Source: Cystobasidiomycetes sp. EMM_F5
Lineage: Eukaryota
Direction of reading: 5' to 3'
NCBI GenBank assembly: GCA_051047955.1
Contig: JBPGPT010000001.1
Coordinates: forward strand, 1,054,001 to 1,118,000
Length of the DNA stretch: 64,000 nt
Under the pieces are notes generated by a model. The model worked only from the letters and a program-made list of their open reading frames with translations. It was not told where the DNA came from and searched no databases. The position numbers were made by a program, and so were the translations under genes. This document shows positions 1-64,000 of this stretch, one piece after another. The first letter of the stretch is position 1. Each line of letters opens with the position of its first letter.

Positions 1-421
1 AGGATAGTGCTGTACACCGGACGGAATAACAGAAGATAAAGGCTTGTTCATCGAGTCTAGCGACGCGAGTCCGGATCCGACCAGTGTCCATCCCGGCTGG
101 TTATAGAAAGTATCATTTGTCAGCCTGTCGTACTTTGTAAGCAGAGTGACAGTCTTGACAGACCTGATAGTGATGCGTCTGGGCGGGATCAATTATTGCA
201 ATGTCGTCTTTAGATGTAAGCCATTCTCTAGCGAGATTCGAGCGTTGAAGCTGAGCTGCAACCGTGACACCTGCTGTACCAGCTCCTACAATGACAACTT
301 TGTGATGCCGTTTATTGGAAGAGACTGTGGCATAGCCACGTTCTAGGCGAGCAACCAGAGGCTTGCCGAGACTCGGACTTGCAAAGCGTCTTGCTAGCAC
401 TGTGGCGGTCACAGAAGCCAT
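1..421 (-). CDS. Mitochondrial sulfide:quinone oxidoreductase (Hmt2/SQOR-like), 5' part; runs off the window start
   Basis: Arg/Ser-rich presequence, then Rossmann motif VVIVGAGTAG and IAIIDPAQTHHYQ. GT-AG intron 163..97 joins HHYQ to PGWTLVGSG, the SQR signature HYYQPxWTLVGxG. Confidence 0.9.
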
Positions 422-573
422 GTTTTGGACAGTGTTGACACCGGGTCGACCTCGGATGGATAGAAGCCCAGACTATGATAAATCCTAGATGGACGTCGTT
501 TTTCAAGCAGTGCAAGCTACTTTGGTGTATGTTTTCTGAGTTGCGAAAGCTGAGAAAGAAAAAAGCATCAAAC

Positions 574-606
574 GCCACAAGAAGGCGTGATGCGCAATCA
601 CGTGAC
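574..606. promoter_or_regulatory. Palindromic E-box TCACGTGA with adjacent TGTGGC (minus strand) upstream of SQR
   Basis: TCACGTGA at 598-605 and GCCACA at 574-579, about 150-185 bp upstream of the SQR ATG. Confidence 0.3.
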
Positions 607-2696
607 CAAAGAAGGGATGTTAACGCGTTCAGCGAAAGCGATGTGGAGATAATCACTTGGGCAGTATGCGCAGGGGGAGACCACTCAAAAGTATCAAGTG
701 GAAGTCCTGACATCTGCGACAGTCTGGAACGTTGTTGAGTACCTGCAACTTCGGGTACAGAGGAGATGCGCTTCGAGAATGGTGGTCGTGACCTTCAGTA
801 CCGGACCGAACTTCTATTTACATCCCTGTTACTTGGTGCGTGTTGATTTGTGCTTTATCGCCAGGCCGAAGAATGACCATGGTGTGAGCGCAAAACAGCG
901 TCATCGTACAGCTATAACATCGTTAACTAGCAAATAGCCTGTGTGCCGGACATCAGCCGCCAACCTTGACATGCGCATAAACACGCACTGTTGCATCTAG
1001 CACCCTCTCTTGCGATATTTCGGATGATAGCGAAACGAAGGCACGCGCGTAATAGTCGCGTCAATGCTTTCCAAGGTGTCTCATGCTTGCGCAGACCCTT
1101 GATCTGTCGGACTTGCAGAGCGTCCTGATCTACATATGCTTGGACAAGCGTGCACATATCGCCATGTACAACCTTGTCATCACCAGGCGCAGATTGGTGT
1201 GAAGTCTCAGCGATCTACGCATTCCAGCTCAATGAGCATAAAAGAAAAGACGCCTGCTGCAGTATTGACGACACACTGCTTTGCGGAGGTCAGAAGGTAG
1301 GCTTCAGATGCAGTACTGGATCGCGCTTGGATAATGTTCGCGTTGCGGTCCTCAGTGTTGCTCGTTGATACAATGCCGAAGCCATTCGCATTTGATTCGA
1401 TGTGCTTGACGTTGTTCAAACGCACGCGTCGTTGATGGGCGTAATGATATGTATTGTTATATGGATATTCACAATGGCTCGTTGAGAAAGAGGGTTTTTG
1501 GTAAAACTTGATTCAAGGCAGTCTCTTCCAAGACAGGATGTTTGCGCGTACTCCATCACAGAATCATGGTCAGAGATGATTCTTGACGGTATGCGTAGAC
1601 ACTAGTTGCATTTGCGCTGACGTTGACCGGTCAGTAGCCACCCAGCAGTGTCTTGGCTGACGCAGGGTATATACGGCTTTCTAGACGAGGACCGTAGGAA
1701 ATGCTCTATAACGTAGCAAAGAAGGTGAATATCACTTGCGTCATGCGTCAGAGAGAATGGACGTCGTCGAGATCGACTTGATGGTACCCGATTCGCCGAT
1801 TCGGACGGCGGCACGAGGATGCCAGTCCACCCGGGTGAGGCACCGCAAACGAGAAGGGTCTCGATCATGTTCGGGTCAGCAAAGATAGTCAGTTGTGTTG
1901 CGTTATGTGTGCAGAAGAGATACCGCAAGACGCTGCGGCTTGTAGCTGCGTTGTCTGAGTTATCAGTGTGGCGTACCCAAAAGAGGTCGCACCTCAACGA
2001 CAGGTCCGCACGTCGGATGGCGAAAAGGAAAAAGTTTGGACTGCGTTAGTTTGATATTTGCGGATGCTCGTACGTGTACTGCGGAGTGTTAGCGTGTTGT
2101 TGTATACGGCGCTCAGAAACGGGCGCTTTCTGGCGTGGGCTTTGGTGGGCGAGGGTTGAGCAGAGGGCATTTCAGGCAGGGTCAGTCTGGACGAGCGACA
2201 CCGACTGGCTACGCGGAGCCGTCAGCTGGCTACTGGGCGCAACACACGAGTCCTGCACTACACAGCAGCCCGCGCCGCACCTCTCGACGCCCAAGTCGCC
2301 GTTTTGGCACCCAAACTCGGCAGTTTCCAGGGCTTGAAAGGGCAAGTCTGAAAGGCAACGAGTGAGCGGTCTTGACGCGGTCGTGGCAGCGGATCCAGCA
2401 TCAGCAAGGCCAATGACTTGCAGGAGTATCGCAGGCTGCATCTGCTGACATTAGTATCCCCCCGCCAGGTTTCTCGAATCAATCCGTGCCAAAGCGACTC
2501 CAAGGCACGTCCAAACTGGTGTCAACATTCAAGATTCCGAGCACTGCATAGTCGGAACTCGCGGTGCTAACACACCTTCCCTTGACCGCAGCCTGCGCGT
2601 ACTTTTTGCACGGCCAGCCCGAGCCAGCTCGCTGGGCAATCTCGAAAACAGCCAGCAACCCAGAGTCAACAACATACAAGTCACCGCGCATGCAGC

Positions 2697-5600
2697 ATGG
2701 CCGACACAAACAACGCCACTCCAGCCGGCGCAACGGTGCAAGAGTCGCAAGAGTCCATATTTGCTCGCAACAGAGCAATCTACGAAGCTTCGCTGCAGCA
2801 AAATCAGCAAACCACCGGCTCCGCTTCAAACGGCAGCAACGGCAGCTCGGCAACTCCAGGGTTTGCTTTCGAGAAGCAAGCACGTCCGAGGTCCCAAGAT
2901 GGCACACCTGCTCCTGCTACTGCTAATGAATCATCACGGGAAGATGGGCAGGAACCCGCTCGCAAAAAGCTGATTCGAGCTGGCGATCTGTCTTCTGCCG
3001 CCGCACACTCAGATGGATCTTTTACCGGTTCCCCTGCCGTTCCCGGTAGTGCAGGCCTGTCGGCTTCGAACGGCGAGAGCATGCGTGACAAGATTGCCAG
3101 GGCTCGTGTTCCTCCGGCAGTTCAGACTCCCCCACTCACCTCGAATCCATTTGTTGCGCAGCCGCAATACGCTCCGCCCGTCAGCGCGAGCCCGGTAAAC
3201 AATGCAAATGGACAGAGTCAGGGCAGTAGCCAGCTTGAACACGTCGTCGAAGTCAACGCACAGGCTTTCGTCACAAAGAATCCTAGCGCCAACATCAACA
3301 TTGTAAAACAGGCTCTTCGACACTCTCGAGGCGTATTTGATCAGAACTTCCAGACGGCCATGCAGCTGTTGCAGAGTAGCACTGGGGCGGCTGCATCGAC
3401 ACCGCCTGCCTCGGGCGCACAGCAGTCATACGCTCAAGCAGTACCGGGCCAGGCAAACTCTGGTCAAATAAGTCCCGTCAGCCAAATGGTCCTTCCTGGT
3501 CAGCTCCAAGCACCACGTTATCCGGGACAAACCCCGGCACCTCAGGGTCATTTCCCAGGTCATGCTCCAGGTCAACCTCAACTTGCCCAAAGCTTCGCTC
3601 CTCAGCCAACATATCCTCATCAAATGCCACGTCCAGCTCAGTCAATATCGCCTGCCATGAATCCATCGGCGACCATGCAGCAGATTAATGGACAATCTGC
3701 ACAAGCGCTAGCGGGCCAGACCCCGCCACAGCAACGGTCCCCTCAGTCACAGAAGGCGCAGCCACAGCAGCAAATGGCTCCTCCTCCTATGCCTCCTCCC
3801 ATTCAACCTGGTACTCACCCTAGTATTGGCTTCAGCGCATTACAAGTTCTTCCAGAAAGCCAGCGTACACAGTTCCTGCAGCTCTCGCATGAGCAGCAGA
3901 TAGGCTACTCAATGTCAGTCTTCAACTCACTGCAAGAATCGCAGCGTCAGGAGTTCACTGCACAGGCACAAAGCAATCAAAGGGCTCGTGAAGTCTATCA
4001 TGCTTGGCAGCAACAAAACGCAAGTCAGGCGGGAGGACGCGCAAATCAAGCCGTCAACCCATACCTTGGCTATGCCAGCCAGCTGCCTACGCAGCAGCAG
4101 CAGATGCAGCAACAACGCTTTCCCGGTCAGAATCCCGTGTTTCGTGTCGGTGCGCCAGCACAAGCCGCTCGAACGCAGCAGACTCAAAATGGCGTTCCTC
4201 AAGCTGCACCTCAAGTTTCTGGCACGGTGATGAATCAGCAGCAACTACACTTTTTGCAGTCGCAGCAGCATCTTCTGCTTTCACAAATGCTGCCGGCGCA
4301 ACGTAACCAGTTTCATGCCCTGCCGGTCGAGCAGCAGCAAGCGTGGGTATGGCAGCAGGTGCAAATGCGCAACGAGGCGACAAGAAGACAGCAAACTCAA
4401 CTGGCCCGTGTTAAGCAGCAACAATTGATGGCTCAATCGGCTCAGAATGCCAAGCAGACAAAGGCTACGTCCGCTGCCCCCAAGAAGAGCAGAAAGCGAA
4501 ATCGGTACGGCTCTGAGTCTGAAGATGACGATCAACACTTTACAGACGAGAGTGAGGACGACGAGGACGGTGATGATGTCGTCGAGGGCTCCGAAGACGA
4601 AGCAGAGCGGGAAGCTGTAGCGATAACGTGGTTCAATACTACCAGTATTGACGAGCTGAGAGAGATGACCGGTATGTGGGATTGAATAGATCTGCATGAT
4701 CGCCTGGCTGAGCCCGTTGCCCATCTTAGGCTGTTCACAAGAGGTAGCCGAAGCAGTCATCGAGATGCGACCATACGCCGGGCCCGGCGATATTCGAACT
4801 AAATTAAGAAAGAGGAAGGGCGTCTCTGGTAATCTATTTGACAATTATGTAGAATTAATGCTGGTGCGTATGATCGTTCGGAGTGTACGCACATTTGGCT
4901 AACGTAGACATGTTTACAGAGCTATAACGAAACCGACGTGTGCCTGAAGGAGTGCACAGATATCGGCCAAGACTTGCTAGAAACTATGAATATTTGGACA
5001 GGGGGCCGGAAGATCCTGCCAACCGAGTCCATGCGACCATCAGCGGAACCGGAGGAATCCGCCGTAAAGAACGAAAACGATGGCGCGGACGTCAAGCCTT
5101 CAGGGGACCTCCTTGCTGTGCCATCGAATGCTGCATCTCGTGCAGCAAGCCCTTCCCTGAAGTCTGAAAGCATGACCAACGTTGGCGCAAACCTTATAGA
5201 GCTCTCCGCAGACATTCTTCAACAGAGTACGGCACAGGACGCTAGCGAGGACGTCAAACGAGCTTTCAAGGGTTACCTCTACGAGCAACCGGCTCTCTTG
5301 AAGGAAGGAGTTAAGCTGAAGAATTATCAAATGCTTGGCGTAAATTGGCTCAACCTACTCTACACGCGGAGCATCTCATGTATATTGGCAGATGAAATGG
5401 GCAAGTATCCTTTCATTGACATTGAACCGCAGGCTGATGCGTTTTGGGGTGGCGTACAGGTCTTGGTAAAACAATTCAGGTCATCGCGTTCATTGCTCAC
5501 TTGAAAGAAACCGGTGCTCCCGGTCCACACCTTGTTATCGTTCCGTCATCGACGCTGGATAATTGGATGCGCGAATTTGACAGATTCGCGCCCAGCATCT

Positions 5601-7476
5601 CCGTATATGCATACTATGGAAATCAGGCTGAGCGTGCAGACGCTCGATACTTCCTGAAGCAACAGAAAGACTTGGACGTGATTGTAACAACATACAACAT
5701 GGCGACCGGCATTACAGATGACAAGAAGTTCCTGAAGAAAATGGAATTCAAGGCCTGCGTCTTTGATGAAGGTCATCAGCTGAAGAACGCGGAAAGCAAG
5801 AAGTACAAGGATCTGATGGAAATTAAGGTGAAGTGGCGCCTGCTGCTCACTGGAACGCCACTACAAAACAACTTGCAGGAGCTCGTGGTAGGCTCAATTT
5901 TAGACACTCGGATGTCTGTGCCATGCTGATGCGAATGATGCTCGATCAGTCTCTACTGAGTTTCATGCTACCGAAAGTGTTTTCAGAGGCTCAAGAAAGC
6001 TTGCGAGCCATCTTCAAGATTCCACCGAATGCGCACAAGAACCTGCTTACGCGTCAACGCATAAGCGCAGCCAAGGGCGTAATGGCACCCTTCGTATTGC
6101 GCCGAAAGAAGGCTCAAGTCTTGCAAGATTTGCCCCCAAAGACGGAAATCATAGAGTACTGCGAAATGACTGTCAGGCAAAGAGACATTTACAGAGACAC
6201 CATCGAGAAGCACAAGAAGCAAGTGATCGAATACAATCCTAGCGGAGAGAATACACCGGCAGAAAAGCCGGTCAAGAAGAAGGGTCGGCAAGCAAAGACT
6301 GCCAAAGGCATGCAAGAAGATACGACCAGCAATATTTTGATGCGTCTCCGTAAAGCAGCCAACCATCCAATGCTCTTTAGGAAGATATACGATGACAAGA
6401 AGATTAAGCAGATTGCCAAAGACTGTCTCAAGGAGGAGGAGTTTGCTGATCGGAATGTGGACTATATGTATGTATCGTACTGTCACAGTGACCGCTTGAC
6501 GGTGACTGAGCCTCGAAAGACAGTGTCGAAGACCTGGATTTGATGACTGATTTCGAAATTCATCGATTTGTGACGCCTTACAAGCTTCTTGGCAAGCATG
6601 CTCTCAAAAAGAACGAATGGATGGAGTCTGGCAAGATCAAGAAATTGCAAGAGATGATGCCTAAATTCAAAGAGCAAGGGGACCGTGTTTTGATCTTTAG
6701 CCAATTTGTCTCTGTGCTGGAAATCATGGGACAGGTTCTGCAGACTATGGACATCAAGTACCTTACCTTGACTGGACAAACCAATGTCAATGACCGGCAA
6801 GGGCTGGTAGACGAGTACACCGAAGACAAGGACATCATGGTGTTCTTGCTGTCAACACGTGCTGGTGGTCTCGGCCTCAACCTGGCAGCTGCCAATGTTG
6901 TCGTTATCCTAGATCTCGACTTCAATCCGCGTATGTCATTATTTTCAGCATGCACGAAGCATACACGAGAAGTACTAAGATGTACCTACAGATAATGACA
7001 AACAAGCTGCAGACAGAGCTTATCGGATGGGACAAACGAAACCAGTTACCATATGTAAGGACTGCTGATGTATTGTGTCATCAGCCTAGCTAACAAGTTT
7101 GACAGACCGTTTCATCACCAAAGGATCAATCGAAGAAGACATTCTGTCTTTGGCTGAAACCAAGCTTGCCCTAGACGAGCAAGTTGCCGGAGAATCAGCT
7201 ATTTCGGGCGAACAGGCAGAGAAGCTCGAGATCGAGGAGGGAGATGAGGGTATCGTGGAGAAGAAGGTGAAGGCATCGCTGTACGTACCGTGTATGTCCT
7301 ACCGGCAGAATGGTCGTCTAATCCTTATTCCTCTCAGTATGACCACCTTACAGAAGCGTTTCCAAGGCGACGATCAGACCTACCTACAAGACCAGACAAA
7401 CGACACCGAGCCCAAAGTCGAGGTTACGGACGCCGATGCCGATGTCGAGGTGGATGCGGAAGCTTCGCAGGAATGA
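2697..7476 (+). CDS. FUN30: SNF2-family chromatin remodeler, Fun30/Fft/SMARCAD1 subfamily (multi-exon)
   Basis: LKNYQMLGVNWL, ILADEMG|LGKT, HLVIVPSSTLDNW, DEGHQLKN, LLLTGTPLQNNL, LRKAANHP, RVLIFSQF, FLLSTRAGGLGLNL, DKQAADRAYRMGQ. Long Q/P-rich N-terminus. Confidence 0.92.
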
Positions 7477-8544
7477 GACCGGTGACTTGCTGATCGTGAG
7501 AGGTGTAAGTAGTAATGAGGTAGATGGGCGTATCGGCAGTATAGTGCAGGAACATCTTGTTGTATGTGAAGAAGGCCTTGGTTGGGTTAACAGCAGCAGG
7601 TCTAGCTGTCCGACTTGCCTTATTCCCCACTCATGTCAAGGCGGAAGACTGGTTCAGCGCTCTTCTGGGGGGCTGCTGGTGCGTTATTATCCGAGACTGA
7701 AGAGAAGCCGCGTACGTAAAGCTGATGCGACCTGGCCACTCGCAGTCATCGTCCTCGGCTATGGAATCATGAAAGGTCCGTTCAATCCTGGCAGAGGTTC
7801 ACCTTGGAAGCTGAGGCTCAGTCCATTATAGCTGCAACACCGACTGACGAGCAATTCTACAAGGTATGATTGTGCTTGTACTTGTTACGATTCCGCTAGG
7901 CAGTGCTAATCTTTATGGTGTCAAACACTGCAGGCTCTGTCTCCCGAACTCCGCGTGAGTCGATAACAGCCCAAAAGCTACTGGCAGAGCAAGCTGGTGA
8001 CTCTATACCAAGTCCCGCGTCGAATCTGAAATGAATGATCCTTCTTTTGCTGCCCCATCTGGCTTGTATGCGGAACATGTGGCGACCACGGCGATGCAGC
8101 GTAAAGTAGACGAGCACCGGAATCAGCAAGCCCGACAGGATCAATACGATAGAATCAGAGTGCGCAGATGTCTAGCCTCCGCGATTCGCTATGGCTGAGT
8201 GATGTTGCGCAGGCATCAGCCGATGCTGGGGAGCCCGTATTTCAAGATTCTTTGACTGGCAAGACAGTCCGACCGAGCGAGAGACGCACTTCATGAGCTT
8301 TCGACGCTCAGAATTCAGTCTCCGTCCGTGGGCCAACAGGCGGATGTTTGTGTACAACCTACGGCCAGCATTGCTTTCCGACAAGCGGACTGTTCGCACG
8401 GCTTAAGATATGCTGGCGTCTGTAGTGACATTGTCTGCACAGGATTCTGCGGCACCTGGCATTTTAGCACGATATTCACAAAACAGCAATCTCATCTACG
8501 AAGGGGGTTTCAGATCAGCATTAATTTCCTGCCATTACTACGTG

Positions 8545-9704
8545 CTATAGCCAATCTCGGTGTCGCGATGTTGCCTTGTCAAACTTCTCCTTTTGCTCCC
8601 GGAGTTTCTGTGCTCCTTTGGCACGAGCCTGTACAGGTATCGGATTTCGTGCAATATTGATGCCCCACTTTTGCAGTTGACTGCCAGACAAATGTCATTG
8701 TTTAACAATCGAAATAATCTGGCATGCCAAAGCGTCATATGTACTCACCGGACGATTGCCGGGGTCGCAGCCGCAGTAGCGCCTAACCTGAACGGTAATA
8801 ACGCCGTCTTGTGGATGCCATACGCGAGGACGGCCATCGCCCACAGTCCGCCATTACCGCCACGTTTAGCTTCGTGCGCTTGCTCCAGATGGCTCTGTTT
8901 CTTCTTTTCCCTCCAGTCTCGAAGGAATCCCAATACGCCATTTCCTTCGTGCCGCCGTTTCTCTTCCTCCAGGTCATCGGTCGGTGGCCCGTGTATTTGC
9001 CTACCGTATATGAGTGTATCCAAGACATAGTCCTCTCCGCGCTGTACGTATTCTGCTCCGATGAGATTAATCGCAAAGAAGACCAATCCAAAATCGACAA
9101 AGCTGAAGAAGATATAGACGGCGACTGCCGCCCAACCATATTTGCGCATGAGCGTTTTCAATCGGCCCGTAAGCGATTTGTCGTCGTCTCTTGGATCGTG
9201 AGCAGCCGTCTCTGCCTCACTCGCATCTTGTTCCGACTCGATTGGACGTGGTGGTATCGGTAATTTCTGCTCTCCAGGCGACGTTACAGCCAGTCTGGCA
9301 GAGGTTGAGAATGCGCTTCGCAAAGCTAGCGCTGTCCAGACAGCGGGCAGGCGGTGCGATCCAGGTTGTCTGTTGGAATGGGATAGATATTGTTGTAGGT
9401 CCGAGCGAATAGATGAGGGGAGAGGTTGATGCGACGCGATAAATGGAAGCGCGTGGGAGTTGTGCCTTGTTCGCACTCGAAGAGCACTTGTATGCAAGCT
9501 TCTCCGGGAATTAGTGGCCTTCACAGCTACTGGACTGTCTGGCCGAGGCAGAGCGTCATCGCGTCGGGCGAGCAGTTTTTGGCGAATGTTGAGGGAAGAA
9601 CTGCTCGCAAGACGTGCATGTGGGATTTTTGATGGGACTGTGTGCCTCTTGGCCGCTCTGACTGAGCCTGCAAGTCTTCCCAGGATCGCGTTTGATGAAG
9701 ACAT
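8545..9704 (-). CDS. DUF1279/FAM210-family mitochondrial membrane protein (yeast Nat2-like)
   Basis: RLKTLMRKYGWAAVAVYIFFSFVDF and AVLAYGIHKTALLPFRLGATAAATPAIVR. An intron after 8749 leads to a final exon QLQKWG...RDWL*. Presequence-like N-terminus. Confidence 0.85.
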
Positions 9705-9952
9705 GGTTTTATGGGCAGCGGTCAGACTGGAACTGCGGACGCTGAGCCTGGCGCATGTGCCGGCTCAGATCAAGAGCTCGTGTTGTCTTCCAGACCGTCG
9801 CAGTAATTCAGTTTCATCGAATTGGCAAGAGCCAAATAATGTCCGAAGTACAGCTCGGGCGATGCTGTTTCGTATTCAAACCAATTCCTCGCCAGACTTG
9901 CGCAAACTGATATTCACTTATTGGACCCTCCTTCCATGCATCCATCTCAGCA

Positions 9953-12807
9953 ATGTCAGACCCCAACGCGTTTACGGCTCATCACTTTGCCTTGTTACAC
10001 CTGCTAGGACTGCTGTCAATATCCCGTACTATCGAAGGAGAAAAGGCTCGCGAGGCTCGTGGAACATCTGATCCATACGTAAACTTGTCCGAAGGGGATG
10101 TGCCGCTCCCCATCCCCGAATTGCTGATGCTCAACGCGCTGTGCTATCTGACTGAACAAATACATCAGGTGAGGTACACAACTGGGAGAACGTATCTCAT
10201 TGCTGATACATTGTACACAGGTTTCCCAGCCGCCTGCGACTCTGCAAGTTTTTCTGCAGCAAGTATCGCAATTGGCGTATGAAGTGAAGCCTGTGCGAGG
10301 GGTCGATGCTATTCGTAGCTATACACTGCCTTCTTCCCACACTCACTCCGTCGGCCTGGCAAATTCAAGGTCTCCTGCTTCGCGCTCCGCAGCAAAATCC
10401 CCTCGACGAGGCGGAGCAGGACCATCGACGTCTCCAAGCCAAAGACGGTCGAGCCGACTGGCAGCAAATCCGGTAAAAGCTGGAAAGTCAGAGCAGCATG
10501 AAAGCGTCATAGAAGTAGACTTTGCGCGCACTCTTGCTGAGAGGCTGCGAGATGCAGTGACTACCGATGCGGCTAAGGTGGTTGCCGTAGGTTTCGGTGC
10601 GGTCCTCGATAGTATTTCAGAATTTCCTTATCTACTAGGCGAGGTTGAGGACGTGAGTACGTGTATCTGTCGCAGGGGTATGGCTCATGCTGCTCTCAAC
10701 GCACTGTCCCGCAGCCGAACAGCCACTCATTTCTGGACCGCAGTTCTCCGCTCGGAGTTTGGGTACGGCGACGTTTGCTGGATATCAAGAAATTGTCTTT
10801 CGCAGAAGCGCATACTTTCGTAGACTCGTTCGTAAAGTACGCTGGACTCGACGTGGATCAGCCAGGACGGGTTACAAACGCAGTAATACCTGTACAACCG
10901 CAAACCGATCATTTTCTGGCTCATGTCTCTGCGTCTCGGAGGTCTGACTACCCTGCAACATGCTCACATCTTCTTCAATTCTTCGACCATCATGCACCCT
11001 TGAAGACTCAAAGTAAGGATCGGCAAAGAGGCGTCCGACAGCACGGCCTCCTAAACCTTGCTTCCTTTCATTTAAGTCATGGAGAATACTCCGCTGCTCG
11101 CCTCGCAGCAGACGAAGGCTTCCGTATCGCACGCCAAGCAGGCGATTTGACGGCTGTCAACGCTCTCACTAGCGTACTCAAACGAATCTCAATGGAATCT
11201 AGAAGTGGGGACAACACGCGCGACCTTGTTAACCTCGCTGCCGACGATGCGGCCATGGACATTACCGATACATATAATAGCCTGAGGGATGACCCTGGTG
11301 GCCATGTGCCCCCCTTAGACCACCTTCTGGATGTCAGATCTGGAATAGCTGGAAGGGTAGTCTTACCCGCCCTGACAGGCAATCTCCTTCGCGCTAAAGC
11401 ACTAAATTACGCTTCATTGACACATCGTCGGCACCTTTCGGCCAAAGAGCGCCGCAAAGAACGCAAACTGGCTGAAGCGCAAGGCCGGGAAGTCAATACA
11501 ACGTTGGATGCCCATCAGAGAAAGATCAAATGGAACCGCCTTGACGCGATGGCGTACACCGCAACTGCTGCCGATTTGTGGTTGAGGATGGGGGTAAGCA
11601 GTCTAGCTCGCCTATATACCGATATGGGGACTGTTATGCGGGGCGACACGCGAGATGAGGTACATGGCTCGGATTTGGACAAACACGGAACCGAGGCTGT
11701 GATTCTACTATGCCAAAGGGCAAATGATGTCGGTGCTCAGATTCTGCTGAGATATGCTTAGTGCTGACGCGATGTGCACACTTTTAGCTCGCCCACCGCG
11801 GAGCATACGATACTGCACTATGTGTCTTATTATCGCATGCGTTCGCCTGGGTCAATGAGATGAGCGTGCAGGATGTGCAGAATTGGCAAACAGCATTGAA
11901 CAGCGTTTTGCATGTGCAAGCGACCCGCAAGTACGCTCGAATCGGCTACGGGTCAGTCTATTTCTCTGACGATGCTTTTGATCATCAGGGGTTATGAGCG
12001 GGTATTGCGGCACATCAACTTGACATACACTCCATCTGCGCCAGCAACAGCGTTCTCAAGGTATACAAAACAACCTGTAAATTCGATTAGCCCATCGCGC
12101 TTGGCCGGTCCAGACTTTCACTCACCCGAGGATGTCGGCTTCATTAGCGATATCGAAACTTTGCTCAAGCGCGCTGCAGAACTTTTAGTAAGAGAGCTCG
12201 CTGTACCACACGCACCAATGCTGATTTCTGTTCGTTGTAGGAGTGCAATCAGCCTGCGCTGGCACTCCCTCTGGTCGTTCGAGCTTGCGATTTGTCAGAC
12301 CACTGTCATGGACAAATATTACTCGATTGGCATCGTCGGGCTCGCATAACCCTGACCCGGACTTTATGTGATCACGATATGCCCGACAAAGCATGGTGTA
12401 GTCTGGAAGAAGTTTGGGCGGATATTCTGGGAACTGGCGATGCAGAGCTGATTGCAGACGCACAGCTGGTGCGCGTGAAATGCCAAGATGCTCTGACCGG
12501 CCTGCACGACCCACCAACGATCACCGAAGGCGGAAATGACATCAAGGCAATGCTCTCTGCTGCATGCGAGACATACAGCCGCTTGTCTTGCAACGCGTCG
12601 AATCTGCGTGGTTTGCAGGCTCTAGCGGAAATACTGGACAGGCAAGGCGATGTCGTACATCGCGACGAAGTGGCAGCATCGTGGAGGTCTGTTATACGTG
12701 AGGTCTCCAGCGGGGGCCAGAAGGAATTAGAGATGCTCGACCGCGTATATTCTTTACAACAGCTTGTCGCTGTAGTCAGTGCTAGGAGTGCAACAGGCTA
12801 TCGGTAG
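9953..12807 (+). CDS. APC5: Anaphase-promoting complex subunit 5 (multi-exon)
   Basis: FLDRSSPLGVWVRRRLLDIKKLSF and QHGLLNLASFHLSHGEYSAARLAADEGFRIARQAGD match the ANAPC5 TPR-like domain. Confidence 0.78.
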
Positions 12808-13250
12808 TGGTCGTTTCGTTTTTCACATAACAAACAAAACGAAGTAAAGAGTGCACAGCTTCTGCGGAGATTAGGACCAGTCCTGTCGCGTCTATCGCGT
12901 AAAGTGACCGCGGTGAGGTGGCGAAAGCACCGAGCACGTGCAAAGTGCTCCGCTATCAACGTGCGTGCATCCGGCTTCCCGAAGATAGCTAGCCGCAAGG
13001 CTCGCATGTGCAACAGCTGGTACACCAATCAGAACAGTCCCTTGACCGCCAAATGAAGTAATTCGAACATGGGCAGTCGCAATCTCGCCCGAATAGAAGA
13101 AGTTGCAAAGCGTAAACAGTCAATAATCCTGCAAAGCGGGAAGATACCGGACTCCAGAAACCTCGCAGTCCAGAGCTTCCTTCCAGCCTTCCGACCCACC
13201 CACTGCGGCTTTATACTGCTGATACTGTCCTCAATACATCGAAAAGCAAC

Positions 13251-14753
13251 ATGATGAGATATCTCGTTGCCGCCACTGCAGCCGTGTCTACGGCGACCCT
13301 CGTAGCTGCACAGGCTGGATTCAGCTCGCTGCCGTACAGCTTCATCACTCCTTACAACCATTCCTGCGCATACAAGCCTGCCGGACGGTCATGCCCCGAA
13401 GCAAATCCCATGCAGGTGAGCTGGGTCCTCCTCGTCTTAAGTTCGAGGGGTAGCCAAACTGACATGGATGAGATGATTAGGTGGACTCTTGCTGCCAAGA
13501 AACTTTCGGCGGTCTTATTCTCTCGACACAATTCTGGAGTACCTATACTGGGCTTGAAAGCTCCGGACAACTCCTGCCCCCTAACACATGGTGTGCGTTG
13601 TGGTATGCTTTCGCTGTTACGTACAATCGAACTTAAATTCTTTCACAGCTCTTCACGGTCTGTGGCCAGTAAGTGCATCGAGGCTCTTCCACCCGTGTCA
13701 AGACAAGCTCATGTCTGTTCTTGGGGCTTTTAGGACTTTTGCAATGGTAAGATCGATATGCGCGCCCATCCGGAATTGCAGCTGATTCTTCTATTCGCTG
13801 CTCTAGGGAGCTACACTGGTTATTGCGATGTCAGCAGGCAATTTGATCCGGTTCCTTCTCCTAATGTCAGCTCGACTGGTGTTCTTCTGAGTAATTACAC
13901 CGGTATGTAGCCGCGAAGTATGCTTAGTCTGCCAGCTCTGACCGAGTACCTCGACAGGCAATGTTACTGGTACCAACGTCCTCACTCAGTATGGACAACT
14001 CGGTCTCCTTGCATACATGAATAAGTGAGTAAGTCAATTGGGCAGTAGTGAATTCGCTGACGGGCTCCGCTAGGTACTGGATCAACCAGGGTGCCTCGAA
14101 TGATGCATTTTGGATGCACGAGTTCTCGGTGAGTGTGCTTCGGCTTGACTGTAGAAGAAGTACCCGTGCTGACTCAGTTGTCGCTGTTGCTGTAGAAACA
14201 TGCTGTGCGTGATCATTGGCGACACTGGATTTCGCCCCTTACGCTCCTCCTCCGCAGACTTGCTTCTCCAATTATCAGACCCAATGCTCGGGTCCAACCT
14301 ACCAACCACATCAAGAGGTTGCGGAGTTCCTTGGAACAGCTGTAGCCGCATACCAGAAATTCCCAACCTATACATGGCTCAAAGCTGCCAACATCACTCC
14401 GTCGAATACCACAAGATATTCGCTACGCGATATTCAAGCTGCACTCTACAAAGGGAGCGGTGCGATGCCATACGTAGGTCATTCCGGTACTAGATTTATT
14501 GCAACCGACGGCTAAATCTCACACACAGGTCGCATGTGCCGGCGATCGTTATAATGCGACAGCTGCTGGCAATGGAACTACAGACAATGGACGAATTTAT
14601 TTGAGCGAAACCTGGTACTACAATTACGCTTATGGCCCTATTTCGAACCTAAATTTCACCGCTGTCAACAACACTGTTCCTTCGAGCTGTGCCTCGTCTA
14701 CTGGAGCAGTTTACTACCCGCTGCGTGCAAACGGCAGCGAGTGGACGGCGTGA
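13251..14753 (+). CDS. Secreted ribonuclease T2 (many short exons)
   Basis: Signal peptide; DSCCQETFGGLILSTQFW; CAS I LHGLWP|DFCNG; CAS II FWMHEFS|KHA|TCFS; PTYTWLKAANITPSN; LSETWYY. Confidence 0.92.
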
Positions 14754-15052
14754 CGGCTTCCTCGTCAGATCAGCAACCACAAAATTGATGAAAAGACGCA
14801 AATACCGTCAGCAAAAGTCTTCAATGATTAAAATTATCGCACTTGAAGCGGGCAAAGCCGAGATTTCAGCGGGCAGTAGTCGATCTTCCTTATAAAGCAT
14901 ACGTATGCATTAGTCGATCATAATATATTAGATCCCTTTCATTTTGACAGTCTTTGCAAAGTCAAAGAGCGGATACCCCAAAACTTTTCTTTACATGACG
15001 TTGATAACGTTCTCGTGACAAGCCGGCTATGCTATGTGACGGGGAACAGATG

Positions 15053-16176
15053 CTAATGTAGCAGTGCTCGTACGGCCAGCATCTCGTCTTGCGTTAGTAT
15101 CGTATTCCTGCTGCTGGCAATCTCCACGCCCAGACGCATGTGCTCTTCGCTGGTCGTGCCATTGAGGGGCGTAATGCCTTCGTGTATACAATACGCATAG
15201 AACACCTGCTCGGGTGTGAGCTCAAGACGTTTCGTGATTTGCTTCAGACTGGGGTTCCGAAGGACGTGCGGGTCTAGAGTGCGCCCTTAGTGCAGATTTG
15301 CAAAACAGTGTTGACTTCGCTTACTGGCAGTCAAGGTCCAGAATGACTGGTAGGCGATGCCGTTTTGCGAACAAAATTTCCGTATTTCATGGTCATATCC
15401 CGAATCCGTGTAAAATCGGTTTTGACTGTACACGTCAGTTAATAGATGACTCAATTGGATGTGGTAGAATCTGCAAGCATACATTGCGCCTATCCGTAAG
15501 CCGTGTGCGGACAGTTGTTCATGAACCGCTTTTACCCTGTTCAGCCGTAATTTTATTAGTCTTTAGAACAGTAGACACAGACAAGTACACGCAACGCTTC
15601 AGGGTCGTATATGTTTGATATGCCGATGTATCTCAGCTGACCATTGTCAACATAGGGCTTCAAGGCAAGAAGCGCTTCGACCGTTTTCGCGACTGTCCTT
15701 TCCGGTGAATGTAACAGAAGAGAGTCGATATACGTCGTTTGCAACTCCGCTAGAGAACTCTCGAAGGATTGTTTGACCTGCGATAGGCATGACATTAAGC
15801 AGGAACATTGCGACCGGCAGTGAGTTAGCCCAACTTGTTTGGCTAGGGGTGCTTTAAGGTCGTAAGGAATGAATCCTTGTAGGTCTTGTCCCGACGGAGA
15901 GGTATACTTCGTTTGCAAGAAGAGATCCTCTCGTCGAATTCCGTGCTCAGACTGCAGAACAGCAAGCGCCCGTCCAACGAGGTCTTGACGATAATGCTTC
16001 CTTTGCGCTGCAGTATCAATGGCAGAAAACCCTGCACGTACTGCCGCGACTACCAATGCTGTAGTCCTGTCCTGTCAAATGACGTTTCAGGGCTTCGCGG
16101 TGGGGTTAGATGGAGGTAGCAGTCAGCTTGCCTTCTTCCAGGCTGTCCCATATATCATGCGAGGCATAGAACCCAT
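15053..16176 (-). CDS. Aldo-keto reductase family protein (multi-exon)
   Basis: MPRMIYGTAWKK, GFSAIDTAAQRKHYRQD, REDLFLQTKY, YIDSLLLHSP, YIGISNIYD, QNRFY, YQSFWTLTA|NPH, ITPLNGTTSEEHM. Confidence 0.88.
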
Positions 16177-16342
16177 GTTTCAAAAACGACTCAGTTGCTG
16201 GTCATTCGGCAATTCTACAGTCCGTTGTCATACAACATATGCGAGCCAAACTCAATTAGACCTATTGCAGGGTCCTTCCGATACTACCATCGGAAGACAT
16301 CCTAAATCTGCTTTATTGCTACATCGACGTGTACCCACCGCG

Positions 16343-16927
16343 CTACCGTCTGATTTCATGCTCAGCCAGCAACTGGAAACGTTTTAGCATATTTCATACG
16401 GGCGACTAACGGACTTTGCGACTGACCATGTTTGGTATTCCGTCCTTTATATGGTATATGTGGTCACAAGAGGGGCACACCATAGTCCCATCTTGAACGT
16501 GAATCTGTAAACGTCATGCATAAATTTCTTTGACGATGTGGTTTTGAGAATGTATCAAAACAAACCTCTAGCAACACGTGGTGCAGCTTCTTCATGAGGT
16601 CATCGTCCACCTCCTCATCTCCCGTTGCTGGCTGCGGCTGGGACGTGGGCTCCATCTCCGGTAAGCTCGTATCGCCCAGCTAAATTATGTTTCATGATTA
16701 CCCATCAGTAGGGATCCATATGACGAGTCCACTCGACCTACCTCCTTTGCGGCCCCAACGAGAGCATCCCAGTCAATCTTGCTTCGAAAGCCTTGCAGGA
16801 AATCTGGATTGTACTCGGCTTCGACGTGTTCTATCTTGGTACAGTCTTTGAAGCGCAGGGGGAAATTACTTGGAGCATTGCATGTTCGCGCATGGCACGC
16901 CAATAGGTTATGCGTCAAAAGGCGCAT
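16343..16927 (-). CDS. TRM112: Multifunctional methyltransferase activator Trm112
   Basis: MRLLTHNLLACH, LHHVLLE|IHVQDGTMVCPSCDHIYTIKDGIPNM|LLAEHEIRR*. Confidence 0.93.
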
Positions 16928-17021
16928 GTCTCCAGCAGGGGATCCAGCAGGATGCGTTGGTGAAAGGCGAAATGGTCAGCTGTCTTGAGGTTGTGTTTAT
17001 ACCAAATCATGCATCTGCGAA

Positions 17022-18170
17022 ATGGCCAAACGGCGCAGTCTGAAGAAAGCGCTGGCCAACGAGAAGCAGCGAACGTATGAGCGTAATAGAGCTGCAGCCG
17101 CCGCAAAGAAGCAGGCAGAGTACGAGAAGCCAAAGTCAAAGCAGTCCAAGGTCGACAAGGGAAAGGGCAGAGCTGTCGACGAACCAAGAGCCAGCAAAAG
17201 ACCGTACCAGCCATATGTAGATGGTGAAAGCGTCCTCTTTGTCGGCGAAGGAGATCTCTCGTTCGCTGCAGCTTGGTCGAAGCGGTTTCCCAAGTCTGCG
17301 TGTCGCTCAGTTGCGACATGCTACGATTCCGAGGCTACGGCTCGAGCAAAGTACAAGCACTTGGACGACAACCTGATGACCGTAAGCGCATTATGTCTGC
17401 GTTCGAGTCCGCGCGCTTAGACGCATTCGTCAGTGCAAGGCGAGCGGTCTACAAATCCTTTTTGGTGTCGACGCTCAAAAGCTGCAGGCTTGTAAAGCTC
17501 TAAAAAAGCGCAACAGCAATTCCTCGTCCCGCTTCGACAAGATTGTCTTCAACTTTCCGCACGTTGGGCAAGGCGAGAAGGATGAGCAGCGCAATGTGCG
17601 TTTGAATCAGATATTACTGCTCCGCTTCCTTCGGAGCGCCCACGAACTCCTTGTGGTCGATGATCCAGCTTCTACGTACTCCTCAATGTTGACAGGAGCT
17701 AATCGCGTTGGCAAGATTACTAAAGACGAAGACGACCTGGATGAAGACCTTCCGAGCGACCCAGAATCCGACGATGGGGACGAGGCAAGGATATCTTTGT
17801 CAATGCCGCAATCGCCAAGGCTCTTGATCACTTTATTTACATGCAAGCCGTATGATATGTGGACTCTACCGCAAGTATCGTGTACATTTCGCAAGCCAGC
17901 TGCGCTGATTGCTCTGACTCCTTTAGGATGCTTGCAAAGAAGGGTCCTCAATTGGCAGCAGCCATTCTTCCGTTTCCAGAATCCCGACAAGCTGCTAACA
18001 CTCAGCCTCAGTACACCATTGAGAGGAGCTTCGACTTTGTCCGTGCAGAATGGCCCGGGTATGAGCACTGTCGGACTTCAGGAGAGAAGGATGGGAAAGA
18101 TAGCCTACTAGACCGCTCTCATGCGGGCGCGAGGACCTGGGAGCTATCACCTCGTGCAAGCGAGTCCTAG
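17022..18170 (+). CDS. BMT5: 25S rRNA (uridine-N3)-methyltransferase BMT5-like (DUF2431)
   Basis: VLFVGEGDLSFAAA, ATCYDS, ILFGVDA, FDKIVFNFPHVG, PYDMWTL, FDFVRAEWPGYEHCRT. Confidence 0.88.
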
Positions 18171-18265
18171 TCGTAACGTATATTATCGTGGTAATTCAAT
18201 CAACAATGTTCGCATGAGTCGCTTGATGAGGGGCCGGTCTTGCCAAATCACCTATTCATGAGGGA

Positions 18266-21200
18266 ATGTCCGACAGCCTCAAGAGCTCATTGGATGTTGA
18301 CAATGCCATATCTGACCGATATCCAACGCCAGACAGCCTGCCATCGCACTCGGCCGCCGTGACGGCTGCAAGACCATACGGCCCTGTATCACAGAGCCAG
18401 CCCGTTGGCAGACAGCGGCCGATATTTCCACAGCCTGGATGTCCGTAGCCGTGTGCGAACATCAGTCGCGTGACGCTGATTATCGTTCCCAGTTGCAGCC
18501 TCGCAGCCAGTTGGGTCGACGAGCTACACCAGGATCCACCAGATTATCGAAATATCCGATACATCTGATGATGGCCAGGCAGCTAGTGACAAGGAGGACG
18601 AGGACGACTTGCCAGAGGTGTCGCAAATCGCTGGGCGGACTTCGACCCTTTTACGGCAAACTGCAAGTTGCATTGTCGCGTAAAGTGGTGACCATTCCCT
18701 GACGGAGATTCTTTTGGTAGACTTTACACGCTAGCTCATCACCCGTAAAGCCTTCCACGACTATACCAACGCCGCTATCGACGCCCGCTCGTCCAGACAA
18801 GGGCAAGCAGCGCGCGGACGACCCAGAGCCGTCCGACAGCGATGACAGCGTCATCATTATAGGAAGCACATGGGCAGCTTCTGCGAGGCTGCGAAGTGCG
18901 TCTCCTTCTACCAACGGCGCGAAAACAGCTGGTAAAGACTCGGAAGACGAATTCCTTGACTCAATCAATGCCGATAATTCTCGCGGCAAAACGCGGGCCA
19001 CTCCCTCCGCATCCCGCTACTATCGCATACAACATGATGATGCAAAGTCGAAATCTCCTCCGCCGTCCCCTACGCCATCTACGTCTCAGCTTACTATGGA
19101 TGTGCACGACAATTCCATAGACCAGCTTGACGAACGGCAACGCCTAAGCACAACACCTCAACTGCAACTACACGACAATATGAATCTCTTGCGGCCAGCT
19201 TTAACTCTGCAGACTAGTCTGATACCGGACAGCGTGGTCGGTGAAGGCGGACTCCTCGACTCCGAGATGGAATTGCCCCTTCAGACAATCAAGACTATTT
19301 CTCCACGTCCTATGCATTCGCCCCAAAGGAATGGGTCATCGACATCTCATCGGTCACCCCGCACGAGCCCTGCTTCAGATAACGGGACGAGCGTGCCGCC
19401 CACGACTTACACCAGCCCGGACTTGGGATACTTATCTAGTACATCCTTATCGACGTTCGGCCCGTCAGTAACAAAAAGATTGAAACGCAAGCGATCTGTA
19501 GCCATGGTGAGGTGCCGAATGCTAGCAGGGTGTCAAGCTTACGTGTTACGTCAGTCTGGCAAAGCACCGTCTCGGTCACGCAAAGCCATCGTATGGACTG
19601 GTCCAGAAGGCATGCACGAATTCGATTCGGTGCTCAACGACCGGCAAGTGTGGCTCTCTAGCTGTGAGCGGTACGGGCTAACGAAAGAGCTCGCAGAATG
19701 TATGCAAGCAAAAAGCGTTGCCCGGAATTGCAAAAGATTACGCGCCTCGTGTTCGAATCGTCAATCAACGAGCGCATTGCAATCGAGGAGCCGTATGCAC
19801 CACGCGTACGCATACGAGATGCTAAAAGTGAAAAGTCTTGTCCGGATACGGACTTCACGTACACCAATCGCATAATCTAGCAAGCTGCTCCCTTCTTCAG
19901 ACGGTCCTCTTCGTCTTGCTGATGTTGATACTCTGTTCAGCCGGAAGGGTGTTGGCTCAACGATACCAGCGCAATCCTGCAATTGTATGGGTCCGTGTAG
20001 ACCGGACAACCCCAACTGCAGCTGTTTAATCAGGCAGGAACATTACTCCGCGAAAGTCAAAAATATAAAAGGCTTTGCGTACGACGAAAACGGTCGACTT
20101 CAACTGCCCGCGGGCATACAGATTTGGGAGTGCAATGTGAAGCGTATATGTAGCTTTACAGAATTTGCAACTGCTAATGCACCTGTGCCTCCTTCAGAGT
20201 GGCTGTGGTTGCTCGTCAGAGGTGATCCCCAATGCACATACTCCTTGTCCATTCACTAACGCTCATCGCATATAAGTGCCAAAATCGAAGGGCTGGCAAT
20301 GGCCGGACGGTGCCGTTAGACCTTGTGAACACGCGGAATAAAGGTAAGTCTGATCGAACCATATGGTCGCTTGACATGTTGAGCTTAAAGCGTGCCATCT
20401 CTAGGATGGGGTGAATTGCGGATCCGACAGAGTCTGTGTAGGTCACGCTAATGATTGCTTTAAGGCGTCCAAGCTCGAGAGGCTATACGAAAGGGAGAGT
20501 TTCTGTGTCTGTATTCAGGCGAAGTGATCTCATGGCACAATGCAGAGTACGTAATATGTAGCCCATTTCCGAATAAACTCACACTAGCTGAACCTCACTG
20601 TCTCAAGAGCCCGCGGACAATTGTATGATCTTCTGCCGGGCAATATCACCTACCTCTTCGATCTTGATTCTCCGGACGTTCTGTGGGTTGATACCTCATC
20701 CGCAAGCGGTCTGACCTGAACTTTTGCTCCAGGCACTCTGCCGAGTATCAACATTTACAGGAAGACGGCTTGATGGTTTTAGAAGCAGATTATTCTATCA
20801 GAGTAGAAGAACAACACAGTTTGCAGGAGTCCAAAACGAGGCATACCAAGTAAGTTTGGAAGCGTTGCCTTCAACGTACAATCTAAAGGTATGACCAGCT
20901 ATTCCGTCGATGCCATGCATTTCGTGAGTTCGCGCCCTGCAAGCACAAGCGTTATTGCTGAAGAAACGATTGAAGGGAAATCTATCCCGGTGGTTCAACC
21001 ACGTGAGGGCAGACAGACCTACGTCATGTCAGGAGCTGATGTGTTGCGTGCTTGCGCCTCCAGTCTTGTTGTCCGAACGCTGGCTTGCGGGATGTCATCA
21101 TCGATGAAAGGGATCCTATGAAACATTTGCTCGGGATCTTCGCCAGAAGAGATATTGCAGCGGACGAAGAAATCTGGTTAGCGTGATATCTCTTGTGTGT

Positions 21201-21524
21201 CGTTCACGATGCTGAAGTGTTGCCGTCAGCATATCATACAAAGGACCGGTCCTCGGGGATAATACGCCTGATTTCGGTACGGATAACGTTTACAAGCGTC
21301 CGCGTCGGACGGCAGCGCGTGCGTCTCGGATACCTCTGCCGCCTCAACGTTCAAATAAAAGCGCTGGTATAATCGACCTAAAGTGCCTGTGTGGCAGCGC
21401 AAATTGCGATGGATGTAAGGGCGCCGTCTTCAGCTTGGACCAGTTCTCAAAGCTGATGAAATTCGCAGCAATGTTTTTGAAAGAACAAACGGACAATGAA
21501 GATGAAGATGATGAAGGGGATTAG
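18266..21524 (+). CDS. clr4: Histone H3K9 methyltransferase, Clr4/DIM-5/SUV39 family (pre-SET, SET, post-SET); many exons
   Basis: FTYTNRII; pre-SET CNCMGPCRPDNPNCSC...IWECN|SGCGCSSE|CQNR; SET NKG|WG|VQA, YSGEVI, YLFDLD, YSVDAMHF|GNLSRWFNH|SCCPN, IFARRDIAADEEIC|ISY; post-SET CLCGSANC. The 5' end is less certain. Confidence 0.88.
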
Positions 21525-21724
21525 GAGAAGTATCGGTGTTAGAAATGGCGGAACCACTAGTCTTGCCTTTCCATTGTAGCCCTGCGTCTTCGCGACGACC
21601 ACATTACTATGCTACACGTATCTAGAGAGCCTCATTATTTGGTTCAGCATGTATCGCTGTGTACCTAGGAATCATTATTCGAGCCATGGTATCCTGCGTG
21701 TCTGAACTTATTTCCCTGATGCGG

Positions 21725-24700
21725 TCAGAGCGTACTACTATCTCCGTCAACACCGCCTTGTGTTGCTCCTGCATCGACTACCGTGGGATGATGCCAATCG
21801 TCGACTACGATGTCTTCAAATGGTGCATTTACCATATGCTCGTATACGTCCTGATCTGTTCGCATAACGTCTTTTCTTGAAGCAATTAGGTATAGAGCGG
21901 ATCTAACCGCAATTGCGCCAAAGGTCTGGGCTCCGAAATTAGTACTCTCCGACACTGCGATTCGTAGATATGCCAGGATTCGATTTGCCCAGTTCTGCGG
22001 AACATCTCTCCCATCCCTGCCTTCGAGCTTCCTTAGTACTTGATCGACCAGCTCGGCGCATTGTAGGTTTAGACGCTGTATCATTTCTTGTTTGACCTTA
22101 ATAGCATATGTACCATGCAAAATCGTCCCGATAAACAGTTCGTGTTCCGAAAGAGGCTGACCAGCATTGAGGCTGTTGGAATAAGCAATGTGGCGAAGGT
22201 CGGATGCATAAGTATGCAAGGTGTACCAAGCTTGCTCCCGCTCAGCCTTGTCGAGAGACACTTCTTGGGTACACACGAGGCCACAAGCTTCGAAGTGCTC
22301 GATAATCGCCAACAGGATGTCATCGTCTTCTGCTGTCGGGACGTATCGTGTATTCAACCGCGGCGCTTCCTTGAGCATCTTGTTATCTTCCTCCTCGCTA
22401 GACAGACGGATTGCTCGGTATAGCTTGCCAAGTATGCGCGAGCTCTGGTAGATTAGATTATCTTCATCCACCCCGCCTTTCGTGTGATCATGGCGCATGA
22501 AATCCGGTCTGTGCGGAAAAAGAGGCGGAGGCATATCCAGCAGATCTACAGACTGGCCACTCTTGGGTGCTGTATCGAATAGCGCCTGATTAGTAGTACT
22601 TTTGACAGAAAAATGGAACCGCGTACCATCGACTGCAATTGTCTGCAGAGCTGCGAGCTTCTTGCAGAAAGGATGTCGTGTACCACACCCGTGCAGAAAA
22701 CCCGCGGGAGCTTGATCTGCAATGAGCAAGTGCTGCAAGACCGTCCACGAGCGTGAGCCGAGCGCCTATGAGTATGTTGACACGCATAACTCACCCTAGT
22801 GGCGATTTGACCCAACATGTCATTCCGAAAGAAGTTGAGTACGAAGTCGATTACGTCTTTGATTGTGCAATCACGATCTAATACTACCGGCCGCTTTGGC
22901 TTGTGCTGCATTGCAGGCTCGGTGCGCATCGGAAATAATCGTCGGTCGTATATCACTGATACCAGATCTCCATCCATATCTCCGCGGGCCAGTGAGGACA
23001 ACAAAGGGGACTCGCCTCTGATGGAGAAGATGACGACATTTGGAAGATGTTTGAAGCGTTCTGCACCAGGAGGGGGAATTCCCACCGCATGTGCAAATTG
23101 AACATCTCCTGTGTCCACTGTTGGAGCGCGAACCAGTAGAACTTTGCCCTCTATGATCTGAGGTGGCTCTCCTGGGTTATGCCGCAACGTATAGATTTCG
23201 TTCTGCGGGCGAGAGGCTCGCATGTTAGCCTTGTTAGTCTGACACTTGCCGCACGCGCAAATCGCATACCTCTTTCAACACGCCGGACTCGTCCGCGACA
23301 GCGACTCCAACATGGGCTTGCAGAATTGGAATGCGGGCTTTGAGTTTGAGCATTCGTAAGATGTGAACCTCTGCAAAGCCAAGCGACTCCGCTATGAATT
23401 TGGAGATATTACCGCTCGATCGGAAGGGGTCAATCCTGTTTGTACGCAACAATTGTCCAACATTCTCAACCAGTTCCGTCACAGAGAATGCATTACCTAA
23501 TCCGTGTAATGTCAATTGTAGCCGTGTTTCGCGGATGTAGTGCTTTAGATCTTCGGCTTTGATCACTGCTTCTTTTAGCAGATCAAGGAATATTTGGTGC
23601 GGGACTGCTAAATCCTCGAGGACTTTGATGAGTGGCCGGTTCAGGAACATCGGAATATAGCGACAAAAAGAGTATGCAATCTCCAATGCCAGTGAGTCGG
23701 GAGCATCGAACTTTTGCTGCGACGGACGAACGCATCTGTGTGCAACGTCAGACGAAGAACTGCTCTGATGGTTGCTACTCCTCACATTTGCTCTCCCGGC
23801 AATTCGGAGTCAACGGTCAGCACACCCTTATACCCTCCCAATCGAAACTGACACGCTGCGTGAGCCACCGTTGACACATGTCCATAAATGCTTGACTTAC
23901 CTGAAACGCGCTCGGCAGGATGCCGGCAGGCTCCATGCCATTGTGAAGACGCGACCAGACTTGCTTTGTCAGACCCATCGAGATTTTGCCAACACCATCT
24001 GTGAAACATGCGGTCTCTCCACGGTATAGTCGCTCGACGTCGGGTATACTCGAGATCTGGTGTGGCTGCAGCACTATGGATGGATCGGTCGCCGTGAAAG
24101 CTTGGGCCATACGGGCCCCATATCTAGCTGGCTGCCGTTTGACGTTCTCAAAGTCTCCAAGATCATCACGGATGAAGTTTGCGTCAACTTCATGCACTTT
24201 TCCGGCCTCATCATACCAATTGAATTTTGTGCAAAACCAGGTTGATCGGTTTCTCAAAGACGACATGCTATATCCGAGAAAGTCGTATTTTCTTTCATCC
24301 AGCAGGATTAGACCATGGAAAAGAAGTTGTGGACCCATTTGACTTACCTTCCGCCCAAATTGATTCCCGTACGAAGAACTTTGCCTACACGTTCGTCCAG
24401 GAATGCTGTCCAATCGATGTCGTATCCCTGAAGAGTCGTATAAATCAGTCATTTATCGATTTTCCCGGATGTTTGTCACACTGACCCAGAAGTAAGGCTG
24501 CCTGTCTTCGTCCATGAACGAGACTCGAATGAAATGGTCGTGGTTGCCGTACTTCCTGTTGATGGTGTTCATCAGTCGCTAAACGTACGTATCTTCCCGC
24601 TCAAAATTACCTGAGAGGACGGTTAGATTGGTCTGAGTACGGCCCTTCCAAGATCATTGAGGTTGGAGTCATTATGACATGCAAGCATTGCATGACGGAG

Positions 24701-27007
24701 CTCTGATGATGTTCTCGCCAATCTGTCCGATGTAAACCTTTCTCTACCAGAGCTTCTAGGACATCGACAATGTCTTCATCATGCGATAGCTTCTTGTCGA
24801 CAGAGGAGTCTTTGAGGATGCGGTCCAGCCAGCGATCCTCAAGACGCGTTAGTTCCTCGACATATTGATGAACGACATCCGCTGTAATGTATGGTCCTTT
24901 GCTGGCGAGAAGCTTTTCCACGATAGGCCGAACGGTGAGAAGCTCAGGCGGTGTAAGCAGACAGTTCTGATAAAGGCGCGCCAACTGAAAAGCCACCGAA
25001 CGACTCGGAACCCGCTTAAGCCAGGTCATGACGGCGATACGACTTTCGTCATCGTACAAATGTCTTTCTTCGTTTTCCATCGATACGAAGCGAGCCGGTG
25101 GACAGCCGATAGAATACATCAGATTTTCGAAATCGTCGCGGTTCTGCTCGTTGTCAAAGACAAAGCTTATGGCTCGTGAAGTGAAGGCCGACTTTTGCAC
25201 CGCTGTGATTGACGAATCAAATGCCGAAGATCGGATTCGGCCTGCCGCATCGCGGGTACGAGACGACCTTCCCTCATCATCGTCTTGCGGATCGGGTTCG
25301 CTATTGAATTTTTTGCCAGGTAAAGACTCGTAAGCTGGAGCGTGCCGCATAATCAGAGTCACATGATTCAGGTTGTCGGAAACGGACAAGAGCATGAGGC
25401 GGATGGCACTGCTCCGAAACAGAACAGAACGTCGATCAGGTGAATATCCTAGAGCCGCCCCATCCAACGTCTGACTGAGACGAAAGGTTTTATGGCGAGC
25501 ATCAAAGAAGAAGTCGGTGTTTTTTAGCACGGTGATATACTCTGGCGAGTATACGCCATCTCGACAGAATACACCAAATTCTAGCCGCTCCAGCTTCAAG
25601 CTCTCCGCTTTCCGATCATTGATCATACGCTGAGAACGATCTGCTTTCTCGGGGTACGGTACGCGATTGATGTTTTCCAGCACACCATCGTGGGGAAGAT
25701 TTGTGGTGGCGTCGAATTTGATGGGCTGTCTCCCACCAGAGGTACGCACAGTGATGGGTGACCTTGCCGATGGTCCGTACTTGCTCATGAATACATTTGC
25801 TATGTGAACAGTGGGTAGAGTCAGGAATCTGCAGACCGATCAGCTGGTATTCTGAATTATCGCGAAGTGCTGCTAACCCATATCCCGCGTTCGCCTGACC
25901 CCAGCTCAGTGTAGTTCCTCTGCCTTGTGGCAGCTTCAACCTGCAATTTGTCACGTATTTCAGTCCTCTCGCCGCTAAGATCAAGAGTCCGGATGAATAC
26001 TTACCAGAAATTGATTCTATAATCTCTAGTAGAGAAGGGATATTGATGTAAATGCTCGGCTAACACGCTAGCCAATTCATCCTGCTTGACTTCTGGCGGG
26101 ATATTGGAAATACGTATCTCAAAGTGGCGAGGGGCGGTCTGTGGTCCAGTGACGATATCCGTCCGCTGCATCGCTCGCGGCATCGCTTGATTGCGAAAGG
26201 GAGGTATCGGTGGATCCATTTCGCGAGGGGGACGTCGTGGAAGGGGGTGCCTTTGCGGCAGCAGGGCAGTGTTTCTGGGATCGCGGTGCATTTGAGCTCC
26301 ATTCTTATAGCGCGACTTGTCAGCAGCCACTGGACCCATACGTCGAATGGGCTTTGCAATTTCTCCATTCCTCCAGTCTCGGACAGATTGTTCTGCTGAT
26401 GTTGCCGTAGGCGGGGTTGAGAGGCCAGATTTGCTGGCAGTGTCTCCGAAAGGGGACGAACGATTCGTTGCAATATTCGTTGGCGAGTACGAGCTCTTCT
26501 GGCTATTAAAGGCCGTGGTGCCAGCATTGGCATACGCTGTCACCCCATATGCGTGAGGAGCGTCTTCGTTAGAATGGTCATTTGTGCCAGTGTAAGATTT
26601 GGAGGATGCTCTAAGATCGGAGCTGAGCCTCCCATTGGCAGGACGTCGTTCTGGTTCTTCTAGCGTAATAGGCTTGGATGGTAATGACTTTATCAAGTTT
26701 TGTGTAGGGGCATCATTCAAGAGGTAGAGCATCAGCAAAGCATCAGAGGGGTATTCGAGAAAGATACCACGCTTACAGCATGCGGAAGTTGGTGTATTAT
26801 TTTGCGTGGAGACGGTGCGTGGGAATGGCCATTTGTTGTCACTGGCGGAATCTCAGCTAGGAGTTGGTCAAAATCGTCCAGCGCGGAAGCCTCTCCTGCA
26901 CGGTCACTCGAGTACGACTTCCAACCAAACGAGCTGCCATTTGTGCTGGGTTTGCTGGAGACAGCAGAGTAGAAGCTTGTGGCGGATGATCCGACCGCGC
27001 TGGGCAT
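21725..27007 (-). CDS. Cellular RNA-dependent RNA polymerase (RNAi pathway), multi-exon
   Basis: RRM-like N-domain (FEIRISNIP), VIMTPTSMILEGPYSDQSNRPLR, YDFLGYSMSSLR, PARYGARMAQAFTAT, FTDGVGKIS, AFQ|FRLGGYKGVL, LNRPLIKVLEDL, catalytic GDMDGD, ILGKLYR. Confidence 0.93.
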
Positions 27008-28055
27008 AGTTGATGCAAGCTACTGGTTCAGCATGTCCTGCGCGGAAGTGGATCAGGAGCCAGTCTTGGTTTCAGTCAATGGCATTACTTTAAGCGCCGT
27101 CAAGACGGAGCAGAGCCAACAGACGGGGTTGCTTGTTTCTTGTCAGACATGATTCACGTGGTGCCAGCAGCTTTCTCGTCAACTCGGACTCTCACAAGGT
27201 ATCGACCTGCCCAGTTACTGCGCATATTATGATGTAAGGCAGTACTGCTATGTACAATGGAAATCCTACTCGTCTCCGCTGGCCGCGTGATGTCGATACA
27301 ATCGTCATCACTCTCACCAGAAAAGAGATGAAAAGCTTCATTGACGCCGACTGAGCGAGGTCCGCTATACAATCTTGACTAAACTTACCGTCGTCCATCA
27401 GCGCTCTACTGAACATTTCCGCAGATCTCGCCATCATTACTTGAATCTATACTCGAGCCAGCCGGTCGAATCTACAACGCCGGCTAGACGATGACAGTGC
27501 GGGCATTGGACGCTGTCGCCATTAAACGTACGGTAATTGTGTTCCTGTACAGGCAACGTCCTAGGTGTGCAATGGCCGCTGATGATCACTCTAATTCAAT
27601 GTTGGCTTCAACCGACACCGGACGAGACGAGCCTGTAGCGTTGAGAAGTCGACGCAAGCCTATCGATTTCCTGCAGTGCCCGACTTGGTTCTTTGCCTCT
27701 GCTCAATTGGCGTTGCGCTTCACTTTGCTTAGAGGGACTATGCGCTCTACCGCAGCGCGGTCTTAAAACACATACTTACGGGTGTTGTCCAAAAAGGCTA
27801 CCCGCAATCTACAGGAATTATATACTAATTAAAATGACACTTGCCTGCACAAGTTCGACAGGGAAGTCTGCCGCTCACGTACATCTCCAAGAGCGGCCAA
27901 TAAGCCTCTGTTGAGCCGACTAGCAGATGGCGAGCTGACCTCATGGCTAATTCTCGCATCATATGATTCACTGTCACTTCGCATGCTCGGCTCGAGCGAT
28001 TCCTGCGAGACTTACTGCTGACAAGCCGCAATGCGCTCCTCATGCTTCGCTGATT

Positions 28056-28454
28056 ATGGACAATAGCACAGACCCCACACCTGGAGCAGTCCGTTATCTG
28101 CACTATGGAGGTTTCACCATTGGGAATTCGATTGTTGGACGCGAGGCCGATGACGAGGCAGTCAAGAACGACTGGTCTTTCATTTCGACTGCGGTTCAGC
28201 TTTACAAAGCGACATCGGAATACAAGGTACCCGTACAGGAATTCGAGCTCGAACCTCTACGATTCGCTTCGCAAGGCGTCAAGGCATCTCGTGACGATTT
28301 CCGCACCAGTCTTTTTGAATCCATCGTTATCGACTCGCTCGGATTTACCTGCCTCAACACTGCCCCCGCTGGCTTCATGCGAGAAGCCCTTCCTGCAGGT
28401 TACATCCCCATCAAAACTCGACATGCAAATCGTGGTGCGGTTATTGATTCATAA
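28056..28454 (+). CDS. Hypothetical protein or gene remnant with GIY-YIG-like motif spacing
   Basis: 132-aa ORF from ATG 28056 with LHYGGFT...R and FESIVIDSLGFTCLNTAPAG. Upstream sequence looks degenerate. Confidence 0.35.
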   Translation: MDNSTDPTPGAVRYLHYGGFTIGNSIVGREADDEAVKNDWSFISTAVQLYKATSEYKVPVQEFELEPLRFASQGVKASRDDFRTSLFESIVIDSLGFTCLNTAPAGFMREALPAGYIPIKTRHANRGAVIDS

Positions 28455-28489
28455 TTTCTTAATGGGAAGTACAATGAGTAAACTGTTTT

Positions 28490-28564
28490 GGTCGCATAGC
28501 TCAGTTTGGTTAGAGCATTGTACTAATAATGCAAGGGTCGGCAGTTCGAGTCTGTCTGTGATCA
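28490..28564 (+). tRNA. tRNA-Ile (AAT), intronless
   Basis: Cloverleaf: acceptor GGTCGCA/TGTGATC, D arm GCTC/GAGC, anticodon arm TTGTA-CTAATAA-TGCAA, T arm GGCAG-TTCGAGT-CTGTC, discriminator A. Confidence 0.95.
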
Positions 28565-28570
28565 TTTTTT
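28565..28570 (+). terminator. RNA polymerase III terminator (T6)
   Basis: TTTTTT immediately follows the tRNA. Confidence 0.85.
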
Positions 28571-28679
28571 GAAGGTCGAGAGAGCTTACACCCTTCCCCG
28601 CTTTTTGCTTGACGCTTTACAAAAGTGTTTGCGTATGGAAGCGCGATCACGCACGAAAAGAGCGGCATAGCCATCGAAC

Positions 28680-28805
28680 ATGCGTTGCCGTTTCACGCAA
28701 ACTGTCAGAATAATGCCGTGACTTTCCGTTATTATCAATAATGTTGCCGTTTCACCCAAAACCTTTCGATATCGATAATGCCGTGATTATCCGTTATTAT
28801 AAATA
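28680..28805. repeat. Imperfect direct tandem repeat, two copies of ~61-65 bp
   Basis: Both copies share TTGCCGTTTCAC(G/C)CAAA and ATAATGCCGTGA(C/T)T(T/A)TCCGTTATTAT(C/A)AATA. Confidence 0.85.
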
Positions 28806-29027
28806 TCACTCATTGACACCTTTAGAAAACCCAGAGATACTGTGGATCTTGCATACATCAACTCCATGCGCCAAGCTCAATAGTAATTCCAATTGAAAAA
28901 GGACAATAATTTCTTCCCAATCATCGCCGGACTATTTGGCCAAATGATACAGGAGGGCGAATCCATATAAATGTATACGCTACTTTTCAACGACAATATT
29001 CGCCAGAATGACCATTCCACACCAATA

Positions 29028-29340
29028 CTACCAGCCCTTAACCGGAATCCACACGTCCTGAACCTTCGTATCTCCATCGACAATAAGGAACCAGGGGTGT
29101 TGCGCTGCGGTTAGGCATGCATGTTGAGATACAATTCTCACGTACTGACCGATCTCGGGCAATGCACCTTGTCCTACGAGAATACCGTGCTCTTGTGAGT
29201 TCCTTCCCAAACTGCACCCATCAAGGCTTTTCGGAGACACTACTGCACCACAACCTGGGATAGGACCGGTATCTTTCGACATGCAGATTGCGCCTGCGTC
29301 ACAGACGGCTTCGTTGCGCTCTTCGTACGTTGACAGGACG
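29028..29340 (-). pseudogene. Orphan C-terminal fragment of a D-serine dehydratase (DSD1-like, fold-type III PLP enzyme)
   Basis: VLSTYEERNEAVCDAGAICMSKDTGP...SQEHGIL...HACLTAAQHPWFLIVD...DVWIPVKGW*. No N-terminal PLP barrel (FRxHVKTHK) is recognisable in the ~700 bp before U2AF1. Confidence 0.75.
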
Positions 29341-30036
29341 GGCGCTCGCTCTCTCAGCAAACGATCAAGACACTAGTCAAAAACCGGCAACACACTCTGT
29401 CGTTTCAGTCAGCTTGGCGATGATAGCCTTGCCGCACACAGCGAATGCATTGTTGGCGCATTTCTCAGTAAATTCGACGGTTTCAGAGTGTTTCCTGATG
29501 GCTAGCCTGCGAGCTGAAATGAATCATGCCGATAAAGCAATTCCAGTGTCATCAGTATTTTGTACGAAACATTCAGCGAACAGTCGGTCAGTAAGCGGTC
29601 AGAATAATATGCCTTAGCATTCTAAACAGGGACTTCGCTCGTTTCAGATGTAGCTGTTTGTCATTGCTGGTTCAGAGATCGGAATGGCCGTACAGAGCGT
29701 CATTTCCAATCATTTCGTTAGTGACAGAAACCTCCTTAGTAATCTATCTGAGCTGCTCGACAGAGATTAGCAGAAGAAGCGATGTGAACACATGTTGACA
29801 TCAATAATTTCGGGAAATTACCAAAAATTACTTTATTGTCAGCGGAGGAGCGTCTGCTCACTGTAGGTGTAGCATCACCAACATACCGAATGGAAGCTTT
29901 AAGATGATACGTCGAAGCTTTGAATTCCGTCTCGAGCGCGTGCTGACAAAGCCGGCGCCAATCGAACGAACCAGAAGGACAATTGCAACAACCGTTCACA
30001 TTCCTACTCCCTGCTACAGCCTCAACTCGACAAGAC

Positions 30037-30918
30037 ATGGCTGTAAGCTTCTATGCATGTGCTGCGAGACTAGGCTAACAATCCTGTTCTCAGTCCTACT
30101 TGTCGTCAATTTACGGCTCAGAGCAGGACAAGGTCAACTGTTCATTTTATCTGAAAATCGGAGCGGTAAGCAAAGTCATTGCCCAGTAGACGAGCTCCGT
30201 CCTGACGTACATGTGCACAGTGTCGGCATGGCGACAGATGCTCGCGAAAACACATAAAACCGCAATTTAGCCAAACTCTGGTCATTTACAATATGTTTCA
30301 CAACCCGTTACACTCTGGAAATGCCAATATGACGGAACAGGAGGCAAAGGAGTACTTTGAGACCTTCTACGAGGATGTCTTCTGCGAGCTTGTCAAATTC
30401 GGAAACCTGCTGGAAATGCATGTCTGCGACAATGTCGGCGACCATCTTATAGGCAATATCTACGCTCGATACGAATGGGAGGACGAAGCCCAGACAGCCG
30501 TAGATGCTCTCAACCAACGATGGTACTCTGGCAGACCCCTCTTCTCGGAACTTTCGCCAGTAACGGACTTTCGCGAAGCATGCTGTAGGCAAAACGACCT
30601 TGGCGAATGCAATCGTGGAGGATTCTGCAACTTCATGTAGGTACTTCCTAACAATCAGCGCCGCAACAAAGCACTGATTGCGTGGACGTCTCTGTACAGG
30701 CATCTTCGCGAACCGCCGACTGACATGCTCAAAACGCTCCATCATCAGCAACGTCTAGAAAGACGCTTGCATCCTACCGCGCGAGACTTGGAACGAAAGA
30801 AAGAAGTGAGTCCTACACTACCGTGTTGCTCAGTTTACATAGCTGACCGCTATGCGATTAGATGGAAATGTTTAGCTCTTCATACGGAGGCAACGATGAC
30901 CGGGATCGCAGACGGTGA
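30037..30918 (+). CDS. U2AF1: Splicing factor U2AF small subunit
   Basis: MA|SYLSSIYGSEQDKVNCSFYLKIGA|CRHGDRCSRKH; UHM VCDNVGDHLIGNIY; ELSPVTDFREACCRQ...CNRGGFCNFM|HLR. Confidence 0.96.
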
Positions 30919-31053
30919 CAAGCAGTATCCAAATCCATAATTCGCGCGGCCTGCTTGCCTGCTCAGTAACAGAGTGAGCTGATTGATGTTGTATTCTATG
31001 CATTGCTCTATCTATGTGCATGATATTTGACTTTGAATGAGATAGCACACCAT

Positions 31054-34000
31054 CTACTTTGGTGTGGAAGGCTGACTTTGCGACTCGCTTTCGTCATAAC
31101 TTGGCAGTCCTACACTCAGACTCAAGGGCACCACACCTCCACCCAGGAAGCCTCGGCGCGCCATGTCATAACTCGGTACCTGGGACAGGTACTTTTGGCC
31201 GGTCGTGTCGCGCTCTGCTGCAGTGTCGTGATGATCATGGTCGTGGTCGTGATCGTGATCGTGATCATGGTCATGGTCGTGGTCATCGTCGTCGTCCGCA
31301 TGCAAGCTTGCGAAAGTTGTCTTCTTCTTGCTTTTGGATCCGAATCCGAAACTGGCCTTCCCCTTGCCCTTCTTGTCTCGCGCTTGATGCGCCTCCAGTG
31401 CGGCTATGGTTTGAGCTGCTACGTCACCAGAACTAGGGTCGATGGATGAACTCCCAGCACGGGAACGTGGTGGAGAATGCTGAGGCGTTGCTACATCAGC
31501 TTGAATACCGTCATCGTGCAATGCAGAAGACGACGAGTTCCGGGAACGGCCTGAATGCAGGAAGCTGCTCAAGGCATGAGGCAGATGCGGTCTGTCATCC
31601 GAGTGATGTCCGGAAGACGACTTCAGCGCCTTCGGCATATGAAAGAATCCCGAGCTGGTGCGGTGGCCATCACCGAGTGCAGTAAGAGTAGGGTTGGACC
31701 TGTTTCGCGGAACATTCGCAGAGTCTGCAGGTTCGCCGCGCACAGGAGAACTCGCGCGTGAGGTCGGGCGACTCGAGGGCCTCGAAGACGGCCTGGATGT
31801 TGGCCGACTCGTATTGGGCGATGAGTGATGCGAAGGGCCGCGCGAGTGCTCGCCGCTGCCGGTCTGGGCACCTTGCTGTGGCAATGTCAGGGACAGCGAA
31901 TTCAGTAACTCCGCATCCGCCCAATTAATATTCCGAGCAGGGTCAGGGAAGTAGCCACCAGTCAAAGTGGGCGACTGCGGTCGAGACGGTACTGGAGATG
32001 CCCAAGGACTGCGTGCGAAGCTGGCAGCACTGACTGCAGAAGGCTGAGAGCCGGTGGAATTTGCAGAGGCAGTATCGATGTTTGCGATGCGGTCTCTGAC
32101 GTGCTCTTGATAACTAGGCAATTCAACCTGTTGTATCCCTTCTGCAGCAGGGATCAATGCTCCAGTAGGACCAAACAGTAAGGACCTAGTACCCGAAGAT
32201 GCAAGCCGAGCTTCCTGGCTGAGATAGGAGGAAAGCATAATGATTGGAAGAGCGCAGCGTAGCTCCGAGACGTGCCCGTCTGGGTTCTGTATGTAGGCTG
32301 ACCATTTCAGCTTGTGGGAGACGACAATAGGCTGTATCAGGCCGTGCGTCAGCGGGGGGCACAAATGGTTATGGAATGGCTTTCCACCAACCTCGATACT
32401 GTGAGAAGGTGTGACGGCCAGGGGAATCTGTATTTCGACGTGAGCGTCAATGTCCGCGTCCAGAGAGCCATCCTCATCAATGTGGCCCGCGAAGTCGGGA
32501 TCCGCGGTATTACGTCCGTAATAGACGCGTTCAGGCGAAGCAGGCCGACTTCCATGACGGCTATTGCTGGTTGAGGATGATGCAGATGCACCGATGCCTA
32601 TATTGGAGACCCCAGCGGTACTTGCTTGCGCAGCGGCAAGAGCGTTCTGTATCGCAGAGGCAGACACACCAGAGGACGTAGTATGCAGGCCGTTTGTCTG
32701 GTCTGGAGTATGATGGCCGGTACGAGATCTTGAGGAGGTCCCGCTAGCTGACTGATGATGATCATCAAGAGCTAGACGGTTGGCGTGATTTACCAAACCG
32801 GAAACATCTGCGTGCGATGTCGTCCTCGATACAGGAGCCGACACAGGCTGCATGTTGAACAGAGTGCTGCCGTTTGGTGTGATGGAGGTTGCTCGTGACA
32901 CGAAGCTGTGTTTTTTGGTATAGACATCACGCTGCGTGCTGTGGGGCTGCCCGTGCTTGTCTAGTATAGTGACATGCTCTTTGATCGTTGTGACTAGTTG
33001 GGTCACTTTGATACCCTTGCCGATTGGCGTAAATTTGAGAGCGCTAAAGAAAACAGAATTAGTGGGTGACCAGACTCTACTATGCTTTGCGACGTACACT
33101 GGGATACTGTCGCCGATGCAAAAAGCCTTGTGTGGTAGAGTCAAGCTGTACATGATCTTTCCCGGCCACGTGTTTTCAATCTCTAGAGTCTGGACAAACT
33201 CCCCAGACTCCGGATGCAAGCCTCGGATCAGGGTGACTGGGCGTTTCGTAGACCATTTGTGGCCGAATACACCGAATCCGCCCGCTTTCACCGCAACAGC
33301 TTTCAGCTGGTAAGTCAAAATCGAAGAACCGTTGCTGACGCGCAGACTGGCGGGAAGCGCTCCTGGTATCTGCAATGAGAAGGGAAAGCGGTGGACACCT
33401 GCTCTGAGCGTATGTGAGTGATGGCTATGATGGCCGTGATGTTTGGGTTTTTGAGTTTGATAGTGCGGGTGGGCGTGATCGTCTGTTGTACTGTTGGGGT
33501 GATTGTTGGACAGGAAGCCAGGCATATTCTGTGTTATAGCGCCCGGAGTGGATGCTGGAGTGGAGTTGGCGGAACCTGTCGATGCAGCGTGTTGGAAATG
33601 ATCGCCCAAGCTCGATGCGCTTTGACTTGTGCTGGACCGGGAAAAGCCTGGGTGGTGTTCTCCTCGGTGACCGTCCTCGAAGTCGGGAAAGAAGCTTTGG
33701 TCATGGAAGTATACGGGTATGTCTAGCGAGTGGTACTTGTAACCTCCACTACTTTCCGAGTAGGTGATATGAGCTCTGCGATTCGATAACATGGCGTGCG
33801 AAATGATGTGTGGTAGCAAAAGTAGGTCAGAAGCCGTCAGCACTCCGTCGTTCGTATGATCTTCCTAGATAAAGTTCCGGGTATAGCTGACCTGCCGGAA
33901 AGTTCGAGCCTGATGTCTTTGATGTCTGTACGCTCGTGCAGATCTAGCACGACTGATCCTGCAAGGGTTACTGGCTCGGCTGCGACATTCAAATGCACGA

Positions 34001-34159
34001 TTAGCTGTTTGGACTTCAGGAAGAAAAATGACGCTGTCCAAAGCCAGGGATTCGGGCATTTCGCGCAGACTGCGACGACTCACGCTCATCGTCGCCAAGC
34101 GCACGTATGACGACCTGACCAGCCTCGTCGTCGAGGTGTATCGAAAGCGGCTCCTTCAT
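31054..34159 (-). CDS. Alpha-arrestin (Rod1/CreD-like Rsp5 ubiquitin-ligase adaptor)
   Basis: MKEPLSIHLD...|EPVTLAGSVVLDL; LRAGVHRFPFSLQIPGALPAS; LEIENTWPGKIMY; HKLKWSAYIQNPDGHVSELRCALPI; (L/V)PSY PY-like motifs x3. Confidence 0.88.
31228..31277 (-). repeat. Coding (His-Asp)n repeat inside the arrestin
   Basis: Imperfect 6-bp tandem repeat encoding DDDDDHDHDHDHDHDHDHDHH. Confidence 0.85.
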
Positions 34160-34738
34160 GCTGGCTGCCTTGCGTCAACACGATAGGGGCGGTGACCAGC
34201 GATGACAGCGGAAAGACCCAGCCGCCAATCCGGGTAACTTTTGCAGGACTGGGCCAATGAATATCCGTGCTACTTTCAGGTATGTATTGGCAGAATTGCT
34301 GGGTATGGTCCTCGAACTTGTCCGTCTTCGAAGCTCGTCAAGCTGGCATCCGCCGGCGATACGGACGTGATGGCTGCAGCTCGGCAGCGTCGACTTGGGC
34401 GGTCTGGTCTGATGGCAACTAAAGTGGCAGATTGCAGAGTAGCCTATGCAGTATCAGGACAGAATACAATTCCTCGCACAGCTTTTCGACATGCCTGAAC
34501 GTGGCGCAATCAGTGATAAGGAACTTGGAAAATTTTGTGCAAATTGACCGAGAGGTGGAATTAACTAATGCGGCGCGGAACAATCGCAACCCGCACGAGC
34601 ATGATGTACCATCGCCAGGATCGCCTTGGACAACCGAGACATAGCTGATACTCAGACACGTTGTATTGCGAATTTATACACGAATTGTACCGCAAGTACA
34701 GCAGGCTCAGTAGAAGCTTGATGCTCTTAGCATCTTCA

Positions 34739-36271
34739 TTAATCTCGCTTGTGATGTCCACCAGATGTTGCACCGCTCATTGCACTCAGAGTACTGGGCA
34801 GCGGCTCACTTCCCACGCTGCCGAGAAGGGCGACTGCAGAGATGCAGATGAATACCAAAAGGAAGACTGAGCCGACCAGCAAGAAGGTCTGGCTTGACAA
34901 ATCTTCCTTCTGGCACATGGACCCGCCATAGTACCGATTTCTTCCCGAAGTGTCTTTTGTCACAGCACATTGGCACACCCAGCATTCAGTTCCTGATGTC
35001 GTTGCTGGTCCGACGCGTCGACCTTGCACGCATGCACCATGCCCAGAGCACGATGCCGTACTGTTCGAGCACTGGTCTTGCGAAGTGTAACACAGTCCGC
35101 CTGTGGACACGATCGGTCTCACACCAGGGGACTGCGCTTGTCGCTTTCTCAGAGAGTAGGGCACAGTGGAGAAGGCATCCACAGATTGTGACGCTGGCCC
35201 TCGTAATCGCTTGCCATCCGCTGAATGGGAAGGAGGAGTCATGACGAAGACAATCTTGCCAGCATGGGATCGCACGACGGCCTGTATCGATCGAGAGAGT
35301 GGCATGTCAGCTTTTGCGAAGCGATTCTTTTTATGCAAAGCAATTCTTCTTATGCACTGTATGCAAACTTACATCTACACTCAATCTTAACATGTCTCTA
35401 GCCTGTTGCACTTCTTTTGAATCCCGCCCGAACTTGTGAGCAATGCGAGGCACGCCGGTCAGATGAACGTAGCCTGTCTCGACGCCATCTTGCACCGCTG
35501 CCAGACTTGAAAGCGATTCCATGTACGATTGAAACGCCTGTCGTAGATACCAGAGTCAGTACGCTAATAATGCCCATGTCCTGTGCCAGCGGAACCCACC
35601 TCGTCCTGCATACTTGGCTCGAGCGAGTAGTCTCCGTTGAATGACCCCAGTAGAAATCGCTTTGCCTTGTCCATTCGCGCCGTGCTTTCCGAGATGTAAT
35701 GGCTGATTGCACTCGACAGTCTTTCGCTGTATAGCCTCGCGAGCCCAACCCAGGCCTCTGTTGATGGTGATCTATCCACTGTCATAGAATGTACGACTGG
35801 CTTGACAGTCAATGTGTCTTCGGAGAGATAGTCTGTTTGCACCTCGTTTCGTCAATTGCGCAGCCCGTCATTCGAACCTCATTACCCACCTTCGATACTC
35901 CCATCCTTGCTCAGCTTATCCGCAATAATGATGAGCGGCTGCTGCGTATTCTCGCTGTATTGCTTGTGGCTCGCAGCATAAACGACCTGATCTGGCACTT
36001 CGAGGCCATCCCGGAGGTACTCGTACTCATCGACGCCCAAGAACGCAGAGACGATGGCATTCGCATCTGAGGCTGATATTGGCTTGCCTGGTACGGAAGT
36101 AGCAGCTGCAGTGCCGCTCTGCAACTCGCCCAAAGGCGGCGATAAAAGGTGGACCGTCGCTCGCTGATGCTGATGCTGATGATGGTGCTTGGCCGATACG
36201 CTCACTGACAGGAGCAGAGCTGGCAAGGCCGCGCAGCATAACGACGTTGACGCTCGCGGTGCAAGTCTCAT
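34739..36271 (-). CDS. DUF3844 (Vps3844-like) type I membrane protein
   Basis: Signal peptide; C-terminal CSNSTASCSGHGAC...CWVCQC...YYGGSMCQKEDLS followed by a TM helix and EPLPSTL. Confidence 0.82.
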
Positions 36272-37149
36272 GTTCGCAGCTTTCTTTTGGGTCGGGACGA
36301 GACGAACAAAGCTGCATCCAAGGTGCTGACCCTTGTTTGAATATGCGCACAGCATACTTGCAGCCGCCTTTCATTACTATCCACGGCCTTTCCCTCCCAC
36401 CACGCCTTGCGCTAGGAATCCACTAGACGCTGCCGCGCACAGCTTGAAGGGCATCTTTTCGACATGCTCACTGCTCGCGGAGCACTCGCGGTCTTCTCAA
36501 CCAAAGAGTCCACACGTACTTCTCCTCCGCTATGTCTGACGAACAGCACTGCGAGAGCGAAGGTTGTGTTGTCGGACATCTTCCTGGGAGCGCTACTAAC
36601 GCCTAATGGTTACCAAAACATCAAGATGTCCAATGCTATCAGTCGAACAACGACACCAGAGCTAGCGTAGAGTCGAGACGCAGGCGACAATCTCAATCGC
36701 GTACAATAAACGCGCACTGGGGGGACGCGAGCGAAAAGAGTCAGTCGATCGAGTACCACGGATACGACGACCCGTTCCGTCCAAATGACTGAACGTAAAG
36801 ACGCTATGACGTCTAGAGGAAGACCATCTCGCTTCTCCAGAGATTCCGTCTAACAAAGACCTTTCGTGTTAGCACTCGCCCACGCGATTACTGCAGAGCA
36901 ATCCGGCAACCCCGAAATCTCCTGTTGTCCTTATCTTTGCTTCGGCTGACACGGTACATAACAAAACATCGAAATCGTTTCAAATTCCCTAGATCTCGAC
37001 AAAACCAGATACCCGCGCCTGCAACATCCTCGTCGCACTCCGCCGGCAGTAGTTTTGTCAGCGTGTCTCCCGTTCCCGACGCATCTCTGCAGCAGTCCCA
37101 TAAGGTCCTCCAATCTGCAAGTAAATCACCCGGTTTGCTGTCCGTCGAA

Positions 37150-39958
37150 ATGTCGGAGGAAACCAAAGTCTCTGCTTTGCCGGAAGCGGGCGCGGCAGCC
37201 TCTCAAGGTTTGATGAACTCCGAATACGCCTGGCGAAAGCGTGGTTTGATGGACCTCATCAACTCTCTCCGTGCGATTGGAGCATCGCTCGATCTTGAGT
37301 AAATATAGCGCGTAGTGTCAGATTGAAACCTCTCTCAGTCGCGTTGCTTTCAGTCTGCCTGTGATCACAGTCATTGGCAATCAGTCCAGCGGGAAATCGT
37401 CTCTCATCGAAGGCATCTCAGGTGTAAGTCCTACTTTCATTGAAATCTATACAGTTGTTTGTTATTCACTAGACAATCGACGCGGCAGATTACGTTGAAA
37501 CGCTCCTCCGGGACATGCACCCATGTTCCGATGGAGGTCCGTACGGAACATACCGTCGATCAGCCCTGGAGCTGCAAAGTCTATCTTAGGGCTCAGACTG
37601 ATGAAGACGGCAATGTCAGCTCCGTCAGCGCTAAAATCCAGGGAGAAACTGACGAAGCATACATCGCAGGCATTGAAGAACATTCGCGAAGTTCAATTCG
37701 GTCCGATCCTCACAGATCCTGATCAGGTCGAGCTGACGCTCCAACGCGCTCAGCTCGCTTTGCTGAACCCGTCTGTCGACGCAAAGGCTTTCGAGACATA
37801 CGATTTTCCACGCGATGAGTCCGTACGCCCTCTCAATTCTAAGAAGCAGCTTGCCTTCTCGCGCAATATAGTTTGTGTCGAGATCCGAAGTCCGAATGTG
37901 ACGGACTTGACTCTCATTGATCTGCTTGGTATCATCTCAATGGTAGGACCCGGAGAGGACAAGTCAAGCATCGGAGAAATTGAGGACATGGCTAAACACT
38001 ACATCTCAAAAGATTGCCTGATAGTTCTCACGATAACAATGAAAGGTCAGCCTTTGTAAGCCATACGGATAGCGCGAGCTGACGGGATCTACCATCAGAC
38101 GACATAAACAACCAGAAAGCTTGTATGCTGGCACAGGAGTTTGATCCGCAGGGCAAGCGGACTATCGGTACGTACCGAGATGGTTGGCTGAAGCGACAGC
38201 CTGTAATGTTACGTGCTGTCTAGGCGTCTTGACTAAGCCGGATACCGTACAAGGATCAGATGTCGACATATGGCTGCCAGTCTTCAAAAACGAGAAGGTC
38301 AAGCTCCAGCATGGTTACTACGTGAATATCACTACTGGTAACATTTCGTTAAACAAGAGAGACTGATTTGAATGACCTAGGTGACACGGCTACCCAACAC
38401 AGATGAACTTGCAGCCAAAATATCTCATGATGCAGCACGAAAGAAAGAAATAGATTTCTTCGCTTCCACCCCGCCTTGGAACACCTTGGATGGGCGCTGG
38501 AAAATGCGTCTTGGAATCGCAAACTTGACGAAGTTTCTCAGTGACGTGCTCTTAGAGATGATCAAAGCAGGGTACGCAAAGGCTACGTGCTCAGGGTTTT
38601 GCCCACTCATTTGACGACAATCAGGCTTCCGGCCATAATGGAGACAATTCAAGCGATATACTTGAAAGCATCCAAAGAGCTCTCGTCAATGCCACCAGAA
38701 CCATCCACAGATCCTGCAGCAGAGCTGCTTATACTTATCAATGCGTTCCACGCAGATTTGTTGGCGGCTACTGAGGGCTACCTCGGATCGGAAGGCCTCA
38801 TCAGAAGGCTCAATGAAGTGTATCGCGAGTTCGGGGAAGCCATCTGGCAAACGGCACCCCGTTTCACTCCGTTTACTAGAGCCGAGATCGACGGAGACGA
38901 AGAGGACGAAATGGACTGCTCGAACCTCCTTGATGATATAGAAGGCGTTGACAAGCTATCGACTTCTCTCGGAGGACAAGCGGCATCGGTCAAAAATCTT
39001 GATGATGTGTCGGAGTCTATTGAGCAGTACGACAAAAGTGACCTAAAAGGCGTTGTAGCTGACCATCGCTTGCCAGATCAATCACGCGGGAACTGCCCAA
39101 CAACGTTCCGTTTGCGTGTAAAGTCGGTCTCATCAAGCACATGGTGTCAACTTGGCCTGCTATTGTTGAAGATACTTTCGAGCAATGTAGGCCAGTAGTT
39201 GAATCCGTTACAGATAACTTGACGTCCAGGCATTTTGCAAAGTACGAATATGGCATGCTTCCAGCTCGAGTGCGGTAAGTGCGCTCTTCGAAAATGGGTC
39301 AATCAGTCAAGGTGACATATGCATAGGGCAATCATAGAGGAGAAATGCGCCGAATTGGCCCTCAATACGGAGGCCATGTTGAAATGGCACGCCAAAGTAG
39401 AATTGCGGCCATACACACAAAGCCGCTTTTACATTACAGACATCAAAACAAAATTCCTGGCACGACTGCGAGACGAGCGAGCAAGGGTGACTGATGACGA
39501 TGAGGATTCTCACGTATCGGAGAAAAGTGCAAAGTTGGCTGTCCAGCATTTGACGGAAGCCGGATATAAAAACATCAAGCTAAGCGATCTGGAGAAGCTT
39601 CGTCAGGTGGAACCGTTTGAGCGGGAGCTTGATGTCATGGCCGAAGTTCGAGCATACTACCAAGTTGCATACAAGGTGTGTGACCGGAGAGCCTGCCCAT
39701 TTGAATGACTGACGAGTCGCAATAAAGCGTTTCGTCGATAATGTTCCGATCACAATCGATGCCGAGTACATCCGCGTTATTGCATCCGCAATCCGCGATG
39801 TCATGGTGAAGGAGCTAGTCGCCCCGGGTCCCGACGTTGCTAAGAGATTGCTAGCGGAAGCTCCAACTACTACAAATGCCCGCAATGAGCTGATCGAGAA
39901 ACGCAAGCGTATTGGACTTGCCAAGGAGGAGATACGAAAGTACGGCCTTAAATTTTGA
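37150..39958 (+). CDS. Dynamin-superfamily GTPase, Mx-like fungal clade (multi-exon)
   Basis: LPVITVIGNQSSGKSSLIEGISG (G1), SGTCT (G2), LIDLLG (G3), GVLTKPD (G4), SITRELPNNVPF, GED MAEVRAYYQVAYK|RFVDNVP. Confidence 0.88.
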
Positions 39959-40240
39959 GCTGGGATTAAGATCGTTGTGGCCGGATTGTTTGAAATGAAA
40001 CGTCTGCAGTAAAGAAGCGGGAGCACTCGATAAATCTAGCAGGATCTGTCAAACGTTGTGACGTTCAGAGTGCAAGCCACCAGCGCGCTCTCCAACAATC
40101 TGGCGAAGACGCGGTATAAACGCTTTTGACTTGCGCACGATGCGAGAGCAATGCAGTCTGCGCTATGATTACTACTAACGCTCAAAGTGATGGAATACGT
40201 TGTCATCGCCATCCTGCTCGCTCCGCTCGGTGCTTTCGTT

Positions 40241-40625
40241 TTAAACACAACCTGCACTGTCCGGATGTGTGTCGCACCAGGTACTGTGGCCCGTATCACG
40301 CTTGACCTTGCAGCTGGCGCTGTTCGGATGCATATCGCAGTATGTACTGTGTGCCGTATCGCGCTGTACTACATTAGCTAAGGACGAGGTCAGCTTCAGC
40401 GTCCAGTGTGAATAGATCGTAGCGTAGTGAATGACAAACCAGATTCATCGTTATTGACTGCGTGACGACGCTACAGACAATATCAGCGGAGGCTCTTATT
40501 GGACCACAGTAGACGCTCACCTGGACGCCACCACCTCTGCCGCGCCCTGCTGCTGCTGGGCTGTAGGCGAGTGCGCTCATTGTGCCAAGTCCACCGACGA
40601 GGATGAAAGCGCTGATGAGCTTCAT
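40241..40625 (-). CDS. Small secreted repeat-peptide precursor (KEX2-processed repeat protein-like), 90 aa, 3 exons
   Basis: Exons 40625-40521, 40470-40440 and 40377-40241, with GT-AG introns carrying GCTGAT and GCTGAC branch points. Translation: MKLISAFILVGGLGTMSALAYSPAAAGRGRGGGVQRRHAVNNDESANVVQRDTAHSTYCDMHPNSASCKVKRDTGHSTWCDTHPDSAGCV*. Confidence 0.82.
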
Positions 40626-41048
40626 GTTGATGTCAAAGATAAGTGTGTGGTTGTAAATGTGCTGGAAGAGTGAGTACACTGAAAAGGAGAGACATTGCCA
40701 AACAAGGCCGTACTGCCCGACCTGGTGGACCGCAAGCGACCCGGACCTTGAAGGGTTATAGATCATTATTGGGCACGAGGATCGAACGCATGCGCTGAAT
40801 ACTTTCTCTTTAGCTTTGTGACTTTGCTTCATAGCGATTTCGTCAGCTTAGCTACGCTTGCGATATGATATTTGGTTGTTGTTAGAGGGAATCGTGTGTC
40901 TCTTACAATCCAAAAACAGGGCACAGCGGCGGGACAATAAGAGGAAGCAGTGTAGCAGCAGTAAGGTGCGGGAAGATGAGATGGACAGGCGGGAGTGAGT
41001 AGGATGGCTTCAGAGAGCGGGAAAGCGGGGAAACCGTTCTCAGCCTTC

Positions 41049-41230
41049 CTCGACTTGGATTCTTCCGGACCTTCAAAGAGGGTCTAAGGGTTTCTAAAAG
41101 GTTGTCAGCGAGCTAACATCTCGGTAGTCAGTGTACTGAGTGGTGCAGTACAGGCCCGCCCTCGCTGCAATTGTGCTGTGACCCTCTAGGCTTCTGAGAC
41201 TTGTCCAAGAAATACTTGATCGAGATTTTT
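41049..41230 (+). other. Candidate long imperfect RNA hairpin upstream of RPS0
   Basis: Nested complementary segments CTCGA/TCGAG, CTTGGA/TCCAAG, AGAGGGTC/GACCCTCT, CAGCGAG/CTCGCTG, TGTACTG/CAGTACA, followed by T5. Confidence 0.4.
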
Positions 41231-41299
41231 CCTGCGAGAGCGAGGCGGCTCCCGAGACTGCGACATTGTCTGTCGTTTCTGCACAAGCAATACGCAAAC

Positions 41300-42326
41300 A
41301 TGTCTGCGACTCGTCACCCATCAGTCTTTGATCTCACTCAGGAGGATGCTGCACTCCTCCTCGCCGCCCAGGCGCACATTGGCGGCAAGGCTGTCGACAC
41401 CAAAATGAGCAACTACGTCTACAAGCGTCGCGCCGATGGTGAGTGTGGGATGACTGATAGGTAGAGGGATAATAATGCTAATGAGCGTACCCGCTCCGTC
41501 CGCAGGCATCAACATTATCAACGTCCAGAAGACTTGGGAAAAGATTGTCCTGGCCGCACGTGTCATTGCTGCCATCGAGAACCCCATCGACGTCTGCGCA
41601 GTCTCTGCTCGTCCTTACGGTCACCGTGCAGTCCTCAAGTTTGCCGCCAACACTGGTGCTCAGGCTATTGCTGGTCGATTCACCCCGGGTTCATTCACAA
41701 ATTACATCACCCGCTCATTCAAGGAGCCGCGTCTCATTATCGTGACTGACCCCCGCGTCGACCACCAAGCTATCCGCGAGGCTTCGTACGTCAACATTCC
41801 AGTCATTGCGCTCTGCGACACCGACTCTCCTCTCAAGTTTGTCGACATTGCTATCCCGACAAACAACAAGAGCAAGCACTCTATCGGTCTGATCTGGTGG
41901 CTCCTCTGCCGTGAGGTTCTCCGCATTCGCGGAACCGTAGGACGTGCCCCGAGCGACTGGGAAGTCATGGTCGACATGTTCTTCTACCGTGACCCAGAGG
42001 TGAGTCGTAAGACATTAATGATCAGGGCTCTCGGACACGAGCTTACAGTGGCTATGTCTCGTCAGGAAATTGACCGCGAGACTGCCGAGAAGGCTGCCCT
42101 GGCTGCCGCTGCTGATGGCGGCGTTGCCGAGATTGGCGGACAGGCTGCTCAAGCCATGGCCAGCAGCGACTGGGAGATCTCTGCCACTGCTGGTGGAGGT
42201 GCAGGTGCAGCTGCCACTGCTGGTCTTCAGGGCGGTGATGACGCCGGCTGGGGAGCCGAGACTACAACCGATTGGGCAGCTGACCAGCCAGCCACGACCA
42301 CCGCGGGCCCTACCGGCTGGGAGTAA
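41300..42326 (+). CDS. RPS0: 40S ribosomal protein uS2 (S0/SA)
   Basis: [74 protein letters not shown]. Introns 41439-41505 and 42000-42065. Confidence 0.97.
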
Positions 42327-42504
42327 AGTGGAACGCTCAGTGCGCATCAAGCGTATCAAGATTGGAATGAAAGCAAAAGGGTGCCTTCAAACGAAAGTCT
42401 AGGCAACCCACCCAATTCCTACCTTCCTCTCCTACATCCTTCGATTCGACCTACATCACTACATTTTCCCCTACTCTTCCTCCTTACTCTCCTCGAACAA
42501 AGCC

Positions 42505-42750
42505 GTAGGGAGGTCGTTAGAGGCGGTTTGCGCGTTTGGCAGTGTTGGCTTTTTCCCATCTGGCAGTTTCTGATCTCTGTAAACGAATCGCCTCTCCCCC
42601 TTTATAACGCGTTCGAGACCCCGTCTACATTCTTAGTCGGATCTCGTCCAGTCTAGTGAGAAGCCGCTCCGTTTGAGCCTCGGTTCCGTTGTCTTCGATT
42701 AGATCTGCTGAGATGGGGAGCCACACTCCCGTGGAAAAAACTGCGACTAC
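42505..42750 (+). other. Candidate multi-stem structured RNA downstream of RPS0
   Basis: 12-bp stem AGAGGCGGTTTG (42519-42530) / CGAATCGCCTCT (42584-42595) with two G-U pairs; hairpin GGGAG-CCACA-CTCCC; possible closing stem GGTCGT/GCGACT. Confidence 0.3.
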
Positions 42751-43013
42751 CTAGTAATCTGTCTGTGCCCTCTTCTGTCACTTTTAACCATGCTTGCATC
42801 ATCATGCCTCCGCGACGTCATCATTGTCCGAGATATGTGCACATTTTTGCGGGTCGCGACTAGTTTGCGCGTCTTTGTTTTTTTGTTTTTCGCTCAACAC
42901 GCGCTGCGTTCCTCGGGATTTCGGGACGAATGACAAACACACAAGTCAAGCTGGGTTGCACTTTGCTGGACAAGCTGCAGATGCCTGGCTGGCTGGCTGG
43001 CTTATGAGCAACG

Positions 43014-46000
43014 ATGAAACTGAAGATTGCGTACAGTATTGTCAGCCAGGCAATAGGTACCGCTGGCGGCAGCGAACGGAGGACTCATATCGCCCGAGCG
43101 AAAGACGCGGCAACACTGGAGTTGCTAGGACAAGATAGCGATATTGATCCTGCGCTGAGCGGCCCGCCGTCATTTGCAACTGTCACCATCAAGTCGTGCA
43201 TCAGTCTGCTCTGCTGTTCGAGACCCGATCTCGTTCCAGGTCCAGAGTCCGACTATGCCGTTTCTGCGCTAGACCCGACGGAGATTAGCGAAGACGATGG
43301 AGGCAAGGTGTTTGAAGGAATGGGCATGATGTCCTGGCTTTTGGCCGAAAAGGAGCCAGGGCAAACCAGAGTCGTGGGGAAAGTTGTGGCGCCAAAGTAC
43401 CCTCATTCTGCGACGTCCAGCAATACAAGCACTGCAGATATGACGTTGGAAGTTGTCCTGGAACTTATGCCTGTAGGTTGACTTATCCGACAACAGACGA
43501 GAGAATCCTGATATTGATGCTCTCTTATCACACTGACAACTCGATGACTGTCCGCAGCGCAAGCCAATTCTGCAAACGGAATTTGTCTCCTCTTTATCAT
43601 CTTCGAAGCCGGTAACGCAAAAAATGCCTCTTCCGCCGAAGCCAGAGATTCGGACGCAGCAATCTTTGCTAGCTGAACTTGTCGCAAACATTCAGACGCA
43701 ACAGCAGGATGCTGCCATCTCCACTCCGGCTTTACAGCTCTTACGACAGCTTGTAGAGAAGGCCGAGGAGCTTCCACCACCTATCAATAGTAGTTCCCGT
43801 ATTGCTATACCCAAGAAGGCTGGTCGACCACGCAAGAACAAGTCGATATCGTTAGAAGCACCGGAGGCAGGGGGCTTTGTTCCTATCGTCCTCCCGGAAG
43901 TAGATCTCTCGTTGCGACACCGTAAGACTGCGTCGAACCCTTTGATCGAGGCAAACATCGCACAACCTGCGAAGCCGACATACGCAACATCTCCAGTGAT
44001 CGCACAGTTCCGTCACGATGATCTGCAGCGTCCAATAGCATCCACATCCGCTCATTCGAGCACGCAGGAATCAGTAGACGTCCCCAAAAAATTGAGATAC
44101 TGGGCAGCAGGGTGCTGCAATTGCGGAAAAACGGAAAGTCACGGCTGGAGGACGCGCAAGAAGCGCAAGCGACCATTGCATCTGCAGTCCAAATCGAGCA
44201 ACGGCAGTGAGGTAGATGCAAGCATCGATGCATGGCAAAATATGGATGAAGCGAAAGCCAAGCTGTGTGAAGGTATGTTGAACGTTACATTGCATCTGCT
44301 GAAGCCGTTGGAAGCTAATTGGACACATAGAATGTGCGTCCAACCTACCAAGCGTGCAATTATCAAAGGCATTGCGGGAAAAGAACTTGGCAAGTCGAAT
44401 CGAAAGCGAGAGCGAGACTGTCGGCACCTTGCCGCCATCGCCAAGTAGCCGCGTGAATCGTACAAAGTACGCACAATCGTCGCCGGTCCAGCGACGGAGC
44501 ACAAACGGTGCCGCTGCTCTCGATGTTCCCCTCTTTACGAGTAGGGGCTCGATAGCGCAGACCTCGCCGCCTCGCAGACAAGCCCGTTTGTCCGCCGGCA
44601 ATTCAATTACGCATCTGCTGAATATAGTGTCAGGAGATGACGAAAGTGATGACAGTCAACCTCCGGAACGACGCTTGAAGAAGCGCCCGAAGCTTAGCCG
44701 GGACTCGGCGCTATCGAAAGCTGCATTAAAAGCCCAGGAGCGCAACAAAATCGACCCTGCGTCCCTTGAAAATCGGACAGAAGGCGATTCTGCCTCCACT
44801 CTCGACAAGCTTATGTCTTTGCCCCTAGAGATTTCGCCTAACTTGTCGAAACTGGATGCCAGCACAGCTGCTACAATCTTTGGCCCGTCTAGCGAATTTG
44901 CAAGCTTTGGAGACAACCTCGCACCCAATACAGGCGTGGCAATGGATGATTTGCTGTTTGCTGACCTAGACGTTGCCAGCGTCCCGCAACATTTATCAGA
45001 ATTCCTGATGAATGCCTCTCCAGGAACGGCAATGCGCGCTGTTCTGGGCGAAAGCGGCCCAAAAGGTTCAGTGTCACCTGGCAAAATGTTAGCTGCCTAT
45101 CTGACGGATGTGAATGTCCCGCTTTTGTCCGGCTCACCAATGTCGCGGCCGAAAATTGCAAGTACCTCGGCGGACCTCGGGATGCTATTTTCGCCTGGCT
45201 TTACGTCTTCATTATCCACGCCATTGCGGCAAGCTCTACTATCTACTGGATCGCCGTCTCTTGGCTCTAAAGGCCGATCCATCTCTGAAGAACCACCATC
45301 TTCGCACATCCGCTTCCAAGAAAATATCGATACAAACAAACATATCAGCTCCGATGACAATTTGTTGGGCAGCAGACTACTGCAAATCAACTTATTGCCC
45401 GCGACGGTTGATCGACAGCGGAACAACGCTGCTTCTGCCGATGCTGTTGCTGCAGACAGCGCAGCACCCGGATCGGATATTTACGTAGATGACTTTTCAG
45501 ACTTCTTGGCAAGGGCTGGGTCCTCGCTATTTTCACCCTCTCCGCCTCGAGCTACACGGGCGTTCGGCGCGAGCGTTTTGCAATCCCCGCTCAAGCATCG
45601 CGCAAAAACAGATTCCATTCAAGACTTGACATTATTGAAACCTTCTCTGCCACCGCTTGCTCGCCAGCGCAGTCAGCTATATCAGAGCGCTGGCGTTGCT
45701 ACGGATAACGACTCAGATAGCGGATCTGCCTTTGACCTGAAGGACCTGCCACCTTCTTCCCCGCCCCCTCTTCCAAGCCGTATGAGTTCCCTTCGTGTTG
45801 GCAACTATCTTCACGGCATTACCTCGTCCCTGAATGGCAATCAACACGGCAATGTCAGCGATGTTGATAGTCCAATCAGCGTCGCGACTACCGCAACTCC
45901 GCAAGACAGTCTGTTCGGCGGTAGCACAATGTACAATAACGACAGCTTCTACAACTTCACAGAAGATGCAACGCCAGTCGCGCAGACCAGCTTCCAGGAT

Positions 46001-46393
46001 CAGACAGCAGCCGCACAGATCGCCGATAGAGTCCGCACAGTCACGAGTAAATCGACTAGTAGTGACTTGGTCGATCTGAGCACAGTGTCTACGTACACGA
46101 CGAATGTCCAGCAAGATGAAATGCTTCTCGAGCAGATTCAGTGCGAGGATCCGCTACTCAGCTATTTCACAAGCCAAGCCCCACCAAAGACAGCTGCGGC
46201 ACATCCATCGCCGCTAGACAGCGCCGGGAGCACAGTCGGCATGACCTGGTCAGATTCTGCGGCAAGCAATTCATCGTTCTATTCCTTAAACAGCGACATT
46301 ATACGTGTCGACACCAAGACCGTCGGTGAAAGGCAACAGAAGCATCGCTGGATTTCTTATACACAGGAGGATTCGCCAGCACAAGACGACTAG
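43014..46393 (+). CDS. Ams2/Spt21-like GATA-type zinc-finger transcription factor
   Basis: N-terminal MKLKIAYSI...TIKSCISLLCCSRPDLV...DYAVSALDPTE...VFEGMGMMSWLL (Ams2/Spt21 N-domain pattern). CCNCGKTESHGWR...KLCE|ECA GATA-like finger. Long Ser/Pro-rich tail. Confidence 0.68.
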
Positions 46394-46632
46394 AAAGACA
46401 GCTATCATCACTCGCGCTCAGGATACACTTCTTTATGGTGATTTGACGGCATACAAAAGATTGGCTACATTCCATCTTAGATCATGGAAGTGCGCCTTTC
46501 ACGATTCATTACATGATGGCATTGAGAAGCGTTGTAATGAGGTAGAGCAGCATTAAACCCCGCACGTTTGAAAGCTTTGAATTTCCCTAAGTGTCCTTGG
46601 TGCACTATTTGCTTGAACCGCAGATGTTCGTC

Positions 46633-48531
46633 TTACGGCAACCCGACACCTTGATACGAAGGAAGCTTGAAGACGTTCCGCGGATCGTATGTCTTCTTGA
46701 TACTCTGTAGCTTGGCATAACTGGAGCCGTAGTAGAGCCTTTGAGCATCCGATGCAGCGAGATTTGTATCGATGTAGCTGGAAACGATACGACTCGGAGT
46801 AAGAAGAGTAAGAACATTGTCCCGGATAAAATGCAAGTCGCACTGACTTTTGATAAGCCTCGTATGGCCATCCACTCGACATCGACCCAGTGATGCTTTG
46901 TACCATTCCATTCACGAGATTGGTTCCAGTCGAGCTGTATGGAAGTCCGTCTGTTGACGAATCAGTATCGCTGTCCTATCTCTCTTCGATGAATGACCTA
47001 CAATTATAGGAGCTCGCATAGAATTGGATTGTAAATAGACTGCTTCGATGTACAAAAGCCGTAGCAGATGCGGGAACTGCATTGATTTGGGAGTTTTGAC
47101 CGCCATAGAGCTCTACTTGCACGAACCAGCGGGCTTGTCCATTATTGACGGCATCGAATCCATTGGTAGCCAGGTAATTGCTGAAGCTAGTCAAAGCGGT
47201 AGATGTCATGGGAGCCGACTCGGGCGTCATGATGGACTTGGCGTAGAATGTATCCTGATAGTCGGACTGCTTGGAAGTATCCAGGTTCTGATTGCCTGCG
47301 AGCAGCTGAAGCGTGTCTTTCCAGCTCTGACTCGTGACACGCGAGGTGGAAGTGGCCGGGAAATTGGTCAACAGAGGTGCAACGACGCTGTCTTCGAATG
47401 TGCTTTGGCTACCGATGTATGTGATCGTGAAGCTACTGCTGATGGTACCTCGCCGAGATCCCGCAAACATGTTCAGGGTGCTTCCCCACTCCCTCGGGGC
47501 GGTCTCGGAGAATTGCTGATATGCCGCCAACATGGAAGATGTCACATTGACGGGCTGGTTCTATTAAGAGCAAAGAGAGCATTCAGTCAGCGTACAAGGC
47601 CACCTCCGTCCTGCCTCAACGCAAGACGCACGTCCCAAGTATAGACAGCATATACTACGCTGCTGGGAGCAGCATGAGTCTTCAGCCCAAAGGCAGTCAC
47701 AATACCATACGAGCCACCAGCGCCTCGCATGGCGTAGAAGAGGTCGGCGGAGGTGGACGCGGAGATGTTGCAAATTTGACCGTCGAAAGTCACCACTTCC
47801 AGCGAATTGACCTGATCCACAACCATGCCCCAGTTGCGTGAAAAGAAGCCAAACCCTCCATAAATCGCGCTGAAGAAGATGTTTGGTTACCTGAATTCAC
47901 GAGGTACCTCCGTTACTCAAGCTTACTGGCCACCAATGCCGACATACGGGCACACACCGTGTGCTACCGCTCGTCCCTGTGAATTCAAGGCGAGTGCAAC
48001 GTCGCCGAGCTTTGCTCCGCCCCCTACGGTTGCGTACTGTAAATAAACGCTTAGCTGGCTGAAACATTTGACTCCACTTTAACAGCTTACCTCGCCAGAG
48101 ACTGTGACCTTGTTGAGCTGTTTGAGGTCAATGAGAATATGATAGTTCTCGCCGCCGAGAGCATTGGAAGCGTAGGAATGGCCACCTCCTCTTGCGTTGA
48201 TCCAATAGGCAGCATCGACGCCGCACTTGACAGCAGATGCTACTTGTTGAGCGGATGTCGGCTGGACCACAGCAATGGGCGTGTACGAGATCCTGTGAAC
48301 GTCAACCATGAGTTCAGTTCGTTGAAAGCTTGTTGTTGTAAGAAGCCAAATAACGCACCTCTGATTGAACGGCTTGATGGCAGACGACCACGTACTACCG
48401 CTGGAGCTGGTCAGGTACTGTATGCCAGCGTTACCTAGGCATGACTTCAGGTAATTGAGATTGCCAGGACCTTGAGCAACTGCTGCAGTCGTGAACCAAG
48501 CCGCAGCCAGGAGAAGTTGACGTACAGACAT
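46633..48531 (-). CDS. Secreted FAD-linked oxidase, berberine-bridge/gluco-oligosaccharide oxidase family (CAZy AA7), copy A
   Basis: Signal peptide; ARGGGHSY; AVAHGVCPYVGIGGH (His and Cys for bicovalent FAD); DLFYAMRGAGGSYGIVT; BBE domain YQN|YID...YYGSSYAKLQSIKKTYDPRNVF. Confidence 0.9.
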
Positions 48532-49063
48532 GATAGAGGAAGTATACGGGTATGAAGAGAAGAGAGGGGGAGCCAGTCAGCGTGCAACACCCATTCCGCA
48601 TCGTCCTTCTTGCGGCTGTGTCCAACCGTTGCGTTCGAGTCGTACACGCACACCGCACCAGTAGGCAGACTTCTAGCGAAGAAGGAGTGGGAAGATTACG
48701 AAAGCCTCGCATACAGCTTATTTGTGTGCGGTGCATGCTCGTCAGTCATCGCATCGCTCGTGATGGGGTATGGTCCTGCAGCGCCCAGATGACGCAGCGA
48801 TATTGAGATGGTCTCGTTATGGGCGCCTAGGCGCGTCAGCACAGTCATCGCTTGATTCTTGATACATGATATCATTGCGTCCGCTGGCTTGACAGAATAT
48901 AGAGAGATCAGACCCGAACCTGGACCCAGCCTTTATAGCATCAGGGTCAAAAGCAGAGATCGCGGAAATGCACAAGTGTGCTTGCCATTGGCAGGATACT
49001 GCTACAACAACGAAAAGTACTGAACGTGGGAAAAACTAAGAGTATTATAAGCTTGAACTGTTT

Positions 49064-51018
49064 CTACAGAGTGAAGTCTGACAAGCCTTCAGAGATGGCA
49101 TATGACGTAGTTGCAGGCAGGCCGATAGCCTGGTACGAAGGAAGCTTGAAGACGTTTCTCGGGTCGTAAGTTTGCTTGATGCTCTGCAGTCTGGTATAGC
49201 TTGAACCATAGTAGAGATTTTGGGCGTCCGTGGCGTTCAGGTTCGTATCGATGTAACTGAACAGAACGAATCATTAGCTGTGTTCCAGTCTACGTTGCCG
49301 TACGTCGAGGCTCACTTTTGGTAAGCTTCATATGGCCACCCGCTTTGCATGCTGCCGGTGATGCTTTGCACCATACCGTCAACAAGGTCAATGCCGGTGG
49401 ATTTGTATGGCAAGCCGTCTGTGAGGGAACAATCAGCGATCTGACTCGCATACTCAGCAGAAAACAACTTACAACTCCAAGAGCTGGCATAGAACTGGAT
49501 TGTGAATAGGCTGCTCCTGTGTACGAAGGATGTGTCGTTGACGGGAACAGCATTGATTTGTGATTGCTGGCCGCCGTATAGCTCGACTTGAACAAACCAG
49601 TGCTGCTGGTTGTCATTGACAGCGCTTACGCCAGCGCCGCCCAAGAAGTTTGAGAAGCTGGAGAGCGCCTCGGCAGTCATGAGCGAGGCTTCCGGCGTCA
49701 TGATAGACTTGGCATAGAAAGAGTCTTGATAATCGGATTGTTTAGACGTGTTGAGATTTTGGTTGCCCGCCAGTAGCTGTAGTGTGTCCTTCCAACTCTG
49801 GTTTGTAACGCTTGATGGCTTTGTGACGCTCGGGAACTTGTTCAACAGCTGAGAGACGATATCGTTCTCGAATGTGGTTTGGTCGCCAACGTAGGTGATG
49901 GTGAAGCTGCTATTGACGGTGCCGGGCAGATAACCCGCGTTCATGTTGAGCGTACTGCCCCATTCCTTTGGCGCAGTAATGGAAAAGTTCTGGTACGCAG
50001 CCAGCATGGAAGCTGTTACATTTGCGGGTTGATTCTGTAGGCGATGGCAATCGTCAGTACATGTTTTATACGCCCGAGCATACCATTCTAGACATACATC
50101 CCATGTGTAGGTAGCATAAACGACACTGCTTGGCGCTGCGTGCGTCTTGACGCCAAAAGCGGTGACGATTCCGAAAGAGCCTCCTGCGCCGCGCATGGCG
50201 TAGAAGAGATCGGTATCGTTGCCAGTGGAGGAAACGTTGCGGATTTGACCATCAAAGGTGACAACTTCGAGGGATGTCACCTGGTCCACTACCATGCCCC
50301 AATTTCGCGAAAAGAAGCCAAATCCGCCATACACGCCGCTACAATTGGGTTATTAGCGATGAGTGGAACGCTTATTTGACGGTTCAAGCTTACTGTCCGC
50401 CGATGCCGACGTACGGGCACACACCATGTGCGAGTCCTCTACCTTGCGCATCGAGGCCTACCGCGACATCACCAAGTTTGGAACCGCCTCCGATTGTAGC
50501 ATACTGTAGTCAGACCTGGGTTGTCAGCAATACGCACTAAGGGTGCGCTGGAGACTCCTCTCACCTCGCCGTACACGGTGATTTGGTTGAGTTGCTTGAG
50601 GTCGATGAGAAGATGATAATCTTCTCCGCCAAAGGAGCCCGAAGCATAGGAATGACCTCCGCCTCGTGCGTTGATCCAGTATGCGGCATCGACGCCGCAC
50701 TTGACAGCGGCCGCTACTTGTAGCGCAGATGTCGGCTGAACCAGTGCTATCGGGGTATACTCCAGTCTGACCAGAACGTGTTTCTTAGTGGTCGGTGATG
50801 GCGTTCAGGACGAACCAAACGGCTTACCTCTGGTTGAAGGATTGTATTCCCTTCGTCCACGAGTCTCCATTACTGCTGACGAGGTACGATACGCCCGCAT
50901 TTGACAGACATGAGTTTAGTAGAGTCGAATTGCCAGGTCCTTGCGCGGTTGTGGCCACTGCCAGCAACGCCACTGCGGCCACTGCATGTCTGAACGAGAA
51001 GGACGATGGAGCAGACAT
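49064..51018 (-). CDS. Secreted FAD-linked oxidase (AA7/BBE family), copy B, tandem paralog
   Basis: Same motifs and intron positions as copy A (ARGGGHSY, HGVCPYVGIGG, DLFYAMRGAGGSFGIVT, YDPRNVFKLPSYQ). Ends ...GLPATTSYAISEGLSDFTL*. Confidence 0.9.
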
Positions 51019-51760
51019 CTTGAGAGTGTATGCGAGAGTGAGTGCCTGTACGGAATGTGAGCGAAATCAGAGAACAGGAATCGTCAGAATATTCCGTTAA
51101 ATACCCAAAAATCTTTCTCCACAGCGGCTATGTCGAGGCTGCTTTTAGCGGTCACAGCCCTGGCACCCAGCGAAAGCTCTGCAGTTCAGCAAGCTGTGCA
51201 GGAAGACGGCGATTGTGCTGAGCTGACTGAGGATGCTCCTGCTATATCTCAGCTGTTGCACCGCTCGCCGTGTCTTGCATATGCCGCTGGGCTTTGTTAT
51301 TCAACGTTGGAAGGCACAAGTCGCTGCATGGGGGTCGTAATCAGAGGAGACAGCGACGACGACGCAGCACCGGACCCAGTTGGTGCAGAGCTACGACTCT
51401 CAGACCGTGGCATTCAGGCATGCCAATGGTCACAAGATTAATATTATTGCAGCCTCGGCTTGCGGGAAGCAATAGATAAATTAAAAGACATCCCTGCACA
51501 GAATCGCGTTTGAGATTGTAAATATTAGCCAGCTTGGTCTGTATGTACGCATTTCAAGCATCATTGGAACGCAGTAACAACTGCCAGCGTCTATCGACAT
51601 GCAGCTCGACTCCTCAGAGTTGAAATAATGAGTTGCTGGGCTGGCCAGGCACGCCAGAATTATGGACGTGATCGGGACTCAGCTCTGTGCAGCCGCAACA
51701 GCCAGCCTGGCTTGTCACAGTCCACATCTTGAGACTTGATACTGACGCAACGCCGTCACG

Positions 51761-52784
51761 ATGAGGTATGGCCCTCCGTCTGCAACGAGGAAGGCCTGCA
51801 CCCACTGACGTGGTTTTTTTTGGTCAAATCTGGCATCTCAAATTCCATCGAATAAACCCATTCTACGCCTGTCCTGGACGATATCCGCCATGTCGTGTCA
51901 TTTTGCAACATTGGCCCCTACAGTCAATTCAGCGGTCTGGCCATCTCGCTCGGCGTAATGCAGATTGCGCGCAAGGCAAGGGCATTTCAAACACTCCGCA
52001 CTCGACAGTCAACGAACGACTAACGCTCTCACTAATGTGTGATAGGTGCCTACCGACAGACCTGATGTCTTGATGGCCCTACGCGTCACGTACATTTGCG
52101 TGGTTCTTTTCCAAGCAGGCCTATTCTACGCCGCCCAGTTGCGAATCAAGGCAAAGAACGACACTACGCCTATAAAGTGGGAAAGAGTGCTAGACCTCGC
52201 AGAAAATTTGCTTACATCATGGTGATTCGTATCAGATACAACGAACCGCCGAAAGCGATGGGAGGAGGTGCAGAACCTGGCACGCCGGTCACCACGACTG
52301 TCCGCGATTACGACTTGAAGGAGTGCAACAAGGCTTTCACACCGCTCCTCATCGGTGTCGCCATCATGGGCTGTACGTGGAGTCTGTCATGACCGCCCAG
52401 CAGGAGGCTGAGATGAACCGTCGTGCTCTAGTCATGCACCTCAAGATGGGCTACACTCAGCCGCTTCTAATTCAGAGCATCCTCCCAATGAAGAGCTTGT
52501 ACGACAACCCAATCATTCAGGTTATTACAGCGTTTTACGATGCCAAGATTAGGCTGCTGACGTTTCGCTTGATACAGCTGCACATATTCGGCCGACCAGC
52601 GGTAGACAAGCTCGCTCGTCCATTCAAGGCCAGTGGTGGACTAATGGCTGCTCTTTCCGAGGCAACTAACGCGAGCAACCCCGCGACGCCGGTTCCTGTC
52701 GCCTCGCAGCCAGCTGTTGCAGGAAGCGCAAAGATTACGGAAATCACAGACGATGATGATGCCGAGCCAAAGAAGAGCAAGTAG
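51761..52784 (+). CDS. PHO88: Pho88/Snd3 (SRP-independent ER targeting membrane protein)
   Basis: MS|QFSGLAISLGVMQIARK|VP..., IKAKNDTTPIK|YNEP, TTTVRDYD, MHLKMGYTQPLLIQSILP, HIFGRPAVDKLARPFK. Confidence 0.9.
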
Positions 52785-53225
52785 GTTGCATTAGTTCGTC
52801 AGGCATACATAATCGCAGAAGAGAAGATGGCGATGGGGTGCGACGAAGCAGCGGCTGTGAGAATTCCGCTTGCAGTCGTCGTGCCTTCTTCTTTACCGCA
52901 AGAATGCATGTCGTAGTAACACATGCAAGCTCTTTTGATGAGACTTGTGTATGCCATATTTCGTCCTCGTCTTCAACAAAGTGTTGCATTTTGAAAGTGT
53001 TTGCTCTTCCGTTGCGCTGGCCAATGTTTGCAGATTTCGTTTCACGCGCATCACCATGACGTGGTTCTCAGATTTGAAAAGTGCCACGCGAAGTTTTGCG
53101 GCTGGGCGGACGGAGAGGAACGGGAGCAAGAAGTGTTTTGGGAATCTTCTCTTAACCACACTAACAGCACACATCTTTAGAAGACTGCTTGACGAGCCTG
53201 TTTATTCTGACGCTGTCTATCAACA

Positions 53226-55667
53226 ATGCCTGACGCGAAGAGCTCTGAGCAAGAGCGCCAGCCCACACCGACAAGTACGTCGAGACAGCCAGACTGTTTC
53301 CTGCAGAGACATGGCTGTGTCCCGTACGCCCTTCGCTGAGCATGCTGTGTCCTTGCTGTGTGCAGATAGTACTCTCCTTCAAGGTGCTTTCCTTATCAAT
53401 GCAGATCCCGCAGGGACATCGACAAGCTGATACATTTATCGAATGCACTGCAGGATTCGAATGGCACACGCCAAAGACGCACTGGAAGAGATTGGAGAAG
53501 GTGTTGCCGGGCTTGAAGGATATCGGAATCACGACCGTCTGGGTGAGTAAACATCGTGCCTCCTGCGTAGTCAGACGAGCTGAAGAAATAATCGTGATGC
53601 AGTTACCGCCAGTAAGGAAACTTAGACTACGCTATACGTGTCTTTGTACTTACAGTATGCCTCGCGCGCCAGGCATGCAAAGGCTCCAGTCCAGAAGGAA
53701 CCGGTTACGATGTTTACGACCTAGTATGTATACGATGACATGGATTTTGGTCAAGCAAGCGTGCTATCAGCTGACTCCTTCGCTGTCAATAGTACGACCT
53801 TGGTGAATTCGACCAGAAGGGTAGTCGAAGCACGAAATGGGGAAGCAAGGAGGAATTGCTGTCTTTAGCCAAGAAGGCAAAGGAGCTAGATGTCGGGCTC
53901 TACTTTGATGCCGTCCTCAATCACAAGGCGGGTGCGGATCATACGGAGAAGTGCCGAGTGATGGAAGTCGATAGCAACAGTGAGTTGTTTGTGGTCTCTC
54001 GAAGAGTAGAGTATCCACTACAGCTCGCTGACGGAATCTCTGTCATTGACTCCAAGACCGCAACAAGGATATTTCGGAAGCCTTTGAAATCGAAGCATGG
54101 TTAGGCTTTGACTTTCCAGGTCGCGGCGACAAGTACTCCAAGCAAAAGTACCAGTACGTAAGAAAGCTCCTCTGCAAGGCGGACATTTTATATTGAAACC
54201 GCTGTTCACTCGCAGCTGGTATCATTTCTCTGGCACAGACTACGATGCCGCAACCGGAAAGAATGCCATCTTTCGCATTCTTGGAGACAACAAGAGCTGG
54301 TCTACCTCAGTCGCGGATGAGCAAGGCAATGCTGTACGTGCGAAGATTGGTTTTTGCGAAGACGAGCGACTGTTGACATGAAAATGTTTCGCCTTGCAGG
54401 ACTTTCTGATGTTTGCGGATGTCTCCTACCAGCATCCTGAATGCAGGGTGAGCTGTTCGAAGGCCGGCTACCATGATCTTCGCTGATCGTAACCCGCATC
54501 TACGACTCTGACAGGAGGACGTGCTCAACTGGGGTAGTTGGGTAGTAAAGGAGCTCGGCCTGAAAGGCTTCCGCCTGGATGCCGTACAGCACTTTTCACA
54601 AAACTTTACAAACGAGTGGATTGCGATGCTAGAGAAGGAGTTTGGCAAAAACTCACTGTTCTTGGTTGGCGAAGTATGGCAGCCAAACGTGGATGAGCTT
54701 ACTGGCTGGCTCGACAAGATGGAGCATAAATTCAGTTTGTTTGACGCTGCTCTTCTCAACAACTTTGCAAGCATGAGCAAGTCTGAAAAGGCAGATCTCC
54801 GAAAAGTCTTTGACAAGACTCTGACTCAAGTCGCCCCTACTTGTTCTGTCACTGTGAGTTATACATCATACTTTCGCAATCACGATGCATCCTGCTGAGC
54901 TAGACCGGGCTGCAGTGTGTGCAAAACCACGATACGCAACTCGGACAGACTGTGGAGACACCAGTAGAAGGCTTCTTCAAGCCTCTGGCATACGCCCTCA
55001 TCCTCCTGAGAGTAGACGGGTATCCTATCGTCTTTTACGGCGATCTCTACGGCACCAAAGGTCCACAATCCGAGCCACCCTCTTGCGGTGGTCGCCTCGG
55101 AGATCTCGCACTAGCACGACATCTGTACGCGTACGGCGAGCTCAACGATTACTGGGACCAGCCAAACTGTATCGGATGGGTACGACGAGGTACCTGGGAC
55201 AAACCGGACGGATGCGCAGTCATCATGTCGAATGCTGAACCTGGTCAGATTAGAATGGCGGTAGGCAAAGAACATTCGGGAGAGGTGTGGACGGATATCC
55301 TCGGATGGTCGCAGGATAAAGTTACTGTCGATGACGAAGGCTTTGGCAAGTTCAATTGCCCGGGTGTATCGATGGCGGGTAAGTAAGAGGCTATTCATAA
55401 AGAGTACATGCAAGCTGACATTTCTTTGTCTGACACGCGTGAACAGTGTACGTCAATGAAAAGGCAGAGGGGCGTGACCGATTCGGCCAGTTCAATGATC
55501 AAATCTACGAGCACGACGAGGCTGCCATTGAATTGGACAAGAAGGCCGAGGAGGATAAGCGTAAAGCAGAGGAAGAGGAAAAGAAGAAGCAGGAAGAGGA
55601 GAAGCAGAAGCAAGAGAGCGAGGAGCAGAAAGCTGAGGCCAAGGAGCAGGACAAGCAGGATGAGTAG
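53226..55667 (+). CDS. Intracellular alpha-amylase, GH13_5 (bacterial liquefying type)
   Basis: TLLQ|GFEW, GYDVYDL|YDLGEFDQKG, DAVLNHKAGAD, catalytic GFRLDAVQH, LVGEVW, QNHDTQ, GYPIVFYGDLYG. No signal peptide. Confidence 0.92.
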
Positions 55668-55816
55668 ATGCGATAGCGAAGCCGCTAGACTGAAGGCTCT
55701 CCCTTCTCGATATTTCGATACCCACTTCAGACTCAGGCATACCACTTCTATGATACACGCGACTGATACCAACGTTTCACAACAACATTCCACACGCAGA
55801 CCACTCCATGGTTCAC

Positions 55817-56797
55817 TTAGACCAGTAGAACCGCATTCTATATTGACGGGGAGTGTTGTAATCAGTATACGTTGTTGGCGGGGAATGCGGAGACGAGCTT
55901 ACCAGACAACCATCGTTTTCTGTTGAGAGATGACACGTTCAATCAACGATGCAACAATCACTGATAAGCTTAAGCTACTCACCGGGATTGTTGGTCACCT
56001 GGGCATACTTTCCCCAGACTACCTTGCCTCCGGTCGTAACGAGTCCCAACTCTGACACGTTGACTTCGATGATTGTACCCTTTGTGAGCACGCCGAGCTG
56101 GGTGTAGAGGGGCGATTGGGGACTCTTCTTTACGCCAATGATTGGAAGTTGGAATGTGGCTTTGAGTTCTGGATGGGTCACATTTGCCTTCTTGTATCTG
56201 AGTGCCATGGGTCGAACGAATCTCTCCATCTTTGGTCCTTTGCGAGTGAATGCTGTGGAGATGTGAGGGGGATGCGATGAGAAGACGTCTGTACGGGATT
56301 GCCACACCAAACTCACATTCTCCGACAAACGTCGCTTTCGTCACCATTCTCTTCCAACCCTTCTTTTGCGTCTTTTTGCCCGTCTTTATCACTCTGAATG
56401 CCTCCTCTTCGCTGATTCCCCTCACTTTGGGCAGGGGTACTGCAAACTTGGCAGCCTTGTCCTTGCGCCTCTGCTTGAGAGCGCTCGAGAGGACCTTTGC
56501 CTGGTTCTGCTCCTCCCTGTCGAGGAGGTAGGACGGGAGTGCTTCTCTGTTTGCATTCGCATTCGTCGGTGCCGCCTTTACCTTTCGCTCATCGTGCTGC
56601 TTTAGCAGTTTGCGTAGAGCGACCTTTTCGCTGTACCGCTGCTGGTGTAGCAGTTTTGCCTTTCGGCCGTGCATAGACTGTGCTACCGAGCTTCGCTTGT
56701 GCACCTCTCTCGCCTCGCGCTTCCGCAGGCGCTCCTCTGTGTCTAGCCGCTTTCCATAGCGCTTTACGTGCTCCTCGACGTAGTTGCCCTGGGGCAT
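55817..56797 (-). CDS. NSA2: Ribosome biogenesis protein Nsa2
   Basis: [10 protein letters not shown]..., [69 protein letters not shown]. Confidence 0.96.
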
Positions 56798-57603
56798 GGC
56801 GGGCGACTAGGTGAGTGTGTTAGGAGTGCTCAGTGCAGTATCAAAGCAGTGTCGGGTCTGTTTTGAATAGTTTGTTCAAATGTGAAAGATTGCATTTGCA
56901 AAGTGTCGTCGAATGCAAATCCAGCTCGGGTGGCAAATGGACGGCGACAACGAACAACGCTCAATGTCAGTCACAGCTTGTGCATTTGTATTTTGTAGAA
57001 TGCACAAGCGTATAATACGACAGCATTTCTGCTAAGTAAATCACATACTGTATCAACTATACCGATACAGCCTGCAACTATTTCAAGTTGCAAGTTGCCA
57101 GCTTGCTCCCTCGTTGCTTTCCTTGCTGCTTTCCCGCACAATGATGGCAGCCTCCAAACTGCTGCAGCGCTGGTTTGAGAGTATGCTTGCACACCTCTTT
57201 CACGCAAAGACTGACCTTACATATCGTGCTCACTGGCCCTCCCAACCGTTGCGCACGCACGCTGCTGCCCAACGGACACTGATGACCGACGCTAAACTTC
57301 AACTTGCGCAGGCCAAGGCTGACAGCGCTGACACTGAACACTGACAGGCTCAATCGCTCCAAGTCCAAGCGGCTCAGTGACAGCAAATCTGCCCTCGTCA
57401 GTCAACAGTTTACGCCAGTCCCTCCCGACCGAGGAAGCGGGCAGGCATCCGAGCACATGGGTTTGGATAAACAGTTGCACTGCGAGGACTGCAAGTGAGC
57501 AGCGAGCATATACGCAACCCCCACTCTGCAGCATTCCTAGTCGGACCTAGGGCAGTCTCGATGCCATACCGCTGATAGGCAAGCGAGCAAAGACAGTTGC
57601 AAC

Positions 57604-60600
57604 ATGGACAGCTCAAGTCGCACAGATTCGCAGACTTGCTCGACGTACATTTCAGACCGCACGTCAATGTCAATGGCCGCTGGATATCCTGTGGACGCAT
57701 CAGCCTCTCAAACACCGCTCACTTCGCCGACAGTCGCGCACTCGCAAGCTCACCTCAATCGTCCAGTCTCACTCGGCAGCTTGCTACTGTCGCGCAATAC
57801 GTCCAGATCAGGTCTGCCGCACTCGAAAGGTCTACAATCGATTACCGGTCTGCATGTACCATCCAGTGACGACAACGTCAGGCCGGTGTCCCCAAGCGGG
57901 TCCGTACACTCGGTACGCAGTGCAAGCTCCGGCACTACCCTCAACCAGACAGCCAGCAGTATCTCGAGCTACACGCACCAACAGGCGACCAAGGTCATCC
58001 TACCGACAAACCAGCATGGCATTCGCACCCGTGTAAATATCCTGCCTGGCCACAAGGCCGGTCAGCACGCAACGACAAAGGGGCGGCCCACTTCCTCGTC
58101 GAGCAATCACCTGCTATACTCGCCCCCACTGCCCGTCATATCGCCCCACAGGCATTCCCTAGACGCATCGCACCTGCTCGACCAGGAGATTCAGTCGCTT
58201 AGCTTCCAGATTGAGGCAGATAACCAGCGGATACACCATGGCGACGCTCCTTTGCGGAGTCTGAGCGAGGGCAGCTCTACAAACGCACTCAAGTTTACAT
58301 CGACGGCAGAGCCACCCCTAGCTGGTATGCCTGGTAGACATGCAGACTATGCGTTTCCGCAGAGGTCGAATACCGCCACGGATATGGACTATCTGCCAAC
58401 GGTACATCCAGATCACTATGCTACGGCGTTCCAGTCATCTTCACCGCGTACACCGATGCTCCCGCCGTTTGCGCGCTCGGACAGCCAGAATACAGTCTAT
58501 GATCATCAGTCCAAGCCTTCCCATTCGTCTAGCCTGAATAGCAACAACAGCGGCGGACAGAACAGGTCCTTGTCTAGTCTTAATACATCGATGACGACCA
58601 TGTCGTCGGTGTACGAGACGCCAAGAGGGATGGATGCCGTAAGCAATCATAGTAGTCCAGCTACATCTACCCCTATTGCAGCTCAACTGCGCGGAATACC
58701 CATGGCGCTCATACCGGGCCGTGGTGGCTCGACAGCACACTCACGACAGCCGTCTCATCAAAACTCGGCAAGGCCTTTTCTGCCAGGATCCTACGACTTT
58801 TCTCCATCGAGCTCTCTCACCGCATCTAATCCGTACGATGCATACAACCAGTCACCGTCTGGAATCAGTACTGCAGGTCCATCTAGACCGTCCATATCGT
58901 TCGGCGACATGTCCAACAGCAGGAACGGATCGCCGTCAATAAATACCAACACGCCGCAGACTTTCGGATTCGGACGTGATCGATCAGCGAGCGTACCTCG
59001 AACAGTCTCAAGTCTGGACGACGGGAGTGACCGCTTTCCCTCTCGCGACTCGCAGGATGACCAATCTAAATCTAGCATATATGCAGACTCGCGAAGGCCA
59101 TCAGGCTCTCAATTGGGAATTGCTTCACTCGCACCTATCAACGTAAAGTCGTCGTATGGCGACCCGGACATGCCACTGGATGAGAGAATTAGCACCGATC
59201 ACGTACATCACGACAGTATCGCAGAGGCAGACGAGCACGAATCGAACGATGTGGCTGCAGAAGAAGATCCAACAATTACAGTTCGACCTATCTTGCCAAC
59301 AAGGACCTTATCCCCTATATCACCCATTGCACCGAAATTGGATCTCGACTTTGGCAACTCCCTATCCACATTCGCCTTCGATTTCGGAAGCTTTGATTCT
59401 CTGGGCATCGGGACTGGCAATGCGGCAACAGCAGCAATCCCTGCTACGACAGCCAACCCAACTCACACAAAAACAGCCGACCCCATCTCACAAAAACCTG
59501 CAACTTCGACTTTCGATTTCTTGTCACAACCTCTTGCCGCGCCTCCCTTGAACTTCAGTCTCGACTCCGACGCTGCCACAACTCATAGCGCACTTAGGGC
59601 GCAATTACAATCACAATCTCTCGGTCTGGGTCTTGGTTTTCCTCCCCTTTCACGTATGACCGCTGCAGCCCTAGATAAACCCCAAGCTGCCACGCTCAGT
59701 GAATCGATTCTTGCGTCTAACACACAAGTCAACATACCGGAGTCCGGTATCTCCCGTAAACGAGGTGAATCAGAAGACGATAAGCCGCTAGCTTCCATGA
59801 TAGCTTCAAAGTCACCGCTAACAGAATTGGTCAACGGTTTCCGAGACGCCTCAAAGCCAGCAGTCACAACGTCGCTTTTGACGGAGGGCTTCCTTGGTAG
59901 TAGCGCAAAGCCGATTCAGAGCGCGCCTAGACCTGCAGAAACCAGCAAACCGTCATATTCACGCAAAGATTCCGCTGTAGGAAGCCATTCTGGACGATCA
60001 ACCTCTCTGTCTCGGCCGCAGTCTCCGGAAAGTCGTTCGAGCAGCACCATCTCCAGGCCTGAGAGCAGCTTGCTTGGCCGGTATCGCCCAAATGATCAGA
60101 ACCGACCGTTGATAGCTGATGATCACTCCAGTGACGGCAGTAGGCGGACAACCCTATCAAGTCAAGAGACTTTTGCGAAGCTTCCAGTGCGACCGCTCGT
60201 TGACCCAGCTAGCCTGCAACGAGCGCCGTCGGCGTTGTCGATGACATCGGTGCGACTCAGTATAAACAAGTCTTTACCACCCGTGCCGTCAAAGGAAGAT
60301 GCCGTCGACGATGGACATTTGGAAGGCTTTGTATCACACCATAGCAGAATACCCAGTGACCGAGAATCACAGCGAGATACGGCTCCAGGACCGGCATTGG
60401 GACTAGACAGGAATGCCAGGCTTCAGCCTGTAGACGCTGCGCAAAGCTCGTCTTCCCGAACTTCTATCTCACAACAGAGAGGCGCAACCCAGCCGCTAAG
60501 CATTCAGCAGCGTCGCAGTCGTTCATCTACCCTTGACAGACAGAAAGAGCTCGATGTAATGATCGTGGCACCGCTGAGGGCACCTCACGGGAGTGCTGAT

Positions 60601-63600
60601 GCAGCTACAAACAAGGCGGACCTGACTGATTTTGTGGTACACCATACGCGGACAATCAAGCCTGCAAACAAAGTCGCGGCTGATCAGATTGCCAAAGCGA
60701 ATGCGCATAGCAAACCTGATCCAGTCACAGACAAGATTTTGGTAAGTGTCCATACTCGACGCGATGGCACGTTTAGACTGACACTTCTGGCCGAACAGGC
60801 TGCTGTTGTTGCGAAGCTGACAAGATGGATAGAACATGGGAGCAAGCAGCGCGACCGCAGAGGAATACTACCATCGCCTACACAATCTATGCCGATTTCG
60901 CCTCGCCTTTCTACTAATAATATAGATATGGACAATAGCAAGAATGCCAACGGCAGCACTGCTCGACAAGATGCAGCTTCTAACAAGAACCCTCATGCAG
61001 CAACAAAACGAACTGTAGCGCACGCAGACCCGACGCATCTTGCTGGAGAACCACCTTCTGCCTCCAAAGACCCGAACGCTGTGGATACCACTAAGATCTA
61101 CAAACAGCAGAATGTGAAGGTGACCGGACGTACAATCTCAGACACCATACCCGACAAAGCACCCACGACTATGCCAGAAGTTGCTCGGCAGGCCGGCCTC
61201 AGCACAAGCACCGCAACTCTCCCTGGTGTAGCTCTGCATCTCAGGAAGACTGAGCCTCTGCAGCTGACGTCGAAGCAAACGTCTAATGTCTCATCTACGC
61301 CTGCTCTGCCCAAGGCCATTGCTGGCGCTCCTTTGCCTGACAGCGAGGCATGGACCGCTATCACTGCTGCTCTGAAGTCTTACATCGAGGGAGTGAGGCA
61401 AGGCCTTGCAGATCGTGCAAATCATATCGTCAATACCTTCGTGCCTAAGTATAAGGAGGAGGAGATGAAAGGAATTATGACGGCTGCAGTGTTGTCACAC
61501 TCTCAACGCAAGGTGCTACTGGACTGGTGAGTAGACTATACTTTAGACCCACCTTGACATGATAATGACGGTTGCATTTGCGGGTAGGATTGAAGCAGCT
61601 TTCGACGATCTACAAGGCAGCCCTTCGAATCGCGGGGCATGCCTGGATTCCATCGGAATGGTCATCGAAAGGTGAGCGTGGCAACGCATGATGGTTCGTG
61701 TCGCATACTGACAGACTTGTAGTCGCATGCTCAGCTTTCATAGTTTGAGCGGTCACCAAGCATCCCATCAACGCTTCAGGAACATTCTTGCGCGCTTGCT
61801 GGCATTTGCTATTGACAAATTGAATGGAAAGGGTAAGTTAGTGACGTATACTATGACTCTTGTAGCTGAGAGCGCAGCGAAGCTATATTTGCAAATACCC
61901 GTGGATTCTCTGGAAAAGTACTCGGTGAGCTAGCAGCGTTGATTGTTTCTGATGTCATCTAAGTCTCACCGCTGGATCCTTTGCTTTATCAGCGGCTGCG
62001 TACTGGCACCTGGACGGCGTGGGCTCCAAACTATTACGTCTCTTGCCTGCAGTCAAAAAGCAACACATACTGCGCATCGTCAAAGAAAGTGGACGCGATA
62101 CCTGGTGCGTAGTGAATTGATATGCGTACAGTAATTACTGAAGTTCTCGTCTAGTCCCGGCAAATTTCCCCAGCATCTCTGTGGTCTTTTGTTTACGGGC
62201 GATGCCGGCAAATACATCACGCTGTTTCCATCAGTCCGCACTGGCAGGGATGCAGAAACTTACTTGTTCAGCGCGACCGTCCCGCGATTGTCCGCTGCAC
62301 ATGTTGAACGAGGCGGCTCTGCGGATGCATCCGACATACAAGAGATCAAGATTGAGATGACTGGCAATTGGCTTATTCGATGGACGGCAACCGATTCAGA
62401 CTTACCTTTCGCGTTCATGCGTGCCTATCACCGCCAATTGGCTAACTATCTGCCTATCTACGAAATAGGCGCAGCTCGACTAGATGCCAAACATCTCATC
62501 TCTGCACCGGGATACGTATATATTGCGGCGACTTTGCTCGAAGTCTGCGATGCTCTCATACATCGTCAGCTTCGTTCCGTAACCACTGTAAATATTGATT
62601 CGATGAAGTCCGGGTCGTAGAATCTTACTTTGCATTGCCTAGATGGCACCACCGTCCACAGGTATCAACGCAAACGAGTCAGCGAATCTTCAAGCCGGGC
62701 AGAAGCCCAAGGCATTGGAGGTCGTAAGTAAGCGAGTGGTACAAACAATATTTGAGGTCGTTGGAGGCTCGCTTCAAGGCGGCGCAGAAGACGCTTCTCC
62801 GCAAGCTTATGCCTCCGCATCGTTGCGGCACAATTTCGGGTGCTCAGTCAAAATCTGGATTGCGGCAATAACAAAGCGAACGTCCATGTGGGACACCCGC
62901 GGCATTTTCGCTCTTCTGGACCTCATCGAAGGTCTGATGTATAACATCTGTTCCCCACCGATTGAAGGGGTCGCGGCCGAGGAAGACGAAATCTGGAAGC
63001 CATCGGAGATCGGTCTTGCTCTCTTTGACACCTCGTTCATCCTATCTTTCATCAAGACTATTCTAGCGAAAGCCGATAATACCACATGTTTATTAAGAAC
63101 TATCAGCTTTCTTTATACGGAATTTGCATCGTACGTGCATCATTCTCAAGAGTTATTCAGTCTCACTTCTTCTGCTCAGATTCACTACAAGACCCGCCGA
63201 TCGCGAGTCACTGTGTGACAATATTATCCTGGCTCCCGAGGTGTTTGACCGCCTGTTTCTGTTTTACAATGTCGGAGTGCGAGGTGCGGTTCAGAGCCTG
63301 AAGGAGGTCGCTCGGATTGAGTGTATTTCTCTTTATAGGGTACTTTTTACGGCTCTTGGTATATCGGCTTGCTCGACTCGGAAGCGATGATGACAGCAGA
63401 AATGTAATATTACGTGATCCTTCGATATTCACTACGCTCCGCCTATTTGAGACACGCTTGCAGAATATCCGGGAACGTCACGAGTAGGTCGCCAGATGAG
63501 ACTCCTCAAGAAGCTGAATCGAAGCTAAGCCATCATCTATAGCGAACTAGACCCCTTAGACGACTATACAAGTGACTCGGAAGACGAATTTCGCCCAAGG

Positions 63601-64000
63601 CACATGAATCGATCGACCATTTGCTCTACGTGGGGCGTGAGAGACAAACCTTGGGTGATGGGTAGTCCAAGTCCTCGCTCTTCACTAGATCAAGTCAACG
63701 AGGATCAAAGCGCTGAGAATAGTCAATCTCAGCTAGTTGAAGCGATTGAGGAACGCAGTCGCGATGTCGCGGCTACTCCTTCTGCCACATCTCCCCTCAC
63801 GGATCCACCTCATGGAAAGGCTACGAAGCTGAATGCAGCAAAAAAGGTAGCTGGCGGATGGTGGTCCTCTCTGACTAGCAAGACACACCGCAAAGCAAGT
63901 CCACACAGCGGTCAGGAGATTCTGTCGTCACAGAGGCGCCTCGCACCGATTACAACGCAGTCTACCGAAACAGCCTCTGTTTTGCCGTCAGCTTCAGACT
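57604..64000 (+). CDS. Large fungal protein: ~1250-aa Ser-rich disordered N-terminus plus a DUF1765 (UPF0592)-like helical domain; runs off the window end
   Basis: 3.9-kb open first exon, then NRGACLDSIGMVIE, FMRAYHRQL...SAPGY, AITKRTSMWD, LFDTSFILSFIK...LRTISFLY, LFLFYNVGVR|GYFLRLLVYR. Confidence 0.68.

Follow-up and report, generated by a model that had tools for sequence, protein, structure and literature searches.

Results

Genes of the window

The window, that is, the whole 64-kb stretch of DNA that was analysed, was scanned against Pfam with 222 ORFs (117 of at least 115 codons from the entire window and 105 of 70-114 codons from 30-51 kb); a scan of this kind may miss exons shorter than 70 codons. 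Matches were obtained for housekeeping genes, namely an SNF2 helicase, ANAPC5, an RNA-dependent RNA polymerase (RdRP), an arrestin-like protein, Vps3844, a dynamin-like protein, uS2, Spt21, Pho88 and eS8. The peptide gene described here, on the minus strand, occupies a 1.3-kb gap. On one side the dynamin-like gene (plus strand, with a GED domain) stops at 39958; on the other the uS2 gene, also on the plus strand, has its ATG near 41300. With uS2 the peptide gene shares a divergent upstream region of ~675 bp. An earlier note on this DNA had reported that the window lacks DUF3328/UstYa and tyrosinase genes, and we agree: none of the 222 ORFs matched these families, nor P450, peptide methyltransferase or other usual tailoring genes of RiPPs. 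Homeodomain and STE3-type genes were likewise found in none of the 222 ORFs.

For the arrestin-like ORF (936 residues), the closest named relatives belong to Microbotryomycetes and Pucciniomycetes, with 37-48% identity; matches in four further assemblies are slightly closer (42-48%). No relative above 48% identity was found among 81 protein matches. Judged by these relatives, the host is a Pucciniomycotina basidiomycete without a close annotated relative, and since the arrestin-like gene has no near-identical relatives in the protein collection searched, its lineage is poorly sampled. The RdRP gene (PF05183) is multi-exon and adjoins an exon with a Pre-SET domain. Because of this RdRP gene, the fungus probably has an RNAi pathway. 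Two BBE-like FAD-linked oxidase genes stand in tandem at a distance of 6-10 kb from the peptide gene, whose strand they share; uS2 and Spt21 separate them from it.

Structure of the peptide gene

On the minus strand, the coding sequence runs from an ATG at 40625 to a TAA ending at 40241 (Table 1). Removal of two introns yields a closed frame of 273 nt, which is 90 codons and the stop. The strand, the ends, both introns and the 90-residue product had been proposed in the earlier note, and translation and the splice path test below reproduced all of them. Without splicing, the frame from the ATG stops at 40376-40374 after 83 codons. This is why the ORF list displays the N-terminal part only, as had been remarked. 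Exon 2 (31 nt) is required for the frame, and its skipping leads to an immediate stop.

Table 1. Positions of the peptide gene, its parts and other features mentioned in the text (numbering of the window)
Feature	Position	Strand	Description
Exon 1 (CDS part)	40521..40625	-	Signal peptide and Gly/Arg-rich pro-region; last residues Val-Gln
Start codon and 20-codon signal-peptide-like segment	40566..40625	-	AACATG context; ends in Ala-Leu-Ala
Intron 1	40471..40520	-	50 nt; GTGAGC...CTGAT...TAG; CTGAT 12 nt from the 3' end
Exon 2	40440..40470	-	31 nt; first residues Arg-Arg (36-37), a canonical Kex2-type site
Intron 2	40378..40439	-	62 nt; GTTTGT...CTGAC...TAG; CTGAC 12 nt from the 3' end
Exon 3 (CDS part)	40241..40377	-	Both units and the TAA stop (40243-40241)
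Unit 1	40307..40369	-	Residues 49-69; V-Q-R, then D-T-A-H-S-T-Y-C...C-K; Cys59, Cys68
Unit 2	40244..40306	-	Residues 70-90; V-K-R (dibasic Lys71-Arg72), then the 18-residue C-terminal core; Cys80, Cys89
TATAA box-like element	40756..40760	-	~135 nt 5' of the ATG; putative function, read from the letters
Out-of-frame uORF	40633..40695	-	20 codons; ends 7 nt short of the main ATG; inside ORF 40633..40755
Anchor intron, SNF2	5888-5949		62 nt
Anchor intron, RdRP	23203-23269		67 nt
Anchor intron, uS2	41439-41505		67 nt
Pre-SET domain exon	19876-20256		Adjoins the RdRP gene
RdRP gene	21728-24452	-	Multi-exon; PF05183
Arrestin-like ORF	31057-33864	-	936 residues
BBE-like oxidase gene	46556-48576	-	FAD_binding_4 at 48082-48576; BBE at 46636-46911
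BBE-like oxidase gene	49315-50804	-	FAD_binding_4 at 50472-50804

For the splice path test, introns of 45-100 nt were allowed that begin with GTNNG[CT], carry CTRAY 8-28 nt from the 3' end and end in YAG. The real interval holds three motif-complete candidate introns and offers exactly one way to join the ATG to the units in frame and without a stop. This path, the only one among the three candidates, is the splice model of the earlier note. Any in-frame path was present in 57 of 3000 dinucleotide shuffles of the interval (1.9%). Both introns fall within the 50-69 nt mode of the candidate introns of the window. Three introns that join Pfam-consecutive exons in the SNF2, RdRP and uS2 genes served as anchors. 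The introns of the peptide gene resemble these three in size, in GTNNG[CT] and in CTRAY. Their 3' ends differ: TAG with the branch motif at 12 nt in the peptide gene, against CAG with the branch motif at 20-24 nt in the three anchors. The AACATG start context is common to the peptide gene and the adjacent uS2 gene. An unsupervised splice-site model built from ORF-joining candidates let through 151 of 158 clusters, among them many that lie antisense to genes; it was over-fitted and was dropped as a quantitative test.

A longer N-terminus, reaching back upstream in frame to 40847, scored -2.0 bits on the codon model described below and was not adopted. The uORF would belong to the leader only with a transcription start upstream of 40695, and it is a complication for the gene model, not support. 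One sequencing run (X1, possibly of DNA, word share 0.08) gave, at 80% likeness, a single contig of 154 nt at 39964-40117 and none over the gene.

Layout of the predicted precursor

The product consists, in order, of a hydrophobic N-terminus of 20 residues, a Gly/Arg-rich segment with V-Q-R-R that ends in Arg36-Arg37, an acidic segment of 14 residues and two units of 21 residues each. Both units follow the pattern V-[QK]-R-D-T-x-H-S-T-[YW]-C-D-x-H-P-[ND]-S-A-x-C-x, and each contains a loop, aromatic-C-x3-P-x4-C. Lys71-Arg72 separates the two cores, and unit 2 runs up to the stop codon. Ahead of unit 1 stands V-Q-R, a non-canonical site without a dibasic pair. The V-Q-R-R and V-Q-R of the pro-region and the K-R between the cores had all been named before, and all are present in the translation.

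The N-terminus is signal-peptide-like, as the earlier note had it. The Kyte-Doolittle maximum over 11 residues is 2.51 (residues 3-13) and does not exceed -0.19 past residue 25; Lys stands at position 2, and Ala-Leu-Ala at 18-20 supplies the A-x-A of the predicted cut site. The signal peptide was assessed by eye, hydropathy and the -3/-1 rule, and the cleavage sites were assigned by eye. AlphaFold2 modelling of the 44-residue two-unit segment, run without an alignment, gave a mean pLDDT of 62.7 and a pTM of 0.32, values too low for the model to be of use.

Divergence of the two units

In the first 17 residues of the cores, 12 are identical. Over the whole 21-codon units, 14 of 21 residues and 43 of 63 bases are identical, and the 20 differing bases are distributed 4/4/12 over the first, second and third codon positions. 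Seven of the changed codons are purely synonymous and seven are non-synonymous (pS 0.80 and pN 0.20, both proportions of differences). With synonymous differences saturated in this way, orthologues that conserve the frame would be expected in Pucciniomycotina. The two Cys, the two His and the Pro are the same in both units.

Neutral divergence was simulated by placing the observed numbers of transitions and transversions at random on the units. The probability of keeping at least 14 of 21 residues was 0.0008, and that of finding at least 12 of the 20 differences at third positions was 0.003. These per-locus P values are somewhat optimistic, the locus having been picked post hoc out of 64 kb. 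In the other two frames of the units, just 9 of 20 residues are common, and there is a stop in one copy. The third-position excess, the residue retention and the poorer other frames thus point to an old duplication that has been held to the peptide frame. The peptide frame is under purifying selection. The earlier note had argued for selection at the protein level from the shared core residues and the synonymous changes, and the neutral simulation bears this out.

A codon model was trained on the 11 ORFs of at least 300 codons in the window. It gave the peptide frame +7.6 bits, against -15.6 and -43.0 in the other frames. Among true coding segments the score of +7.6 ranks at the 7th percentile, and 6.5% of random segments of the window score as high, so that codon usage weakly supports the peptide frame.

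The repeat search showed the DNA copies as 49 nt with 78% identity at a spacing of 63 nt, and Tandem Repeats Finder returned no rows at score 30. The string aromatic-C-x3-P-x4-C occurs twice in the six frames of the window, both times in the peptide gene, and no third copy of the unit was found in the window in any frame. An in-window tblastn match at 60389-60324 (E 0.054), antisense within an ORF of 1329 codons, was taken as chance.

Search for relatives

A word-indexed protein search with the 67-residue ORF of exon 3 gave no candidates. The 44-residue two-unit segment was then compared by phmmer with 1.84 billion cluster representatives, with E up to 0.001. Three matches were returned, none of them fungal-like and none a fungal prepropeptide. 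The best, P0001 (E 1.4e-9), has 866 residues, a signal-like N-terminus, eleven 21-residue units W-C-x-K-F-P-x-S-E-x-C-K, a membrane segment and Listeria-Bacteroides repeats. P0003 (E 3.8e-4) has 145 residues and five loops and matches DUF6862 and CP12. P0002 was rejected as a low-complexity junk repeat. P0001 (~57-290) and P0003 (~51-145) are apparently bacterial secreted proteins built of aromatic-C-x3-P-x4-C loops of 18-21 residues.

In Pfam, the two-unit segment matched CP12 (PF02672) in two stretches with 21.9 bits (E 3.1e-4), below the cutoff of 22.7 bits. The sole matches among solved structures were CP12 C-termini, with E values of 0.3 and 0.91; the structure alignment of CP12 reads Y-C-D-x-x-P-[DN]-x-A-x-C-[KR]-[IV]. 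When all 18 loops were stacked, they had the aromatic-C-x3-P-x4-C frame in common. No NCBIfam family matched the 44-residue segment, and the Protein Atlas gave no usable match.

A metagenome scan yielded 75 pattern matches and four tblastn-confirmed loci, all judged to be chance: one is a single W-C-D-T-H-P-D-S stretch in a high-GC ORF of 589 residues (L003), one is broken by stops (L001), and two were judged from the result table (L002 and L004). Four core strings did not occur in the literature searched by string. Six core strings were absent from the text supplements of PMC7329392 (three files) and PMC6339444 (two files); other supplements could hold a relative. In the literature on Pucciniomycotina and Kex2, nothing relevant was found among the matches listed.

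No fungal relative was found by the word, phmmer and metagenome searches. The earlier statement that the family was not recognised holds in so far as no described fungal peptide family was matched in the word, HMMER, literature and supplement searches. It was too strong for the motif, which resembles the C-terminal C-x3-P-x4-C loop of CP12 and the bacterial loop repeats.

Discussion

We consider it highly probable that the coding gene is real. That it encodes a secreted, Kex2-processed precursor of two disulfide-loop peptides is the account that we favour, with moderate confidence. The best reading of the gene is that it is unannotated and lineage-restricted.

According to this account, residues 1-20 would direct the precursor to the ER, and signal peptidase would cut after Ala20. 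Each unit would close its own Cys-x8-Cys disulfide, Cys59-Cys68 and Cys80-Cys89, giving a ten-residue ring around a Pro-Asn/Asp-Ser turn, as may be supposed from the equally spaced Cys pairs of CP12 (PMC3906501, in excerpt). In the Golgi, a Kex2-type convertase would then cut at two places, behind Arg36-Arg37 and behind Lys71-Arg72, leaving the basic residues for a Kex1-type carboxypeptidase to trim. The C-terminal product would be a peptide of 18 residues (73-90) with a net charge of about -3. The N-terminal product would have 33 residues (38-70), or 19 residues (52-70) with an extra cut at V-Q-R. Kex2 takes Arg at P1 and prefers Lys at P2, and Gln is not among the P2 residues listed in the excerpted text of PMC8528282. 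Cleavage after V-Q-R51 is doubtful for that reason. The release of two peptides of ~18 residues, as proposed earlier, therefore fits the C-terminal core, which has K-R ahead of it, and is uncertain for a free core 1 of ~19 residues.

Both peptides would contain two His, two Cys and several Asp, and outside the cell such small anionic loop peptides could act as a signal or as a metal- or redox-responsive ligand. The anionic character of the predicted products and their high content of His, Cys and Asp speak against a classical cationic antimicrobial peptide; signalling and metal or redox binding are the likelier roles left. The function may be hard to see, since kep knockouts of Coprinopsis had no axenic phenotype in the excerpted text of PMC9769878, which also describes the synthetic peptides tested as not antibacterial.

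The precursor may instead be secreted and remain uncut, as one four-cysteine protein of ~53-70 residues or as two chains joined by inter-unit disulfides. The units have just one canonical dibasic site between them, V-Q-R stands ahead of unit 1, four Cys permit other pairings, and the bacterial look-alikes keep their loops in one chain without basic sites. However, an exposed K-R followed by an acidic residue, here Asp between two short loops, is the classic and preferred context of Kex2 (PMC8528282 and PMC6339444, both in excerpt), and in CP12 the Cys pairs are as a rule local, C-x8-C (PMC3906501, in excerpt). A conserved processing signal is also suggested by the V-[QK]-R with which both units begin and by the V-Q-R-R ahead of the pro-segment. 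We regard an uncut product as unlikely.

Another explanation is that no gene is translated here, and that a 63-bp tandem duplication has decayed in intergenic DNA downstream of a hydrophobic ATG ORF among chance GT-AG pairs. In its favour, the word, phmmer and metagenome searches gave no homologue, the codon score is marginal, a uORF stands ahead of the ATG, and splice paths do arise in shuffled sequence for a locus that was chosen post hoc. Neutral decay, however, would not be expected to leave the third-position excess and the residue retention described above, nor would it favour one frame over the other two. In addition, the motif matches natural loop repeats at the E value of P0001, and the signal peptide, the splice path and the selection signature are independent features that coincide. 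We give this explanation a slightly lower probability than that of an uncut product.

More speculative again, and held at low probability, is the view that the gene belongs to a Pucciniomycotina family, so far unannotated, of secreted mini-peptides with CP12-like loops, and is the first of them to be seen. Two His, two Cys and clustered Asp in each core of 18-19 residues would then make the peptide an extracellular redox-switched Cu/Zn ligand, either a ribosomal metallophore or a signal that senses metal. Bacterial surface proteins and CP12 would each have evolved this 21-residue loop module on their own.

A RiPP precursor, with cores that enzymes from genes elsewhere macrocyclise or tailor in other ways, seems very improbable. 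That modification is common at aromatic, His and Cys residues counts for it. So does the combination of a signal peptide with repeated cores, which is also the architecture of the ustiloxin type (PMC7329392, in excerpt). The two BBE-like oxidase genes are near enough to be named in its favour, and no link between them and the peptide is indicated. On the other side, the tailoring enzymes sought were absent from the ORFs scanned, and the immediate neighbours (dynamin-like, uS2 and Spt21) are housekeeping genes. By the lack of DUF3328 (UstYa) among the 222 ORFs scanned around it, a ustiloxin/dikaritin-type precursor was rejected.

The least credible reading is a precursor of alpha-factor-type pheromones, for mating or signalling, with Cys bridges in the peptides: yeast MF(alpha)2 has two repeats, several alpha pheromones of ascomycetes have aromatic-C...P...C cores such as the Xylona motif, and the basidiomycete yeast Trichosporon oleaginosus has a puzzling alpha-like KEP (PMC6339444, in excerpt), but the host is a basidiomycete by its relatives and basidiomycetes use a-type pheromones only (same excerpt), Asp-Thr and not a Ste13-type X-Ala or X-Pro dipeptide follows K-R, the ORFs scanned include no homeodomain or STE3-type gene, and the cores, anionic and 18-19 residues long, exceed the quoted alpha pheromones.

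The favoured account, a gene for a Kex2-processed two-loop precursor, would mean that a functional small gene was overlooked by standard annotation, which misses it because each exon alone is too short or has no start codon. Published KEP screens miss it because they require three repeats. If the gene is real, this suggests that two-unit prepropeptides are under-counted in fungal secretomes, especially in the poorly sampled Pucciniomycotina, and further lineage-specific small genes may hide in this genome. The peptides are short enough for synthesis, so that their activity, disulfide state and Cu/Zn binding are directly testable. The presence of one aromatic-C-x3-P-x4-C loop in a fungal propeptide, in bacterial surface repeats and in CP12 is a minor structural curiosity. 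The finding opens no long-standing question. Orphan KEP-like genes are numerous already (PMC7329392, in excerpt). The high novelty claimed at first was overstated: the gene would be an orphan of a class with 2560 stand-alone members reported in that source.

Comparison with known systems

The units of the peptide gene have the same C-x3-P-x4-C spacing as CP12 and share 7-8 positions with its C-terminus. The Cys pairs of CP12 form reversible intramolecular disulfides, Chlamydomonas CP12 binds Cu2+ and Ni2+ in vitro, and a central AWD_VEE motif is a feature of CP12 (PMC3906501, in excerpt). Unlike CP12, the fungal protein scores below the Pfam cutoff, has no AWD_VEE in its 90-residue translation, stands behind a signal peptide in a non-photosynthetic host and lacks the residues after the second Cys. 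The likeness to CP12 is one of a common motif or local fold, not of membership.

The apparently bacterial proteins also resemble the fungal one. P0001 has 11 tandem units of 21 residues with the same loop, P0003 has five loops and ends, like the fungal protein, in ...C-V, and both start with signal-peptide-like segments, as the fungal protein does. In contrast to the fungal precursor, neither has basic cleavage sites between its loops, which stay in one chain. Recent transfer is unlikely, since the fungal gene has spliceosomal introns, and convergence on a stable mini-loop is the simplest reading. There seems to be a widespread extracellular CP12-loop-like mini-repeat, apparently undescribed as such.

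Among pheromones, precursors of the a-type lipopeptides have a C-terminal CAAX box and no signal peptide. A basidiomycete pheromone of this kind was considered and rejected: the product has a signal-peptide-like N-terminus and ends in ...G-C-V, with Cys second from the end and no CAAX. An ascomycete alpha-factor-type precursor was judged unlikely from the residues after K-R and from the host. The two-cysteine alpha pheromones of Pezizomycotina resemble the cores in the aromatic residue before the first Cys, the Pro in the loop, the small residue before the second Cys and the KEP-type precursor (PMC6339444, in excerpt). They differ in having C-x6-7-C loops, lengths of ~10-14 residues (same excerpt) and ascomycete hosts. 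The word and phmmer searches detected no similarity to them or to the alpha-like KEP of T. oleaginosus.

The nearest system in layout is that of the KEPs and MF(alpha)2. The KEP surveys ask for at least three tandem repeats of at least 8 aa between KR, KK, RK or RR sites and for an N-terminal signal peptide by SignalP (PMC6339444 and PMC7329392, both in excerpt). [quoted passage not shown] Its 21-residue unit is within the 9-24 residue class of KEPs (PMC6339444, in excerpt). It differs in having only two units, V-Q-R before unit 1, no Ste13 dipeptides and a Cys pair in each core, and the core strings have no counterpart among the KEPs catalogued in the text supplements searched. The earlier assignment to the KEX2-processed repeat proteins is therefore right as to the layout and the dibasic site between the cores (with Arg36-Arg37 upstream), and wrong as to the definition of the surveys, of which two units fall short. 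The description of both cores as separated by dibasic sites has to be corrected, because core 1 follows V-Q-R, whose Gln is not a listed P2 residue. In our analysis, the gene is a plausible but unremarkable orphan, of a kind already known, and its layout is of the KEP/alpha-factor type.
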